A DNA stretch of 64,000 nt from Candidatus Bathyarchaeia archaeon (GTDB taxonomy: Archaea > Thermoproteota > Bathyarchaeia > Bathyarchaeales > Bathycorpusculaceae), in contig JBMFOB010000003.1 of the NCBI GenBank assembly GCA_049969855.1, forward strand, positions 26,524 to 90,523, read 5' to 3'. Positions 1 through 64,000 of the stretch are shown piece by piece; the stretch's first letter is position 1, and each line of letters starts with the position of its first letter. The notes under the pieces were generated by a model. That model saw nothing but the letters and a program-made list of their open reading frames with translations, ran no database searches and was not told the origin of the DNA. The translations under genes and the position numbers were made by a program.

Positions 1-153
1 CTGATCACTGGAAAAAGTCTAGAAGATGAAGAATTGGCGATAATGGCAATACGCAAAATTGAAGAAGAATCCCATACAAGCGGTTTAACGGACCGCATAA
101 CCCAGATGCTTAAAGAGGAAAAAGCAAAAAGGGAGGAAAATAAAAATGAGTGA
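1..153 (+). CDS. rrp4: Exosome RNA-binding subunit Rrp4, C-terminal fragment (partial)
   Basis: Frame 1 reads [37 protein letters not shown]..., stop at 151-153; lies directly before rrp41. Confidence 0.85.
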
Positions 154-880
154 AAAATCTGAAAAGTTAATTGATAAAAAAGGTGTAAGACTGGACGGAA
201 GAAAACCAGACGAGTTAAGACCAATAAAACTTGAAGTAGGCGTATTATCAAACGCTGACGGCTCAGCCTACATAGAACAGGGGAAAAACAAAATTTTAGC
301 CGCAGTTTACGGACCAAAAGAACTCCATCCTAAACATATGGCGCTTCCTGACAGAATGGTTTTGAGATGCCGTTACCACATGGCACCCTTCTCTGTTCAA
401 GAAAGAAAATCGCCAGCACCATCCAGAAGAGAAATAGAACTCTCAAAAGTCATAAGAGAAGCCCTTGAACCCTCAATATTCCTCGAATACTACCCAAAAA
501 CGGGCATAGACATATTCATCGAAGTTTTGCAAGCCGACGGAAGCACAAGATGCGCAAGCATAGTGGCAGCATCCTTAGCCTTGGCAGACGCAGGCATCCC
601 AATGCGAGATTTGGTTGTCGCTTGTTCGGCTGGAAAAATTGACGACACAATAATATTGGATTTGATGGACACGGAAGATAAAATGGGATTAGCCGATGTT
701 CCTTTGGCTTTAATGCCAAACTTAAACGCCATAACATTGCTTCAGATGGATGGAACATTAACCCTTGAAGAGTTCGAAAAGGCTGTTAACCTGGCATTGG
801 AAGGCTGCAAGAAAATCTATGCACTGCAAAAGGAAGCGTTAAAATCTAAGTATGTTAGCGTTAAAGAGGCTGAAGAATAA
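146..880 (+). CDS. rrp41: Exosome complex exonuclease Rrp41
   Basis: [42 protein letters not shown] RNase PH motifs. Confidence 0.97.
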
Positions 881-1671
881 TGTCAGCTATGATTACCCGC
901 GTAAAACAGAAACAGATCGCACAACTAATTTCCAGAGGAAAACGTTTAGACGGAAGAGGCTTAACGGATTATCGAGAAATAAAAGTGGAACAGGGAATAA
1001 TTGAAAAGGCTGAAGGTTCAGCAAGAGTGTTGCTTGGAAAAACAGAAGTTATGGTTGGAACAAAAATAGAAACGGGAGAACCATTCTCCGACACACCAAA
1101 CGAAGGCGTCCTAACAGTAAACGCCGAACTAGTGCCTTTAGCTTCACCAACCTTCGAAGCCGGACCGCCAGATGAAAACTCCATAGAACTTGCCAGAATA
1201 GTCGACAGAGGAATAAGGGAGTCAAAAGCCATTGATTTGGAAAAATTATGCATAGAGCCTGGAAAGAAGGTTTTTGTTGTCTTCGTAGATGTTTATGTTC
1301 TTAATCATGACGGAAACTTGATAGACGCATCCGCTCTAGCCGCTTTAGCTGCTTTACTTAATACAAAAATGCCAAACTATGAAGTTGAGGAAGGCGAAGT
1401 GAAAATTAAGTCAGGTTATACTCCGCTTCCCATAAGGAGACATCCCATAACAGTTACTTTTGCGAAAATAAGCGACAAACTCGTTGTAGACCCATGGTTA
1501 GAAGAAGAACAAGTGATGGATGCTAGGATTTCAATGGCAATAGACGATGACGGCAACATATGCGCAATACAAAAAGGCGGCAGCGGGTACTTCGAACCAA
1601 AACAGGTTTTAGAAGCCGCAAACATAGCCAAAGAAAAGGCTGAAGAAATACGCAAAAAACTAAAATGGTGA
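880..1671 (+). CDS. rrp42: Exosome complex component Rrp42
   Basis: GKRLDGRGLTDYR, GPPDENSIELARIVDRGIRES; follows rrp41. Confidence 0.97.
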   Translation: MSAMITRVKQKQIAQLISRGKRLDGRGLTDYREIKVEQGIIEKAEGSARVLLGKTEVMVGTKIETGEPFSDTPNEGVLTVNAELVPLASPTFEAGPPDENSIELARIVDRGIRESKAIDLEKLCIEPGKKVFVVFVDVYVLNHDGNLIDASALAALAALLNTKMPNYEVEEGEVKIKSGYTPLPIRRHPITVTFAKISDKLVVDPWLEEEQVMDARISMAIDDDGNICAIQKGGSGYFEPKQVLEAANIAKEKAEEIRKKLKW

Positions 1672-1678
1672 AAAGACT

Positions 1679-1978
1679 ATGGGAAAAAGAACAAAAAAGG
1701 TAGGACCCACCCGAGGCTTAGGAGCCCGCTATGGCGCTACTGTAAGAAAACGTTACATCAAAGTAATTACGGAAATGAAGAAACCTCATGCATGCCCCCA
1801 ATGTGGATTTTCACGAGTTAAAAGAGTAAGTGTTGGCGTTTGGAAATGCAGAAAATGCGGTTTCACCTTTACAGGTGGAGCGTATACTCCAACAACAAAG
1901 CTTGGAACAGTTGCAAAACGTGTGGCTAAAGGCGCACCCATAGAAGCAGCAGCGGTGGAAACAGAAGAAACAGAGTAG
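1679..1978 (+). CDS. rpl37ae: 50S ribosomal protein L37Ae (eL43)
   Basis: GARYGATVRKR, CPQC...GVWKCRKC...GGAY zinc ribbon. Confidence 0.96.
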   Translation: MGKRTKKVGPTRGLGARYGATVRKRYIKVITEMKKPHACPQCGFSRVKRVSVGVWKCRKCGFTFTGGAYTPTTKLGTVAKRVAKGAPIEAAAVETEETE

Positions 1979-2010
1979 CCCCCTCTTATATTTTATGAGT
2001 GATTTAAATA

Positions 2011-2580
2011 TTGAGCGAAAGACAGCGTCTGCTATTAACAACATCAAGAAGACCAACAAAAAATATGAGAACTCTCTGCAGAGAAATTTGCCACAACCTG
2101 CCATTCGCTGTACGGATAAATCGTGGCAAATTGAACCTTGAAGGAATTGCAGAAAAATCCTTAGAGCATGGTGCCGAAAAAGTTATGATTATTGAAAGAT
2201 GGAAATTCGGACTTGGAAAAATACAACTTTTCAATGTAAAACCAGAAGGATTGAAAAAGGTTCAGCCAACCATTTATGTGCATAATGCAAAATTTCGAAG
2301 AAACTTGGCAGAAGAAACGATGAAGGGAAGAAAAATAAAATCGTTAGCAATCGCAGTCTCCCAACACGAAAATTCCGAGGTTAAGAAGCTCGAAAAGGCT
2401 CTGTCAGACTTTTTTGCAATCCCAGTTTTCTCATTTAGAGAAGCCATTAATAGAAAATGCGACGCAGCAATGCAAATCAAAATTAATCCACGAAAAGATT
2501 TAATCATTACTTTCATGCTTCTACCAGAAATGGTTGAAGTTGGTCCACAAATTTGGGTCTCACGTATAGATTGGAGTTAG
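2011..2580 (+). CDS. Brix/Imp4-domain ribosome biogenesis protein
   Basis: LLTTSRRPT..RT, INRGKLNL motif; conserved position in exosome superoperon. Confidence 0.85.
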   Translation: MSERQRLLLTTSRRPTKNMRTLCREICHNLPFAVRINRGKLNLEGIAEKSLEHGAEKVMIIERWKFGLGKIQLFNVKPEGLKKVQPTIYVHNAKFRRNLAEETMKGRKIKSLAIAVSQHENSEVKKLEKALSDFFAIPVFSFREAINRKCDAAMQIKINPRKDLIITFMLLPEMVEVGPQIWVSRIDWS

Positions 2581-2584
2581 AAAT

Positions 2585-2836
2585 TTGAAGGCGAAAGCTG
2601 TTGTCAGATTACAGTTTCCTTCGAGAAAGCATTTAGAAATATTCGCTAAAGCTTTGGAGCCAGAGGTTAAAAAGCCCGCCACGTCACGTTCAAAGGCGAA
2701 TATAGAGAAGAAAGAAAAGTTTCTAATTTTGAGGGTTGAAGCAAGAGACACTGTGGCTTTGCGGGCTACGTTAAATGCTTATTTAAGATGGATAAACTCG
2801 ATTATGAATGTTTTTGAAGTTTTGGAATCCCAATGA
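2585..2836 (+). CDS. pcc1: KEOPS complex subunit Pcc1
   Basis: ALEPE...RS...EARDTVALRATLNAYLRWI. Confidence 0.9.
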   Translation: MKAKAVVRLQFPSRKHLEIFAKALEPEVKKPATSRSKANIEKKEKFLILRVEARDTVALRATLNAYLRWINSIMNVFEVLESQ

Positions 2837-2860
2837 CCAGTAGCCTTTGAAATTGCGAAT

Positions 2861-3604
2861 TTATGATGCCCACTTTTTGAGGGAGATGCTGAGTTTCAAA
2901 AAGCCTTTACCATGAATGTAAACGTCTTTCAACAGTCTTTTTAATGGAGTTCTAGTTCCACGCTTTTCTTCCCATTCAACTGGAAATTCGAGACACTTGT
3001 AACCTTTATGGACGCTTCGAACAATGATTTCGGTATCCCAAAACCAGTCTGTACTTTCACATGCATCCAAAAGGTCTTTCACAAGTTTGCCGGAAAACGC
3101 CTTAAACCCTATTTGATGATCATATACATGAGTTTTAAAGGCAACTCGAACAATCAAGTTGTACATTCTCGACACAAAATGACGAAGCCCTGGACGGCGC
3201 ACCTTGGCTCCCTTTATATACCTTGATCCAGTGGCAAGATCATAGCCTTTCTTTATCGCTGTTATTAGCTGCGGGTAATATTTCATATCTGTAGCTAGAT
3301 CGCAGTCAAGATAGACATAGACGCTACCGTTAACTTTTTTCCAAGCGTTCTTGAGGGCTAAACCTCTGCCTAATTTTGTGTCCGCGTGAATATGAATAAT
3401 GTGCGGATTCTCTTTTGCCAAACGTTGAGCGATAATATCAGACCCATCTGTGCTTCCATCTTCAGCTATGACGATAATGTAATCATTTTCCAAAGCTTTG
3501 GTTTCCTTTAACAATGTTCTTACAGCTTTCTCTAGAAATTGAGATTCGTTATAAGCTGGAATCGTGACAACCAACAAATGGTAACGCCTACAAACCACAA
3601 TCAT
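2861..3604 (-). CDS. GT2 glycosyltransferase (dolichol-phosphate glycosyltransferase-like)
   Basis: IPAYNE, EDGSTDGS, GRGLAL, DCDL, GSRY, DHQIGFKAF, WFWDTE. Confidence 0.9.
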   Translation of the reverse strand: MIVVCRRYHLLVVTIPAYNESQFLEKAVRTLLKETKALENDYIIVIAEDGSTDGSDIIAQRLAKENPHIIHIHADTKLGRGLALKNAWKKVNGSVYVYLDCDLATDMKYYPQLITAIKKGYDLATGSRYIKGAKVRRPGLRHFVSRMYNLIVRVAFKTHVYDHQIGFKAFSGKLVKDLLDACESTDWFWDTEIIVRSVHKGYKCLEFPVEWEEKRGTRTPLKRLLKDVYIHGKGFLKLSISLKKWAS

Positions 3605-3714
3605 CTGCCAATAAATATAAAAATTTAGAAAAATAGGTACACCTTGAAATTTTTATATTACCAGCAAATAATAAGCTTAATTCAATGTAGGCTTAAACGT
3701 CACATAATGTTGGA

Positions 3715-4942
3715 TTGGAGAATATTATGGCAATATCCAAGTTTGGAGCAGATTTTATCACGCTATTCAGACAAAGTAATATCAATAGAACTGTTCTAAG
3801 CATAGGGTTAGCCTCAAGATTCATAGTCTTATTTTCCGCAATTGTTGGATATTACACAATAGGAGTTAGAGAACCCGTTTCTCATGAAGTTTTATGGGAT
3901 TTAAACTTGCCTATAATGAACCTTTTCGCCCGCTGGGATTCAGGACATTATATAAACATTGCAATAAACGGGTATTCTGTTGGACCTGAAGGACCAGGTG
4001 AAGTTTGGGCGTTTTTTCCTCTATATCCTTTACTCATGCGTATCATAGGGGTTCCATTTGCGAATTTTTTCAGTCAGTTTCAAGCCGTTGCAGTTGCCGG
4101 TTTCCTAATAAGCAACATTTTGTTTTTTTATCCTAATTCTCTTTTTTTACAGATTAAGCGAAATTGTGCTTAAAAACAGCCGTTTGGCGTTACTCTCTAC
4201 TATTATGTTTTCGTTATGGCCTGGTTCACTGTTCTATTCGTGTGTGTATCCTGAATGCCTTTTTATGGTTTTAATTGTGACCGCTCTCTACTTTCTTGAG
4301 TGCGATAAAAATTTTGAGGCAATGATTCTAGGTTTTCTTGCAGGTTGGGCTAGACCAACTGGATTTTTAATTTTCATACCTTTCGTTTACAAAGCAATTG
4401 AAAAACGTAGTCGCTATTTGGTTTTCCAATCACTGATAGTTTTTTCACCTTATTTGTTGTTTAGCCTCTATGGGTTTGTCAGAACGGGCATTTTTCTAAT
4501 AAGAGAATGGGTATACATGAAGTATTGGAGTCACCCAATTCCCATTGTATTTTGTCAGCTTTTGGATTATCCGCTTCCTAAAGGAGTCCCAAAGCTTGGG
4601 TATTCGCTTCTTGCTCTTATTGAACTAATTTTTGTAATGACAGTTGTTGTCAATCTTTTGTTGTCTAAAGATTTGCTCGTTGCCACTTTATCGCTTAATC
4701 TAAAAAAGAGACATGATGAAGCGAAATATTATGGTTTTGCCTTGGCAATACTTCCCACAATTCTGTTTTACGGAACCATAAATAATCTACACAGATACGC
4801 CTTAGCCCTAATACCCATGTACTGGGTGTTAGGAAAAATCGCCACTCGTCACGAGGTAACCATGATAATACTTACATCCATAATGTTAACGATGATGGTA
4901 ATAGGAACTATCCTTTTTGCAACATGGAGATTTTATCTATGA
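3715..4942 (+). pseudogene. PIG-V-like (GT-C) membrane mannosyltransferase, split by a frameshift into ORFs 3715..4173 and 4166..4942
   Basis: RWDSGHYINIA..GY and AFFPLYP in the 5' half, FYSCVYPECLF in the 3' half; deleting one T from the T7 run at 4123-4129 fuses them (ISNILFFILILFFYRLSEIVLKNSR). Confidence 0.8.
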
Positions 4943-5024
4943 GCCAACATCATCAGCTTTCAGTAGTTTTGAGAAAATGTTAATTAATGGCTTAGCTTAT
5001 TCATGTGCAACGGAAGGATAAAGA

Positions 5025-5396
5025 GTGAGTGACGAAATTTCGAAGCTTCCACCCCAAGTTCAAGAACGTTTGTTAAGGCTTCAGCAGCTTCAACAGACAC
5101 TTCAGTCCGTATTGGTTCAGAAGCAACAGGTGGAGATTGAGCTTACAGAAATTGAACAAGCCTTGGGTGAATTACAGAAGATGAGTGATGACGCAGTTAT
5201 ATACAAGGCTATTGGCTCGCTTCTGGTTAAGTCGGAAAAAGCCAAAACAGTGGCTGATTTGAATGAACGAAAGGAACTTTTCAACACAAGAGCTGCAGTT
5301 TTAGGAAAACAGGAGGAACGCCTGCGCAGTCAAATAAAAGATTTGCAAACTAAGCTTCAACAAGACTTAAGTCCAGTTTCTCCATCCCAACCCTAA
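5025..5396 (+). CDS. pfdB: Prefoldin beta subunit
   Basis: LPPQVQ..L.RLQQLQQ, IYKAIGSLLVK, coiled coil. Confidence 0.95.
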   Translation: MSDEISKLPPQVQERLLRLQQLQQTLQSVLVQKQQVEIELTEIEQALGELQKMSDDAVIYKAIGSLLVKSEKAKTVADLNERKELFNTRAAVLGKQEERLRSQIKDLQTKLQQDLSPVSPSQP

Positions 5397-5420
5397 CAGA
5401 AGCCTTTTAGGTGGAAACTT

Positions 5421-5723
5421 TTGGAAGATTTAGGCATACCAGAGTTAACAAGTGAGCAAGTTGAGGAATTATGCGCTGTTGCAGAGAAGACTGCCAGAGA
5501 ATACGTCACAGCAAAGGTGCCTTCAAAAAGAATAGAAACATTAAACATAAGCGTTGAGGTGGAAGGCACAAAACCTGTGACTGTGACCATAGATGTGGAT
5601 GTTGTTTTGTCGCCTTTGATGAAGGATTTTGATGTGAAAGATTTGGTTGAAGGCGCTGTTAAGAAAGCGTTCGTTTCTGTGGATGAATATTTGAGGGCGC
5701 TAAAGTGTCATTCTCAAGAATAA
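5421..5723 (+). CDS. DUF3194-family protein
   Basis: GIPELTSEQVEELCAVAE motif; typical neighbour of pfdB. Confidence 0.75.
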   Translation: MEDLGIPELTSEQVEELCAVAEKTAREYVTAKVPSKRIETLNISVEVEGTKPVTVTIDVDVVLSPLMKDFDVKDLVEGAVKKAFVSVDEYLRALKCHSQE

Positions 5724-6700
5724 TGAAAATTCTGGAAGAGATAAATGCTAAACTTGTTGTTTTGTTATGCCACCATAATGCCGACCCAGACGCCGTCTGT
5801 TCAGCCTATGCCTTCGCAAGCTTGCTGAAAAGTTTAAAACCAAACATTGAAGTTGAAATTGTGGCGGCACAGGGAATAAGTCGACTATCAAAACATCTTC
5901 TAAAACATATTCCAATAGAAGTTAAAACCCGCTCTAATGTTGAAAAGGCAGACGCAATAGTTTTGCTTGACACAAACACAATCCAACAACTCAACGATTT
6001 AGGTGAAAAAGTGAAAACGTTAAGGGCTCCGCTCATAGTCATAGACCACCACGCAGCCCATCCAGAAACGGAACAAATGGCAAAAATCTGCATAACCAAC
6101 GAAGAAGCATCATCAACATGCGAAATTGTATACAATTTCTTTAAAGAGTTAAACATTAAACCTGGAGAAAATGAAGCTAAAGCATTATTTTTGGGTATAG
6201 CCTTTGACACACGTCATTTTGTATTAGCGAATTCGTCCACACTAAAATCAATAGCAGAACTCATCGACGCAGGCGTAAATGCACAAGAGACATTATCCTT
6301 GCTTTCTTTGCCCATGGACTTTTCTGAAAGAGTTGCAAGGTTAAAGGCTTGCAGAAGAGCCAAACTTTTCAAAGTTGGAGAATGGATAATTGCCTTTTCC
6401 CATGTCAGCGCTTACCAAGCTTCAGCAGCAAGAGCCATAATAGACTTAGGCGCTCACGTGGCTGGTGTGGCGGGACAAAAAAATGAAAATCTTGAAATTA
6501 GCCTACGCTGCGTTCGCGAGTTTCACGAGAAAACGGGCATACATTTAGGCAGAGACATTGCCAAACCCTTAGGCGAATATCTCCACGGCATGGGAGGGGG
6601 ACATGCAACGGCTGCTGGAGTGAACGGCGTTGGAGACATTGAGACGGGACTTAAAAGGTGTTTGCGACTTCTTAAAGAAAAGTTGGCAGCTACAACATAG
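5705..6700 (+). CDS. DHH-family phosphoesterase with DHHA1 domain
   Basis: HHNADPDA, IDHH, GGGHATAAG. Confidence 0.9.
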   Translation: MSFSRIMKILEEINAKLVVLLCHHNADPDAVCSAYAFASLLKSLKPNIEVEIVAAQGISRLSKHLLKHIPIEVKTRSNVEKADAIVLLDTNTIQQLNDLGEKVKTLRAPLIVIDHHAAHPETEQMAKICITNEEASSTCEIVYNFFKELNIKPGENEAKALFLGIAFDTRHFVLANSSTLKSIAELIDAGVNAQETLSLLSLPMDFSERVARLKACRRAKLFKVGEWIIAFSHVSAYQASAARAIIDLGAHVAGVAGQKNENLEISLRCVREFHEKTGIHLGRDIAKPLGEYLHGMGGGHATAAGVNGVGDIETGLKRCLRLLKEKLAATT

Positions 6701-6758
6701 TTTAGTATAACATATTTAAGTAGCTACTCTTAAATGAGCCAAAGTAACCGCTTAAAAG

Positions 6759-7631
6759 TTGGTAGGCACCACAAGCATGACAGTGATTGAAACAAAGAAT
6801 CTCACTTACACTTATCCTGGTGGAACAAAACCATCAATTAGTGATGTTTCCATAAAAATAGAGAAAGGCGAATTCACTCTCATAACAGGTCCAAGCGGAT
6901 GTGGAAAGACAACCCTCTGCCGCTGTTTCAATGGGTTGATTCCTCATTTCTATCAAGGCGAATTAAAAGGAGAAATAACAGTCGCTGGACTGAACGTTCT
7001 CGAAAATCCAATTTATGAAATGGCAAAGCATGTGGGACTTGTGTTCCAAAACCCTGAAAATCAGCTTTTCGCTCTCTCGGTGGAAAAGGATGTTGCTTTT
7101 GGTCTTGAAAATTTGGGAGTGCCAAGGGAAGAGATGCGAAAAAGGGTGGATTGGGCGCTGAACCTTACGGGCATATATGATTTGAGGGAGAGGGCTCCTC
7201 ACGAACTTTCTGGTGGTCAACAGCAGCGTGTCGCCATAGCCTCCATATTAGCAATGCAGCCAGAAGTGATGATTTTGGACGAGCCAACATCTTTCCTTGA
7301 CCCATTAAGTGCAAAGAAAATTTTCGAAGTAATTTATGAATTGAATAAAAAGCTTGGAATAACCGTGGTGCTTGTTGAACATAGACTTGATTTAACAGCT
7401 AGATATGCCGACCACATAATCGTGATGGATGATGGAAAAATTGTTTTGGACGGTGAACCCCGAGAAATCTTAAGCTCAGAAGAAGCCCGCCTTATTGGAA
7501 TAGGAATTCCAAAGGCAACACGCCTCTATCACATTCTTAGAAAGGATGGAGTAAAACTCGGCAACACCATTCCCTTGTCTTCCGATGAGATGGCAAATCT
7601 CTTAAAGGAGGCTTTAAAAGTTCATGATTGA
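6759..7631 (+). CDS. ecfA: ECF transporter ATPase (EcfA1/CbiO-like)
   Basis: GPSGCGKTT, FQNPENQ, LSGGQQQR, LDEPT. Confidence 0.93.
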   Translation: MVGTTSMTVIETKNLTYTYPGGTKPSISDVSIKIEKGEFTLITGPSGCGKTTLCRCFNGLIPHFYQGELKGEITVAGLNVLENPIYEMAKHVGLVFQNPENQLFALSVEKDVAFGLENLGVPREEMRKRVDWALNLTGIYDLRERAPHELSGGQQQRVAIASILAMQPEVMILDEPTSFLDPLSAKKIFEVIYELNKKLGITVVLVEHRLDLTARYADHIIVMDDGKIVLDGEPREILSSEEARLIGIGIPKATRLYHILRKDGVKLGNTIPLSSDEMANLLKEALKVHD

Positions 7632-8448
7632 AGTTGAAGACGTCTACTTTAGGTATCCAAACGGCGTTGAAGCATTAAGAGGGATATCTCTAACAATAAA
7701 AAACGGCGAATTCGTAGCCATAATGGGACAAAACGGCGCGGGAAAAACAACATTGGTTAAACATTTTAATGGATTATTAAAACCAACCAAAGGAAAAGTG
7801 TTGGTTGATGAAGTTGAAACAACAAAAGTTAGTGTGGCAACCCTAGCCAGAAAAGTTGGTTTTGTTTTCCAGAATCCAGACCATCAACTTTTCAGCGAAA
7901 CAGTGAAAGAAGAAATAGCCTTCGCATTGAAGAATTTCGGGTTCAAAGAAACAATCATAAAAAGAAGGGTTCAGTGGGCTTTAAACCTTTTAGGTTTAAC
8001 TCAATACATAAAAACTTCGCCATTCATGCTTAGCGGTGGAGAAAGAAAACGTGTAGCCCTTGCTTCGGTTCTTGCATGGAACCCTAAAATACTCATATTG
8101 GACGAGCCCACAATAGGGCAAGATTATCAACAAAAAGAGAAGCTTAGACAGTTTATTCTTCAGATGAAAACGCAGAGAAAGACGGTGATTATTGTTACGC
8201 ATGATGTGGAGTTTGTGGCTGAATGCAACCCAAGGGTTGTTTTAATGCGGGAAGGAAAAATTGTTGCAGACGGCGAAGCAAAAGAGATTCTAACAAACGA
8301 GGAAGTCTTAACCCAAGCATCCATAGTTCCGCCTCAAATCGCTCAAATTTTCATGCAGATTCCAAGTTTAGAATTGCCAAAAAACGTCATTGACGTCTAC
8401 GAAGCAAGAGAAATACTGCTTAAAAAATTGGAGAAGGATGCTAAATGA
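7624..8448 (+). CDS. ecfA: ECF transporter ATPase (EcfA2)
   Basis: GQNGAGKTT, FQNPDHQ, LSGGERKR, LDEPT. Confidence 0.93.
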   Translation: MIEVEDVYFRYPNGVEALRGISLTIKNGEFVAIMGQNGAGKTTLVKHFNGLLKPTKGKVLVDEVETTKVSVATLARKVGFVFQNPDHQLFSETVKEEIAFALKNFGFKETIIKRRVQWALNLLGLTQYIKTSPFMLSGGERKRVALASVLAWNPKILILDEPTIGQDYQQKEKLRQFILQMKTQRKTVIIVTHDVEFVAECNPRVVLMREGKIVADGEAKEILTNEEVLTQASIVPPQIAQIFMQIPSLELPKNVIDVYEAREILLKKLEKDAK

Positions 8449-9233
8449 GCGTTTTTGACGGACTAAAATTCCGAAGGGTCTACTCTCCAATTCACAATTT
8501 AGACCCAAGAATAAAATTCATCTACGTCCTCGCAATTTTTGTCATAGCAATAATGTTTTGGGAACTCATACCCTTAATGGTGCTTTTTGTTATTCAGATT
8601 CCCTTCGTCGTTTTGGCTAGAGTTAAACGGGAATGGATTCGTTCAATGCGTGGAGGAGCCTTTTTAGCCGCAATAATTTTCATAACGAACTTTGCCGTCG
8701 CATACATTGGAGGACGAGGATTAGCAGAGAGCCTAGAAAATGCTATCGCTTTAACATTACGTTTCGTGGTTCTCATAGAATCTTTCTCAATTTTCTTTTT
8801 GACAACATCACCAGACCACTTGGGTTTAGCCCTAGAACAAACTGGGATACCCTACGAGTTTTGCTTTGCCTTCACAACCGCCGTGCGTTTTGTGCCTGTT
8901 TTAGCTGAAGAAGCCCAAACAATAATGGATGCCCAAAAGGCTAGGGGTTTAGAGCTTGAAAGGGGAAACTTTCTGAAAAGAATTAGAAATTATATTCCAA
9001 TCCTTATACCATTAATCATAAGCGCCATTCGAAGAAGCCTTGAATTAGCTGAAGCCATGGAATCCCGCGCTTGGGGAGCCACCAAAAAACGCACAAACCT
9101 TTACGTGTTAAAAATGCACAAAAACGATTTTCTCCTGATAGCCATAACCCTTGGAATCTTGGCAACAGCAATTTTCATTCGCCTATACGTTCCAATTCCA
9201 TCATTAAACCAACTTTTAAAAGGACAATTTTAA
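8445..9233 (+). CDS. ecfT: ECF transporter transmembrane component T
   Basis: LDPRIK, AQKARG, AMESRAW; hydrophobic. Confidence 0.93.
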   Translation: MSVFDGLKFRRVYSPIHNLDPRIKFIYVLAIFVIAIMFWELIPLMVLFVIQIPFVVLARVKREWIRSMRGGAFLAAIIFITNFAVAYIGGRGLAESLENAIALTLRFVVLIESFSIFFLTTSPDHLGLALEQTGIPYEFCFAFTTAVRFVPVLAEEAQTIMDAQKARGLELERGNFLKRIRNYIPILIPLIISAIRRSLELAEAMESRAWGATKKRTNLYVLKMHKNDFLLIAITLGILATAIFIRLYVPIPSLNQLLKGQF

Positions 9234-9264
9234 ACCATAAGGCTTTTAATACGGACACAATTTA

Positions 9265-9885
9265 ATGGGTTTCGAGGTTCAAAAGTTGGAAATGCTTAAG
9301 GCAGCAGCAGAAGAAATCATTGACGGAATTAAACGCTGCATTGAAGAGCTTAACATGAAAGAAGTTGAAAGGTTAATTGAGCTCTTGCTGGAAGCAAAAG
9401 AGAAGAAAATATTTATTGTAGGCATTGGAAGAAGCGGATTCGTCGCCAGAGCCTTCGCCTTGCGCCTAATGAATTTAGGATTTAATGTTTACTTCTTAGG
9501 CGAAACAATCACGCCAGCCGCTGAAAAAGGAGACTTGCTCATTGCTATTTCAGGAACGGGTGCCACAAAAATGGTTTTAACCGCAAGCTCAGCAGCCAAA
9601 GAAATAGGCGCCACAGTAATTGCCATCACATCCTTTCCAGAATCTCCACTTGGTCAAATGGCTGACCTTGTAGTAACGGTGAAAGGAAGGACAAAGATGG
9701 GTTGGCCGAGAGAGGAGGATTATTTGGCTAGGCAGATTATGGGTGAAAGGGAACCGTTAACGCCTCTTGGAAGTGTTTTTGAGAATAATTGTATGGTGTT
9801 TCTTGATAGCTTAATTGTGGAGTTAATGCATCGGTTGGGAAGAACTGAAGAGGATTTAAAGCGTAGGCATGCAACAATAGAGTAG
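9265..9885 (+). CDS. hxlB: 6-phospho-3-hexuloisomerase (SIS domain)
   Basis: GIGRSG, FALRLMNLG, GETITP, ISGTG, PLGSVFE, RHATIE. Confidence 0.92.
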   Translation: MGFEVQKLEMLKAAAEEIIDGIKRCIEELNMKEVERLIELLLEAKEKKIFIVGIGRSGFVARAFALRLMNLGFNVYFLGETITPAAEKGDLLIAISGTGATKMVLTASSAAKEIGATVIAITSFPESPLGQMADLVVTVKGRTKMGWPREEDYLARQIMGEREPLTPLGSVFENNCMVFLDSLIVELMHRLGRTEEDLKRRHATIE

Positions 9886-9902
9886 GCTTAAAGAGATGGA
9901 GA

Positions 9903-9989
9903 GTGCCGCATATACGGGCTAAATGGAAAAAGAAAAGGATGCGGAAGCAGAAGAAGAAACGTCAAAAGAGAAGAGCACGGTATAAGTAA
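9903..9989 (+). CDS. rpl41e: Ribosomal protein eL41 (L41e/eS32); start either GTG 9903 or ATA 9912
   Basis: Reads (MPH)IRAKWKKKRMRKQKKKRQKRRARYK*, matching the eL41 pattern [18 protein letters not shown]; too short for the ORF track. Confidence 0.8.
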   Translation: MPHIRAKWKKKRMRKQKKKRQKRRARYK

Positions 9990-10146
9990 GTAATTTATGT
10001 ATCACTGAATTTTCTGGCTTGTTTTGAGTTGTAAGTGTTAAGCATGCTAAAGATTAATTATGCATATAACTTATTAAGACACACGACACACTATACTCAT
10101 GGAAAACCACCCAACACCATAAACCAAAACACAACGGTGAAAACCA

Positions 10147-11700
10147 ATGCCGAAAGCCCAAAAAACTACAGCGGAAGAAACAAAACCAACAATAACAGTA
10201 GGGGCGGAAATAAAAAAGCCAACAATTTTCAGAGAAGTCTACCCAATAAAAGAACCTTACGTTTACGCAGCAATAGTGAAAGACCCAGAAACCCAGAAAA
10301 TTCTCTACGAAATTGTGGAACCAACCCTCCAAAAAGAAGAAGAAAAGCTGCTGAAGGAAATAAAGGCATTTTTAATGGATGAGTTAGACGTAAACCTAAA
10401 AGAAATAGAAACCAAAGAGAAAGCAGAAAAATATCTTGAAGAAAAAACAAGGGAGATAATTAAAAAATACCGAATAAAAGTTTCACAAGAAGCCATCGAC
10501 AAACTCATATACTATCTGACAAGGGACTTCATAGGCTACGGAAAAATAGACCCATTAATGAAAGACCACTTAATTGAGGACATATCAGCAGACGGCGTTA
10601 ACATACCAATTTACGTTTGGCATAGGCTTTACGAATCATTACCAACAAACATAATATTCAGAAGCGAAGCAGAGCTAAACTCATTCATAATCCGTCTGGC
10701 ATACTTGAGCGGAAAAAACATTTCCATAGCATCCCCAATTTTGGACGCATCCCTTCCAGACGGCAGCCGTGTACAACTAACTTATGGAAATGAAGTGACA
10801 AGGAGGGGGTCAACATTCACAATTCGACGCTTTAGAGTTGACCCACTAACAATCTCAGACCTTATCGCCTTCAACACAATTTCATCAGAAATGGCTGCCT
10901 TCTTGTGGTATATAATAGAAAATAGGGCTTCAGTGCTTGTTGCTGGGGGCGTAGCTTCTGGAAAGACAACCATGCTGAACTGTTTGTCAATGTTCATAAA
11001 GCCTGAAATGAAAATAGTAAGCGTAGAAGACACGCAAGAGCTGAACCTTCCCCATGAAAACTGGATACCTTCAGTCGTAAGACTGGGGTTTGGACATGAA
11101 GACAAAAAAGGCGGCACAATAACTCTATTCGACTTGTTAAAGGCTGCTGTTAGACAAAGACCAGACTACATAATCGTAGGCGAAGTCCGCGGAGAAGAAG
11201 CCTACACGCTTTTTCAAGCCATGGCAACAGGCCACTTGGGAATGAGCACAATCCACGCAGAATCAGTTGAAGCCACAATAAATCGTTTACAATCTGAACC
11301 AATGAACATTCCAAAACCGCTCATAGCCATGACCAACGTCATAATGGTTATGACCAGAACAGAAATTGAAGGAAAACCAGCAAGAAGAGCCAGCATAACA
11401 AGCGAGATTTTAGGGTTAAATTCAAAAACAAAGAGCATACTAACAGAAGACGTTTTCCGCTGGAACCAAAAAGAAGACAAGTTTGTATTTTCAGGCCACA
11501 GCAGCCTCCTTGAAAAACACATGAAGAAAATGGAAATCAGCGAAGAAGACATTAAACGAGAAATGCATCGCAGAAAAACCGTTTTAGAGTGGATGGTGAG
11601 GAAGGGCATTCGACGCCACATGGACGTTTCAAATGTTATTCGAGAATATTATGCTAACCCGAATAGGGTTTTCCAAAAAGCAAGGGTTGGGTTGAAATGA
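10147..11700 (+). CDS. Type II/IV secretion (pilus assembly) ATPase, ArlI/VirB11-like
   Basis: GGVASGKTT, VEDTQE, RQRPDYIIVGEVRGEEA, ATGH..TIHA. Confidence 0.93.
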   Translation: MPKAQKTTAEETKPTITVGAEIKKPTIFREVYPIKEPYVYAAIVKDPETQKILYEIVEPTLQKEEEKLLKEIKAFLMDELDVNLKEIETKEKAEKYLEEKTREIIKKYRIKVSQEAIDKLIYYLTRDFIGYGKIDPLMKDHLIEDISADGVNIPIYVWHRLYESLPTNIIFRSEAELNSFIIRLAYLSGKNISIASPILDASLPDGSRVQLTYGNEVTRRGSTFTIRRFRVDPLTISDLIAFNTISSEMAAFLWYIIENRASVLVAGGVASGKTTMLNCLSMFIKPEMKIVSVEDTQELNLPHENWIPSVVRLGFGHEDKKGGTITLFDLLKAAVRQRPDYIIVGEVRGEEAYTLFQAMATGHLGMSTIHAESVEATINRLQSEPMNIPKPLIAMTNVIMVMTRTEIEGKPARRASITSEILGLNSKTKSILTEDVFRWNQKEDKFVFSGHSSLLEKHMKKMEISEEDIKREMHRRKTVLEWMVRKGIRRHMDVSNVIREYYANPNRVFQKARVGLK

Positions 11701-12704
11701 AAAACACTAAGGCTTACCAAAAAATCAGACAGCTCTACAACCGTTTCAAATTAATGTTTAAACTACCATCAATAAAACTTTCGAGAACCAAACCAGAAGA
11801 GACACAACAAAAACACAAATTTGAGCTAAAAGAAACGCACACACTAGCTTACCAACTTATTGGTGGCAGAATAGGACGCTTTATGCCGCTTTTCAGAGAT
11901 TTGGACTTGAATTTGCAGAGGTCAGAGTTGAAGATTAATTTTAAGGCTTATGTTAGCCTAACAGTTTTTGTAACAATTTTAGCTTCACTCACAACATTAG
12001 CCCTTGTTCCATCCATGCTGCTTTTCTTTTTAAAAATCCCGCTTTTGCCAGCAATACTCTTCGGCTTTGGCGGAAGCTTATTCACAAGCGCCTTCTCAAT
12101 TATTGGATTTTACGCATACCCAGTCTATCGTGCAGACAAACTCAAGAGAGAGTTAGAAGACGAATTGCCCTTCACTACAGGTTATATGGCAATCCTTACA
12201 ACCGCCGGCGTTTCTCCAGAAAAAATCTTCTATTCACTTTCAAATCTCAGCGAACCATTAACAGTTTCCATAGAAGCCAAAAACATTGTTAGGGATGTGG
12301 GACTTTTCGGTTTCGACATAATCTCCGCCTTAGAAGAGGCGTCCAAGCGAACTTCTTCTGAAAGATTTCGCGAAATGCTTCAGGGGTTTATTTCAACAAT
12401 ACATTCTGGAGGAAACTTGTCCGCTTATCTTAGGGAAAAATCTAGGCAATATATGAAGCTTAAGAGGATAAGTCTTCGAAAATTTTCTGATACGTTGTCC
12501 ATTTTGTCAGAATTTTATGTTGCTTTGATTGTGACTGGTCCTTTGCTTCTCATAATCATGCTTGCAGTTATGGAGATGATGGGCGGCGGCTTTCTCGGCA
12601 TGTTAAGTCCAAATCTGCTGCTGAGTTTGCTGACTTATCTTGGAATACCATTAGGCTCCATAATGTTCCTGATTATCCTAGACGCTGTTTCGCCTAAGTG
12701 GTAA
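11697..12704 (+). CDS. Type II secretion system F / TadC-like platform protein
   Basis: LEDELPF..YMAIL..AG, DIISAL, TIHSGG; multiple TM segments. Confidence 0.9.
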   Translation: MKNTKAYQKIRQLYNRFKLMFKLPSIKLSRTKPEETQQKHKFELKETHTLAYQLIGGRIGRFMPLFRDLDLNLQRSELKINFKAYVSLTVFVTILASLTTLALVPSMLLFFLKIPLLPAILFGFGGSLFTSAFSIIGFYAYPVYRADKLKRELEDELPFTTGYMAILTTAGVSPEKIFYSLSNLSEPLTVSIEAKNIVRDVGLFGFDIISALEEASKRTSSERFREMLQGFISTIHSGGNLSAYLREKSRQYMKLKRISLRKFSDTLSILSEFYVALIVTGPLLLIIMLAVMEMMGGGFLGMLSPNLLLSLLTYLGIPLGSIMFLIILDAVSPKW

Positions 12705-12709
12705 TTGAG

Positions 12710-13525
12710 ATGCCGAAAATAGAAGAGCGTGTCAAAAAAATTGCGTGGGTTGCCTCGGTTTCAGTAGCCGTTTCCATAATCCTTTTTGCTTACATCTTGT
12801 TTGGGGGAAGCAGAGCCTTCGATGAATTCGTATTTTTTGCCGTAATAATCGCCGTTTCTCCCCCAACAATTCTAAACTACATCGACTATAAATGGAGAAA
12901 AGCAATAGATGAGCATTTGCCAGACCTTTTCAGAAGCATAGTTCAAGCACAAGAAACGGGCATGACGCTTCCCCAAGCCTTAGAGGAAGCCTCAAAAAGA
13001 AATTATGGACCCCTCACGGCAGAACTGAGAAAAATGAACACCCAAATTTCTTGGGGAATGACCTTTGAAGAGGCACTGGTGGCTTTGGGAAAACGTGTCA
13101 ACACAATTCTTGTTCAGAGAACTGTGCCATTAATAATCGAGGCAAGCCGTTCTGGAGGACACGCGGAAAAAGTTTTTGATCCAACTGGAAAGTTCATTCA
13201 AACAACGCTTTTGCTGGATAAGGAAAGAAGAAATCAAACGAGACCGTATATTGCAATAATTTATGTGGCATTTTTCGTGTTCATATTCACAATAATACTG
13301 CTTTTCAGGTCGTTTTTCCTAAGCATAGAAGGTTTACCAACCCTTGGGGCAGCAGTAACATCTCCAGAGGAAATGCAGCGAATGTTTTTCCATTTAGCCG
13401 CAATCCAAGCCTTTTTCGGCGGGTTGGTTGCTGGAAAAATGGGAGAGGGAACCATAAACGCTGGTTTAAAACACAGCATAATTATGATGTTGTGCGGCTA
13501 CATAGCCCTAAAACTTTTCTTGTAG
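12710..13525 (+). CDS. Second T2SS-F / TadC-like platform protein
   Basis: IDEHLPDLFR...ETGMTL..AL, ISWG, EASRSGG, GLVAGKMGEG...GLKH. Confidence 0.9.
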   Translation: MPKIEERVKKIAWVASVSVAVSIILFAYILFGGSRAFDEFVFFAVIIAVSPPTILNYIDYKWRKAIDEHLPDLFRSIVQAQETGMTLPQALEEASKRNYGPLTAELRKMNTQISWGMTFEEALVALGKRVNTILVQRTVPLIIEASRSGGHAEKVFDPTGKFIQTTLLLDKERRNQTRPYIAIIYVAFFVFIFTIILLFRSFFLSIEGLPTLGAAVTSPEEMQRMFFHLAAIQAFFGGLVAGKMGEGTINAGLKHSIIMMLCGYIALKLFL

Positions 13526-13535
13526 GTGAAGGAAA

Positions 13536-13952
13536 ATGAGTAAAAAGTTTAAAAGATTTTTGTCGGATTCACGGGCTATAACTCCAGTTTTAAGCAACCT
13601 TTTGCTTACGATTGTGGCTGTAGGCGCCATGGCAATTGCGACAACGGCAACATATGTCATAACAACTAACATGCGGGAAATAATGAGCGAACGCCTCATC
13701 ATTGAGGATTTATGGTTTAACAATTCCACTGGCAACATTCAAGTTTATCTTCGCAACGTAGGAAAAGTTGCCATTCACATCTCCGCCGTTTACATCAACC
13801 ACACTTCTCAATCTTTCTCATCTTTCAGTTTAGAAATAGGCGAACATGGGTGGCTTAACATATCCTATACTTGGGATTCTGGCAGCCTATACTACATAGA
13901 TATTGTAACAACAAGGGGAACGCACGTTGCAGAATACTATAAGGCTCCTTAA
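13536..13952 (+). CDS. Archaeal type IV pilin (class III signal peptide)
   Basis: Basic leader then SRA|ITPVLSNLLLTIVAV; VYLRNVG and IVTTRG pilin motifs. Confidence 0.85.
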   Translation: MSKKFKRFLSDSRAITPVLSNLLLTIVAVGAMAIATTATYVITTNMREIMSERLIIEDLWFNNSTGNIQVYLRNVGKVAIHISAVYINHTSQSFSSFSLEIGEHGWLNISYTWDSGSLYYIDIVTTRGTHVAEYYKAP

Positions 13953-15741
13953 AAAATTCAGACAAGCAAAAAAGGGCATAAGCAACGTAATAGTTGTAAT
14001 GCTAAGCCTAATCCTAATAGTGCTTATAGTTTCAAACGTGGTTTTATGGAGCTACCAAATGAACCAGTTTGACCTAGAAAGAATGCAGGAAAACATAAAA
14101 ATTGCCAATGTTACAAGAGTTACACGCTCCTCATGGTTTACTGCGCAAAACGAATTTTCAACCAGCGTAGGTATCAAATTAAGCGGCAATTACGCAGATA
14201 CAAATTTTATTGATGATTTTCATGAAACTTTCAGAGAGGAACTTCCATCAATTTCATATAATCCTCTAGACTATACTCTATGGAATTCCACAACCCTCGT
14301 TTCCGGCTCACCAGCTGACCTGCAAACCGATGACGGCGTTTACATGCAGTTTCGCAGTTATCCTTCTACATTTTCTGATACTACTGAAACCTTTGGAAAC
14401 ACAGTAGCTGGAGGAAGTTATCGCAATACAGAAGGCACTATTGTCGGTTCAGTTTTTACACCTGCAAAGGATGGCGAAGCGCAAAGCATCACCGCATATA
14501 TCCGCATGACAAGCAGTTCCAAAAATATGAAATGTGCCATTTACTTACACAGCGACCTAAGTTTAGTAGCGCAAACAGAAGAGAAAAACGTGCCAACAGG
14601 GACAGCGTGGGTTACATTTAATTTTCCCACGCCTAAACCTATACTTAAAGCAAACACGGAATATTTGCTTGTAGCATGGTCTTCTTCTGGAAACGGTTAT
14701 GCTTATCTCGCATATACTTCAGGAGCATCAAACCAAGGACATTATGTTAGTTCAGCCTATGGAGCAAACTTTCCAAACCCAATGCCAAATCCAATTCATG
14801 AATCGAGAGCGTATAGCATTTACTGCACATTTAAACCAGCAACCGAGGAAAAAGTTGAAGTAGAATTCACTGGAACATCAAACACTGGATCTTGGATAAA
14901 CTTGACATGGATGGTTAACGGCTATTTTACGACAGACGGAGTAACCGCAATAGCTCAACTTTACAATTACCATGAAGACGCGTACCCAACAAGCGGAGAT
15001 GGATACATGACAAATATCAACAACAGCCAGACAATAACAAGCAACGCAACACACTTCAGAGATGCAGATGGAAACTGGAAAATGAAGATTAAAGGAGTTA
15101 AAGCTGCCGCTACACAGTTTGAACTTAATGTTGACTGGATTGAGTTTAAAGTAACAATGTCAGACATTTACAGACTATGTATCAGCAATAATTTCACAAT
15201 AGACACATCAACTTACCCGTTGAACTATATCCATGGCATTGAAATATTCATTAGATATAAAGTCACGGAGGCTGCTGAAAAATGGTTCTTAAGTGCATAC
15301 AACTGGACAGAACTAAACTTTAGCAATGTAGGATTTAATACCACGGAAGGAAATCAACCAATACTTGACGAATGGAACGAATATGCCGTTAACATAACAG
15401 AGAACTGGAGGAGCTACGTAAAAGATGATGGCACTTTGCTCATAGAATTTGTTGACGAAGGATTAAACACAAACCAGACAACCGTCGAAATAGACTTTTT
15501 CGGAACAAGAACAATAATTGACGGCGCATGTTTCGATTTAAGGAACAATGGCTCAACAACAACCCATGTTGTCTCAATATGGATAATCAACGCGACAAAT
15601 CATCAACGGTACAACGCTAACTTATTCATAAACGCTGGAGAAAACGCAGTTTACATTCGTGCTGACATTAGCTTGCCAGAAGAGTTTATAGCGAAAGTTG
15701 TTACAGAACGAGGCAACATGGCTGTTTTTTCAGAAAGTTGA
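13927..15741 (+). CDS. Large pilin/adhesin with class III signal peptide and inserted beta-sandwich domains
   Basis: KKG|ISNVIVVMLSLILIV; C-terminal LRNNG...VVTERGN matches the small pilin; many N-x-S/T sequons. Confidence 0.8.
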   Translation: MQNTIRLLKKFRQAKKGISNVIVVMLSLILIVLIVSNVVLWSYQMNQFDLERMQENIKIANVTRVTRSSWFTAQNEFSTSVGIKLSGNYADTNFIDDFHETFREELPSISYNPLDYTLWNSTTLVSGSPADLQTDDGVYMQFRSYPSTFSDTTETFGNTVAGGSYRNTEGTIVGSVFTPAKDGEAQSITAYIRMTSSSKNMKCAIYLHSDLSLVAQTEEKNVPTGTAWVTFNFPTPKPILKANTEYLLVAWSSSGNGYAYLAYTSGASNQGHYVSSAYGANFPNPMPNPIHESRAYSIYCTFKPATEEKVEVEFTGTSNTGSWINLTWMVNGYFTTDGVTAIAQLYNYHEDAYPTSGDGYMTNINNSQTITSNATHFRDADGNWKMKIKGVKAAATQFELNVDWIEFKVTMSDIYRLCISNNFTIDTSTYPLNYIHGIEIFIRYKVTEAAEKWFLSAYNWTELNFSNVGFNTTEGNQPILDEWNEYAVNITENWRSYVKDDGTLLIEFVDEGLNTNQTTVEIDFFGTRTIIDGACFDLRNNGSTTTHVVSIWIINATNHQRYNANLFINAGENAVYIRADISLPEEFIAKVVTERGNMAVFSES

Positions 15742-15744
15742 ATT

Positions 15745-16722
15745 TTAAAGCATTTTTTCTTTTAAGGCTTTTATTGCTTCTTTTTGGTTTTTCGCTTCAA
15801 TCACTTTGATGTTGTATAGTTCTGCCATCTTCTTTCCGTTTTCGCTTACTTTTGGAATTGCGATTAAATATGCGCTTTCTGGGGCAACATCGAAAACTTT
15901 GGCAAAAAGTGCGATTATTGGTTGTTCTGAAACGGCGTTTTCGGTGGATGTGGCTATGTCAATTACCGTTATTTTGTTGGCGGTATCCTTCAAATAGGCT
16001 GCGATGTCAAACATGTGGTTTGCTCCAGATTTGCCCTTCACAAAAGCTGGAGTTTCAACTTCGAACCCATTTTCGACGAGGAACTCTCTTATTGGCGAAA
16101 TTATAACCCAGCCTAAAGCCGCCTCTTCCTTCACCTCTTCGTTTAGGCTGTAGGCGTAAACGTCTTTAATCACGGCTTCTTCAAAAGTGAAGCTTCTGTG
16201 GCAGTCTCTGCAGAAATGGGCAGTTAAGGGAATGTCAAAGCTTTTGCTGCAGTCTCTGCAAGTGCACCATGTTCCAGCCTTCCTATAATCAACATCAAGC
16301 TTCTTTAATTCTTCATGGCATTTTGGACAGACAAGCTTGTTGCCTTTTTTGAAGTTTTCCTCAACATCCATGTAACCGCATTTGACATGCTCAATCAAGG
16401 CGCTTCTTTGAATATCGAAGGATTTGCAGTATGGACAACGATAATGGATGGAAATGTTTGCGGAGCCACACTTCGGACAGTAAATCACTTTATCGTAAAG
16501 CCTTCTCTTGAGTATACCAGCATCAAAAAGCCTATTCAAGAAAGGCTCAACCTCAGAAGCATCACCAAGAATTGTCTCCACCATGGGATAACGATAACCA
16601 AGTTTCGGGTCATAAACAGGCTCAAGCTCACTTATTTCGCCACTTAAAAATTTACTTAGGAAAGCTTGCGTATTACGCTCTCTGTAAAGTTCCATCCTTT
16701 CAATCTTATTTGGCTTCAGCAT
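15745..16722 (-). CDS. TackOD1-like multi-Zn-ribbon protein with C-terminal restriction-endonuclease-like domain
   Basis: CPKC, CPYC, IEHVKCG, CPKC, CRDC, CRDC; C-terminal GKSGANHMFDIAA. Confidence 0.7.
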   Translation of the reverse strand: MLKPNKIERMELYRERNTQAFLSKFLSGEISELEPVYDPKLGYRYPMVETILGDASEVEPFLNRLFDAGILKRRLYDKVIYCPKCGSANISIHYRCPYCKSFDIQRSALIEHVKCGYMDVEENFKKGNKLVCPKCHEELKKLDVDYRKAGTWCTCRDCSKSFDIPLTAHFCRDCHRSFTFEEAVIKDVYAYSLNEEVKEEAALGWVIISPIREFLVENGFEVETPAFVKGKSGANHMFDIAAYLKDTANKITVIDIATSTENAVSEQPIIALFAKVFDVAPESAYLIAIPKVSENGKKMAELYNIKVIEAKNQKEAIKALKEKML

Positions 16723-16886
16723 CCTATTCCCAGACTATTCGTTTCTCCGCAAACACATTCATATAAACGCTTGAACATAATATTATAGCTTCAAGTATTG
16801 TTAAAATTTTCGAATAAAAACGCAGAATTTTTCAAGAAAGGTTTTTAAAATTCCATCGACTGGTTGATTATGAAAAGTGACACATA

Positions 16887-17054
16887 ATGAAAATAAAAAC
16901 ACAGTCAAAATCTATGGTGAAATGCCCAAAATGCGGTTTCACATTCGACATAACATACGGCAGAGCCTTCGCCTGTTCTGGATGCCCCTCCTCTGTGCAA
17001 TGTGGAATGGCTAAATGTCCCAAATGTGGACATGAATTTCCCTTGTCACAATGA
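16887..17054 (+). CDS. Small Cys-rich Zn-finger protein (55 aa; alternative start 16914)
   Basis: MKIKTQSKSMVKCPKCGFTFDITYGRAFACSGCPSSVQCGMAKCPKCGHEFPLSQ*; two CPxCG motifs. Confidence 0.8.
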   Translation: MKIKTQSKSMVKCPKCGFTFDITYGRAFACSGCPSSVQCGMAKCPKCGHEFPLSQ

Positions 17055-17151
17055 TGAAAGCGAGAATGTATTGTAATTTTCAGCAGCACGTTTTTTAATA
17101 GGAACTTTCATATTTCAAACACTCATAAAATGAAAGACGCAAAGCTTAACG

Positions 17152-17976
17152 GTGAAGCAATTGTCAGCTAAGAATACTCCTAAACGTTTAATGATTCGAT
17201 GGACAACATTAAAGGGGCTAACCGCAATAATTCTATTCTTAATAATAGCAGCCTTAATCGAATACGTTATTGTCCTTTACGCCATAAAACTCGGAGTTAA
17301 TGAAGCCCCCTTACAATTTAGCCTCCAAATTCCAGGAACAGACTGGATAATAACAACAGCCATCAGTCCACTATTCCACCTAGTTCCAATAGCAGTTATA
17401 ATCGCCTTAGCATCCAGTTGGGCATACCTAACGAGACATATTACTATAAAACCTCGTGAAACTACGAAGGGAAAAGCTCAACCCGCTAAACGAAAGAAAG
17501 AGGGAAAAGTTTTCGGTAAAATTAAGAGCGGGTTATTACGCATTAAAAGTGTTGCATACGTATGGCAAAAAATACATTTTGCAAGAGCAACCATAAAAAG
17601 CGCCTTGACAGTACTCCTAATTTTTTCAGCATTCGCTTTCATGATTTCCCTTCTAGCCTATCCACAACTGATTTACAGAACAATATCAAACGCCTACCAA
17701 AACAATCCTTCACTACTTGGCTTTGTGAAGAACACTGCAGAAGCATTAGCGCCCGTTGGCGCAGTTTTTTCGGGCATAAACAGCGCCTTATTGTCTGCAG
17801 CACCAACATTCAGAGACTTCGTTCTAAACATTGGAATAGTAATTAAGCCCTTAGTGGATTCAGACAATGTTGGAAAATATTTGGTTTTTCAAAACGCTGC
17901 AGCTTGGATTTGCGCCATAGCCGTCTTAATTTATGGGGAGTACACTCGAAAAGGTTATCGGTACAAGAAGAAATAA
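17152..17976 (+). CDS. Hypothetical multi-pass membrane protein
   Basis: About 4 hydrophobic segments with a Lys-rich loop. Confidence 0.75.
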   Translation: MKQLSAKNTPKRLMIRWTTLKGLTAIILFLIIAALIEYVIVLYAIKLGVNEAPLQFSLQIPGTDWIITTAISPLFHLVPIAVIIALASSWAYLTRHITIKPRETTKGKAQPAKRKKEGKVFGKIKSGLLRIKSVAYVWQKIHFARATIKSALTVLLIFSAFAFMISLLAYPQLIYRTISNAYQNNPSLLGFVKNTAEALAPVGAVFSGINSALLSAAPTFRDFVLNIGIVIKPLVDSDNVGKYLVFQNAAAWICAIAVLIYGEYTRKGYRYKKK

Positions 17977-17994
17977 AGTTTATAGGGCTTTTAA

Positions 17995-18861
17995 ATGGCT
18001 GACCGTCCAAGATTTGGTCCAGCTGGAGTTCCTCCCACATTTAGAATGATGAAAGCAGCCTTGTCGGATGTTCCCAGACTTTTGCGAGAGGAGGGACTTG
18101 ACGCTTTTGAGTATCAAGCTGTTCGTTGGGGCGCAAAACCCCAGATTAAGAGGGAAGAAGCTGAAAAACTTGGTTCAGAAGCAAAAGAAAAAGATGTTTG
18201 GCTAAGTTTGCACGGCTCCTATTTCATAAACTTCTGCGGCGAAAAAGACGTTATAGAGGCAAGCAGACAACGCCTAATCGCATGCGCAACAGCAGCCGAA
18301 TGGATGAACGCACATATTGTGGTTTTTCATCCTGGATTCTACGGTAAAAAACCTCAGAAAGAAGTTTTTAGAAACTGTTTGGCAGCAATAAAAGAAACTG
18401 TTGAATCATTAAAAAATTTGGGAATAGAAAATGTTAAAATTGGACCTGAAACCATGGGCAAACCTTCGCAGTTTGGAAGCCTAGATGAAGTTTTAAGCCT
18501 ATGCGAGGAAGTTGAACAAACCCAGCCGGTGATTGATTGGGCACATTTGCATGCGAGAGATAAGGGACGCTTCAAAACTATAGATGATTTCCGCAAGGTT
18601 GTGGATGAAATTGAAAAGCGTCTTGGAACAGAAGCTATCAAAAACATGCATTGCCACTTTACAAAAGTTGAATACACAGACAAGGGCGAAAAATGCCATC
18701 ACGTAATGGACGAAGCGGATTATGGACCAGACTTCACCATGCTTGCAAAAGTAATAGCCGAATACAAACTGAACCCAGTTATTATAAGCGAAAGCCCAAT
18801 TCTAGACTTGGACGCTGTTAAAATGCGTGATATTCTTCAAAACGCGCTTAGAAACGCTTAG
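17995..18861 (+). CDS. nfo: Endonuclease IV (AP endonuclease 2, TIM barrel)
   Basis: FGPAG, SLHGSYFIN, VFHPG, PETMGK..QFG, IDWAHLHAR, HCHF, ISESP. Confidence 0.9.
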   Translation: MADRPRFGPAGVPPTFRMMKAALSDVPRLLREEGLDAFEYQAVRWGAKPQIKREEAEKLGSEAKEKDVWLSLHGSYFINFCGEKDVIEASRQRLIACATAAEWMNAHIVVFHPGFYGKKPQKEVFRNCLAAIKETVESLKNLGIENVKIGPETMGKPSQFGSLDEVLSLCEEVEQTQPVIDWAHLHARDKGRFKTIDDFRKVVDEIEKRLGTEAIKNMHCHFTKVEYTDKGEKCHHVMDEADYGPDFTMLAKVIAEYKLNPVIISESPILDLDAVKMRDILQNALRNA

Positions 18862-18922
18862 TCTCATTTGTAGATAAGGCTTCTAACAAATTTGATGCGA
18901 TACATTTTTTATATCCTCTGCG

Positions 18923-20194
18923 GTGCTGTCTATGGGTGCCTTTTTGGTACGGTTGAAGGGATTCCAAAAACTTACAACCATAGAAGAAGCACTGCAACTA
19001 TTTTTTAAAAATTTGAGAATTGAAAATCCGAAAACGGCTGTTGTCCAAGTGCACGAGGCTTTAAACCGTGTTATCGCTGAAAATGTAATTGCAAAGGAAG
19101 ATTTGCCAAGATTTGACCGCTCAGCCGTTGACGGATACGCAGTAAAAGCCGAGGACACCGTTGAAGCCTCACAGTTTAAGCCGAAAATCTTGCAAATAAC
19201 CGCTAAAAATGAGATAGAGAATGGACAAGCAAGACAAGTGTGGACTGGAACCCCAATTCCAAAAGGCGCAAACGCTGTCGTCATGCTGGAGAACACTAAA
19301 AGAATTGACGAAAAAATCGAAGTTTGGATTTCTGTAACGCCCGGCGAAAACGTCTCTAAGAAAGGCGAGGATGTTGCAAGGGGCGAAGTGGCATTAAAAG
19401 CTGGAACGCGCTTAAAACCTCAACATTTGGGCTTGCTGGCTGCGTTGGGAGTTGCTGAAGTTAATGTTTTTGAAAAACCAAAAATCGCAATTTTAGCCAC
19501 CGGAAACGAACTTGTGGAAAGAAGCGAGAAACCGAAAGAAGACCAAATTTTCGAGGTTAACAAGCTTGTTCTCTCCAGCCTATGCCATGAATTGGGCGCT
19601 GAACCTATAGATTTAGGCATTGCAAAAGACGATGCAGATGAAATATTTAAGAAAATAAAAACTGGACTGGAAAAAGCTGACGCTGTAATAACTACTGGTG
19701 GAACAAGCGTTGGAGCCTCCGACTTGATTCCAGAAACTGTCAACAGAATTGGAAAGCCAGGCGTTATTGTGCATGGAGTGGCTATGCGTCCAGCCATGCC
19801 CACAGCCCTTGCAATAGTGAGTGGAAAACCAATAATCATCCTTTCAGGCAATCCTGTTGCTGCAATGATTGGTTTTGAAGTTTTCATCAGACCATTAATA
19901 TGTAGAATGCTTGGACTAAAACGAGAAGAACAAAGACCACTTGTAAAGGCGAAAATGACTAGACGAATCAGCACGTCTCTTGGAAGGAAAACCTTTGTGC
20001 GAGTCCATGTTTTTCAGCGTAACGGCGAATTTTTCGCGGAGCCCATAAGCGCTCGTGGTTCAGGAATAATTTCAACCATGACTAAGGCTAATGGGTACGT
20101 TATTGTTCCAGAAAATAGGGAGGGCTTAGAAGAGGGAGAAACCGTTTCAGTGCACCTATTCGATTACGTTGACTTGGTGGATGAGAATGTTTAG
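18923..20194 (+). CDS. moeA: Molybdopterin molybdotransferase MoeA
   Basis: PRFDRSAVDGYAV, TGTPIPKGA, TGNEL, TGGTSVG, GNPVAA. Confidence 0.93.
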   Translation: MLSMGAFLVRLKGFQKLTTIEEALQLFFKNLRIENPKTAVVQVHEALNRVIAENVIAKEDLPRFDRSAVDGYAVKAEDTVEASQFKPKILQITAKNEIENGQARQVWTGTPIPKGANAVVMLENTKRIDEKIEVWISVTPGENVSKKGEDVARGEVALKAGTRLKPQHLGLLAALGVAEVNVFEKPKIAILATGNELVERSEKPKEDQIFEVNKLVLSSLCHELGAEPIDLGIAKDDADEIFKKIKTGLEKADAVITTGGTSVGASDLIPETVNRIGKPGVIVHGVAMRPAMPTALAIVSGKPIIILSGNPVAAMIGFEVFIRPLICRMLGLKREEQRPLVKAKMTRRISTSLGRKTFVRVHVFQRNGEFFAEPISARGSGIISTMTKANGYVIVPENREGLEEGETVSVHLFDYVDLVDENV

Positions 20195-21422
20195 AAAATT
20201 ATTAACATTAGAAGAGGCAAGAAAAGTCATTCACCAAAATTTTAAACCAACACCTTTAGGCGTGGAGGAAATCCCCCTTTTAGAGGCTTGGAACCGAGTT
20301 CTCGCAGAAAATGTAACCGCAAAAATGGATATTCCACCTTTCAACCGCTCAACAGTTGACGGATACGCAGTAAAAGCCGAAGATACTTTTGGCGCAGAAG
20401 AAAACAAGCCAACAAAACTGAAAATTTGCGGAACCGTGAATGTTGGAGAAACCCCAAAAACAATCGTCAAACAAGGCACAGCCGCAGAAATCGTAACAGG
20501 CGCACCCATACCAGAAGGAGCAGACGCCGTTTTAATGTTTGAGCATACACAGCGCAAAGGTGATGAACTTTATGTTTACAATGCCGTGGCAAAAAACGAA
20601 AACGTCATGAAAGCCGGAGCAGACATCAAAAAAGGCGAAACTGTCCTAAAGGCTGGACAATTTTTGGGTTCACGCGAAATAGGAGTTTTAGCCTCGTTAG
20701 GAACGGCAAAGGCTAAGGTTTACATAACTCCAAGAGTTGCGGTTCTCTCCACGGGCAATGAGATAGCAGAACCTGGCGAAAAACTTCCGCCAGGAAAAAT
20801 TTATGATATAAACGCCTACAGCCTAAGCGCAGCGGTTCTGGAAAGCGGCGGAAAACCAGTTTATTTCGGAGTTTTACCAGACGATATGAGTGTATTGCAG
20901 AAAACATTAAAAAATGCATTGGCATCAGCTGACATGGTTGTAACATCAGGCGGAGTTTCCATAGGACCAAAAGATGTTGTGCCTCAAACATTAAATTCGC
21001 TTGGAAAGCCGGGAGTCATCATTTGTGGGATGGCAACCAAACCTGGAAAGCCAACAACAGTGGCTTTGATTGATGGAAAAATTGTTTTTGCGCTTCCAGG
21101 TCATCCAACTTCAGCGTTGCTCACTTTCCACTTAATTGTACGCCCAATAATTCAACGGGTGGCTGGGAGAAAGGCACAGAAGCCTTTGAAGGTGAAGGCT
21201 TTTGCTTCTATGCGAATGTTTCCAGCAAAGGGCAGACGAACCTTTGTAATGGTCAAATTAAGGCGTGATGAGTCCAATAGGCTTGTAGCAGAGCCAGTTC
21301 CAACAGGATTATCTGGAGCTATTACGACTCTTGCGAAGGCTGACGGATTTGTGGAAATAAGTGAAAAACAGCAGTTTGTTGATGCTGGCGAGGAAGTTTT
21401 GGTGCAACTTTTAAAGCGTTAG
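20187..21422 (+). CDS. moeA: Molybdopterin molybdotransferase MoeA (second paralogue)
   Basis: PPFNRSTVDGYAV, TGAPIPEGADAV, SGGVSIG, KPGKP, LPGHPTSA. Confidence 0.93.
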   Translation: MFRKLLTLEEARKVIHQNFKPTPLGVEEIPLLEAWNRVLAENVTAKMDIPPFNRSTVDGYAVKAEDTFGAEENKPTKLKICGTVNVGETPKTIVKQGTAAEIVTGAPIPEGADAVLMFEHTQRKGDELYVYNAVAKNENVMKAGADIKKGETVLKAGQFLGSREIGVLASLGTAKAKVYITPRVAVLSTGNEIAEPGEKLPPGKIYDINAYSLSAAVLESGGKPVYFGVLPDDMSVLQKTLKNALASADMVVTSGGVSIGPKDVVPQTLNSLGKPGVIICGMATKPGKPTTVALIDGKIVFALPGHPTSALLTFHLIVRPIIQRVAGRKAQKPLKVKAFASMRMFPAKGRRTFVMVKLRRDESNRLVAEPVPTGLSGAITTLAKADGFVEISEKQQFVDAGEEVLVQLLKR

Positions 21423-21775
21423 CCTTCGAAAATCTTTCTCTTCGCCACAATATACACTGTAAAAACCCATGTCAAAATGAGATAGGCAAATATGCCTATG
21501 TCAAAGAGAACGTCTTTCCCAAACAAATAGTAAAGCATGAAAGCTGAAAATGTTGTGGCTATAAAAAGTAACATAACAACAAGCCAAACCGCCCAAACCC
21601 TCTTTTTAAAAATTCCATAAGCTGTTATTAAGCTTAAAACGCCAATTATGCCGATGTGTGGAGGAAAATTCGCTAGTGGCAAGACAACAAAGCATATTAC
21701 TCCAACAACAGCGTAAAAAGCGATGGCTAAAAAAACTCCGATGTTTTCCATTTTAATTTTGGACTTAATTGACAT
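21419..21775 (-). CDS. Hypothetical 4-TM membrane protein
   Basis: Hydrophobic 118-aa ORF convergent with moeA. Confidence 0.7.
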   Translation of the reverse strand: MSIKSKIKMENIGVFLAIAFYAVVGVICFVVLPLANFPPHIGIIGVLSLITAYGIFKKRVWAVWLVVMLLFIATTFSAFMLYYLFGKDVLFDIGIFAYLILTWVFTVYIVAKRKIFEG

Positions 21776-21976
21776 TGATAACCGCCTTTTAACCCTAAAT
21801 GGATGACGCCATCATTAATAAATTTAATGTCTCATTACATCTGTTTTAGGTGAATTATCGTGCCCTTTCACTCCCTTTCATCTATGGCTTTTGCAGTTTA
21901 ACCACAATTTTGGGCATAGCCTTATATTTGCATAAAACCGTGAAAATAAGGCTGAAAGAAAAAGGAAGAAGAAGAA

Positions 21977-22873
21977 ATGAGCCATCATGAACTCTTTGCT
22001 TCGCAATCAAACATTTTCAGCGGTTTCCAGAAACCATTTGAAAAAGCAGACTACATAGTTTTAGGTGTTCCATTCGATGTTACGAGCACTTACCGAACTG
22101 GAGCAAGGTTCGCGCCAAACGCTATTAGGCAAGCATCGCTTAACATAGAAACCTACAGTTTTCGCACAGGCTTGGATGTGGAAGATTTAAAATTGCATGA
22201 TTTAGGTGATTTGCACATATCAACTGACACGGAGAAAACTTTGGAAAAAATTGCACTTGTCATTAAAGAGATTATAGAAGCTGGAAAAACGCCTGTAACC
22301 ATAGGTGGAGAACACACAATCACCCTTGGCGTAATGAAAGGTTTAGAAAAGAAAGCCTCAAAAACAGCATTAGTCAGTTTTGATGCCCACTTGGATTTAC
22401 GCGACGAATTCATGGGTTTAAAGCTTTCTCACACAACTTTTATGCGAAGAATAAATGAGGGGGGAAAGCCAGCCAAAATTATCGAGGTTGGAACAAGAGC
22501 GGTCTGCAAAGAAGAACTTGCCTATGCAAAAAAGGCTGGAATAGAATTTTTCACAACACAACAAATCAGAAAAGAAGGATGCGAATCTATAGTGAAAAAG
22601 TTGAAGGAAAAATTGGCAAAATACAAAAGCATTTACTTGTCAATCGACATGGACGTCCTTGACCCAGCCTATGCGCCGGCAGTGCAAAATCCAGAACCCG
22701 AAGGGCTGGAAATGCATAGTTTGCTTGACATTTTATGTAATGTTTGCGACAAACGTGTTGTCGGTTTTGATGTAGTTGAGGTGGCGCCAAACTATGATGG
22801 AGTATCCGCAATACAAGCTGCAAAAGTGGTTTTTGAGGTGTTATGTGGTATAGAAAAGGCGAGAAGATGTTAA
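21977..22873 (+). CDS. speB: Agmatinase
   Basis: GGEHTIT, FDAHLDLR, SIDMDVLDPAYAP, DVVEVAP. Confidence 0.93.
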   Translation: MSHHELFASQSNIFSGFQKPFEKADYIVLGVPFDVTSTYRTGARFAPNAIRQASLNIETYSFRTGLDVEDLKLHDLGDLHISTDTEKTLEKIALVIKEIIEAGKTPVTIGGEHTITLGVMKGLEKKASKTALVSFDAHLDLRDEFMGLKLSHTTFMRRINEGGKPAKIIEVGTRAVCKEELAYAKKAGIEFFTTQQIRKEGCESIVKKLKEKLAKYKSIYLSIDMDVLDPAYAPAVQNPEPEGLEMHSLLDILCNVCDKRVVGFDVVEVAPNYDGVSAIQAAKVVFEVLCGIEKARRC

Positions 22874-22879
22874 GCCTTT

Positions 22880-23164
22880 TCACTTCTTGACTCTTTTAAT
22901 TTCGATTACAACTTTTTGTCGGTCGGGGCAGCTTGAAGTGAATGTGTCTTTGTTTTCTTTCCATGGGAAGACTCCGCCAAACTGCAGAGCAACCAGATAT
23001 GGAAAAATTGAGTCGTAGAAGAAACTGCAAATGTTTGGGGCTCTAAGGCTTTTGTTTGCCTCTTCAGAGTAAAGCGTTAAATCATATTCTTCTCCAACAT
23101 GGTGTCCTGCTGAGCATTCACCTTCAACCTTTACAATTTTCCCAATTAATTTACACCCTTTCAA
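22880..23164 (-). CDS. TIGR04076-family protein
   Basis: CSAGHHVG...IC..F...IFP..LQFGG.FPW...CPD; TTG start 6 nt after GGAGGTG. Confidence 0.75.
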   Translation of the reverse strand: MKGCKLIGKIVKVEGECSAGHHVGEEYDLTLYSEEANKSLRAPNICSFFYDSIFPYLVALQFGGVFPWKENKDTFTSSCPDRQKVVIEIKRVKK

Positions 23165-23186
23165 ACCAGCCACCTCCAAATTCTTG

Positions 23187-24563
23187 TCATGTTTTACTCC
23201 TTAACAATTTTGCGATAAAGAAACCATTACACTCATGCATGTGCGGATAAAGCCTCTGGCATTTTTCCATCCCCCTTAACCCTGGTAAACCAATTTTCGG
23301 CGTTATCTCTGCCAACGAAAAATCTGGATACCATTTTAGGAATTTTTCGATGAGCATTTCGTTTTCTTCTATTGTTATGCTGCACGTGGAATAAATCAGT
23401 GTGCCGCCAGATTTCACTTTTTCAGCGCAGTTGCGCAGCATCTGCCATTGAATTTCAGCCATTTTATCAATTGAACGCCTTGTAAGTCTCCATTTGGCTG
23501 AGGGCAACTTGCCGAAGGCGCCTGTGCTTGTGCATGGCGGGTCCAAAATCACAATATCTGCTTCCGCAGAAAAGGGTAAGGGATTACAAGCGTCAGCAAT
23601 TATTGGCACCGCAATTTTGACTCCCATGCGGGCTACTTCGCTTCTCCAAACTTCTAATCTTCGCCTTGAATAATCCATGGAGTAAATGGAACCACGGTTC
23701 TGCATGAGCTGAGCCAAATAAGTGGTTTTGGCTCCAGGCGCTGCGCAAACGTCTAGAACTGTCATTTCTGGTTTTGGGTTTGCCGCTTCAGCTGCGAAAC
23801 AGCTTGCTTTGTCCTGAATGTAAAATAAGCCTTCTCCAAAGCTTGTTGTGCTGGTTAAGGGTTGCTTTGTGTTTAAAACCGTGTATGCATGTCTTAACCC
23901 TTCAACCTTTTCAACTTTAACGCCTTCTTTTGCGAGTTTTTCGAGAATTTCGTTTTCATCCGCCTTCAACGTGTTAAACCTAATGTAAGTTGGCGGAGGC
24001 TGCATATTCGCTTCCAAAATTGTTATGGCTTCCTTTCTCCCGAACAATTTAAAACAGTATTTCACAAACCACGCAGGATGAAAAGTTAAAAGTCCAATTT
24101 TCTCTTCGTCGCTTAAACCTTCAAAAATTGGCGCGGGCTTTTGCGTCAGTAAAAAGCCTAAAAACTGTTCGATTTTTCGCAGGGTTTTCCATCCGAGAAT
24201 GGAGCGGGCGAGGCTTGCTATGTTTTCTGCTTCTTTAACATCAATTTTTGACCAGTTTTTGGCTATGCGGGTTTGGTAAATGTAAAGTCTCAAAAAGGCT
24301 TGAACGCCCAAATCGAATTCGCTTATGGTTTTCGGCTTTAAAATATTGTTTATGAAAGCGTCAATGAAGTTCCGCCGTCTAATGGTTTCGCATACCAGCA
24401 TGTGCGCAAGCCTTACAGCATCAGCGTCACTTATGCCCAACTGCTTAACAGTTTTCGCCAATGCCAGACGCTCACTTAGTTTTTGCATCTCCATCCAGCT
24501 TAGGCTTTCAATGGCAAGCGTCCAGGCTTCTTTAAGCAATTCTATCCACAAATCCATAAACAA
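23187..24563 (-). CDS. RsmB/NOP2 family RNA m5C methyltransferase with NusB-like N-terminus
   Basis: QDKAS, DVCAAPGAKT, LDPPCTSTG, YSTCS..EENE. Confidence 0.92.
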   Translation of the reverse strand: MFMDLWIELLKEAWTLAIESLSWMEMQKLSERLALAKTVKQLGISDADAVRLAHMLVCETIRRRNFIDAFINNILKPKTISEFDLGVQAFLRLYIYQTRIAKNWSKIDVKEAENIASLARSILGWKTLRKIEQFLGFLLTQKPAPIFEGLSDEEKIGLLTFHPAWFVKYCFKLFGRKEAITILEANMQPPPTYIRFNTLKADENEILEKLAKEGVKVEKVEGLRHAYTVLNTKQPLTSTTSFGEGLFYIQDKASCFAAEAANPKPEMTVLDVCAAPGAKTTYLAQLMQNRGSIYSMDYSRRRLEVWRSEVARMGVKIAVPIIADACNPLPFSAEADIVILDPPCTSTGAFGKLPSAKWRLTRRSIDKMAEIQWQMLRNCAEKVKSGGTLIYSTCSITIEENEMLIEKFLKWYPDFSLAEITPKIGLPGLRGMEKCQRLYPHMHECNGFFIAKLLRSKT

Positions 24564-24744
24564 ATGCGTGAGACATAAATAAAATTAAAGGCGCTAGTTC
24601 GCCAGAAAACTAGAGAGGGTAGGTCCGTATTGGTTGCTTCCAAAGCCAAAAACAAGTCCTTTAAATATTAAATAATTCGAGGAATGCGATTAGTAAGAGA
24701 TTTTAGGTTATACTGCTCATAAGGTTAGTTGGGTTAAGGGCTGA

Positions 24745-27426
24745 ATGGCGCAGAAACGTTTAGAAGATTTTGCCAAAATACAAGCTGAAAGTTTAAAGGA
24801 AAAAGAAGCGGAAGCCCTACCCTTCATGGAAGCCATAACAAAAGAAAAACAAAAACGTGCCTATCCACCTTTAGCGCCTGAAAACTTGCCGCCTTCATAT
24901 TTTATTTCTGCAACATATGATGGAAAAACTGGGAAAGCCCTAATCAAACTTTACGAGCCAGTTTCAAGCAAAATCTATTTCTGGTACGACAACACCGGGC
25001 ATAAGCCCTATTGCCTAACAAACCTTTCACCATTAGAGCTTGAAAAAATAAACCGTTTAATGCAACATCCAGGATTTGACCATTTTGAAATTGTTGACAA
25101 AATTGACCCCTTATTGGATAAGGCTGTGAAAGTGACAAAGATTGTGGCTAGAGACCCATTAGCCATCGGAGGACGCCCAAAAGGCTGCATAAGAGACATA
25201 ATCCCAGAAGATTTCCCAATGGTGGCGGAAACCCCAATTTCCCCAGAGCAAATCAAGGTTTGGGAATCAAAAATAAAGTATTACCAATCCTACATTTATG
25301 ATAGAAATCTTTTGCCTGGAATGATTTACGAAGTTAAAAATGGCAAACTAATTCTCAAAAATGTTGAAGAAGCAGAAAAAATGGTTAGACGAATAAAAGA
25401 AATTTTCAAGGAAGCCACAGCAGAGGAGCTACAACACATTGAAGAGTGGGCAAGACTTTTAGAGTATCCCGCCCCAAAATTTCTTTATGTAGCCCTTGAC
25501 ATAGAAGTTTACTCACCTGTTCCAACAAGGATGCCAGACCCAAGAGATGCTGCCTACCCAGTTGTCTGCGTATCCCTATATGGCTCAGATGGACAGAAAA
25601 GAGTTTTACTCCTAAAAAGAGAGGGAACCCGCGAAGGAACAGAACGCTTGCCTGCTGACGTAACCCTTGAGTATTTTGACTCGGAAGCAAAGCTGATAAA
25701 AGCTGTTTTTGATGCGCTTTGGAGTTATCCCTTTGTGGTAACCTTCAATGGCGATGACTTTGACTTGCGCTATTTGGCGCATAGAGCCCTTAACCACGGC
25801 TTCAGAAGAGACGAAGTTCCAATAGAAGTTGGCAGACGCGTATGCCTATTAAAGTATGGCGTGCACATTGACCTTTACAAGTTCTTCTTCAACCGTTCAA
25901 TCCAAATCTACGCTTTCAACAACCGTTATCGGGATGTAACCCTTGACGATGTTGGAAAAGCCCTAATTGGGATGGAAAAGATTAAACTGGAAAAAAACTT
26001 GGGCGAATTAACCTACACGGAACTCGCCAAATACTGTTTCAGAGATGCGGAAATCACTTTTAAACTTGCAAGCTTCGAAGACGAGTTGGTTATGAAGCTA
26101 ATTTTGGTTTTAGCCAGAATCAGCAGCATGCCAATGGAAGACGTAAGCCGCCAAGGAGTTTCCAGATGGATAAGAAACTTCATGCACCGCGAACACAGAA
26201 AAAGAAACATGCTCATCCCAAACGCAGAAGAAATAATTGCCGCAAAAGGAAAAGCAACCACAAAAGCCATAATTAAAGGCAAAAAATACAAAGGCGCAAT
26301 AGTTGTCGAACCAACTCCAGGCGTCCACTTTAACGTTTCAGTAATGGACTTCCCAAGTCTATACCCATCCATAATAAAAGTCTGGAACCTAGGCTACCAA
26401 TCCATACTATGCAAACATCCAGAATGCCGCAGCAACATAATTCCAGACACACCTCACTGGGTTTGCACAAAAAAACACGCCCTAGAAAGCCTCCTAATAG
26501 GCTCGCTCAGAGATTTGCGAGTTCAATGGTATAAACCAAAATCAAAAGACAAAACGTTACCAGCTGAAATTAGAAGTTGGTATAACATAATTCAAGGAGC
26601 TCTTAAAGTTATTTTGAACGCAAGCTATGGAGTTTTCGGAGCCGAAAGTTTCGACCTTTACTGTCCTCCAGTGGCAGAAGCAACAGCAGCCATCGCTAGG
26701 CATTCGCTAACCCAAATACTGAAGGAAGCGGAAGAGCTTAACATCCAAGTGCTTTACGGCGATACAGACAGCATATTCCTAAAAAATCCATCAAAAGAAC
26801 AAATTGAAAAACTAGCCCAATGGACAGAAAAAGCGCTAAAAATGAGTTTAGACGTAGATAAAGTGTATAGATATGCCGTTTTCAGTTCAAGAAAGAAAAA
26901 CTACTTGGGAGTTTTGGAAGACGGAACCGTTGACGTTAAGGGGTTAACTGGCAAGAAGAGGCACATACCCCTTTTCATAAAAAAGGCTTTTGACAAAATG
27001 AAAGAACGCCTAGCCATTGTAAAAACACCAGCCGACTTTGAAAAGGCAAAAAAGGACATTTGCGAAATCATCCGCGACTGCTACATGCGACTAAAAAGAA
27101 GAGAATGGGAAAACCTAAACGAACTTGCCTTCAACGTGGTTTTAGGCGAAGAACCAGAACACTACACAAAAACAACACCCCAACACGTGAGAGCCGCAAG
27201 AATACTAAAAGAAGGCGGAATGGAACTGAAAGCAGGCGACCTAATAAGCTTCGTAAAAGTCGTCAAAGAACCCCACGTAAAACCAGTTGAATTAGCAACA
27301 AAAAACGAAATAGACGTAGACAAATACATCGCCTATCTCCATTCAACATTCGACCAAGTTTTAGACGCGTTAGGCTTAGACTTCGACGAAATAATAGGAT
27401 TAACAAAACTGGAACGCTTCATGTAA
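24745..27426 (+). CDS. polB: Family B DNA polymerase (crenarchaeal PolB1-type)
   Basis: DIEV, FNGDDFD, DFPSLYPS, KVILNASYG, YGDTDS, KKNY; PIP-like QKRLEDF at N-terminus and TKLERFM at C-terminus. Confidence 0.96.
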   Translation: MAQKRLEDFAKIQAESLKEKEAEALPFMEAITKEKQKRAYPPLAPENLPPSYFISATYDGKTGKALIKLYEPVSSKIYFWYDNTGHKPYCLTNLSPLELEKINRLMQHPGFDHFEIVDKIDPLLDKAVKVTKIVARDPLAIGGRPKGCIRDIIPEDFPMVAETPISPEQIKVWESKIKYYQSYIYDRNLLPGMIYEVKNGKLILKNVEEAEKMVRRIKEIFKEATAEELQHIEEWARLLEYPAPKFLYVALDIEVYSPVPTRMPDPRDAAYPVVCVSLYGSDGQKRVLLLKREGTREGTERLPADVTLEYFDSEAKLIKAVFDALWSYPFVVTFNGDDFDLRYLAHRALNHGFRRDEVPIEVGRRVCLLKYGVHIDLYKFFFNRSIQIYAFNNRYRDVTLDDVGKALIGMEKIKLEKNLGELTYTELAKYCFRDAEITFKLASFEDELVMKLILVLARISSMPMEDVSRQGVSRWIRNFMHREHRKRNMLIPNAEEIIAAKGKATTKAIIKGKKYKGAIVVEPTPGVHFNVSVMDFPSLYPSIIKVWNLGYQSILCKHPECRSNIIPDTPHWVCTKKHALESLLIGSLRDLRVQWYKPKSKDKTLPAEIRSWYNIIQGALKVILNASYGVFGAESFDLYCPPVAEATAAIARHSLTQILKEAEELNIQVLYGDTDSIFLKNPSKEQIEKLAQWTEKALKMSLDVDKVYRYAVFSSRKKNYLGVLEDGTVDVKGLTGKKRHIPLFIKKAFDKMKERLAIVKTPADFEKAKKDICEIIRDCYMRLKRREWENLNELAFNVVLGEEPEHYTKTTPQHVRAARILKEGGMELKAGDLISFVKVVKEPHVKPVELATKNEIDVDKYIAYLHSTFDQVLDALGLDFDEIIGLTKLERFM

Positions 27427-27440
27427 AAACTGCATAGCCT

Positions 27441-27944
27441 TTAACTCTGATTTTTTCTCAGCGTATCTTTCACTATGCCGCTTCGGCGTAAACTTTCTTC
27501 CAATGCAAAGCCTAAAATGTTTATTGCTACAATTGAACCGACGAAGATGCCAAACACTCCAAGTTCAACTGGAACGTCAAATATCAGCCATAGATAGCCA
27601 CCAACAATCCCTGTTATAACCAGCGTTTCGACAAAACTTCCCAGAAACCTACGCACAAAATCTCCTCTGCCAACATACCACGCCAAAGTACATGCCAAGA
27701 AGTTTGCAACAGTCCCCCCAACAACGTCGATAATGCCTAATCCTCCGTAAACATTTGCGACCAAACAGCCCAAACCGAATCCAATAGCGCTTGGCAACCC
27801 AAACATCATTGATAATGGCAGTAATGCATCAGCCACTCTTACTTGATAAATTCCAAAACTTATAGGCGCCAGAAGAATCACACCAACTGCATAGAGTGCA
27901 GCAAAAATCGCTGCCAAAGTCAAATTTTTAGCGTCAAATTTCAC
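27441..27944 (-). CDS. queT: QueT-family queuosine-precursor transporter (ECF S component)
   Basis: AAIFAALY...APISFG.YQVRVADAL, GCLVAN, DVVGGT; GTG start 5 nt after GGAGGTG SD. Confidence 0.88.
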   Translation of the reverse strand: MKFDAKNLTLAAIFAALYAVGVILLAPISFGIYQVRVADALLPLSMMFGLPSAIGFGLGCLVANVYGGLGIIDVVGGTVANFLACTLAWYVGRGDFVRRFLGSFVETLVITGIVGGYLWLIFDVPVELGVFGIFVGSIVAINILGFALEESLRRSGIVKDTLRKNQS

Positions 27945-28010
27945 ATTTTCACCTCCTACACCGGGGTTTTTATGGCGGAACGGGTGGAGGTCCACTCACC
28001 CGCCACACTT
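27945..28010 (-). promoter_or_regulatory. Structured GC-rich 5' leader of queT, candidate riboswitch
   Basis: GUGGCGG...CCGCCAU stem, internal ACCUCC anti-SD, AAAAA tail, SD GGAGGUG; TATA-like AATTAATA about 25 nt upstream. Confidence 0.55.
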
Positions 28011-28071
28011 CTATCCACAAATTCTTAGGCTATTAATTTTACTGAAACAACTAATCAGCCAAAACATTTAC

Positions 28072-28548
28072 TTACTGTTTCTTCGCCTCAGTTTCAGCTT
28101 GAACCTCCACAGATTCTGCGGCTTCTGGGGATATTTTCACTGTTACATCTTCAACTGGAATTCCCTCTTTATGTGAAAAGAGCAAATCCTGAGGTGGCGG
28201 AGGAACATTAAGTATCGTAGATAGAAGATACATGGCTGTAAACGCTGTTTGATAAATTCTTTGAAAGACATATGGCACTTTTGTTTCTGGATCAACCTCC
28301 AACATTTTATTTATCTCAGCATCTTTACCGCTTAATGTTGCCGTTCCTTCAACCTCAAACTTTACAAGGCTTGGCTTAGTCGTCAAAAAAAGTTTAAAAT
28401 CTAAAATAACCATCTGGCTTTTGCGTTCTCTTTCCTCCAATTTTGCTTTAACATCAAAATTTACACTCTCAGCTCCGCTCTTAACATCTAACCGAACACC
28501 TACAAGACTGGTTATTTCTACTTTAACCGAAGCATTTGGAACATACAA
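28072..28548 (-). CDS. Conserved hypothetical protein, possibly SecB-like fold
   Basis: Alternating beta-strand pattern followed by a helix ending LNVPPP; fold guess only. Confidence 0.6.
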   Translation of the reverse strand: MYVPNASVKVEITSLVGVRLDVKSGAESVNFDVKAKLEERERKSQMVILDFKLFLTTKPSLVKFEVEGTATLSGKDAEINKMLEVDPETKVPYVFQRIYQTAFTAMYLLSTILNVPPPPQDLLFSHKEGIPVEDVTVKISPEAAESVEVQAETEAKKQ

Positions 28549-28679
28549 TGTTGGACAAATAATGGATTCCCCACATTAAACAGTTATAGCCAGTTGCTTC
28601 TCTAACCCTCCGTAGTAAGCCTCACAAAAAACTGATTTTTGCCTTTTGTGTGTCACAAAACATACACACAACATAACGG

Positions 28680-29540
28680 CTACGAAAACCAATAAAACAA
28701 CAAAGCAGCAGAAGTAGAAGCCGCCATTAAAAGCGAAATTGCCACAACCACTTGTCGCTCCGTCAAACGCCTATGATAAGTAATAAGGGTAACAAGACTT
28801 CTTCTATTATCAGAAAAAAGTTTTTCCCCATCAAAAGAAACGCGAGCTTTGGCTCTAAAAAAGAAGTAATTCAACAAAATCAACGAAGAATTAAAAACGT
28901 AAGGCAGAATAGAAATAAGCAAAACAGATTTTAAATCCGAAATTATGGCAAACGCTGCCAATGTTATCCCAATAGCGAAAGACCCAGTATTTCCAACGAA
29001 AATTCTGCCCTGAAAATTAAAAAAGCACAGCAAAAGCCAAACGATTAAGGGAACAAGCAAAAGGACAGCATGCGCTCCTGAAATAGCCATCAACCCCATT
29101 ATCACTATTGCTGGCGGAATCGTCTCTAAACCATTCAACCCGCCAAGCTGATTCACAGTATTAGTAGTCACAGTTACAATTAACGGAATAACTATGAAAT
29201 AATATGAAAGCCCAAAATCCACAGACCCGAAAATGGGAAAAGTTATAGCTGTACGTAGCCCAAGCCGTGTCGCCAATGAAACAAGCGGTATAGACGCTAT
29301 AATGGGAAAGAAAGCTTTATAACGCCACCGCAAATCCATCCAGTCGTCAAGTAAACCCATAAAACCTCCAAACAAAATGCAAACAGCCAAAGTCAAAGCA
29401 GAAGAAACATTATCGGTTGAAGACCGAAAATATTCAAGAATGAAAAGATACAACGCACTAGCCAAGACATAGATTACGCCTAAACCATTTGGAACTAAAG
29501 GATTGTTTGGCTTATGCTGATCTGGAACCTTTGGGAACAA
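28680..29540 (-). CDS. GT4/MraY-family polyprenyl-phosphate GlcNAc-1-P transferase (AglH/GPT-like), lacking the first TM helix
   Basis: DQHKP..P.VP..LG, GLLDDWMDL.W..K, NTVNQLGGLNGLE, FVGNTGS. Confidence 0.85.
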   Translation of the reverse strand: MFPKVPDQHKPNNPLVPNGLGVIYVLASALYLFILEYFRSSTDNVSSALTLAVCILFGGFMGLLDDWMDLRWRYKAFFPIIASIPLVSLATRLGLRTAITFPIFGSVDFGLSYYFIVIPLIVTVTTNTVNQLGGLNGLETIPPAIVIMGLMAISGAHAVLLLVPLIVWLLLCFFNFQGRIFVGNTGSFAIGITLAAFAIISDLKSVLLISILPYVFNSSLILLNYFFFRAKARVSFDGEKLFSDNRRSLVTLITYHRRLTERQVVVAISLLMAASTSAALLFYWFS

Positions 29541-29555
29541 TGGCTTACCTTCCTT

Positions 29556-31820
29556 CTATTCTGGATATTCAATACGATAGAGACAAACCAACGGAATGAT
29601 TCCACCATAATTACTACTAGCATCCGACGGAGTAAGTGTTAGTCCAGAAATAAATTCCGGCACAAAATATTGCGGTTCAACGCCAGCTTCGTCTGGGCTT
29701 ATTTGATTTTGGCTGCACCATAACTGTTTAGCCCAACTCATTAATTTGTATATGGTGGTGCTCTTCCCAATGTCATTCCACTCCCACCTATTAGTTTGAT
29801 TGTTATAGCTCCCAAACATCGTCTCGTTAGTCCAAGCTGAGTTTTCGTCAAGAAAATGATATTTGTATATGAAGTCGTCTCGTGCCTGTCCAGAGATTCT
29901 AGCCATCCACATCCACTTTCCTTCATCACCATATCCAGCCCACGTCGCATAATACGAACCGCCAGATTGAGATTGCCCTAATCCAAGCGTTGTGAAAACT
30001 AGGATGTACTTTGCATCGTAAAGCTTCAGCATTTTCAATGCTTGGGTTTCGTTAGCCATGAATATGAAGCCTATATTCTCTATTTGCGTAGCATTTATTG
30101 TTGCGTTATCCGCAAGCGATGTAACATTGCCAAGAATTGACAGCCAATATCCGTAGTCCCACCATGCACAAACAACTTTTTCACCTATTGGCTTAGGTCC
30201 CAAGTTGCTTCTCAACCAGTTCAGCATATCTAACCACTCTTTAACAGGCTGGTTAGGTGATATTGGAAGACTGCCTGCTGAAATCGTAGTTGGCGCATAT
30301 GCTTGTCTATAAACCCTTGGCACACCCCCTGATTGTGGCGAAAAAGCAAAGTTCGCCATCAAAATTAGGAATATTAAGAAGATTGCTGTTCCGCTGAATT
30401 CTTTTCCAACATGTTCTAAGCCATACTTCTTCTTTGTAATTAATTTTGGCGGTTCTTTCAGCACTGTGTAAAAGGGCTTTAGAACACCAATTATGCCACT
30501 GGATGCTACAAGGCCAAAGGCTGGAGCCATAAGCACAAATAACCGCACCATAGAACATGCAAAGTAAAGCGATGTTATACCGAAAACTATCATAAACAAG
30601 TTTTTATTGGTTGGATTCCTCAACAGGAAATACAAACCAGCTAGGAAGAATATTATTCCTATGCCAAACTCATAGTATATGGAACCCCAAGCCGAAATTC
30701 TATGTTCAGCCACGGACTCTACAAGCGGTTCCTCCGCCCTCGCAAATGGATTAATTACAGCAAAGAATTTGCCAAGGCTCCCAAGACGCTCAAAATGCCA
30801 CAAAACAACAAATCCGCCTATTAACAAACAAATGAAAACAATAGCAAACACCATCTTCATCTTAGTCGATGATATATTACGTAGAATTTCGACAAGACAT
30901 AATAGAACGAAAAATCCTGCAACTAACATTATAACTGAGCCTGTCAGGTATCCTAAGGAGAGATATGGAGTGCTTACCGCCATAAATAAGCCTGTTCCAA
31001 AGGTTATGGCATAAGATAAAAAGAGACGCTGTGTATATCGCATCATCAAAATTAGGATGAAAACGAAAAGTATCGTTAACCCAATCGGATAAAGTGCTGC
31101 ACCCCACGCGCAAATGAAATATCCTAAAGCTAATCCAGAGCCAATTGCATATTTTAAAGTTGAACTAAGCGGTCTTTCATCTTCAATTGACCTTAAAAAC
31201 ATATACGTAAACAAAAGCAAGGCAACTATGCCCACTGTCTCATCATCGAAAAAGCCTAGGGAAGTTCTCTGAATATAGGATGGACTTAAAGCCAGAAAAA
31301 GAGCTGCAAGAAATCCAGTTGGAGCACCTCCAATGTCTTTACCGATAAAATAAATTATTAAACATGCCAGAGTTCCCAGAATTGCTGGGAAAAGGGCGCA
31401 GAAGCTCATTACGTCAATGTTTACGCCCAACATAGAGATTATGTCATATAGAAAAGCTGCAGTCATTGGTAATGAAGGATAGGACATTCTCATGTTTATT
31501 CCATCGGGGTACCATCGTTGATGATCAACCCATCCCGGAGGCATGTAAGGTGAAAATAAGCCATTTTTCACCATGTAATTTGTAAGACTATAATAATAGT
31601 AGGGGTCAAATTCTGAAAGGAGTAAAGTGTTTTTTCCTTCTGTTATTTCCCAACGCAAAGGTAAGATGCGGATTGTGAAGGCAACAAATAATATGAGAAG
31701 CAAAATTGAAAGACTTATCATTGAACCGTGGCTAATCTTGACGCGTAGTTTCCCCAAATTTTTTATTCCGTTTCTGATGCCTTCTTTTGATATGGCTTTG
31801 CGGATGTCCATTAAGTTCAT
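29556..31820 (-). CDS. aglB: Oligosaccharyltransferase AglB (STT3)
   Basis: EFDPYY, GFFDDE, SVAEH, WWDYG, LADNAT. Confidence 0.96.
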   Translation of the reverse strand: MNLMDIRKAISKEGIRNGIKNLGKLRVKISHGSMISLSILLLILFVAFTIRILPLRWEITEGKNTLLLSEFDPYYYYSLTNYMVKNGLFSPYMPPGWVDHQRWYPDGINMRMSYPSLPMTAAFLYDIISMLGVNIDVMSFCALFPAILGTLACLIIYFIGKDIGGAPTGFLAALFLALSPSYIQRTSLGFFDDETVGIVALLLFTYMFLRSIEDERPLSSTLKYAIGSGLALGYFICAWGAALYPIGLTILFVFILILMMRYTQRLFLSYAITFGTGLFMAVSTPYLSLGYLTGSVIMLVAGFFVLLCLVEILRNISSTKMKMVFAIVFICLLIGGFVVLWHFERLGSLGKFFAVINPFARAEEPLVESVAEHRISAWGSIYYEFGIGIIFFLAGLYFLLRNPTNKNLFMIVFGITSLYFACSMVRLFVLMAPAFGLVASSGIIGVLKPFYTVLKEPPKLITKKKYGLEHVGKEFSGTAIFLIFLILMANFAFSPQSGGVPRVYRQAYAPTTISAGSLPISPNQPVKEWLDMLNWLRSNLGPKPIGEKVVCAWWDYGYWLSILGNVTSLADNATINATQIENIGFIFMANETQALKMLKLYDAKYILVFTTLGLGQSQSGGSYYATWAGYGDEGKWMWMARISGQARDDFIYKYHFLDENSAWTNETMFGSYNNQTNRWEWNDIGKSTTIYKLMSWAKQLWCSQNQISPDEAGVEPQYFVPEFISGLTLTPSDASSNYGGIIPLVCLYRIEYPE

Positions 31821-31931
31821 CTCTCCTACAGAGATTATTGACGTGTTTTATTATTCTTACGGTTGATAAAGCTTCATAGACCAGAATCACTCGTATATAC
31901 CTTTCCCAATTCTTCCGTAGCCATTGCAGTT

Positions 31932-33083
31932 TTAAACCAAAGCTTCACGTTTATACCCGTATTTATTTGCGTCGTAAAATGGAAAACCAACAATCTTTGC
32001 TTTAGCCATTTTGCCACGTATCTTCACATTTACAATGTTCCCTTCTTGAGCGCTTGACATATCCACATAAGCCATACCTATTCCGCATTTAAGCAAAGGC
32101 GAAAATGTCCCACTCGTCACCTGCCCAATTTTTTGGTATCTGTCGTTGTACACTTCAAATTTTGGTCTCGGTATGCCTTGCTCAACCATAAGCAAGCCTA
32201 CACGCTTGCGTTTGATTCCTTCAGTTTTCTGTTTCAGCAACATCTCTTTCCCTATAAAATTATCTTTCTGAAACTTCACTACAAAACCCAACGCCGCTTC
32301 CAATGGGGTTGTGCTCTCATCAATGTCGTTTCCGTAAAGGCACATTCCAGCTTCAAGCCTTAAAGTGTCTCTTGCACCTAATCCGCAGGGTTCAATTCCG
32401 AAGGGTTTGCCAGCTTCTAAGATTGCATTCCACACTTTTACTGCATTGTCTGGGTTGGATAGTGGGGTGTTCCATATGAAAACTTCGAATCCATCCTCGC
32501 CTGTATATCCTGTTCTGGAGAGGAGGGCGTCAATGTTTGCTAAACGTGAAGGTGCACATTTGAAGCGTTCAATCTTGCTTAAATCATCTGAGGAAATTTT
32601 TTGCAGAGTTTTTTCAGCGTTTGGACCTTGAACTGCCAGCATTGCAACATTATCTGAAACTTCTTCGATGCGAACGTTGAAGCCTTTAGCGTTTTTAACC
32701 AGCCAATTATAGTCTTTTTCTCTGTTGGCTGCGTTGGCAACAAACATGAATTTCTCCTTTTCTAAGCGGTAATATACGAAATCGTCTATTATGCCACCTT
32801 TCTCGTTGCACATCACAGAGTATTGGGCGCTGTTTGGTGGCAGTTTAGAAACATCGTTTGTTACTACATAGTTTAGGAAACGCTCTGAATCGGCGCCTGT
32901 GATTATTATTCGTCCCATGTGGGAAATATCGAAAATGCCTACGCTATTCCGCACAGCTAAATGTTCTGGTATTACGCCTTTATACCATAGTGGCATTTCA
33001 AAACCAGCAAAAACCGTGAGTTTAGCCTTTTTTTGATGCACTTCGTAAAGCTGAGTTCTGCGATTTTTCTCCGTTGAAATCAC
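31932..33083 (-). CDS. gcvT: Glycine cleavage system T protein (aminomethyltransferase)
   Basis: FAGFEMP, EHLAVR, FDISHMG, RTGYTGEDGFE, GLGARDTLRLEAG. Confidence 0.96.
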   Translation of the reverse strand: MISTEKNRRTQLYEVHQKKAKLTVFAGFEMPLWYKGVIPEHLAVRNSVGIFDISHMGRIIITGADSERFLNYVVTNDVSKLPPNSAQYSVMCNEKGGIIDDFVYYRLEKEKFMFVANAANREKDYNWLVKNAKGFNVRIEEVSDNVAMLAVQGPNAEKTLQKISSDDLSKIERFKCAPSRLANIDALLSRTGYTGEDGFEVFIWNTPLSNPDNAVKVWNAILEAGKPFGIEPCGLGARDTLRLEAGMCLYGNDIDESTTPLEAALGFVVKFQKDNFIGKEMLLKQKTEGIKRKRVGLLMVEQGIPRPKFEVYNDRYQKIGQVTSGTFSPLLKCGIGMAYVDMSSAQEGNIVNVKIRGKMAKAKIVGFPFYDANKYGYKREALV

Positions 33084-33095
33084 CTCAACAACATT

Positions 33096-33260
33096 TTATT
33101 TTATTGGTTTTACTTCCACATTGATGGGTATGAGGGAAAGTTTCTTGCCGCATTTTGGACATTTTCCGCCGTGTTGATGTAAAATTTCATCAGGAGGCTT
33201 AAGCTCAGCACCCTCGTATAATACATAGCCACATCCTTGACAGACAACACGCTGAGGCAA
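33096..33260 (-). CDS. Small Zn-ribbon protein (54 aa)
   Basis: MPQRVVCQGCGYVLYEGAELKPPDEILHQHGGKCPKCGKKLSLIPINVEVKPIK*; different frame from the listed 33110..33301 ORF. Confidence 0.8.
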   Translation of the reverse strand: MPQRVVCQGCGYVLYEGAELKPPDEILHQHGGKCPKCGKKLSLIPINVEVKPIK

Positions 33261-33408
33261 TTCAACACGCTCCAAGTAACAACATAAGCAGTAAGTTTCA
33301 CGGCATATTTATTGGTTGCTGAACTAAAACCCCACAGAAACTTTTAATCTTAGAATAAAGTTAATTCTGGAAGCATTTCCAAACAAGCCTCAAATGGTTT
33401 GTGCTGAA

Positions 33409-35508
33409 ATGGGAAACTACACATTAATTATAACCGAGAAACCAGATGCAGCGCAAAGGATAGCTTCAGCTCTTGACATTCAGGGAAAAACGAGAAAAAT
33501 GGAGGAGAAAGGAGTACCCTATTATGTGGCTAAACGGGACAAGGAGATAATTGTGGTTCCAGCCATAGGACACTTGTACACGGTTGCGGAAGAAAGCGGT
33601 GGAAGAAACTATTATCCAGTTTTCAATTTTAGATGGGTGCCAAGATACGCTGTGGAAAGAGGCGCAAAACAAATTCGAACATGGCTGGAAACCATATCAA
33701 AATTGGCAAAGGATGCGGATGCATTTGTCGATGCATGCGACTACGACATTGAAGGAAGCATAATCGGATACAGCATACTAAAATACGCTTGCGGAAACAA
33801 AGAAGCCATATCAAAACGCATGAAATATTCAACATTAACCAAAGAAGAACTTGAAAAATCATACAATGAACTGCTGCCACGCTTAGACTTCGCATTAATA
33901 GAGGCTGGACGCACAAGACATGAAATTGATTGGTTGTATGGCGTTAACCTTTCAAGGGCTTTAACAATAGCGGCAAAAGATTGGAGTGGAAAATACGCTA
34001 CATTAAGCACTGGAAGAGTGCAAGGTCCAACCCTCCGATTCCTTGTCGCTCGAGAAAAAGCCATAAGATGTTTCGTGCCAACTCCTTACTGGAGCATTAA
34101 AGCAGAAGTTAAAATAAATGGCTCAGTCTTTGAAGCAGAATACGAAAAGAAAATTATCGAAACCAAAAGAGAGGCAAACGCCATACTGGACGCTTGCAAA
34201 GGAAAAAATGGCGTAATAGAAAAAATAGACTATAAAAAGTTCCAGCAGATGCCGCCAACACCCTTCGACTTGGGCGCTTTGCAAAGCGAAGCCTACAGCC
34301 TTTTCGGGTATACTCCCATGCGAACTTCAAACATTGCCCAACGATTGTACTTGGACGCCCTAATTTCTTATCCGAGAACAAGCAGCCAAAAACTTCCACC
34401 ATCAATAAATTACGAAGCAATTCTAAGAAGCTTAAACAGAGTTTCGGAATACAAAAAACTTACAGCAGAACTCCTCGCAAAAAAGGAGTTAAAACCAAGA
34501 GAAGGAAAAAAGGAGGACCCGGCACACCCAGCAATTTATCCAACTGGAAACTTGCCAGAAAGAACCTTAGACGCTTCTGAAAGAAACATTTGGGACCTTG
34601 TTATCCGAAGGTTTATGGCAGTTTTTGACGAACCAGCCATAAGGCAAAGCATGAAAGTTTACATAAACGTGGATGGACACCGCTTCTACCTAAGGGGAAG
34701 ACAAACCCTAAAAGAAGGATGGCTACGTTTCTACGAACCCTACATAAGATCAGAAGAAGTCATTCTTCCACAAATAAAAGAGGAACAAACTATAAACATC
34801 AAAAAAGTCATTTTGGAAGACAAATTCACAAAACCGCCTCCAAGATACAATCCAGGCAGCCTCCTAAAAAGAATGGAAGAAGCCGAAATTGGAACCAAAG
34901 CGACAAGGGCGGATATTATACAGACACTTTATGATAGAAAGTATGTTCGAGACGAAAGAATGACTGTAACAAATTTAGGCTTCGAAGTCCTAGAGGTTTT
35001 GGAAAAACACTGTCCAACTGTTGTTTCAATAAAGTTAACGAGGGAACTTGAAGAAAGAATGAATAGGATTCAGGTGAACAACGAGAAAAGGGAAGAAGTC
35101 CTCATAGACGCTGTTGAAATTCTCAAACCAGTAGTAGAAGAGCTTAAAGAGAAAGAAGAAGAGATAGGCGAACAATTAAGCAATGCCATAAAAAGGGCAA
35201 GACTTGAAGAAAGAATCATAGGAACATGTCCAATATGCAACACTGGAAAACTCATGACACTATATTCGCGGAGAACAGGCAAACGTTTTGTCGGATGCAC
35301 AAACTATTTCAAAGGATTATGCAAAGCATCGTTTCCGCTTCCCCAGAAAGGCACAATTAGACCCCTTGGAAAAAACTGTCGAGGATGCGGTTGGCCCATA
35401 GTTCAAGTTCGAATAAAAGGGCGGAGACCTTGGACATTATGCTTCAACCCGAATTGCCCATTAAAGGAGGAGAGGAGGAAGAGACTTGAAATGCGTAATA
35501 TGCAATAG
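33409..35508 (+). CDS. topA: Type IA DNA topoisomerase with C-terminal Zn ribbons
   Basis: IITEKP, DYDIEG, STGRVQGP, ISYPRT, AHPAIYPT, GTKATR. Confidence 0.95.
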   Translation: MGNYTLIITEKPDAAQRIASALDIQGKTRKMEEKGVPYYVAKRDKEIIVVPAIGHLYTVAEESGGRNYYPVFNFRWVPRYAVERGAKQIRTWLETISKLAKDADAFVDACDYDIEGSIIGYSILKYACGNKEAISKRMKYSTLTKEELEKSYNELLPRLDFALIEAGRTRHEIDWLYGVNLSRALTIAAKDWSGKYATLSTGRVQGPTLRFLVAREKAIRCFVPTPYWSIKAEVKINGSVFEAEYEKKIIETKREANAILDACKGKNGVIEKIDYKKFQQMPPTPFDLGALQSEAYSLFGYTPMRTSNIAQRLYLDALISYPRTSSQKLPPSINYEAILRSLNRVSEYKKLTAELLAKKELKPREGKKEDPAHPAIYPTGNLPERTLDASERNIWDLVIRRFMAVFDEPAIRQSMKVYINVDGHRFYLRGRQTLKEGWLRFYEPYIRSEEVILPQIKEEQTINIKKVILEDKFTKPPPRYNPGSLLKRMEEAEIGTKATRADIIQTLYDRKYVRDERMTVTNLGFEVLEVLEKHCPTVVSIKLTRELEERMNRIQVNNEKREEVLIDAVEILKPVVEELKEKEEEIGEQLSNAIKRARLEERIIGTCPICNTGKLMTLYSRRTGKRFVGCTNYFKGLCKASFPLPQKGTIRPLGKNCRGCGWPIVQVRIKGRRPWTLCFNPNCPLKEERRKRLEMRNMQ

Positions 35509-35719
35509 AGAGGCAGAAAAGGAAGGCTACTGCGAATTGCATATGAAAGCTTATGAAAGCATTTCAAAAAAGTATGAGTTATGGAAAAAAGCTCTAGAAA
35601 TTTCTTGGAAAGAGTATTTAAGTGAGATTGTCAAGAATCCGTTAACAGGTGAGTGGGCTCGAGAAGTGGCGGAATACTTGATAAAAAGTGGAGAAGAACA
35701 AAATGTCAAAAAAAGTTAA
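35486..35719 (+). CDS. Small hypothetical protein with CxxC...CxxH Zn site
   Basis: MKCVICNR...YCELH...W...W..YL...TGEW; overlaps topA stop. Confidence 0.75.
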   Translation: MKCVICNREAEKEGYCELHMKAYESISKKYELWKKALEISWKEYLSEIVKNPLTGEWAREVAEYLIKSGEEQNVKKS

Positions 35720-36122
35720 GAGACAAATCACATCACTTTCATATTCAATAAACAGGTTTTACAGAAAAATCTCAACGGCAAAACCTTCCTCGCTTATACT
35801 TTCAATATTAGCTATTGCAATTGCCATATTCCTGCTTGGAGGAGGCTTATACGACATTATAATGAAGCCCTATCCAGCAGTTTATTATAGTGGGCGTTTC
35901 ATCTTTCTTTACCCGCAATTGTCAGAGCAATTTATAACAGACAGCATAGTTGTCATAACTCTCTATACATTGGGCGTTGTTGGGTTAGTAGCAATTTACC
36001 AAAGCACAAAATACGCATACAAACCAAGACAAGCCTACATGATGTTTCTGGTAGGGCTTAGCCTTTTACTAATAGCTTACGTATTTCTCGAAGTTGCAAT
36101 ACGAATAAAAGTCGGCGGATAG
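35703..36122 (+). CDS. OST3/OST6-family (OSTC/DC2-like) 3-TM protein
   Basis: FLLGGGLYDIIMKP...FLY..LSEQFITD...LYTLGVVGL resembles eukaryotic OSTC FLITGGIIYDVIVEP...QYIMEG...LFTMGGLG. Confidence 0.7.
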   Translation: MSKKVKRQITSLSYSINRFYRKISTAKPSSLILSILAIAIAIFLLGGGLYDIIMKPYPAVYYSGRFIFLYPQLSEQFITDSIVVITLYTLGVVGLVAIYQSTKYAYKPRQAYMMFLVGLSLLLIAYVFLEVAIRIKVGG

Positions 36123-36124
36123 GA

Positions 36125-36619
36125 TTACCAAGGGTTACTTTTTAAACCCAGTTTGTAGGCTGCAAAATTCGTTAACAAATGTATTGGTGGAGTTATAATT
36201 AACACTGTTATTGCAAGGTTTAAATCCAAAATTTGCAGTGGAAGCGAAAACAAAATGGCTCCTATAATGAAATCAATTTGGTCGATGACTGGCAACAAAT
36301 CTCCAGGAGCCAAGTCAAGCCTCCGCTTTAAGAAGGCTCCAGCCAAATCTCCAAACAAGGCGCCAAAAGATAAGAGGAAACCAAATGGAATGGGATAACC
36401 GAAGAACATGCTTTCTAATAATCCAACAGCCGTTCCAACAATTAATCCAGAAAAGAAGCCTCGGAAGGTTTTGTTTTTTCCAAGGATTGGTTTTCCATCA
36501 AAAAATTTTTTTCCAAAATCGATAGGGTAGCCTCCGCCTGTGATTACTGGTATGGCGTTGGCGCAGTATGCTGGGAATATGAATTTTAATGCTTCAATGA
36601 TTAGTTGTGTTATTTCCAT
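36125..36619 (-). CDS. carS: CDP-archaeol synthase
   Basis: PAYCAN..P, PIDFGK...DG..LG.NKT.RG, GDLAGAFLKRR, DQIDF. Confidence 0.93.
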   Translation of the reverse strand: MEITQLIIEALKFIFPAYCANAIPVITGGGYPIDFGKKFFDGKPILGKNKTFRGFFSGLIVGTAVGLLESMFFGYPIPFGFLLSFGALFGDLAGAFLKRRLDLAPGDLLPVIDQIDFIIGAILFSLPLQILDLNLAITVLIITPPIHLLTNFAAYKLGLKSNPW

Positions 36620-36631
36620 TTTCGACGACCA

Positions 36632-37342
36632 TCAACGAGGTAGATGCTCATGGATTCCCGTTTCTTCTATTTTTAATTCACAAGTTAAGGGTTGATTCCA
36701 TTTTTGACTTTTCTCTAAAACTGCCCTAATTATTGACGAGTTTTCGGTTGGGCGCAAGGCAATTATTGTGTCTGCCCAAAATTTTAGGACTCGCGTAGCC
36801 ACGGGTTCTATGCTCACAAAATTTTCATCGAAGGCGCTTCGCACTTGACTTGCCACTATAACCGCAATTTTTCTGGTCTTGGCAATCTGCGCCAACAAAG
36901 CCATCTGCCTATTTAATTCGCGGTTCAGTTCAAAGGCTTTATTTGGGTGTTCCGCGATTTCGACACGATAAAGCGACGTGAACGTGTCAACAACTATAAG
37001 TCCAAAATTTTTGGCAACATACTCTGGCAGCTTATCTATGACTATGATTTGTTCACGGAAACTGTTTGGTTTCACCAAAATTATTAGTTCAGAAACCTTT
37101 TCGAAGTTCTCAGAAGCTATCTGAGAAAGGCGCCGCGCTGAGAAGGTGCCGTCGCAGTCCATGAATAAGGTTTTGTAACCATGCAGTGCACAGTTCACAG
37201 CCAACTGCATAGCAAAGGTGGTTTTTCCAGTTTCCGCTTCTCCATAGATTAAGCTGACATTTTCAAATGGGATGCCGCCATCAAGAAGGTTGTCAAGCCT
37301 TCCGCAGCCGGTGGGAATCTTCTGTGGCAAGGTCATGCACAT
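36632..37342 (-). CDS. radB: DNA repair and recombination protein RadB
   Basis: IPTGC..LD.LL.GG, YGEAETGKT, FSARRL.QI, VVDTFTSLYR; 236 aa without RadA N-domain. Confidence 0.85.
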   Translation of the reverse strand: MCMTLPQKIPTGCGRLDNLLDGGIPFENVSLIYGEAETGKTTFAMQLAVNCALHGYKTLFMDCDGTFSARRLSQIASENFEKVSELIILVKPNSFREQIIVIDKLPEYVAKNFGLIVVDTFTSLYRVEIAEHPNKAFELNRELNRQMALLAQIAKTRKIAVIVASQVRSAFDENFVSIEPVATRVLKFWADTIIALRPTENSSIIRAVLEKSQKWNQPLTCELKIEETGIHEHLPR

Positions 37343-37409
37343 TAAGGAATATAAACAGCGAAACTAATAATTTGTTTTGTGTTCAAAACTTCAAAAACAG
37401 GAAGATGAC

Positions 37410-38054
37410 ATGAAAGCGAAGATTGCTGTTGCAACAGTTTCAGGAAAAGCTTACTACCTAATCGTTAATGAATTGAAAAGAAAAAACATACCCTTTCTAA
37501 GCCTAACCCCAAATGACCCTATCCCCATAGAAATCAAAGTTGTCATAACCACGACAGAAGAGAAAACAATCATAAATCATGAAAAAATCTTAGTTTATCA
37601 AGAAGGCGTAGAACCAGAGGCATTAATAAATGAGGCGTTGCAGCTTGTTCAAGGAAAAGAACATTATGAGAAGATAGTTATAGGCGTAGATCCCGGCGAA
37701 GTTTTCGGATTGGCTGTTTTGGCAGATGGAAATGTCATTGAAACTGGAAATTGTTTCAGCGTTAACGAAACATTAGATAAGATAAAAAATGCCGTTAGAA
37801 GCTTCGGAAAAAGTCAAGCAACATCCTTTTCAGTGAAAATTGGAGATGGCGTCCCATTTTATAAGGAAAAACTTTTAAAAGCGTTGGATAAGGCATTGCC
37901 TTCAAACGTAATGTTAGAAAGCGTGAGCGAAGCTGGAACAGACCGCTACCCAAACGAGGTTGGACATAAAAGAGGATTAAGAGATATTGCCTCAGCCATA
38001 AGAATTGCCGGAAGAAATGGACAAAGATTCCAGCGGAGGAACATAAATGAATAG
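37410..38054 (+). CDS. Hypothetical protein with RNase H-like (YqgF/RuvC-like) domain
   Basis: IGVDPG..FGLAV, VKIGDG, VSEAGT, DIASAIRIA. Confidence 0.7.
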   Translation: MKAKIAVATVSGKAYYLIVNELKRKNIPFLSLTPNDPIPIEIKVVITTTEEKTIINHEKILVYQEGVEPEALINEALQLVQGKEHYEKIVIGVDPGEVFGLAVLADGNVIETGNCFSVNETLDKIKNAVRSFGKSQATSFSVKIGDGVPFYKEKLLKALDKALPSNVMLESVSEAGTDRYPNEVGHKRGLRDIASAIRIAGRNGQRFQRRNINE

Positions 38055-39339
38055 GACTGTTGAAAAAGGAAAAACCCTCTTGGTGGATGGACCCGCATCT
38101 GTCACTGTTATTTCAGGGATTGCCGAAGTCTTCGGCTCTACGGTCAGCAGCAAAGGCAAAGTTGTGATACGCGAAGGAAAACGGTTACCTTTCACTGCAA
38201 AAGAGGCAGCAAGCCTTGAAATTTCGTTAGGAGAAAATGCAAGCGTCGAGGAAGTTGATGGAAGCACCATTCCACCATCATGGATTGAAGCTTCTGAACA
38301 ACTCTTGAATTTCCAAAAGAAACCTGTTGCTGCAATAGTTGTGGGAACGGTTGACTCTGGAAAAACAAGCTTCTGCACATACCTAACGAACAAGTTATTG
38401 CAGGAAAAACAAAAAGTGGCAATCTTGGATGGAGATTTGGGTCAATCAGATATAGGACCACCATGCACGGTTGCCTACACATTTGTAACCAAACCAGTAA
38501 CAGACTTGTTCAATTTAGAAGCAAAAAACGCCTTTTTCGTAGGCGCCACCTCACCAAGCACAGCCATAAACAAAGTAATCGAAGGGTTAACTTCGCTAAA
38601 AAAGGAAATCTTGGACAACAACCCAGACTTTATCGTTATAAACACTGACGGCTGGGTTGATGGAGAAGACGCCGTAAACTATAAAGTCCAACTTGCCAAG
38701 GAACTCAATTCCGACATAATCTTCTATATCCAACAAAAAGACGAATTAGCACCTCTCATCAACAGCCTTGAAGGAATTCAGAAACTTGTCGTTGAATTTC
38801 CTTCAGCTATAAAACAAAGGAGTAGAGAAAAGAGAAGAAGCCTACGGGAGCTTGGATACATAAAATATTTGAGAAATGCAAAAGTGCAATCTCTCCCAAT
38901 AGGATGGCTAAAAATTGAAGCAAACGAGTTTCTAGGCTTAGGCGTAACTCATGAAAACATGAAGCAAGCCAAAAGGATCTACGATTTTTTGGGGATGAAC
39001 CCGTTACATTTTGCAGAATTGAAGGATAAAGTTTGCATAGTTGTTGGTAGAAGCCGATGGATTAGTGAGGAGAAGATAAGAAAACTGGAGGAAATCATGG
39101 GGAAGAAAACTGTGGTCATTCACAAGGGCGAGGAAGAAGGCTTACTAGTCGCTTTATATAACAATGACAAAAAATTCCTCGGAATAGGCGTCATAAGAGA
39201 AATCGACTACTCAAGAAAGACCCTAAAAATTTTCACCCCAGTCTCCGAAGGAATCTCCATAGTCACACTGGGAAAGGTGAAACTGGACAAGAATCTCAAG
39301 GAAACTCCAGCGTTTTTGGAGAAAGTCGAAAGTTTGTAA
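38047..39339 (+). CDS. Clp1/Nol9-like polynucleotide 5'-kinase
   Basis: GTVDSGKTS, DGDLGQSDIGPP, INTDGW. Confidence 0.88.
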   Translation: MNRTVEKGKTLLVDGPASVTVISGIAEVFGSTVSSKGKVVIREGKRLPFTAKEAASLEISLGENASVEEVDGSTIPPSWIEASEQLLNFQKKPVAAIVVGTVDSGKTSFCTYLTNKLLQEKQKVAILDGDLGQSDIGPPCTVAYTFVTKPVTDLFNLEAKNAFFVGATSPSTAINKVIEGLTSLKKEILDNNPDFIVINTDGWVDGEDAVNYKVQLAKELNSDIIFYIQQKDELAPLINSLEGIQKLVVEFPSAIKQRSREKRRSLRELGYIKYLRNAKVQSLPIGWLKIEANEFLGLGVTHENMKQAKRIYDFLGMNPLHFAELKDKVCIVVGRSRWISEEKIRKLEEIMGKKTVVIHKGEEEGLLVALYNNDKKFLGIGVIREIDYSRKTLKIFTPVSEGISIVTLGKVKLDKNLKETPAFLEKVESL

Positions 39340-39357
39340 AACCTTGTCCATTACGGA

Positions 39358-40014
39358 TTATAACTGCTTTGAAGGGCACAGCATGTTCACTGGACAATGC
39401 TTGCAAAGTGGGTTTCTGGCTCTGCAGTATTTTCTACCCAGCAAAATCAGCAATATGTGAACTGAAAGATAATCTTTCGGATTATAAAGAGATTGAAGAG
39501 ATTGGCGAACTTTTTCGTAGTCGCCGTTAGATGGCGCTAAGCCTAAGCGTTTTGCCACTCGATTCACATGAGTGTCCACTGGTATTGTGGGTTTTTCTGA
39601 ACAAAAAAGCAAGAGGACATCAGCAGTTTTAGGTCCAACTCCGGGAAGTTTCATAAGCTTTTTTCTTGCTTCTTCAAAGGGCAATGACAAGACTGTGTTT
39701 AAGGTGCCGTGGAATTCTTCAAGGATTATTTTTGAGATTTGCTTTATTGTTTTGGCTTTGTTTCTGTATAAGCCAGCAACCTTCAAGCATTCTTCAATTT
39801 GGCTTATTTCCGCATTCGCCAACACTTCGGGCTTTATTTTGAATTGTTTCGAAAGATTTTCGAAGGCTTTTGCAGTGTTTCTGTCAGCAGTGTTCTGTGA
39901 AATTATTGTAACAATTAACGTTTCAAAAGAGTCTCTGTTTGAAGTTACCCATTTAGGCATTGTGAAAGTTTTCTGAAGCGTTTGCAGGATTTTTTCAGCA
40001 CGGTTTTCATTCAT
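39358..40014 (-). CDS. nth: Endonuclease III
   Basis: IISQNT, LPGVGPKTA, PVDTHV.R, CxxxxxxCxxCxxxxxC. Confidence 0.95.
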   Translation of the reverse strand: MNENRAEKILQTLQKTFTMPKWVTSNRDSFETLIVTIISQNTADRNTAKAFENLSKQFKIKPEVLANAEISQIEECLKVAGLYRNKAKTIKQISKIILEEFHGTLNTVLSLPFEEARKKLMKLPGVGPKTADVLLLFCSEKPTIPVDTHVNRVAKRLGLAPSNGDYEKVRQSLQSLYNPKDYLSVHILLILLGRKYCRARNPLCKHCPVNMLCPSKQL

Positions 40015-40082
40015 TTCGTGTGTCACCTTTGAAAACAATAAATAGTGAATGCATGAGCTATAAATAAGAATGGAGAATCCTT

Positions 40083-40454
40083 ATGGAACGCGCAAAAATC
40101 GTTAAAGAAGAAATGGTCGAACAAAACATACATTTTCTAGCAGTATACGTTGAAACACGAAACGCATGCCTAATTCTTCTCAGCGAAAGAGAAGACAAGC
40201 TTGGAACCTTAGCGATAGCGGTTCCGAAACCAAGGGATTTGATAGGACCTGTTTCCTCTTCTGTGCTTTTAGGCGACAAAAACGCAATATCAGCCCGCAT
40301 GTTCGCCGAATATGTAGCCTCGAGAAAACAAAAAATTGCGTTAGTTTCCATTTACCTTGAAACAATTAACGAAATGCAAGCCCAATCAATCTTTATGAAG
40401 TTAATCGAAAAAGTTGCTCAAGCAGAAATTGAAAAGGAGAAGGCGGGAACATGA
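40083..40454 (+). CDS. Proteasome assembly chaperone 4 (PAC4/PSMG4)-like protein
   Basis: LGTLAIAVP...PVSSSVLLGD...ARMFAEYVA..KQK..LVS resembles PSMG4 LRNLAVAM...PVSTSLLGD...GLAQRLARKTNKQVFVS. Confidence 0.6.
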   Translation: MERAKIVKEEMVEQNIHFLAVYVETRNACLILLSEREDKLGTLAIAVPKPRDLIGPVSSSVLLGDKNAISARMFAEYVASRKQKIALVSIYLETINEMQAQSIFMKLIEKVAQAEIEKEKAGT

Positions 40455-41791
40455 GCTTTAGAGAGTTCCTTGAAAAGATGGAAAAAGAAGGCGAAGTCTT
40501 ACACATAAAAAATGAACTGTCAACAAGTTTTGAAATTCCATTCATCATGAAAAGTTTCGATAATCAAGGTCCAATCCTCATATTTGAGAAGGCGAAAAAT
40601 CACGAGACAAAGGTTGTTGCTAATGTTTGCGGAACTCGAAAGAGAATTTGCGCAGCCATAGATGTTGAGCAAGATGGGCTTTACAGAAAATTGATTGACG
40701 CTTGGCGTTTGCCCAAAAAACCAAAGGTTGCTGGAGACGGTGCTGTGAAAGAAGTTTCTGAGAAAGATTTGTCCAAGATTCCCATTTTGACACATTTTGA
40801 GAGGGATGCTGGTCCATACATCACTTCGGCGGTTGTTTATGCAAAAAGCACTGATGGAAATGTTGAGAATGTTTCTGTTCATCGCCTTCAAGTTTTAGAC
40901 AAAAAACGTTTAGCAATTCGTCTGGTTCCTCGACACCTTTTCAGATTGTGGCAAACAGCAAAAGAGAATGGCAGAGATTTAGAAGTATCCATTTCCATAG
41001 GCGTTCATCCAGCGGTTATGCTGGCTGCTTCTTCTCCTGTTCCTTTTGGCGTTAACGAATTCGAAGTGGCAAATGCCTTAATGAACAATGGTTTACGCTT
41101 AGTTGAGTGTGAGCATGTAGATGCTTACGCTCCAGCAGATGCAGAATTAGTCTTGGAGGGGAAAATTTCTGCAAAGGGAAAAGTCGCAGAAGGACCGTTT
41201 GTGGATATAACTGGAACTTATGACATCCAAAGAGTTCAGCCAGTTGTTGAAGTTGTTAATGTTATGCATAGGAAAGATTATGTTTATCAAGCACTTTTGC
41301 CGTCGGGAGCAGAGCATAAGCTCTTGATGGGGTTGCCCCACGAAGTTTTGATTTGGGAAGCCATTTCAAAGGTTGTGCCGAAAGTTTATGCTGTCAACCT
41401 TTCAGTTGGCGGAAGCGGATGGCTCCACGCAATAATATCAATTGAGAAACAACTTGACGGAGACGGAAAAAACGCTTTATTAGCTGCTTTTGCTGCGCAT
41501 CCAAGCCTAAAACATGCCGTGGTTGTCGATTCAGACATTAACGTTTTTGACCCATATGAGGTTGAATGGGCTATTGCAACTCGTTTTCAAGCAAGCGAAG
41601 ATTTAATCATTGTAAATAATGTGCGAGGTTCGACATTGGATTCTTCCGCTGACCAAGACACAGGGTTAACAAGCAAGATGGGTTTGGACGCCACAAAACC
41701 GTTTACTAAGCCTAAGGAAAAATTTGAGCGGGCGAAAATTCCAGTTAGCAGTACGGTCCAGAAACTCGTTCAAAAATTGTTAGCACATTAA
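40451..41791 (+). CDS. UbiD-family (prFMN) decarboxylase, possibly anhydromevalonate-phosphate decarboxylase
   Basis: DAGPYIT, NVSVHR, EGPFVDITGTYD, EH..LMG, VVDSDI..D..VEWAIATR. Confidence 0.9.
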   Translation: MSFREFLEKMEKEGEVLHIKNELSTSFEIPFIMKSFDNQGPILIFEKAKNHETKVVANVCGTRKRICAAIDVEQDGLYRKLIDAWRLPKKPKVAGDGAVKEVSEKDLSKIPILTHFERDAGPYITSAVVYAKSTDGNVENVSVHRLQVLDKKRLAIRLVPRHLFRLWQTAKENGRDLEVSISIGVHPAVMLAASSPVPFGVNEFEVANALMNNGLRLVECEHVDAYAPADAELVLEGKISAKGKVAEGPFVDITGTYDIQRVQPVVEVVNVMHRKDYVYQALLPSGAEHKLLMGLPHEVLIWEAISKVVPKVYAVNLSVGGSGWLHAIISIEKQLDGDGKNALLAAFAAHPSLKHAVVVDSDINVFDPYEVEWAIATRFQASEDLIIVNNVRGSTLDSSADQDTGLTSKMGLDATKPFTKPKEKFERAKIPVSSTVQKLVQKLLAH

Positions 41792-41825
41792 CTTATATAT
41801 GGGCTTTGAAAGATAAAAAGAGACG

Positions 41826-42323
41826 GTGGTTCTATTGTCTGAAGAGGAAAAAGAAGAAAGCGGCATATCCCTAAAAGTTGAGGACGTCATGGTTAAGGAA
41901 GTAATAACCATAGATGAAAATTCAACAGTGAAGGAAGCAGCAGAAATCATGAACAAGTTTGAGATTGGCTGTTTAATTGCAGTCAGAAAAGGAAAAGCCA
42001 TGGGAATAATAACAGAAAGAGACTTGCTAAAGAGAGTGGTTGCAGAAGCAAAAGACGCAAACAAAACCAAAGTGAAAGACGTCATGTCAAGCCCCTTGGT
42101 TGTTGTTGAACCCAAAATGGATTTAGAAGAAGCCGTAAAGCTCATGTTTCAAATGAAAATTAAAAAGTTACCAGTGGTTGACGGAAAACGGCTTGTAGGT
42201 TTAGTTTCCTTAACCGACATAGCGCGTTTCCAGCCTCAAGTGATAAAGATACTGAAACAACTTGCCATGAGACAGGCTGCACCAAAAAGCATGAAGAAAG
42301 TCATAGACTACTACGTTGTCTAA
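41826..42323 (+). CDS. CBS-domain protein
   Basis: VEDVM, GIITERD, VKDVMS, LPVVD..LVGLVS..D. Confidence 0.9.
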   Translation: MVLLSEEEKEESGISLKVEDVMVKEVITIDENSTVKEAAEIMNKFEIGCLIAVRKGKAMGIITERDLLKRVVAEAKDANKTKVKDVMSSPLVVVEPKMDLEEAVKLMFQMKIKKLPVVDGKRLVGLVSLTDIARFQPQVIKILKQLAMRQAAPKSMKKVIDYYVV

Positions 42324-42438
42324 ATAAGACAACAAGCAAGAAACTTTACTTTTTACACTATCTTTTTGCTGGATAAGAAACAAAATAAGAGGCTAACAGT
42401 TAATTTTAAGATGCAAGAGCCAGCAAGGACAAGAATGA

Positions 42439-43506
42439 TTGATGAAGAAAACTTTAGTATTGAAAGTTGATTCCAAAAAACCTGAAAAAGAAAAGATTCG
42501 AATAGCAGCAGACTTAATCAAAAAAGGCGGTTTGGTGGCTTTTCCAACAGAAACAGTTTATGGTCTTGGAGCAGACGCATTAAATTCGAAAGCTGTTTTA
42601 GCTTTGTTTGAAGCAAAAAAGAGACCATTAGATAATCCGCCCATAGTGCATGTGGGAGAAATAGAAAAAGTCTACAAACTTGTAAAGGAAATTCCGCTAG
42701 AAGCTGAAAGGCTCATGCGAAAGTTTTGGCCTGGACCATTAACTTTAATTTTTAAACGTTCCAGTGTTGTGCCAAGCGTGACGGTTGCTGGTTTAGACAC
42801 TATTGCAATTAGAATGCCGAGACATAATGTTGCTCTAGCCCTATTAAAAGAAAGCAACTGCCCAATAGCAGCCCCAAGCGCAAACCTCGCGGGAAAACCA
42901 AGCCCAACATCCGCAAACCACGTCCTTGAAGACCTTAACGGCAGAATAGACGCAGTTTTAGACGCTGGACCAACCAACATTGGAGTGGAATCCACAGTTT
43001 TAGACATGACCACTGAACCTCCACAAATTTTACGCCCAGGCGGAATACCATACGAGGATTTGAAGGAGATTTTAAGCAGAGTTGAGCTTCACCCAGTGGC
43101 TTTTGCAGATAAAGAAGTGCCAATTGAGAAGGCGCGTTCGCCGGGTATGAAGCATAGACATTATGCTCCAAATGCGGAAGTAATCCTTGTGGAAGGCGAA
43201 ACTTCAAAAATTGTAAGCAAAGTGAAAGAACTTGTGGATTTTTACAAGCAACAGAATAAAAGGGTTGGCGTTCTCACAACGGATGAAAATTTTGACTATT
43301 ATAGGGCGGATGTTGTGAAGTCTCTTGGAAGCAGAAAAAACCTAAAAGTTATTGCAAACAACTTGTTTAGGCTTCTGAGAGAGTTTGACTCCGAAAAAGT
43401 TGAAGTTATCATTGCCGAAGGATTGCCGCTGGAAGGACTTGGTTTAGCTGTTATGAATAGGCTTCGCAAGGCTGCAGGATACAAAATATTCAAAGTGGAA
43501 CGGTAG
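42439..43506 (+). CDS. sua5: Threonylcarbamoyl-AMP synthase Sua5
   Basis: FPTETVYGLGADA, K.RP.DNP.IVH, APSAN, SPGMKHRHYAP. Confidence 0.96.
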   Translation: MMKKTLVLKVDSKKPEKEKIRIAADLIKKGGLVAFPTETVYGLGADALNSKAVLALFEAKKRPLDNPPIVHVGEIEKVYKLVKEIPLEAERLMRKFWPGPLTLIFKRSSVVPSVTVAGLDTIAIRMPRHNVALALLKESNCPIAAPSANLAGKPSPTSANHVLEDLNGRIDAVLDAGPTNIGVESTVLDMTTEPPQILRPGGIPYEDLKEILSRVELHPVAFADKEVPIEKARSPGMKHRHYAPNAEVILVEGETSKIVSKVKELVDFYKQQNKRVGVLTTDENFDYYRADVVKSLGSRKNLKVIANNLFRLLREFDSEKVEVIIAEGLPLEGLGLAVMNRLRKAAGYKIFKVER

Positions 43507-43701
43507 GGTTCTGTTGCAAACCATCCTTCAGTTCAGAAACAGGAATACTTTTAACTAAAAATCAGAACCCAAAATGTTAATGGATATGGAGTCTGTAATC
43601 TGTATTCATAAAAAGTATATATGTGCAACCGAAAAAAATTTGAGATGCTTGTGTATTTAATAACTCACCGAATGGTTTATTAACAGAATAAGCGCTCTTA
43701 G

Positions 43702-43944
43702 ATGGGAATCATGATGGAAAAAAGTCAAATATTTGAAATTTCGAGAGCAAATATTAAGTGGTTAAAAAAGAATTACAAAACGCTAAAAAAAGAATATAAT
43801 AATCGTTGGGTTATAATAGAGAATAGAAAGGTTGTCAAAGCTGCGAGCACTTTTGAGGAGTTAATGGAAGCACTTAGAGGACTTGATATAAACAAAATTT
43901 TAGTAGAGTATATATCGTCAGAACAAGTCGCCATGTTCTTCTAA
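43702..43944 (+). CDS. DUF5678-like small protein
   Basis: W..KNY..LKKEY.NRWV.I...KVV; AT-rich. Confidence 0.7.
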   Translation: MGIMMEKSQIFEISRANIKWLKKNYKTLKKEYNNRWVIIENRKVVKAASTFEELMEALRGLDINKILVEYISSEQVAMFF

Positions 43945-43968
43945 AGCCTCAAAGGTAGGTGTCACACA

Positions 43969-44403
43969 ATTAGATTCAAAGGGTTCCTCATAAATAGACA
44001 ACCAAGAATATTAGTTCTTTTTGAAGTCAAAGCATTCAATGTAATCAAAATTGTTGATTTTCTTGTGGATACAGGGGCGATTTATTCCGCAATAACCGAA
44101 AAAGAGGCAACAATGATGAAAATTGATGTCTCTCTTCTTCCTTATTCTAAACGTAGAGCTGTAGGGTTTGGAGGATTTTTTAGAAATAAGATAATTAATT
44201 GAGAAGTGATTCTAACATTTAAATCTAATAAAGATGAATACAAAGTTAAATGTGGTGGATTTGAAGTCATTTGCACTCCACCTAACGTAACTAATGAAGA
44301 AAGAGATAAACTGATTCAAGTAACACCTAACGTATTGGGTATGGACATTTTAAGAAGATTCAAAACTTGTGTGGATAAAAACGGAGTTGAACTCATTTTG
44401 TAA
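43969..44403 (+). pseudogene. Retropepsin-like aspartyl protease interrupted by in-frame TGA at 44200-44202
   Basis: FLVDTGA...GFGG...IIN*EVIL...VLGMDIL in one frame; only ATT is available as a start after the AGGTG SD. Confidence 0.75.
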
Positions 44404-44486
44404 ACTCTATCCTTTCAAAGCTGGTTTAGGTGCTGGTTGAAAACTTATGTTTTAAGAAAAACTTTGGAATGCAACAATAAGCTTAG

Positions 44487-44510
44487 AAAAGTTTATATTT
44501 AAGTGTTTTT
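44487..44510 (+). promoter_or_regulatory. BRE/TATA promoter element of thermosome gene 1
   Basis: AAAAGTTTATATTTAAGTGTTTTT; 22/24 identical to 63173-63196. Confidence 0.7.
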
Positions 44511-44579
44511 CGTGTAAAATTCTGCTTGTTTCAGCTTAACAATAATATTGCGCAGAGTTTGTGTGGAGGTGATTGGGAA

Positions 44580-46226
44580 ATGGCTGCTGCACCTTCAGGA
44601 ACCGTTCCCGTCTTAGTGTTGAAGGAAGGAACTGGAAGGACGACTGGAAGGGAAGCGCAGAGAAATAACATTATGGCTGCGAAGATAATAGCTGAAACCA
44701 TTAAGACGACTTTGGGACCGAAGGGCATGGATAAGATGCTTGTCAGCAGCTTCGGAGACGTTTCAATAACAAATGACGGCGCAACAATAATGAAGGAGCT
44801 TGACGTGCAGCATCCAGCAGCAAAAATGCTAGTGGAAGTTGCAAAAGCCCAAGACAACGAGGTAGGCGATGGAACAACAACGGCTGTAGTTTTGGCTGGA
44901 GAACTTTTAAACAAAGCTGAAAACCTCCTTGACCAGAACATTCATCCAACAGTTATCATTGACGGATACAAGAAAGCCAGCGAGAAAGCCCAAGAACTTT
45001 TGGAGGAAATGGCAATTCCAATAAGCATCAAAGACAATGAACGCCTAATAGATGTTGCTGTCACCTCCATGGGAAGCAAAGGCATCACCATAGCCAAAGA
45101 GCACTTTGCAAAGTTGGCAGTTGAAGCCGTTAAGCAGGTTGCCGAAGAAAAGGATGGAAAGCTCAAGGCAGACATTGACTTAATAAAAGTTTTGAAGAAA
45201 CATGGAAAAAGCCTTGAAGAAACAGAACTTGTCAAAGGCATGGTCATAGATAAGGAAGTTGCCCACCCACAAATGCCAAAGCTCGTAACAAAAGCAAAAA
45301 TTGCTTTACTGAACGCTAAACTTGAGATTGAAAAGACGGAGTTTGACGCAAAAATAAACATTGAAAGCCCAGAACAGATGAAGCTCTTTTTGGATGAAGA
45401 AGAACGCATGCTAAAAGAGATGGTTGACAAAATCGCTGAGACTGGAGCTAATGTTGTCTTCTGCGAAAAGGGCATAGACGATGTGGCACTGCACTTCCTA
45501 GCAAAAAGAGGCATTTTGGCTGTCAAAAACGTTAGCAGCAGCGACATGGAGAAACTTGCCAAGGCTACTGGAGGCAAAATAATGGCAAGCGTTAAAGAGT
45601 TAACCCCTGACGTGCTTGGAGAAGCAAAAATTGTCGAAGAAGTTAAGATAGGCGACGACAAGCTTGTTTATGTGCGGGAATGCAAGAACCCAAAGGCTGT
45701 CACAATAGTTGTCAGAGGCGGAACAGAACACGTTGTAGACGAAGCCGAACGCTCACTGCATGATGCCTTATGCGTGGTAAGAAACGCCATAGAAGACGGA
45801 AAAATTGTTGCAGGCGGCGGCGCTCCAGAAGCCCACATTGCAAGACATCTGAGGGAATATGCGGTTAAGGTTGGTGGAAGAGAGCAACTCGCCATTGAAG
45901 CTTTCGCTGATGCTATTGAGGCGATTCCTTTGACTTTGGCTGAAAACGCTGGTTTAGACCCAATAGACATTATGGTTGCTTTAAGAGCCAAACACGAAAG
46001 CGCAGCATCACCATCATATGGCGTGGATGTCTTTTCAGGCAAGGTTAGGGATATGCTTGAACTGAACGTTGTTGAACCATTGAGAGTTAAACAGCAAGTG
46101 GTTAAGTCTGCCACTGAAGCGGCGAACATGATTTTGAAGATTGACGATTTGATAGCAGCGAAGGGCATGGAAAAAGAAGCGAAGGAAAAGAAACCGCCAA
46201 AAGGACCGTCAGAATTCGAAGAGTAA
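44580..46226 (+). CDS. ths: Thermosome (group II chaperonin) subunit
   Basis: [30 protein letters not shown]; SD GGAGGTGA. Confidence 0.97.
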
Positions 46227-46321
46227 AAAGAATCAGCCCATTTTTTCTCTATATTTTTGGCGTAAAAATCAACCAATACGAGTAGCCCCTCTCTAGATTT
46301 TCACAAGATTGCATGATTGCC

Positions 46322-46558
46322 TTAAGTTTTCTTTTTAAGTCCAAAAATTGTGTAAAGCAAGATTATTAATGCAATAAGCGCCAGAATGTGGGCTGTCGGG
46401 TAGCCTACATCAGAACGTCGGCTAAACGCTAACCAAACGTCTCCTTGAAGATAGGCGTCATAAATCCTAAAAATCATAGCTACAACGTATAAGGCAGCAA
46501 CTGTAATCAACAAATAAAATTTCAAACTATGCTTTTGCCTTTCAATTTGATCTTTCAA
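46322..46558 (-). CDS. Small 2-TM membrane protein
   Basis: Two hydrophobic segments; directly downstream of hutU. Confidence 0.55.
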   Translation of the reverse strand: MKDQIERQKHSLKFYLLITVAALYVVAMIFRIYDAYLQGDVWLAFSRRSDVGYPTAHILALIALIILLYTIFGLKKKT

Positions 46559-46573
46559 ATGTTTTGGCGCCAG

Positions 46574-48229
46574 TCACTTTAGCATGGGCATTTTAATGCC
46601 CTTTTCTTTGGCTATTTTCTTTGCCTTCTCATAGCCTGCATCTGCATGCCTCACTATCGCTGTCCCTGGGTCCGTTGTTAGGACTGTTGTTATGCGTTTT
46701 TCTGCTTCTTTCGTGCCGTCAGCCACCAAACACATGCCAGCATGAATGCTGTAGCCTATGCCAACGCCTCCGCCGTGGTGAACGCTAACCCATGTTGCTC
46801 CGCCAACAGCATTAATTAAAGCGTTAAGGATTGGCCAATCTGCCACTGCGTCGCTTCCATCCATCATGCCTTCTGTTTCGCGGTTTGGCGATGCAACGCT
46901 TCCGCCGTCCAAATGGTCTCTTCCAATCCATACGGGTCCGCTTAGGCTTCCGTCAGCAACCATGTCATTCATTATTTTTCCGAAGCGGGCTCTTTCGCCG
47001 AAGCCAAGCCAGCAAACTCTTGCGGGTAAGCCTTGAAATTCGACTTGTTCTTTTGCTTTTTGTATCCAGCGGCACAACTCCTTATTGTAAGCGAATTTTT
47101 CCAAAATGACATCGTCAAGCGTGTAAATATCCTCTTTACTGCCCACTAGCGAAGTCCAACGAAAAGGACCTCTGCCTTCGCAGAACATTGGTCTAATATA
47201 GCGTTGGACAAAGCCTGGATAGGCAAAAGCGTCTTTAAACCCAGCGTTGTAGGCTTGCTGTCTCAGATTGTTGCCATATTCAAAGGTTACTGCGCCCTTC
47301 TTCATCATTTTAACCATGGTCTCCACTTGAACCCGCATGCTTTCATTTGCCCGCTGCAGATACTCTTTTGAATCGTTTAAGCGCAGTTCATCCGCCTCTT
47401 CCTTGGATAAGCCAGCTGGGTAATAGCCATTCAATGGGTCATGAGCTGAAGTTTGGTCAGTTAGCACGTCTGGGATTATTCCCCGCTTTAAGAGTTCTGG
47501 GTGCACTTCGGCTGCGTTACCCAATAAGCCTATGCTTCTGGGGATGCCTTCCCTTTTAGCTTCTAATGCCAGTTTTACTGCTTCGTCTAAGTCGTCTGTC
47601 CACATTTCCAAATATTTGTGCCTAAGCCTTCGGTCAATAGCCTTTTTATCAATTTCCACAACTAAGGCGACGCCATCGTTCATTGTGACGGCTAAGGGTT
47701 GGGCTCCGCCCATTTCGCCTAAGCCCGCCGTTAAAACAAGCCTCCCACGCAGCGAACCGCCAAAGTGTTCTTTGGCTACTGCTGCTAAAGTTTCATATGT
47801 GCCTTGCAGTATTCCTTGGGTTCCAATGTAAGCCCATGAGCCAGCAGTCATCTGTCCAAACATGATTAAGCCCTTCTGCTCCAACTCGTAAAAGTAGTCC
47901 CATGTAGCCCATTTTGGCACAAGCATGGCGTTAACGATTAAGGCTCTGGGCGCCCACTCATGGGTTTTGAAAACGGCTACTGGTTTGCCGCTTTGAACAA
48001 GCATGGTTTCGTCGGGTTCAAGCTCAATTAGGGTTTCAACAATACGTTCAAAACATTCCCAGCTTCGGGCAGCCCTTCCAGTTCCGCCATAAACAATGAG
48101 TTTTTCAGGGTCTTTAGCCACTTCTGGGTCAACAACATTATAGAGCATGCGGAGTATTCCTTCAATCTGCCAGTTTTTGCAATGCAGTTCTGGACCAGTT
48201 AAACATTTTACGGGTTTTTCAATCTTCAA
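46574..48229 (-). CDS. hutU: Urocanate hydratase
   Basis: [46 protein letters not shown]. Confidence 0.97.
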
Positions 48230-48285
48230 AGAGATGCGCCTCTATAAAATGGAAGAACAGAGAATATTAATAATTGTTGCCTAAT

Positions 48286-49623
48286 TTATTCTTCTTCTTT
48301 CATTATTGGGAATTCGCTTCTGCTTGCTTCCTTGTCAATGACTATTCTGCCATTCTTAATTACCTTGTCAACCAAGTTCACGCCGAAGTGATAACCCAAA
48401 AACTTGTGGTTTGGCACATCTAAAACTGTGATGTCCGCCTTTTTGCCAACCTCTAAGCTTCCAACTTCATTAGCCATTCCAACAGCATGCGCAGCGTTAA
48501 TCGTAGCTGCAGTTAAAGCTTCGGCGGATGTCAACTTCATAAAATGACAGGCGAAGGCTATGACTAACTGCATGTTCTCAACCAAACAGTTTGGGTTAAA
48601 ATCTGTGCCTAAGGCTATTGGAACGCCCAAATCAATCATCAATCGTGCATCCGCGTATCTTCCAATCATCAGACTGAAGGCTGCGGCTGGAAGCAAAACT
48701 GCAATTACGCCTTTATTTGCCATGGCTTTTATGCCTTCAACAGAAGAGAAAAGCAGGTGGTCGGCGGAAACTGCGCCGAGGTCTGCTGCAAGTTCAGCTC
48801 CGCCCAAAGTGCTCATTTCGTCAGCGTGAACTTTAGGTTTTAAGCCATAATTTTTTCCAGCAACCAAAATGCGCTTGCTTTGTTCTAAACTGAAAACATT
48901 TTTTTCGCAGAAAACATCACAAAACTCCGCCAATCGCCTTTCAGCAACTTTTTGAATTGTTTCCTCAACTATCAAGTTTACATAATCATGCGGGTTGCCC
49001 TTATATTCTGGCGGAATAGCGTGAGCGCCGAGAAATGTTGGAACAACATCCACACAGTGCAACTGATTAACACGTTTAATAGCCTCTAAAATCTTCAACT
49101 CATCCTTTGTTGTTAAGCCATATCCACTTTTGGCTTCAACAGTTGTTGTTCCATACTCTAACATGATGTCAAGTCTTTTTAGGCTGGAATCCACAAGTTT
49201 TTCAATGTTTGCTTTTCGTGTTTCCCTAACAGTTTTCAGTATGCCACCGCCAGCGCTAAGAATTTCCATGTAAGAGGCGCCTTCAACCCGCATTTGAAAT
49301 TCTTCTTCGCGGAATCCAGCAAAAACAAGATGCGTATGCGGATCTACAAACCCTGGCGTAACAATTTTTCCGTTGGCGCTTATTACGTTTTCAGCTTTGA
49401 AAGCCTTTGCTACTTCAATGGTTTTTCCAACAGCAACTATTCTTCCATCCTTGACGGCTAAGGCTCCATGATTTATTATTCCAAGCTCCCGCATTTGCTT
49501 GCCTATTCGTGGTTTCTGGTTTGCCCCAGCTAATGTGATAAGTTCATCAGCGTTTACAATGAGTAAGTCAGCCTTTTCTCTCGCTCTCGTCTTGGTTTTA
49601 CTCAAATTCACCGCCTTTCTCAA
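48286..49623 (-). CDS. hutI: Imidazolonepropionase
   Basis: DPHTHLVF, EAKSGYGL, FLGAHA, HADE, GTDFNP. Confidence 0.96.
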   Translation of the reverse strand: MRKAVNLSKTKTRAREKADLLIVNADELITLAGANQKPRIGKQMRELGIINHGALAVKDGRIVAVGKTIEVAKAFKAENVISANGKIVTPGFVDPHTHLVFAGFREEEFQMRVEGASYMEILSAGGGILKTVRETRKANIEKLVDSSLKRLDIMLEYGTTTVEAKSGYGLTTKDELKILEAIKRVNQLHCVDVVPTFLGAHAIPPEYKGNPHDYVNLIVEETIQKVAERRLAEFCDVFCEKNVFSLEQSKRILVAGKNYGLKPKVHADEMSTLGGAELAADLGAVSADHLLFSSVEGIKAMANKGVIAVLLPAAAFSLMIGRYADARLMIDLGVPIALGTDFNPNCLVENMQLVIAFACHFMKLTSAEALTAATINAAHAVGMANEVGSLEVGKKADITVLDVPNHKFLGYHFGVNLVDKVIKNGRIVIDKEASRSEFPIMKEEE

Positions 49624-50518
49624 TAGCAGTTTGTATGGCTATCTCTAAAACCCGATTTTCAGTTAAATTATCAATTTTAAGATAATAAGAGGCTATGTCA
49701 ATAAGCGTTTTAAGCGGAGCCATACCGCAAAATTCTGAACCTAAAATTGGAACGTTATAGCGGGCAGCCTCCACCTTGAGCACTTCGAAAACACGGTAAA
49801 GCGGCGTCTTTTCAAAATCGCTTATACTCATACCTATCTGCGTAATGTTCTTCTCTGGAATATAAGCAGCCATGGCTTTAACGTTTGAAAAGCCGCCCTT
49901 CTTGGCATGCAAAGCCTTAGCAATTTTTTTGGCAACATTCAAATCTGCAGTGCCGATGTTAACGTTAAAGCCAGCCATAACCTTCCGCGCACCAGTTATT
50001 GTGGCGCCAGCCGTTGGATGAGGCTTAGCTGGACCGAAATCTGGTTTGCGTTCAGGCTTAACAATATTTTCAGCTAAGCGTTCATATTCGCCTTCCCTTA
50101 TCCAATCCAAATCCTTCCGCTCACTTTTTGAAGCAGCTTCACCGTAAAGATAAACTGGAACAGCGCATTTTTCCGCTAAGGTTTTTCCAAAATTTTTTGC
50201 AAGAGTAACGCAGTCTTCTATTGTAACATTTTTTATGGGTATAAACGGAACTACATCAACAGCGCCTATGCGTGGATGCTGCCCCTTATGTTTTCGCATG
50301 TCAATCAGTTCTATGGCTTTAAAGGCGGATTTCAAAGCAGCCTCAAACACCGATTTCTTATCACCAACAAAGGAAACAACTAGGCGGTTGTAGTAGTCGT
50401 CGAAAGTATAGTCTAAAAGAAAAGCATTCTTGGTCGCCTTAATTTCTTTAAGGATTAAATCAACAATTTTAGGGTCTGAAGTGCTGAAGTTTGGCACGCA
50501 CTCAATTATTTCTTTCGT
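49598..50518 (-). CDS. ftcd: Glutamate formimidoyltransferase (FTCD formiminotransferase domain)
   Basis: KEIIECVPNFS, NRLVV, HKGQHPRIGAVDVVPF, PDFGP..HPTAGA; extended to ACG 50518 to include the conserved IIEC. Confidence 0.9.
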   Translation of the reverse strand, partial: TKEIIECVPNFSTSDPKIVDLILKEIKATKNAFLLDYTFDDYYNRLVVSFVGDKKSVFEAALKSAFKAIELIDMRKHKGQHPRIGAVDVVPFIPIKNVTIEDCVTLAKNFGKTLAEKCAVPVYLYGEAASKSERKDLDWIREGEYERLAENIVKPERKPDFGPAKPHPTAGATITGARKVMAGFNVNIGTADLNVAKKIAKALHAKKGGFSNVKAMAAYIPEKNITQIGMSISDFEKTPLYRVFEVLKVEAARYNVPILGSEFCGMAPLKTLIDIASYYLKIDNLTENRVLEIAIQTAIEKGGEFE

Positions 50519-50658
50519 TACGCCTTCCCCCTTTAAAGCACGCTAACTCTTAAGCAAGCCTTTACTATCAAAATAGAAGACTTATATGTGTTTAACCAGA
50601 AACTTACCAAATTCAAAACAACCAATTATGGTTTTAATCCATAACGGAGAGGAAAGGC

Positions 50659-51255
50659 TTGGGCTCGGAACTTGAGTTTGAAGTTCCAACATGGAACCAA
50701 ATATACAATATGCTTTTGAATTTAGCGGATAAAATCCGAAAAAACGGTTTCAAACCAGACATAATTGTGGGCGTTTCCAGAGGAGGGTGGCCCCCAGCCA
50801 GAGTCCTTTCAGATTTGATGGATAATCCTAACTTGGCAAATGTGAGAGCCGAATTCTATTTGGGAGTGGCGGAGACAAAGGGCGAGCCAACCTTGACGCA
50901 GCCTGTTTCTGTGGATGTTTCTGGAAAAAAGGTGCTTGTCGTTGATGAGATTGCAGATACTGGTAAAAGTTTGAAGTTGGTTAAAGAACACATTGTCAAA
51001 CAAGGCGCCAGAGAAGTCAAAATAGCCACAGTCTATTACAAGCCTTGGAGCATAATCAAACCAGACTACTACGAGAAAGAAACAAGCCGCTGGGTGGTTT
51101 TTCCATGGGAGATAAAGGAGACTGTTCACAAAATCGTTAAAAAATGCAAGGAAAAAGGAAAATCTGTAGAAAGCGAAACTGTAAAACTTGTGAAGGCTGG
51201 AATACCCAAAAAGCTTGTTGACAGGTTTTTGAAGGAAATAGTTGGAGAAGCATGA
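50659..51255 (+). CDS. Purine phosphoribosyltransferase
   Basis: GVSRGG, VLVVDEIADTGKSL, WVVFPWE. Confidence 0.9.
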   Translation: MGSELEFEVPTWNQIYNMLLNLADKIRKNGFKPDIIVGVSRGGWPPARVLSDLMDNPNLANVRAEFYLGVAETKGEPTLTQPVSVDVSGKKVLVVDEIADTGKSLKLVKEHIVKQGAREVKIATVYYKPWSIIKPDYYEKETSRWVVFPWEIKETVHKIVKKCKEKGKSVESETVKLVKAGIPKKLVDRFLKEIVGEA

Positions 51256-51822
51256 ATGCTTAAGCAAATAAAAGAATTTGAGAAATACATCATAATAACG
51301 GGTTTTAAAAATGTTAAAATCGGGGATGCTGAAGAATTTTTAAAAATAATAAATGATGAGAAGCCTCCAAGCGTTGAAATCCAATTTTTCGATGCAAGCC
51401 TTATTGCCACATGGCAACACCTTTACTTCGCAGCTTTAAACGCTTTAACGGCATTCAGAAACAAGGAGAATATTTCAAAAAGCCTCGCCATGGAAACACT
51501 GCTTTACGCTTCCGCACAACGCCAAATCAAAAAAGCCATGGAAATCATGGGAATTAAGGCAAACACTTCAGAAATGGCGGTTCTGATTATCGGAGAAAAA
51601 CCCGCCACGCTGAAATCAGCGTTACAAGTGGTTTTAAGGCATATTAACGCAGAACAAGACGACGCAGTTCTTGGTTTGTCAAAAAGGAAAAATGAGCTTA
51701 TCCGAACAACTTTTGGAATTTCAGAAGTGGAGCTTAAAACAGTCATGAAGAAGAATGGTTTAGAAGATGCCTTAACAAGTCTTGTCATTGAACGAATGGC
51801 ACTGTTGGCAACCCAGCGTTAA
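51256..51822 (+). CDS. cgi121: KEOPS complex subunit Cgi121
   Basis: NISKSLAMETLLYASAQRQI.KA...G. Confidence 0.9.
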   Translation: MLKQIKEFEKYIIITGFKNVKIGDAEEFLKIINDEKPPSVEIQFFDASLIATWQHLYFAALNALTAFRNKENISKSLAMETLLYASAQRQIKKAMEIMGIKANTSEMAVLIIGEKPATLKSALQVVLRHINAEQDDAVLGLSKRKNELIRTTFGISEVELKTVMKKNGLEDALTSLVIERMALLATQR

Positions 51823-52374
51823 CTATAATATTTTTTCCTTCACAACCGCCAAGATTTCATCAGGTTTTATTACAGACAAGCCAGTTAATCCGCCAACAAC
51901 CTCAATCAAAAGGATTTTGTCAGGATTGTTTAGGTTAACTTCCCTTTCAATGTTTGCTGCAGCAGCCTCAACAATGTCTAGTGTGGAAGTTTCCGTAAAA
52001 CGCTTTTCAACAGTGACACGGAAGGTTTCGTTTTTTCCAATTTTTGAGCCTATTTCCGTTGCGGCTCTTTGGATTTCGCCCAAATCTGTGCGGACAACCT
52101 TTTCAATTGGGATTATTCTAAGCGTATAGCGAAACTCGTAGGGGCGTTCGCGCAAGATTTTGCGAAGCTTTTCAATAACCTCAAAGGGGTTAAAGGCTGT
52201 TTTTGCAGCCACTAAACCAGAAACTCCAGTCTTATCAACAGTAGGCGCAGAATCGCCTATTTCTCCAAGCAAATACCACAATTCCGAACACGCTTCATCC
52301 TCATTTCCCCGGGATGTTGTGGCTAAAAGGTTAAAATCTCTAAGCATAACACGCACCTTCTTGGAATTTATCAC
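51823..52374 (-). CDS. THUMP-domain RNA-binding protein
   Basis: LRIIPI, TFRVTVEKR, VNLNNPD....IEV. Confidence 0.88.
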   Translation of the reverse strand: MINSKKVRVMLRDFNLLATTSRGNEDEACSELWYLLGEIGDSAPTVDKTGVSGLVAAKTAFNPFEVIEKLRKILRERPYEFRYTLRIIPIEKVVRTDLGEIQRAATEIGSKIGKNETFRVTVEKRFTETSTLDIVEAAAANIEREVNLNNPDKILLIEVVGGLTGLSVIKPDEILAVVKEKIL

Positions 52375-52416
52375 ATTATTATTTGTCTTATAAGTAAATT
52401 TAACGTTTCAAGGATT

Positions 52417-52479
52417 GGTCAGCGCAGGTTAGTGGCTTTTTCACAGCTTTTGGCTCCCAGCCGTCGCCTCACATCATCC
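52417..52479 (-). ncRNA. Candidate box C/D guide sRNA
   Basis: Minus strand GG-AUGAUGU(C)-GAGGCGACGG-CUGG(D')...UGUGAA(C')-AAAGCCACUAACCUGCG-CUGA(D)-CC; about 63 nt, intergenic, GC-rich. Confidence 0.65.
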
Positions 52480-52596
52480 CAAAAATACTATTATCATCCC
52501 ACAAATTTATCCGTTTTGAAATTTTAAAGCAACATGCTTAAATTTTGGCAATGAAACTTCACTAATCTAAAATAAGAAAGGAAAAGGCGAAAAACT

Positions 52597-53553
52597 ATGC
52601 AAAGAAAACCAGCCATAGCAGTTCACGGAGGAGCAGGAACTTGGCAGCCAGAAAGAAGCCAAGCAGGTTTGGAAGGAGTTAAAAAAGCCGCAAAAAAAGG
52701 TTTTGAAATATTAAAAAATGATGGAAGCGCTCTGGACAGCGTTATGGAAGCCGTCGCAGTTTTGGAAGATGAAGGAGCCTTTAATGCTGGTTACGGATCC
52801 ACCCTAACCATAGAAAAGGGAATAGAAATGGAAGCATCAATTATGGATGGAAAAACATTGCAAGCAGGCGCTGTGGGACTTTTGAAAGACATTAAGAATC
52901 CCGTTCGCTTGGCGAGAATTGTTATGGAAAAAACAGACCACGTGTTCGTGGTTGGTCCAGGCGCGGAAAAACTTGCAAAAATCTTCAACTTGGAGAGAAG
53001 AAACCCGATGACTGAGCTTAGGTTAAAATATCATGAAGATCAGAAAAGAGCGTTGCTTGATGGAAAATTTGAACTCCCAAAACTGTATGATTTAATTAAA
53101 AATTATCCAGAAATGTTTGAGCTTGAAACTGTTGGGGCAGTTGCCATAGACAAAAAGGGGAATGTTGCAGCAGCAACCTCCACTGGGGGTTTTCCATTAA
53201 AACTGCCTGGACGAATTGGAGATTCCCCACTTATTGGATGCGGCACATATGCGGATAACCAAGCTGGAGCATGCTCAGCCACAGGCGTCGGCGAAATAGC
53301 GATAAGGCTTACATTGGCAAAGACTGTTTGCAATTATATGGAAAGCGGAAAGTCGGCGCAAGAGGCTGTTGAAATGGCAATAAGCCTTGTCAACAAAAAA
53401 TTGCCGACAATTTATAATAGTATGGGGTTAATCGCCGTTGACGCTTATGGAAGAGTTGGCGCAGCCCATAACTCGCCGAACTTATGTTGGGCGTATATAA
53501 CATCAGAAATGAAGGAGCCAGTGGTCTCTTTAACAGCTAAAATAGTAAAATAA
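52597..53553 (+). CDS. Isoaspartyl peptidase/L-asparaginase (Ntn hydrolase)
   Basis: VHGGAG, FNAGYG, E|TVGAVA, ATSTGG, GRIGDSP, ATGVGE. Confidence 0.95.
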   Translation: MQRKPAIAVHGGAGTWQPERSQAGLEGVKKAAKKGFEILKNDGSALDSVMEAVAVLEDEGAFNAGYGSTLTIEKGIEMEASIMDGKTLQAGAVGLLKDIKNPVRLARIVMEKTDHVFVVGPGAEKLAKIFNLERRNPMTELRLKYHEDQKRALLDGKFELPKLYDLIKNYPEMFELETVGAVAIDKKGNVAAATSTGGFPLKLPGRIGDSPLIGCGTYADNQAGACSATGVGEIAIRLTLAKTVCNYMESGKSAQEAVEMAISLVNKKLPTIYNSMGLIAVDAYGRVGAAHNSPNLCWAYITSEMKEPVVSLTAKIVK

Positions 53554-53677
53554 GCGTCTAAAAGCATGTTAGAAACAGCCTTCTTGATTTTTATTCTCGA
53601 CGGTTGACGAACAAAAATGTTTAAAATATTGTTAGGCATGCTTCCTTAAGCACTAAAACTGAAAAGGAGGTGAAAAA

Positions 53678-53755
53678 GTGCGAGAGGAAGAGGAATGGGA
53701 AGAGGAAGAATGGGAAGAGGGTGAAGAAGAAGAGTGGGAAGAAGAAGAATGGTGA
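53678..53755 (+). CDS. Putative 25-aa acidic Trp-repeat micropeptide
   Basis: SD AGGAGGTG, 5 nt spacer, GTG; MREEEEWEEEEWEEGEEEEWEEEEW*. Confidence 0.65.
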   Translation: MREEEEWEEEEWEEGEEEEWEEEEW

Positions 53756-53880
53756 GAAATGCAAGTATGCTCCCAAGTTTTTGCAACTTTTCTTTGAGAG
53801 GTTCATGAATGTTTTAAAATTTTTCTGGGTTCATGTTTATATTAACCTAACAGTTATGAGCATTCATTAGCGGTTTAACC

Positions 53881-55668
53881 ATGACGAGAGTTGCAGTGTT
53901 AGATGCTTACAAGTGCAAACCAAAACGTTGCGGTAGACTATGCTATCGCTTTTGCCCCATAGTGCGCACTCACGTTGAAGCCATAAGATTTGAAAATGAC
54001 AAGCCCGTAATTGTGGAGTCCCTTTGCACAGGATGCGGAATATGCGTAAAAAAATGCCCATTCAAAGCCATATCCATAGTTAATCTCCCAGACGAATTAG
54101 AAAAAGAGTGCAGCCACCGCTTCGGAGAAAACACCTTCAAACTCTACAGACTACCAACACCTTCGCCTGGCACAGTTTTAGGACTGCTTGGACAGAATGG
54201 AATAGGAAAAACAACAACTCTCAAAATATTTTCTGGAGAAATAAAATTAAACCTTGGAAACTACAAGGAACCGCCAAGTTGGGATGAGATAATACGCCAT
54301 TACAGAGGCTCAACCCTTCAAGAATATTTCCAAAAAATGGCTGAAGAAAAACTAAAGGTTTCGCACAAGCCACAGTATGTGGACAAAATTCCGAAAGTTG
54401 TTTCTGGAAACGTTGGAGAACTGCTGGAAAAAGTGGATGAAAGAAAGAAATTGGACAAAATTGCAGAGCAACTTGAACTTAAACAACTTTGGAACAGACC
54501 CCTCGAAGTTTTAAGCGGAGGCGAACTGCAACGTGTTGCGGTTGCCGCAGCCATTTGCCGCGAAGCCGACGTTTACCTTTTCGATGAACCATCAAGCTAT
54601 TTAGATGTTAAGCAGAGGCTGGAAGTTGCCAAAGCCATAAGAAGCCTAAAAAATGATGAAAAATCAATAATCGTGGCAGAACATGATTTAGCCATACTGG
54701 ATTATCTGTCAGACCAAATCTGCATTTTCTATGGAGAACCAGGCGTTTACGGCATAGTCTCAAACATTCACGGCGTCAGAACAGGCATAAACATTTACCT
54801 TCAAGGCTACATTCCAGACGAAAACGTCCGCTTTAGAAAAGAAGCTGTAATATTCCATGAAAAACCACCAACTGTAAGTTTCGGCGCCGGCGAAACACTG
54901 CTGAAATGGGAAAAAATGACGAAATCATATGAAGGGTTTAAGCTTGACGTTCAACCCGGCGAAATAAAAAGAGGCGACATCATCGGAATTTTGGGACCTA
55001 ATGGAATAGGCAAAACCACTTTCGTAAAAATTTTGGCTGGAGTAGAAGAAGCTGATGGCGGAGTGAAATTTGATGCGTTAGAAGTAAGCTACAAGCCCCA
55101 ATACATATCAGCAGAATATGAAGGCACTGTTCAAGAACTTTTAATGAGTGTTGCAAAGGAAAATTTCACTTCAAGCTGGTATAGAACGGAAATTCTTCAA
55201 CCCTTAAAGATAAATTTGCTTTTGGATAGGAATGTGGCAGAACTCAGCGGCGGAGAACTGCAAAAAGTCGCCATAGCCGCATGCCTCTCCAGAAAAGCTA
55301 AACTTTACCTACTAGACGAACCAAGCGCTTACTTGGACGTGGAAGAAAGGTTGAACATGGCGAGGGCTATCCGAAGGGTTGTTGAAACCCATAACGTGGC
55401 AGCATTTGTAGTTGAACATGACGTGGTTGCACAGGATTTCATAGCTGACCGCCTCATGATTTTCACTGGAGAACCGGGAAACAGCGGCACGGCAAATTCG
55501 CCTACAAGCCTAAGGGATGGAATGAACATGTTTTTGAAAGATATGGAAGTTACCTTTAGAAGAGACCCAGCTACGAAAAGACCAAGAGTTAACAAGGAAA
55601 ACTCAAAGCTTGACAAGTTTCAAAAACAAATTGGAGAATACTATTATGTTCGTTCACTTCGACAATGA
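53881..55668 (+). CDS. abce1: Ribosome recycling ATPase ABCE1 (Rli1)
   Basis: N-terminal FeS domain CTGCGICVKKCP; two ABC cassettes (NGIGKTT, LSGGELQ); RPRVNK. Confidence 0.97.
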   Translation: MTRVAVLDAYKCKPKRCGRLCYRFCPIVRTHVEAIRFENDKPVIVESLCTGCGICVKKCPFKAISIVNLPDELEKECSHRFGENTFKLYRLPTPSPGTVLGLLGQNGIGKTTTLKIFSGEIKLNLGNYKEPPSWDEIIRHYRGSTLQEYFQKMAEEKLKVSHKPQYVDKIPKVVSGNVGELLEKVDERKKLDKIAEQLELKQLWNRPLEVLSGGELQRVAVAAAICREADVYLFDEPSSYLDVKQRLEVAKAIRSLKNDEKSIIVAEHDLAILDYLSDQICIFYGEPGVYGIVSNIHGVRTGINIYLQGYIPDENVRFRKEAVIFHEKPPTVSFGAGETLLKWEKMTKSYEGFKLDVQPGEIKRGDIIGILGPNGIGKTTFVKILAGVEEADGGVKFDALEVSYKPQYISAEYEGTVQELLMSVAKENFTSSWYRTEILQPLKINLLLDRNVAELSGGELQKVAIAACLSRKAKLYLLDEPSAYLDVEERLNMARAIRRVVETHNVAAFVVEHDVVAQDFIADRLMIFTGEPGNSGTANSPTSLRDGMNMFLKDMEVTFRRDPATKRPRVNKENSKLDKFQKQIGEYYYVRSLRQ

Positions 55669-55684
55669 AGTGGCTTGATAAAAT

Positions 55685-56107
55685 ATGGAAAAAGTTAAAG
55701 AAAACGAAAAGAAATTGCTTGAAGAAGCCTCTAAGGCGATGAATAAGGCTTATGTGCTCTGGGGCTTCAAAGTTGGCGCCGCCGTCCTTGCAGAAGATGG
55801 AAGAATTTATGAAGGCTGCAATGTTGAAAGCTGGATTTCTGGACTGGGCACATGCGCCGAAAGATGCGCCATCGACCACGCCGTTCTCCACGGCAACAGA
55901 AAAATCAAAGAAATAGCAGTGGTTATGGAGGAAGAAAATAAAAACGAACTCATACCATGCGGAGCATGCCTCCAATACATAAATGATTTCGCAAAAAATC
56001 CCAAAATTAAAATTGTCACAGCAAAAACAGAAAAAGGCAAAATCCTGTTTGAAACCGTTAAAGTAAAAAGTCTAAAAGAGCTCTTGCCCCATCCCTTCAA
56101 AAAATGA
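55685..56107 (+). CDS. cdd: Cytidine deaminase
   Basis: FKVGAA, GCNVE, CAERCAI, PCGAC. Confidence 0.9.
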   Translation: MEKVKENEKKLLEEASKAMNKAYVLWGFKVGAAVLAEDGRIYEGCNVESWISGLGTCAERCAIDHAVLHGNRKIKEIAVVMEEENKNELIPCGACLQYINDFAKNPKIKIVTAKTEKGKILFETVKVKSLKELLPHPFKK

Positions 56108-56199
56108 ATAAAAACAACCAAAAAACGTAGTTAAATTAAATAGCGAGCTGAACAATACCATAAGAATGCTGCTATTATCAAGGTGCCGGTGAAAAACAA

Positions 56200-57729
56200 G
56201 TGGTGGCCCAAACAACCTTCGAAGAAATCAGCGCTTCCGACTTTTTCTACAGAAATAGGGATATTGCTGGTTTTACTAATCCGTCTAGGGCTATTTTTGC
56301 AGCCGTAAGGGAGTTGGTGGAAAATTCTTTAGATGCTGCTGAAAACCTCAAAATTCCGCCTGAAATTTATGTTAGGCTTTCTTATGAGGGGGAAGCCAGC
56401 AAAGAAACCCAGATTTATAGGTTAAGGGTTGAAGATAATGGAATTGGGGTTCCTCCGAGGCATATACCGTCAGCTTTTGGACAGGTGCTTTATGGTTCAA
56501 AATACAAATTGAAACAGCAGAGGGGAACCTTTGGTTTAGGCGGAAAAATGGCGCTTCTTTATGGACAAATAACCACGCATCAGCCAGCCACAATAATTTC
56601 AAGCACGGGCATAACGAAAATTTACATGTATAAACTTATGATTGACATCCAAAGAAACCGCCCGCTAATCCTTGACAGAAAAATTTTACTAAACAAGGAG
56701 CAGTGGCGGGGAACAATAGTTGAATTCACATTGGAAGGCGACTATTTCAGGGCTATGCCAAAAATTCTTGACTATTTCAAACAGACGGCTATGGTGAACC
56801 CCTATGCGAACTTAACCTTTGTTGACCCAAAGGGCAGACTCTACAAATTCACAAGAATAACAAAGGAAATGCCAGAACCGCCAAAAGAAACTAAACCGCA
56901 CCCATACGGCGTTGATGTGGAACTTCTACAGAGGCTTATACAGATAACACCCCACAAAAACATGCTTGACTTTTTGAAAAACCACTTCCACAGAGTTGGC
57001 GAAGTCACAGCGCAAAAGTTTTTGGAGTTCAGCAACTTAAGCCCCTCAAAAAACCCAAAAAAGCTTACGCATGAAGAAATTGTCAGATTAATGCATATGC
57101 TCAAGAAGTTTAAGGATTTTTTGGCACCTGATGCAAGTTGCCTTTCGCCTTTGGGTGAAGAGTTGTTAAAGGCTGGTATAATGAAGGAGCTTAAACCAGA
57201 GTTTGTTGCTGTTCATCAGCGGAAACCTGCAACTTATGCTGGTCATCCCTTCATTGTTGAAGTTGGAATAGCCTATGGAGGGGAAATTCCGAAAAAGGAT
57301 GGATTCTTAATTTATCGTTTTGCTAATAGGATTCCTTTGCTTTATGATGAAGCAAGCGATGTTTCAGTTAAAGTTATTGAAGCTATGAACTGGCGCAGAT
57401 ACAAAGTTACGCCAGACATGCCAATCGCCATAATGGTTCACATTTGCAGCACGAAAGTTCCATACAAAACCGTTGGCAAAGAATTCATTGCTGACAGACC
57501 AGAAGTTAGAAGGGAAATAGCCAATGGGCTTAGGGAGGTTGCCCGCCAAATCCAACATTTCTTGACAAGAATAGAGCATGTGGATAGAGAAAAGAAAAGG
57601 TTGGGAGTTTTCAGTAAATATTTGCCAAAAATAGCCCAGTTTTCAGCCAAATTAGCGGGAAAAGAGAAGCTTCCTGACATTGACAAGTTATTAAGGAGTG
57701 TGAAACGTTTTGGAGCAGAAGAAACATAA
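56200..57729 (+). CDS. top6B: DNA topoisomerase VI subunit B
   Basis: ELVENSLDA, EDNGIG, QRG.FGLG, RFANRIPLL. Confidence 0.96.
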   Translation: MVAQTTFEEISASDFFYRNRDIAGFTNPSRAIFAAVRELVENSLDAAENLKIPPEIYVRLSYEGEASKETQIYRLRVEDNGIGVPPRHIPSAFGQVLYGSKYKLKQQRGTFGLGGKMALLYGQITTHQPATIISSTGITKIYMYKLMIDIQRNRPLILDRKILLNKEQWRGTIVEFTLEGDYFRAMPKILDYFKQTAMVNPYANLTFVDPKGRLYKFTRITKEMPEPPKETKPHPYGVDVELLQRLIQITPHKNMLDFLKNHFHRVGEVTAQKFLEFSNLSPSKNPKKLTHEEIVRLMHMLKKFKDFLAPDASCLSPLGEELLKAGIMKELKPEFVAVHQRKPATYAGHPFIVEVGIAYGGEIPKKDGFLIYRFANRIPLLYDEASDVSVKVIEAMNWRRYKVTPDMPIAIMVHICSTKVPYKTVGKEFIADRPEVRREIANGLREVARQIQHFLTRIEHVDREKKRLGVFSKYLPKIAQFSAKLAGKEKLPDIDKLLRSVKRFGAEET

Positions 57730-58801
57730 AATTAGCATGATTGAAAAGCGAAAGGAAGTTTTATCAAGTTTAGAGAATCTTGGCGTTAAAACTTATGAGC
57801 AGCTTGACAGCGGATATTTCCCATCAATAACAATGCCAAGCCGCTCCACAGAAAACATCCACTACGACTCGCAACTTAGACAATTTATTTTGGGGGATAG
57901 AACTGTTCGAAGAAGCACCCGCAATATTCGCCATTTAAAGCCTTTCACGCAGCTTATTTGGGCTGCGCTGTTTTCGCATGAGCTTACTTCGCAGAGAAAA
58001 ACTTCCACTTTAAGGGATGTTTATTATTCAGCCCAAGCCTACGAGATGACTTTCACAGACCAGGAAGAATCAAACAACATTATAACGGATTTAGAAACAG
58101 TTTTGGGATTTTCAAGAGAAGATTTCAGCATATTCCCAGAAGAACGCTCAGCAGTTTTCGGAGACCTAACAATAGAATACACAGTGCCAGGATATGAGGG
58201 AAGAACCCTAAACTTGACTTCGCACCCAGACGGCGTCCTCATTGGACCAGCTTTAACATCAGCTGAGTTTGTAAAAACAACAGCAGACAAGGTCATAGCC
58301 ATAGAAAAAGGCGGCTTATTCACACGCTTCATAGAAGAAAATGTGCACAAAAAGTTTAACGCCCTACTCATTTTAACGGCTGGACAAGCGCCGAGAGCCA
58401 CAAGACATTTTATTAGAAGATTAAACCAAGAACTGAACCTTCCAGTTTACATTTTCACAGACGGCGACCCATGGGGAATGCACATTGCCATGGTTATAAT
58501 CTCTGGTTCTGCAAATGCGGCTCACTTACGCGAGTTGAACACGCCGGACGCAAAATGGAGCGGTGTTTGGGCAACAGACATAGTGAATTATAAGTTGCCA
58601 ACAGACCCGTTGGATGAGGTGGATATGAAGAGGCTTTATGAGTTGCAGAGGGACCCACGCTACAAAGACCCACTGTGGCAAAGGGAAATTAAGACGTTTA
58701 TGAAGATTAAGAGGAAGGCGGAGCAGGAAGCCTTCAGCAGATACGGCTTAACATACATAGTTGATGAATACTTGCCTGAAAAACTTAAAATGGAAAAGTG
58801 A
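57710..58801 (+). CDS. top6A: DNA topoisomerase VI subunit A
   Basis: STLRDVYY, IEKGG, GQAPRATR, DGDPWG, KAEQEA. Confidence 0.96.
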   Translation: MEQKKHKISMIEKRKEVLSSLENLGVKTYEQLDSGYFPSITMPSRSTENIHYDSQLRQFILGDRTVRRSTRNIRHLKPFTQLIWAALFSHELTSQRKTSTLRDVYYSAQAYEMTFTDQEESNNIITDLETVLGFSREDFSIFPEERSAVFGDLTIEYTVPGYEGRTLNLTSHPDGVLIGPALTSAEFVKTTADKVIAIEKGGLFTRFIEENVHKKFNALLILTAGQAPRATRHFIRRLNQELNLPVYIFTDGDPWGMHIAMVIISGSANAAHLRELNTPDAKWSGVWATDIVNYKLPTDPLDEVDMKRLYELQRDPRYKDPLWQREIKTFMKIKRKAEQEAFSRYGLTYIVDEYLPEKLKMEK

Positions 58802-58877
58802 AGCCTAAAGGGAAATTTAAAATAACCGTTTATGTCTTTAGTTAAAAGCACATCAAAAACGAAAAGGGGACTAAAAA

Positions 58878-59077
58878 TGAGCGAAGAAGAGGGCGGTTTC
58901 GGAATAACATTGGCTGAAAAATTCTTCGGCCTATTAATCATAATTATTGGCGCAATAGCCACATACTACACGTTCACGAGTTTTAATGATTTGGGAGCCT
59001 ACACGGGATTCTTCGGATTCCTAAGCATTGTGTTGTTGGCTTTGGGAGTTCTCATGTTAATTGCAAAAACAGAATAA
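58878..59077 (+). CDS. Small 2-TM membrane protein
   Basis: MSEEEGGFG..AEKFFG followed by two hydrophobic helices. Confidence 0.65.
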
Positions 59078-59173
59078 CGCTAAATCATGCGTTTGTTAGG
59101 AATGGTTTATTTATTCTGAAATGCGTATTAAACCATTAGTTTGTTCAGCGCTAGAAAAGAGGATGTTACGGAA

Positions 59174-60955
59174 ATGTCTATTCGTCAGCCTATTGTTTGT
59201 GTTCTTGGGCATGTGGATACTGGTAAGACTTTGCTTTTGGACAAAATTCGCAAAACAAGCGTTCAAGCCCGCGAGGCTGGTGGGATTACGCAGCACATTG
59301 GCGCAAGTTTCTTTCCTGTTGATACGCTTAAGCAGCTTGTTGGTCCATTGTTGTCTATGGTTAAGGGCGAATTGGAGATTCCTGGTTTGCTTGTTATTGA
59401 CACTCCTGGGCATGAAGCGTTTACGAATTTGCGTAAGCGGGGCGGAAGCGTCGCTGACATAGCCATTCTTGTCATTGACATTTTGAGGGGTTTTGAGGCT
59501 CAAACTTATGAGTGTATTGAGATACTGAAGGCTCGGAAGACGCCTTTTTTGGTGGCTGCAAACAAGATAGACCGCATTCCGGGATGGAATTCTTATCCGG
59601 ACACGCCTTTTTTGAAGGCTTATCAGATGCAGGATACTTATGTGAAGCAGGATTTGGATAATAGATTATATGATATTATTGGGGTTTTTTCGCGTCAAGG
59701 TTTTAGAGCGGACCGTTTCGACCGCATAAAGGATTTTACGAAAACTGTGGCTATTGTGCCTACAAGCGCAAAAACTGGCGAGGGCATAACGGAGCTTCTT
59801 ATGGTTTTGGTTGGTTTGACGCAGCAATTTTTGAAGAAGGAACTGCAGACAACGCGAGGACCAGCGAAGGGCACGGTTTTGGAGGTTAAGGAAGAACCGG
59901 GCTTGGGTTTGACGCTTAACACAATTGTTTATGATGGAATATTGCGCAAGGATGATTTGATTGTTGTTGGCGGTAAGGAAAAGCCTATTGTGACGCGGAT
60001 TAGGGCGATTTTGGTTCCTAAACCTTTGGATGAGATTAGGGATCCGCGGGACAGGTTTTCTTCTGTGGATTCTGTTTCTGCTGCGGCTGGGGTGAAGATT
60101 GTGGCGCCTGGTTTGGAGGGGGCTTTGGCTGGGGCGCCCTTATATGCTGTTGGCGAAGGGGATAAGGCTGAGGATTATGTTAGGCTTGTTTCTGAGGAAA
60201 TTGAGCGTATTCGGATTGCGACTGACGTTGAAGGCGTCGTTTTGAAGGCGGATACATTGGGGTCTTTGGAGGCTATTGCCGAAAACCTAAAGCGTAATAA
60301 TGTGCCCGTTCGGTTGGCGGATGTGGGAGATGTTTCGAAACGGGATGTTACTGAGGCTTCTGTTGTTAGGGAACATGAGCCTTATTATGGGGTTGTTTTG
60401 GCTTTTAACGTTAAGGTTTTGCCAGACGCTCAAGAAGAAGCAAATGCTAAGGGTGTTCAGATTTTCCAGGAAAAAATAATTTACCATTTGATAGATAATT
60501 ATTTGTCTTGGCTTAAAAATCAACGGGAAGCAAAGATTGAACAGGAATTTGCGAATCTGGTTAAACCAGCCAAGATTCAAATTATGGAAGGCTATGTTTT
60601 CAGAAGAGCGAAGCCAGCAATAGTTGGCGTGGAAGTTTTGGCGGGAAAAATTAAGCCTAAACTTGCACTTGTAAGGGCTGAGGATGGCGAGGAGGTTGGC
60701 GAAATACAGCAGATTCAAGAGAAGGGCAAAGCGTTATCAGAAGCCAGTAAGGGGATGCAAGTAGCCATAAGCCTTGACAAGCCTATGGTGGGTAGGCACA
60801 TTTTTGAGAAGGATATTTTGTATGTGAAAGTGCCAGAACAGCATGTGAAGGCTTTGCAGACAATGTTTATGGAAAAATTGAGTGCGGAGGAGCAGGAAGC
60901 ATTAAACGAATACATAAACATAATGAAAAAGAAAACACCATACTGGACAGCGTAG
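59174..60955 (+). CDS. infB: Translation initiation factor aIF5B (IF2)
   Basis: RQPIVCVLGHVDTGKT, EAGGITQHIGA, DTPGHEAF, NKID. Confidence 0.97.
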   Translation: MSIRQPIVCVLGHVDTGKTLLLDKIRKTSVQAREAGGITQHIGASFFPVDTLKQLVGPLLSMVKGELEIPGLLVIDTPGHEAFTNLRKRGGSVADIAILVIDILRGFEAQTYECIEILKARKTPFLVAANKIDRIPGWNSYPDTPFLKAYQMQDTYVKQDLDNRLYDIIGVFSRQGFRADRFDRIKDFTKTVAIVPTSAKTGEGITELLMVLVGLTQQFLKKELQTTRGPAKGTVLEVKEEPGLGLTLNTIVYDGILRKDDLIVVGGKEKPIVTRIRAILVPKPLDEIRDPRDRFSSVDSVSAAAGVKIVAPGLEGALAGAPLYAVGEGDKAEDYVRLVSEEIERIRIATDVEGVVLKADTLGSLEAIAENLKRNNVPVRLADVGDVSKRDVTEASVVREHEPYYGVVLAFNVKVLPDAQEEANAKGVQIFQEKIIYHLIDNYLSWLKNQREAKIEQEFANLVKPAKIQIMEGYVFRRAKPAIVGVEVLAGKIKPKLALVRAEDGEEVGEIQQIQEKGKALSEASKGMQVAISLDKPMVGRHIFEKDILYVKVPEQHVKALQTMFMEKLSAEEQEALNEYINIMKKKTPYWTA

Positions 60956-60957
60956 CC

Positions 60958-61539
60958 TTACATTTTGAAACATAACGTTAAGATGCCGTCCAAACAAAGT
61001 GGCGAAAGTTTACCTTCAGATTTTTCCTTAACACAAAGTCTTTTAATGTCGCATTGAGGGCAAATTATTTCTCTGATTTTGTTAGCATCTAAATCTAGCA
61101 AGTTCTTCTCTTTCAGAACTTCATAAACTAGTTTGAGATATTTGCCTTCAGCAATTCTTGGCACTTCATATTTAGCTCCTTCCAATCCCTTCTTAACTGT
61201 CCAAAATTCATAAAGTCTTTTGGAACCTTTGGACGAATTACACTCTTTACACACCCAGATAACATTCTTCTCATCTTCGGGTCCATTAAAACAGCGAGGC
61301 AGCATATGGTCTATGGTTAAGTTTGTTTTAGCTCCACAGAAAATGCATTCATCCTTACTTTCCCTTTCCTTCACATACTCTCTAATTTCATTCCAGAAAA
61401 TTTCGCCAGCCTTAAGCTCTTGAAACTTTTTCATCACAAAACCATAGTTCTTTTTCCCAAAACCCGCTGATTCAGCAATTATTTTTGCATACTGCCAAAA
61501 AATTAAATCTCTAACGGTCTTAACCACTGGTGGAGGCAT
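60958..61539 (-). CDS. HNH endonuclease-domain protein
   Basis: CIFC...TIDHMLP...G....N...VCKECNSSKG; extra C-terminal cysteines. Confidence 0.8.
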   Translation of the reverse strand: MPPPVVKTVRDLIFWQYAKIIAESAGFGKKNYGFVMKKFQELKAGEIFWNEIREYVKERESKDECIFCGAKTNLTIDHMLPRCFNGPEDEKNVIWVCKECNSSKGSKRLYEFWTVKKGLEGAKYEVPRIAEGKYLKLVYEVLKEKNLLDLDANKIREIICPQCDIKRLCVKEKSEGKLSPLCLDGILTLCFKM

Positions 61540-61587
61540 ATTCTCCCCTTAAAATTGTGAATGCCTTGGTAGATTTATATTTTAACC

Positions 61588-62700
61588 TCATGAAAGTAGG
61601 TGTATGTTTCCTATTCGTGTGTTTTTTAGGTGTTTTTCCGCTGCCTTTTGACATTCCAAAGCCTGTTTTCGGGTTGTTGTTGGCAAATCATTCATCACAT
61701 AACATGGATAAAAAGCCAAAAGCGTATACGGAATATTCGGGTTTATCTGGCTTATGAATTTAGCAATATTTTCAACCTCTTCAGCATCCACATAACCAGG
61801 CACAAGCAAAGTACTAGCCGTAAGCATGGGCAATTCTTCACGCTTACCGTAATATTTCTCTCCAATCAAACGAAAATTCTCCAAAGAAGGCTTGTTAGAT
61901 ACTCCGCAGAGCGCAATCGCCAACTCTTCATTATACGCTTTTAAATCAAATTTTATGTTGCCACCACTCTCCAAAGCGTATTCCGCAGCCCTCTCAGCCA
62001 ACTTCGGATTCATACAGCCATTAGTTTCCCAACAAACACGCAAAATACGATTTTCAGCCCTCGCCTTTTCTAAGGCTAAGCGACTAACCTCCAATGAATG
62101 AGGCATCTGAGGCGAAGGGTCGCCACCAAAATAGCAAATACAAGAAACATGCTTATCCACACGGGCGGCTAGGGCTTCAGCACTCATAACAGGCTTGTGT
62201 TTGGCTGATAGGTTGCGGTAATGCCAATTCTGACAGAAGAGGCAATCAAAACTGCAAGCGCCATAAAAAACAGCCAAATTCGCATAACCATACTCTGCAG
62301 AAGGCTTATACGCATACCGCGGATAACCAGCACCAGTACACCCCGGACAAAACCACCAGCTTACACAGTTGGTTGGCAAACCATCATAATACCACTCCAA
62401 AACGCCTTGCTCGGCGGTTCCGCCGAAACGAACCAAACGCCCGCCAACATTCCAAACCAAACCACAAAACCCACAACCGCCAACACCAATAACACAATTG
62501 TTAGCGCAGACGCCACAAGCAAGCCCACCCTCATCCTTCGGCGGCTTAGAAGGCAAACCATAAAAGGCTCGACTCTTCGCATGCACTTCATCAGTAATCA
62601 AAAGCGCCTCTTCAGGCTTCTCCCGTATACACTTGAGACAGACGCCCAAATTCTCCGATATCGTAAGCGCCCTTTCACCACAAACCCTACATCTACCCAT
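61588..62700 (-). CDS. Radical SAM protein (PFL-activating-enzyme-like)
   Basis: CSFDCLFCQNW (CxxxCxxC), FGGDP, ETNG, FDLKA, GNIHLL; N-terminal Cys clusters. Confidence 0.9.
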   Translation of the reverse strand: MGRCRVCGERALTISENLGVCLKCIREKPEEALLITDEVHAKSRAFYGLPSKPPKDEGGLACGVCANNCVIGVGGCGFCGLVWNVGGRLVRFGGTAEQGVLEWYYDGLPTNCVSWWFCPGCTGAGYPRYAYKPSAEYGYANLAVFYGACSFDCLFCQNWHYRNLSAKHKPVMSAEALAARVDKHVSCICYFGGDPSPQMPHSLEVSRLALEKARAENRILRVCWETNGCMNPKLAERAAEYALESGGNIKFDLKAYNEELAIALCGVSNKPSLENFRLIGEKYYGKREELPMLTASTLLVPGYVDAEEVENIAKFISQINPNIPYTLLAFYPCYVMNDLPTTTRKQALECQKAAEKHLKNTRIGNIHLLS

Positions 62701-62796
62701 AACAAACTCAAAAATAAAACTAGGCAAAACAAGCCTAAAAACCTAGAGGGAGGGGGTAGAGAAAATGAAACTGAAAAACAGCCCAAATTCCTAAGC

Positions 62797-63090
62797 TCAT
62801 CCGCCGCCAACAGGTGGAATTATCGCCAAAACATCCCCATCAGAAAGCTCCGTTTCCAAACCCTTAAGAGTGGAAGCGCTTCTGCCATTAACGAGAAACT
62901 GCAAAAAACCCTTAACATCACCAGTCTTACTATCATAAAGATAATCAACAAAATCCTTTCCATAACGCTCACTTAACCGCTTAAGCACAGTATCCACAGT
63001 AACCCTTTCACTATCAGAAAACTCCAAAGTCTCTTCGCGTTTCCCAACAATCTCTCTAAGGCTTGTGAAGAAGCGTACTGAAACCCGCAT
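62797..63090 (-). CDS. MoaD/ThiS/SAMP ubiquitin-like sulfur carrier
   Basis: VRFF..LRE..G, LVNGR, L.DGD.LAIIPPVGGG C-terminus. Confidence 0.92.
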   Translation of the reverse strand: MRVSVRFFTSLREIVGKREETLEFSDSERVTVDTVLKRLSERYGKDFVDYLYDSKTGDVKGFLQFLVNGRSASTLKGLETELSDGDVLAIIPPVGGG

Positions 63091-63172
63091 GGCAAACCAC
63101 CAATAATCAAGATTTAGCAAGCCAAAATTTAAACTGTTACACAAGTGGATTAGCAAAGGCGAAAACAAAAGT

Positions 63173-63196
63173 AAAAGTTTATATTTTAGTGCTTTT
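63173..63196 (+). promoter_or_regulatory. BRE/TATA promoter element of thermosome gene 2
   Basis: AAAAGTTTATATTTTAGTGCTTTT; 22/24 identical to 44487-44510. Confidence 0.7.
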
Positions 63197-63247
63197 TTGC
63201 TTATCGGAATAGCTAAAATAACATTCTAACAAAATGGAGGAATTTGT

Positions 63248-64000
63248 ATGGCATACTTAACAACAACCCAGTCGGGACAACCAGTCCTCATACTAAAAGA
63301 AGGCACAACACGCAGCAAAGGAAGAGAAGCCCAAAGAAACAACATAATGGCAGCCCGCATCATAGGCGAAGTCCTAAAAACCACCCTTGGACCACGAGGC
63401 ATGGACAAAATGCTCATCGACAGCCTCGGCGACATAACAATAACCAACGACGGCGCCGCAATCCTAGACGAAATAGAAGTGGAACACCCAGCAGCAAAAA
63501 TGATGGTGGAAATCGCAAAAACCCAAGACGACATGGTAGGCGACGGAACAACAACCGCCGTAGTCCTAGCAGGCGAATTACTCAAAAAAGCAGAAGAACT
63601 CTTAGACCAGAACATTCACCCAACAATAATAGTAAGCGGATACAGAAAAGCAGCCCAAAAAGCAGTGGAAATAATAAACAAAATCGCCACACCAGTAGAC
63701 ATCGAAGACAGAGAAACCCTAAAAAAGGTTGCATTAACCTCAATGGCAAGCAAAGCAGTCGGCCCAGCAAGAGAACATTTAGCAGAAATAGCCATAGACG
63801 CCGTCAAACAAATAGCAGAAAAACGTGGAGAAAGAAGAATAGCGGATATAGACAACATACAAATAATAAAGAAAACAGGAAAAAGCCTCCTTGAGTCGCA
63901 ACTAGTAAAAGGCTTAATAATAGACAAAGAAGTTGTCCACCCAGGAATGCCCAAAAAACTGGAAAACGCAAAAATCGCCTTACTAGACTGCCCACTAGAA
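63248..64000 (+). CDS. ths: Second thermosome subunit (partial, runs off window)
   Basis: [19 protein letters not shown]...[22 protein letters not shown]; not in ORF track because it has no stop. Confidence 0.96.

Follow-up and report, generated by a model that had tools for sequence, protein, structure and literature searches.

A conserved archaeal queT leader with the predicted fold of a Shine-Dalgarno-occluding pseudoknot: a probable riboswitch for preQ0 or a closely related 7-deazaguanine

In a 64,000-nucleotide stretch from the genome of a Candidatus Bathyarchaeia archaeon (the window), the minus strand encodes a short leader RNA of roughly 60 bases (leader positions 28006-27951), which is preceded by a TATA-like box and followed by a QueT gene with a GTG start, raising the question of whether this RNA is a metabolite sensor that controls the gene. 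The original prediction had proposed a translational OFF switch for preQ0 or preQ1. Its transcription of the minus strand agrees with the sequence, and its identification of the downstream gene holds: queT (27441..27944, minus strand, 167 aa, GTG start at 27942-27944), the presumed regulated gene, encodes an ECF-type S component of the QueT family (Pfam PF06177, E 1.6e-26, 93.7 bits against a cut-off of 33.7). A homologue of EcfT/CbiQ is encoded elsewhere on the same contig. The TATA-like box AAAATTAATAG (28030..28040, minus strand), read from the sequence and assigned to the predicted queT promoter, had been placed about 25 nt above the hairpin, and the measured spacing is 23 nt. An AT-rich box recurs at a fixed distance of 29-37 nt upstream of P1, the first stem: among 158 unique regions that precede the motif, the AT fraction reaches its maximum of 0.75-0.89 at -37 to -29 from the G of the conserved GCGGGU. 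In archaea, the distance from the TATA box to the transcription start is about 26 nt. Transcription is predicted to start a few nt before P1, and not after the hairpin; this is inferred from the position of the box and the usual distance, without transcript data.

The leader would fold as an H-type pseudoknot. Stem 1 (P1, of the general form NN-GCGG/CCGC-NN) would consist of the 5' strand GUGGCGG (28000..28006, minus strand, as are all following positions) and the 3' strand CCGCCAU (27972..27978), with a G-U as its first pair. Loop 1 (27992..27999) contains a near-invariant G-U followed by GAGUGG, and continues into the 5' strand of stem 2, ACCUCCACCCG (27981..27991), which holds the anti-Shine-Dalgarno sequence CCUCC. 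The U-U of loop 2 (27979..27980) lies at the junction of the two stems. Loop 3 (27964..27971) is an A-rich linker, which ends in a conserved AAA(C)CC-C and reads AUAAAAACCC between P1 and the 3' strand of stem 2, CGGUGUAGGAGGU (27951..27963). In the window, CCCC follows the A-rich stretch. The 3' strand of stem 2 includes the Shine-Dalgarno (SD) sequence GGAGG (27952-27956). In stem 2, the P1-loop strand (the anti-SD plus ...CCG) would pair with the segment after the linker (CGG ... GGAGGU), so that the ribosome-binding site would lie inside the helix. The predicted duplex of ACCUCCACCCG and CGGUGUAGGAGGU has 11 pairs with two single-base bulges (-15.6 kcal/mol), in agreement with the complementarity first noticed between the ACCUCC loop strand and the SD strand. 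An alternative hairpin, P2, can be drawn between GUGG (27992-27995) within loop 1 and CCAC (27984-27987) within the 5' strand of stem 2. Because the CCAC strand is common to both helices, P2 and stem 2 are mutually exclusive.

The fold of the window's leader alone is only modestly unusual when compared with shuffles, having a minimum free energy of -26.2 kcal/mol (z -2.14) that is equalled by 7 of 200 shuffled sequences. The decisive argument against chance is, unlike folding energy, conservation. All 30 of the related loci have this leader ahead of a QueT homologue, even though protein identity is only 30-76%. Conservation upstream of orthologous queT genes was thus borne out and extends to paralogous ones, and sequence comparison confirms that the leader is conserved far beyond the protein that it presumably regulates. 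In the 30-sequence alignment, GCGGGU, CCGUUCCGC, AAA and CCC are invariant, and GCGGGU is also present in every row of the alignment used for pair counts (A5). Exceptions at loop 2/CCGUUCCGC are one GAU (L059) and a 4-nt junction in two Asgard copies (L202 and L203). Depending on the locus, between 1 and 16 nt of linker precede the AAA, and the motif as a whole is about 50-70 nt long, the shortest version seen having 49 nt (L200). With a covariance model built from the 30 relatives, the window's copy scores 81.4 bits (E 4.9e-20) and is the single real match in the 1.28-Mb genome, the runner-up reaching 16.7 bits (E 0.14).

Both the outer stem and the loop-to-SD pairing had been proposed from the window's sequence alone, and both covary across relatives. 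None of the 98 sequences departs from the four inner pairs of P1 (GCGG/CCGC); its two outer pairs vary, with one position occupied by GC (75), AU (9), GU (7), CG (3) and UA (2) and unpaired in 2, and the other by UA (34), AU (19), CG (5), UG (3), GC (2) and GU (1) and unpaired in 34. P1 and stem 2 together are paired in 94.5% of cells, compared with 87.6% in shuffles (none of 500 reach the observed value) and 40-61% for slid partners, and the covariation score is 0.241, whereas shuffles score 0.113 and slid partners 0.071 at most. In stem 2, compensatory changes include CCUCC/GGAGG, CCUCCC/GGGAGG and CCUCCU/AGGAGG, ACAUCUC/GAGAUGU in the Nitrososphaerota-type copy L123, UUCCGAC/GUCGGAA in L056, CUCGCA/UGCGAG in the Asgard copies L202 and L203, and CCCAUCCG/CGGGUGGG in the shortest version, L200, which is likewise from Asgard archaea. 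An alignment-free swap test gave a similar picture: own strands pair better than foreign ones in 8,858 of 11,445 comparisons, with a mean ddG of -3.7 kcal/mol, and foreign strands pair better in 2,280. These data support an H-type pseudoknot composed of P1 and the long-range loop-SD helix, inferred from comparative sequence analysis, and the leader thereby has the layout in which an A-rich linker separates stem 1 from the 3' strand of stem 2 and the SD falls within the latter helix.

This support has limits. Alignment A5 was fitted to stem 2 by the covariance model, so that its counts lean towards stem 2, and about 85 of the 146 double-sided cells represent one register shift (CCUCC versus CCUCCC) inherited by many related sequences. 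An anchored test of one stem-2 position, in which U has an A partner in 7 of 12 cases and C a G partner in 50 of 133, is only modest (Fisher p = 0.018, uncorrected for relatedness). Tertiary contacts have no covariation support because the putative ligand-holding core is invariant. As is typical of riboswitches, the leader combines a covarying secondary structure with conserved unpaired junction bases (G-U, U-U, AAA and CCC).

As the competitor of the SD-occluding helix, an inner stem CGGGUG/CACCCG had been suggested. Its strands can pair in 96% of cells, yet double-sided changes are absent, which leaves it without covariation support, and it performs no better than shuffles; it was rejected as a covarying competitor and is retained as a possible third conformer. 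P2 (GUGG/CCAC) is better supported in this role. It is paired in 95.5% of cells with a few double-sided changes, the counts being GC 81, GU 6, UA 2 and AU 1 for one pair and UA 81, GC 4, UG 3 and CG 1 for another. The mechanism cannot depend on P2, however, since some short versions (L200 and L101) have no room for it.

The 153 unique instances of the motif derive from Asgard archaea and from TACK-type lineages, the latter under record titles that name Bathyarchaeia, Methanomethylicota and Nitrososphaerota. Scores of at least 38.8 bits were obtained for 72 of the 80 loci first found by pattern, and of at least 42.7 bits for 29 of 42 further loci. Sampling was directed at two phyla, with other archaeal phyla outside the sample, and the motif was found in 29 of 151 genomes from the window's phylum and in 20 of 151 from the phylum of an Asgard genome. 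The bacterial-labelled pattern matches examined (e.g., L073, L086, L087, L090 and L159) score no more than 30.5 bits and have no QueT downstream; they are regarded as chance matches, which are to be expected for a pattern of this size. The exception is L155, titled Krumholzibacteriaceae bacterium, which scores 56.9 bits; its genome encodes the archaeal ribosomal protein L31e, otherwise detected among 14 genomes only in four archaeal controls. L160, titled Methanocella, provides no evidence for an occurrence in Euryarchaeota, because its phylum-level sample returned exactly the matches of the window's phylum. L060 was dropped as unverified (23 bits, with a downstream protein of 293 aa that has no Pfam family).

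The first gene downstream of the motif is queT in 140 of the 153 unique instances, and queC follows in 46 of those. The order motif-queT-queC-queT occurs in CP122380.1, the record of Candidatus Bathyarchaeum tardum (L078). A QueE-like gene comes first in L076 and L139, the latter continuing with a GATase-QueC gene, and the motif leads ArcS-like plus RaSEA-like genes in L125 and L151. The motif-led queC, QueE-like, GATase-QueC and ArcS-like/RaSEA-like genes independently support a 7-deazaguanine signal, and, as is typical of a riboswitch, the motif is a conserved structured leader that serves a single metabolic pathway in distant lineages. The enzymes encoded in L125 and L151 act after preQ0 has been inserted into tRNA, which simple end-product repression by preQ0 explains poorly. 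An unknown 277-aa protein (L097) and several QueT subtypes are also marked by the leader, and a TGT-like gene is placed divergently beside one queT-queC operon (L190).

The host genomes fit a need for imported precursors. The window's genome encodes TgtA (573.7 bits, cut-off 350), the substrate of which is preQ0 rather than preQ1. QueC was not found in this genome, where the QueC model matches only an asparagine synthase and two GMP-synthase-like proteins; the QueD model gave no match, and QueE was not found either, the best match to its model being NrdG. The presence of TgtA together with the failure to find QueC, QueD and QueE fits a dependence on preQ0 salvage. Real QueC occurs in 8 of 41 relatives, in all eight as part of motif-led queT-queC operons, and QueD in only 1 of the 41 and in none of the eight with QueC. 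The sampled Bathyarchaeia, having TgtA-type modification and mostly lacking QueC and QueD, thus seem dependent on scavenged preQ0 or 7-carboxy-7-deazaguanine (CDG).

The best explanation, to which we assign a probability of roughly 70%, is that the queT 5' leader belongs to a so far undescribed class of archaeal riboswitches that respond to a metabolite, most likely preQ0 (7-cyano-7-deazaguanine) or a very close 7-deazaguanine, with binding being inferred. The H-type pseudoknot would be the sensor, and its putative pocket would be formed at the stem junction by the unpaired G-U of loop 1, U-U of loop 2 and AAA(C)CCC of loop 3; that the A-rich linker lies in the minor groove of P1 and that a C recognises the ligand are both inferences. 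Ligand binding would stabilise the pseudoknot, sequester the SD and lower queT translation, and the same ligand-driven repression may apply to queC and the other genes in relatives. Without ligand, P2 would take up part of the anti-SD strand and leave the SD free. The translational OFF logic, a small molecule rather than a protein as the signal, which ligand is bound and where its pocket lies, and the transcription start are all inferred.

A riboswitch of the same architecture could respond to a ligand other than preQ0, such as CDG, preQ1, archaeosine base or another 7-deazapurine, or guanine. The sequence itself gives no ligand identity, queT-queC operons in genomes without detected QueD (none of eight QueC-bearing relatives has it) suggest that CDG is imported there, and the ArcS-like/RaSEA-like operons would be consistent with feedback from a compound formed after preQ0. 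We nevertheless regard this as unlikely, because preQ0 alone is common to all associated genes, being the presumed cargo of QueT in genomes without QueC, the product of QueC, the end of the QueE-QueC branch and the substrate of TgtA. QueF, which makes preQ1, is outside the archaeosine pathway in most archaea, and this also counts against a ligand other than preQ0. Access to the SD might instead be controlled by an RNA-binding protein, e.g., TgtA mistaking the leader for its substrate: conserved unpaired bases in an invariant core would suit a protein site as well, a conserved partner is not excluded, TgtA is present in the window's genome, and a divergent TGT-like gene adjoins the L190 operon. 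This seems improbable, since only the regulated genes consistently adjoin the motif, which is kept from Thermoproteota to Asgard archaea while the flanking genes change. Moreover, known small-molecule sensors have the same layout, in which a compact pseudoknot has an A-rich linker and contains the SD in stem 2, and Rfam scans at E values up to 10 gave no tRNA-like match on the motif. Scarcely credible are a ligand-independent mask of the SD (an RNA thermometer or a constitutive damper), a coding N-terminal extension or a chance GC-rich hairpin, readings that are already largely refuted. The window's reading frame is indeed open from a GTG at 27995 through the motif, but 41 of 49 leaders contain an in-frame stop before the start codon and loops carry indels of 1-2 nt; on the count of stops, the coding explanation was rejected. 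The modest z of -2.14 for the single-sequence fold would be compatible with a chance hairpin, yet the window's genome has one real copy and, across genomes, the motif precedes 7-deazaguanine genes, while a thermometer has no need for invariant unpaired bases.

It is also very improbable that, instead of representing a new class, the leader is a highly divergent preQ1-I member enlarged by a loop insertion. Both the gene context (queT, queC and queE) and the inferred topology are the same, including the overlap of the stem 2 3' strand with the SD that is familiar from preQ1-I. However, Rfam 15 searched with cmscan at E values up to 10 gave no preQ1 or purine-type match in 601 nt around the leader (27700-28300) or in 65,026 nt from 14 diverse loci that carry the motif, with only weak and unrelated matches (snoRNA-like, a tRNA fragment). 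This Infernal check agrees with the initial impression that the leader does not fit the preQ1-I consensus; preQ1-I, -II, -III and other families all remained without a match. Stem 2 of 8-11 bp, U-U in loop 2 and a run of C at the end of loop 3 also argue against preQ1-I membership.

The likeness of the proposed archaeal riboswitch to preQ1-I (RF00522) lies in the kind of gene controlled (queT and the queC/queE pathway) and, by inference and against the known preQ1-I architecture, in an H-type pseudoknot whose stem 1 is followed by an A-rich linker and whose stem 2 includes the ribosome-binding site, together with translational OFF control. In preQ1-I, stem 2 has about 4 bp, the ligand pairs with a C at the 3' end of loop 2, and the aptamer is about 34 nt long. 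The leader meets none of these traits, with U-U in loop 2, a stem 2 of 8-11 bp that comprises a full anti-SD, and at least 49 nt, typically about 50-70 nt. It further differs by the conserved CCC at the 3' end of the linker, by a long loop 1 that can form a competing hairpin, by the missing covariance-model match, by its occurrence in Thermoproteota-type and Asgard genomes and by its probable ligand, which is preQ0 because preQ0, and not preQ1, is the substrate of TgtA. PreQ1-II (RF01054, the COG4708/queT motif of Lactobacillales) is likewise located directly upstream of queT and combines an SD-sequestering pseudoknot with a hairpin of variable size, but its conserved sequences and taxonomic range are different, its model does not match, and its hairpin is embedded in the 3' linker, whereas that of the leader is in loop 1 and competes. 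PreQ1-III (RF02680) is queT-associated, contains a pseudoknot and binds a 7-deazaguanine; it gives no model match either, is much larger and has its SD-pairing element outside the aptamer, whereas the SD of the leader is inside stem 2. The literature searched, which did not cover most subscription journals and supplements, yielded no account of a queT or preQ riboswitch in archaea and no mention of the core sequence.

To our knowledge, very few riboswitches work in archaea and all are from classes that bacteria also have. The classes reported in archaea are those for TPP and fluoride, which are common to bacteria. Like them, the queT motif is an archaeal leader RNA that would act in cis, with a TATA box at a constant spacing, but it was found only in archaeal genomes, the bacterial-titled L155 belonging to a genome with the archaeal protein L31e. 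It is somewhat more likely than not that the motif represents the first class of riboswitches restricted to archaea, a preQ0 sensor common to TACK-type lineages and Asgard archaea that governs the 7-deazaguanine salvage on which a whole order of Bathyarchaeia seems dependent. The distribution over TACK-type and Asgard lineages implies that the motif is older than their split or mobile between them.

If confirmed, the leader would be another metabolite sensor working in archaea, and a class restricted to this domain would show that archaea evolved metabolite-sensing RNAs of their own. It would represent a fourth, structurally distinct solution for the recognition of 7-deazaguanines beside preQ1-I, -II and -III, and supply a compact translational switch of about 50-60 nt as a potential genetic tool for archaea. 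Being highly conserved, the motif can also serve as a marker in searches for the 7-deazaguanine genes of uncultured archaea, and the dependence of Bathyarchaeia on scavenged preQ0 or 7-carboxy-7-deazaguanine becomes testable.

Read from the sequence, the queT gene of the window (27441-27944, minus strand) is preceded by a 127-nt spacer, which separates it from a 158-aa ORF ending at 28072 on the same strand. The spacer contains a TATA-like AAAATTAATAG (28030-28040, minus strand) and, beginning 23 nt past this box, a GC-rich element (28006 to 27951, minus strand) that is followed after five bases by the GTG start codon (27942-27944, minus strand). The gene product is an ECF S component of the QueT family (Pfam PF06177, 93.7 bits, E 1.6e-26), in agreement with the queT assignment of the original prediction, and the pairings named there are all present in the window. 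On the minus strand, the element reads GUGGCGG, GU and GAGUGG in its 5' part, ACCUCCACCCG, UU and CCGCCAU in its middle part, and AAAAACCC and CGGUGUAGGAGGU in its 3' part. Its minimum free energy fold consists of stem 1 (P1) and a small hairpin (-26.2 kcal/mol for 86 nt). As this fold is only modestly better than those of shuffled sequences (z -2.14, 7 of 200 shuffles equally good), the window sequence by itself is weak proof.

The 158-aa protein encoded upstream (28072-28548, minus strand) has no family above threshold and a weak LNS2 hit as its sole Pfam match (E 0.0096); the 3' end of its gene is conserved along with the leader in same-genus genomes. A weak Rfam match to the C/D-box snoRNA-like snoZ39 on the opposite strand within this gene (28167-28256, 21.6 bits, E 0.19) is probably noise. 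The neighbouring genes encode an 893-aa protein resembling a family-B DNA polymerase (24745-27426, plus strand; translation judged by eye), a glycosyltransferase family 4 protein (28680-29540, minus strand; Pfam) and a 754-aa membrane protein resembling an oligosaccharyltransferase (29556-31820, minus strand; by eye), and none of the three has a visible link to 7-deazaguanine metabolism.

A protein search detected QueT homologues in 38 of 41 related genomes. Conservation upstream of queT relatives, on which the riboswitch proposal had been made to depend, is borne out by the presence of the leader at all 30 QueT loci returned, where the QueT proteins are 30-76% identical. The leader lies directly 5' of the matched queT at 29 of these loci, and at locus L011 it heads a queT-queC-queT operon. 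GCGGGU, CCGUUCCGC, AAA, CCC and part of the Shine-Dalgarno (SD) sequence are invariant in the 30-locus alignment. With the covariance model R1, the 1.28-Mb genome of the window yields exactly one real copy (81.4 bits, E 4.9e-20; next match 16.7 bits), and 29 of 151 genomes in a sample of the window's phylum carry the motif, among them members of several families and classes. When one genome per prokaryotic species was scanned for an exact pattern, at least 119 stretches were returned. Among the matches listed, R1 gives at least 38.8 bits to 72 of the first 80 pattern loci and at least 42.7 bits to 29 of 42 further ones; the record titles of these scoring loci are mostly Bathyarchaeia/Bathyarchaeota, the others being Methanomethylicota, Nitrososphaerota/Nitrosopumilales, Candidatus Methylarchaceae, Promethearchaeota and Hodarchaeota. 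Of 151 genomes sampled from the phylum to which one Asgard genome belongs, 20 contain a match, and QueT is encoded next at 11 of 12 Asgard loci fetched, the contig of the twelfth ending first.

Occurrence in bacteria was not upheld: the bacterial-labelled pattern matches examined do not exceed 30.5 bits and have no QueT, and the genome of the sole strong one (L155, titled Krumholzibacteriaceae bacterium) contains ribosomal protein L31e, which marks archaea in the control set. A euryarchaeal occurrence was likewise not upheld, as the genome of L160, titled Methanocella sp., falls within the phylum sample of the window itself. Both titles seem not to be true to the origin of the contigs. The sampling left out Euryarchaeota and DPANN.

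In four same-genus genomes (L016, L018, L021 and L025), the leader and the upstream gene are near-identical to those of the window, and the L018 leader is identical through the SD. The QueT proteins of these genomes are 39-47% identical to that of the window (approximately 186 versus 167 aa), and those of two other genera (L002, L003) are 73-76% identical to it. The pattern suggests replacement of one QueT subtype by another at an unchanged locus, the start codon being the breakpoint.

In 158 unique upstream regions, the AT fraction lies at about 0.5-0.65 except between positions -37 and -29, counted from the G of GCGGGU, where it climbs to 0.75-0.89; this AT-rich peak at a fixed distance is a TATA box. 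The spacing between TATA box and transcription start in archaea is about 26 nt, which predicts a start a few bases before P1. A leader conserved for its coding capacity is ruled out by in-frame stops in 41 of 49 leaders and by loop lengths that vary by 1-2 nt.

Support for the structure comes from P1 and from stem 2, a long-range pseudoknot helix between an anti-SD strand and the SD strand. The four inner pairs of P1 (GCGG/CCGC) do not vary, and the two outer pairs covary through all Watson-Crick types. In A5, an alignment of 98 diverse sequences made with R2, the covariance model of stem 2, pair 3-43 is GC in 75 sequences, AU in 9, GU in 7, CG in 3, UA in 2 and unpaired in 2; pair 2-44 is UA in 34, AU in 19, CG in 5, UG in 3, GC in 2, GU in 1 and unpaired in 34. 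Across both helices, 94.5% of cells are paired, against 87.6% after shuffling (0 of 500 reach the observed value) and 40-61% with slid partners. The covariation score is 0.241, against 0.113 and at most 0.071, respectively, and 8 of 16 pairs show double-sided changes. These counts are qualified by the fitting of A5 to stem 2 and by a single register change common to many relatives, CCUCC/GGAGG versus CCUCCC/GGGAGG, which accounts for approximately 85 of 146 double-sided cells.

Independently of the alignment, separate lineages carry the stem 2 compensations CCUCCU/AGGAGG and CACCUCC/GGAGGUG. Others are ACAUCUC/GAGAUGU (L123), UUCCGAC/GUCGGAA (L056), GUCUC/GAGAC (L133), CACCUC/GAGGUG (L167), UUCC/GGAA (L125) and, in Asgard loci, CCCAUCCG/CGGGUGGG (L200) and CUCGCA/UGCGAG (L202, L203), the latter a G-C flip within the helix. 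One strand ends at the G before the invariant UU and the other starts at the last C of CCC, and of the 27 sequences shown, nearly all have a duplex that begins at precisely these ends. The mean duplex energy of 119 sequences is -16.6 kcal/mol, compared with -10.8 and -12.9 kcal/mol when the 3' strand is shuffled or reversed, and the real duplex beats the mean shuffle in 117 of them. When strands were swapped between sequences, the own strands gave the better pairing in 8,858 of 11,445 comparisons and the poorer one in 2,280 (mean ddG -3.7 kcal/mol), counts that are inflated by relatedness. Modest support is added by one anchored position, at which U has the partner A in 7 of 12 cases and C the partner G in 50 of 133 (Fisher p = 0.018). 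The complementarity between loop and SD proposed originally is thus sustained by compensations across lineages and by the preference for own strands, while the inner stem CGGGUG/CACCCG, named alongside it, can pair in the window but shows no covariation.

For the small hairpin P2 (GUGG/CCAC), 95.5% of cells are paired, and a few compensations occur (e.g., U-A to C-G in L076). Because its 3' strand also belongs to stem 2, both are mutually exclusive. Rough energies for the window copy are -16.6 kcal/mol for P1 plus P2, -10.3 for P1 alone and -15.6 for the stem 2 duplex; the P1-P2 and stem 2 states are plausibly near in energy, an inference made without pseudoknot energies. The shortest natural version, the 49-nt L200, comprises P1, a 4-nt loop 1, an 8-bp stem 2, UU and AUAAACCC. 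It leaves no room for P2, and P2 is accordingly assigned to the expression platform, as an accessory, and not to the sensor.

The element is thus predicted to be an H-type pseudoknot that starts with P1. Loop 1 would consist of G-U and a variable part able to form P2, followed by the anti-SD-containing 5' strand of stem 2, a U-U loop 2 and the 3' strand of P1; an A-rich loop 3 of variable length, ending in AAA(C)CCC, would then lead to the SD-containing 3' strand of stem 2. In this inferred model, the invariant unpaired bases all lie where stem 1 and stem 2 meet. In known preQ1 pseudoknots, the ligand sits at the meeting point of two stems, and binding at the junction is therefore proposed here, perhaps with the ligand paired to one of the C residues. 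Binding to this inferred pocket would lock stem 2 and hide the SD.

In its inferred topology, the element functions in the manner of preQ1-I and preQ1-II riboswitches but fails the membership tests of both. The leader matches none of the 4,227 Rfam 15 families, among them preQ1-I, -II and -III, at E up to 10, either in the window (27700-28300 scanned) or at 14 diverse loci. Full-text literature searches, which did not cover subscription journals and supplements, turned up neither an archaeal queT or preQ riboswitch nor a paper with the core sequence. The element is assigned to a new class of a known kind, the SD-sequestering pseudoknot riboswitches for a 7-deazaguanine, with ligand binding inferred.

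Downstream genes were assigned for at least 153 unique archaeal-type instances among the matches listed. The first gene is queT in 140 of 153, with queC directly next in 46 of these; queT lies slightly further downstream in 3, queC precedes queT in 1, a different first gene is followed later by queC in 2, neither gene is present in 4, and the contig is too short to tell in 3. At L139, the motif precedes a QueE-like radical-SAM protein (best NCBIfam matches to QueE models, under their cut-offs) and a GATase-QueC fusion (TIGR00364, 155 bits, cut-off 150.3), and a QueE-like protein is also next at L076. At L097, the motif is followed by an unknown 277-aa protein (5727-6557, minus strand), which lacks Pfam and NCBIfam matches and is a candidate for a new 7-deazaguanine transporter or enzyme, and then by QueC and a phosphoribosyltransferase-domain protein. 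At L125 and L151, a 223-226-aa protein with a DUF5591/ArcS-like domain (67% identity between both loci) is followed by a RaSEA-like radical-SAM protein, every family match lying far under curated cut-offs. The short first protein carries this domain only (L125:3770-5169 and L151:1680-3091, both minus strand), and the two proteins may represent a shortened or divergent archaeosine-type synthase pair that is controlled in the same way. L108, the fourth instance without queT or queC, has just short ORFs after the motif. As it precedes these genes across genomes, the motif marks a regulon that comprises genes for the transport of 7-deazaguanines, for the synthesis of preQ0 and for archaeosine-related functions, as would be expected if a riboswitch served the 7-deazaguanine pathway.

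Within this pathway, preQ0 is the favoured ligand, its binding and identity being inferred. The ArcS-like/RaSEA-like operons are the poorest fit to preQ0, and 7-carboxy-7-deazaguanine (CDG) or an archaeosine-related base remains possible instead. The genome of the window (93% complete) encodes the tRNA-guanine(15) transglycosylase TgtA (TIGR00432, 573.7 bits, cut-off 350) and an EcfT/CbiQ homologue. No QueD was found in it, the QueC models match only two GMP-synthase-type proteins and an asparagine synthase, and the best match to QueE models is the ribonucleotide-reductase activase NrdG. PMC5372724 describes queT genes as predicted preQ1-precursor transporters, sometimes behind preQ1 riboswitches, and a preQ0 salvage route as likely in archaea. 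True QueC (>200 bits) is present in 8 of 41 relatives, and in all 8 its gene lies just behind a motif-led queT, with overlapping ORFs where inspected; QueD was found in 1 of the 41 and not in any of the 8 QueC-bearing ones. Operons of a motif-led queT and queC with overlapping ORFs, such as L190:1566-2701 and L011:338-2022, are of the type seen in 46 of 153 instances, and the QueC-linked QueT subtype is approximately 29% identical to the QueT of the window. Although the genomes are incomplete, these archaea seem to depend on scavenged preQ0, or, where queC is present, may depend instead on the QueC substrate CDG. The occurrence of queT-queC operons in genomes without detected QueD suggests CDG salvage by the QueC-linked QueT.
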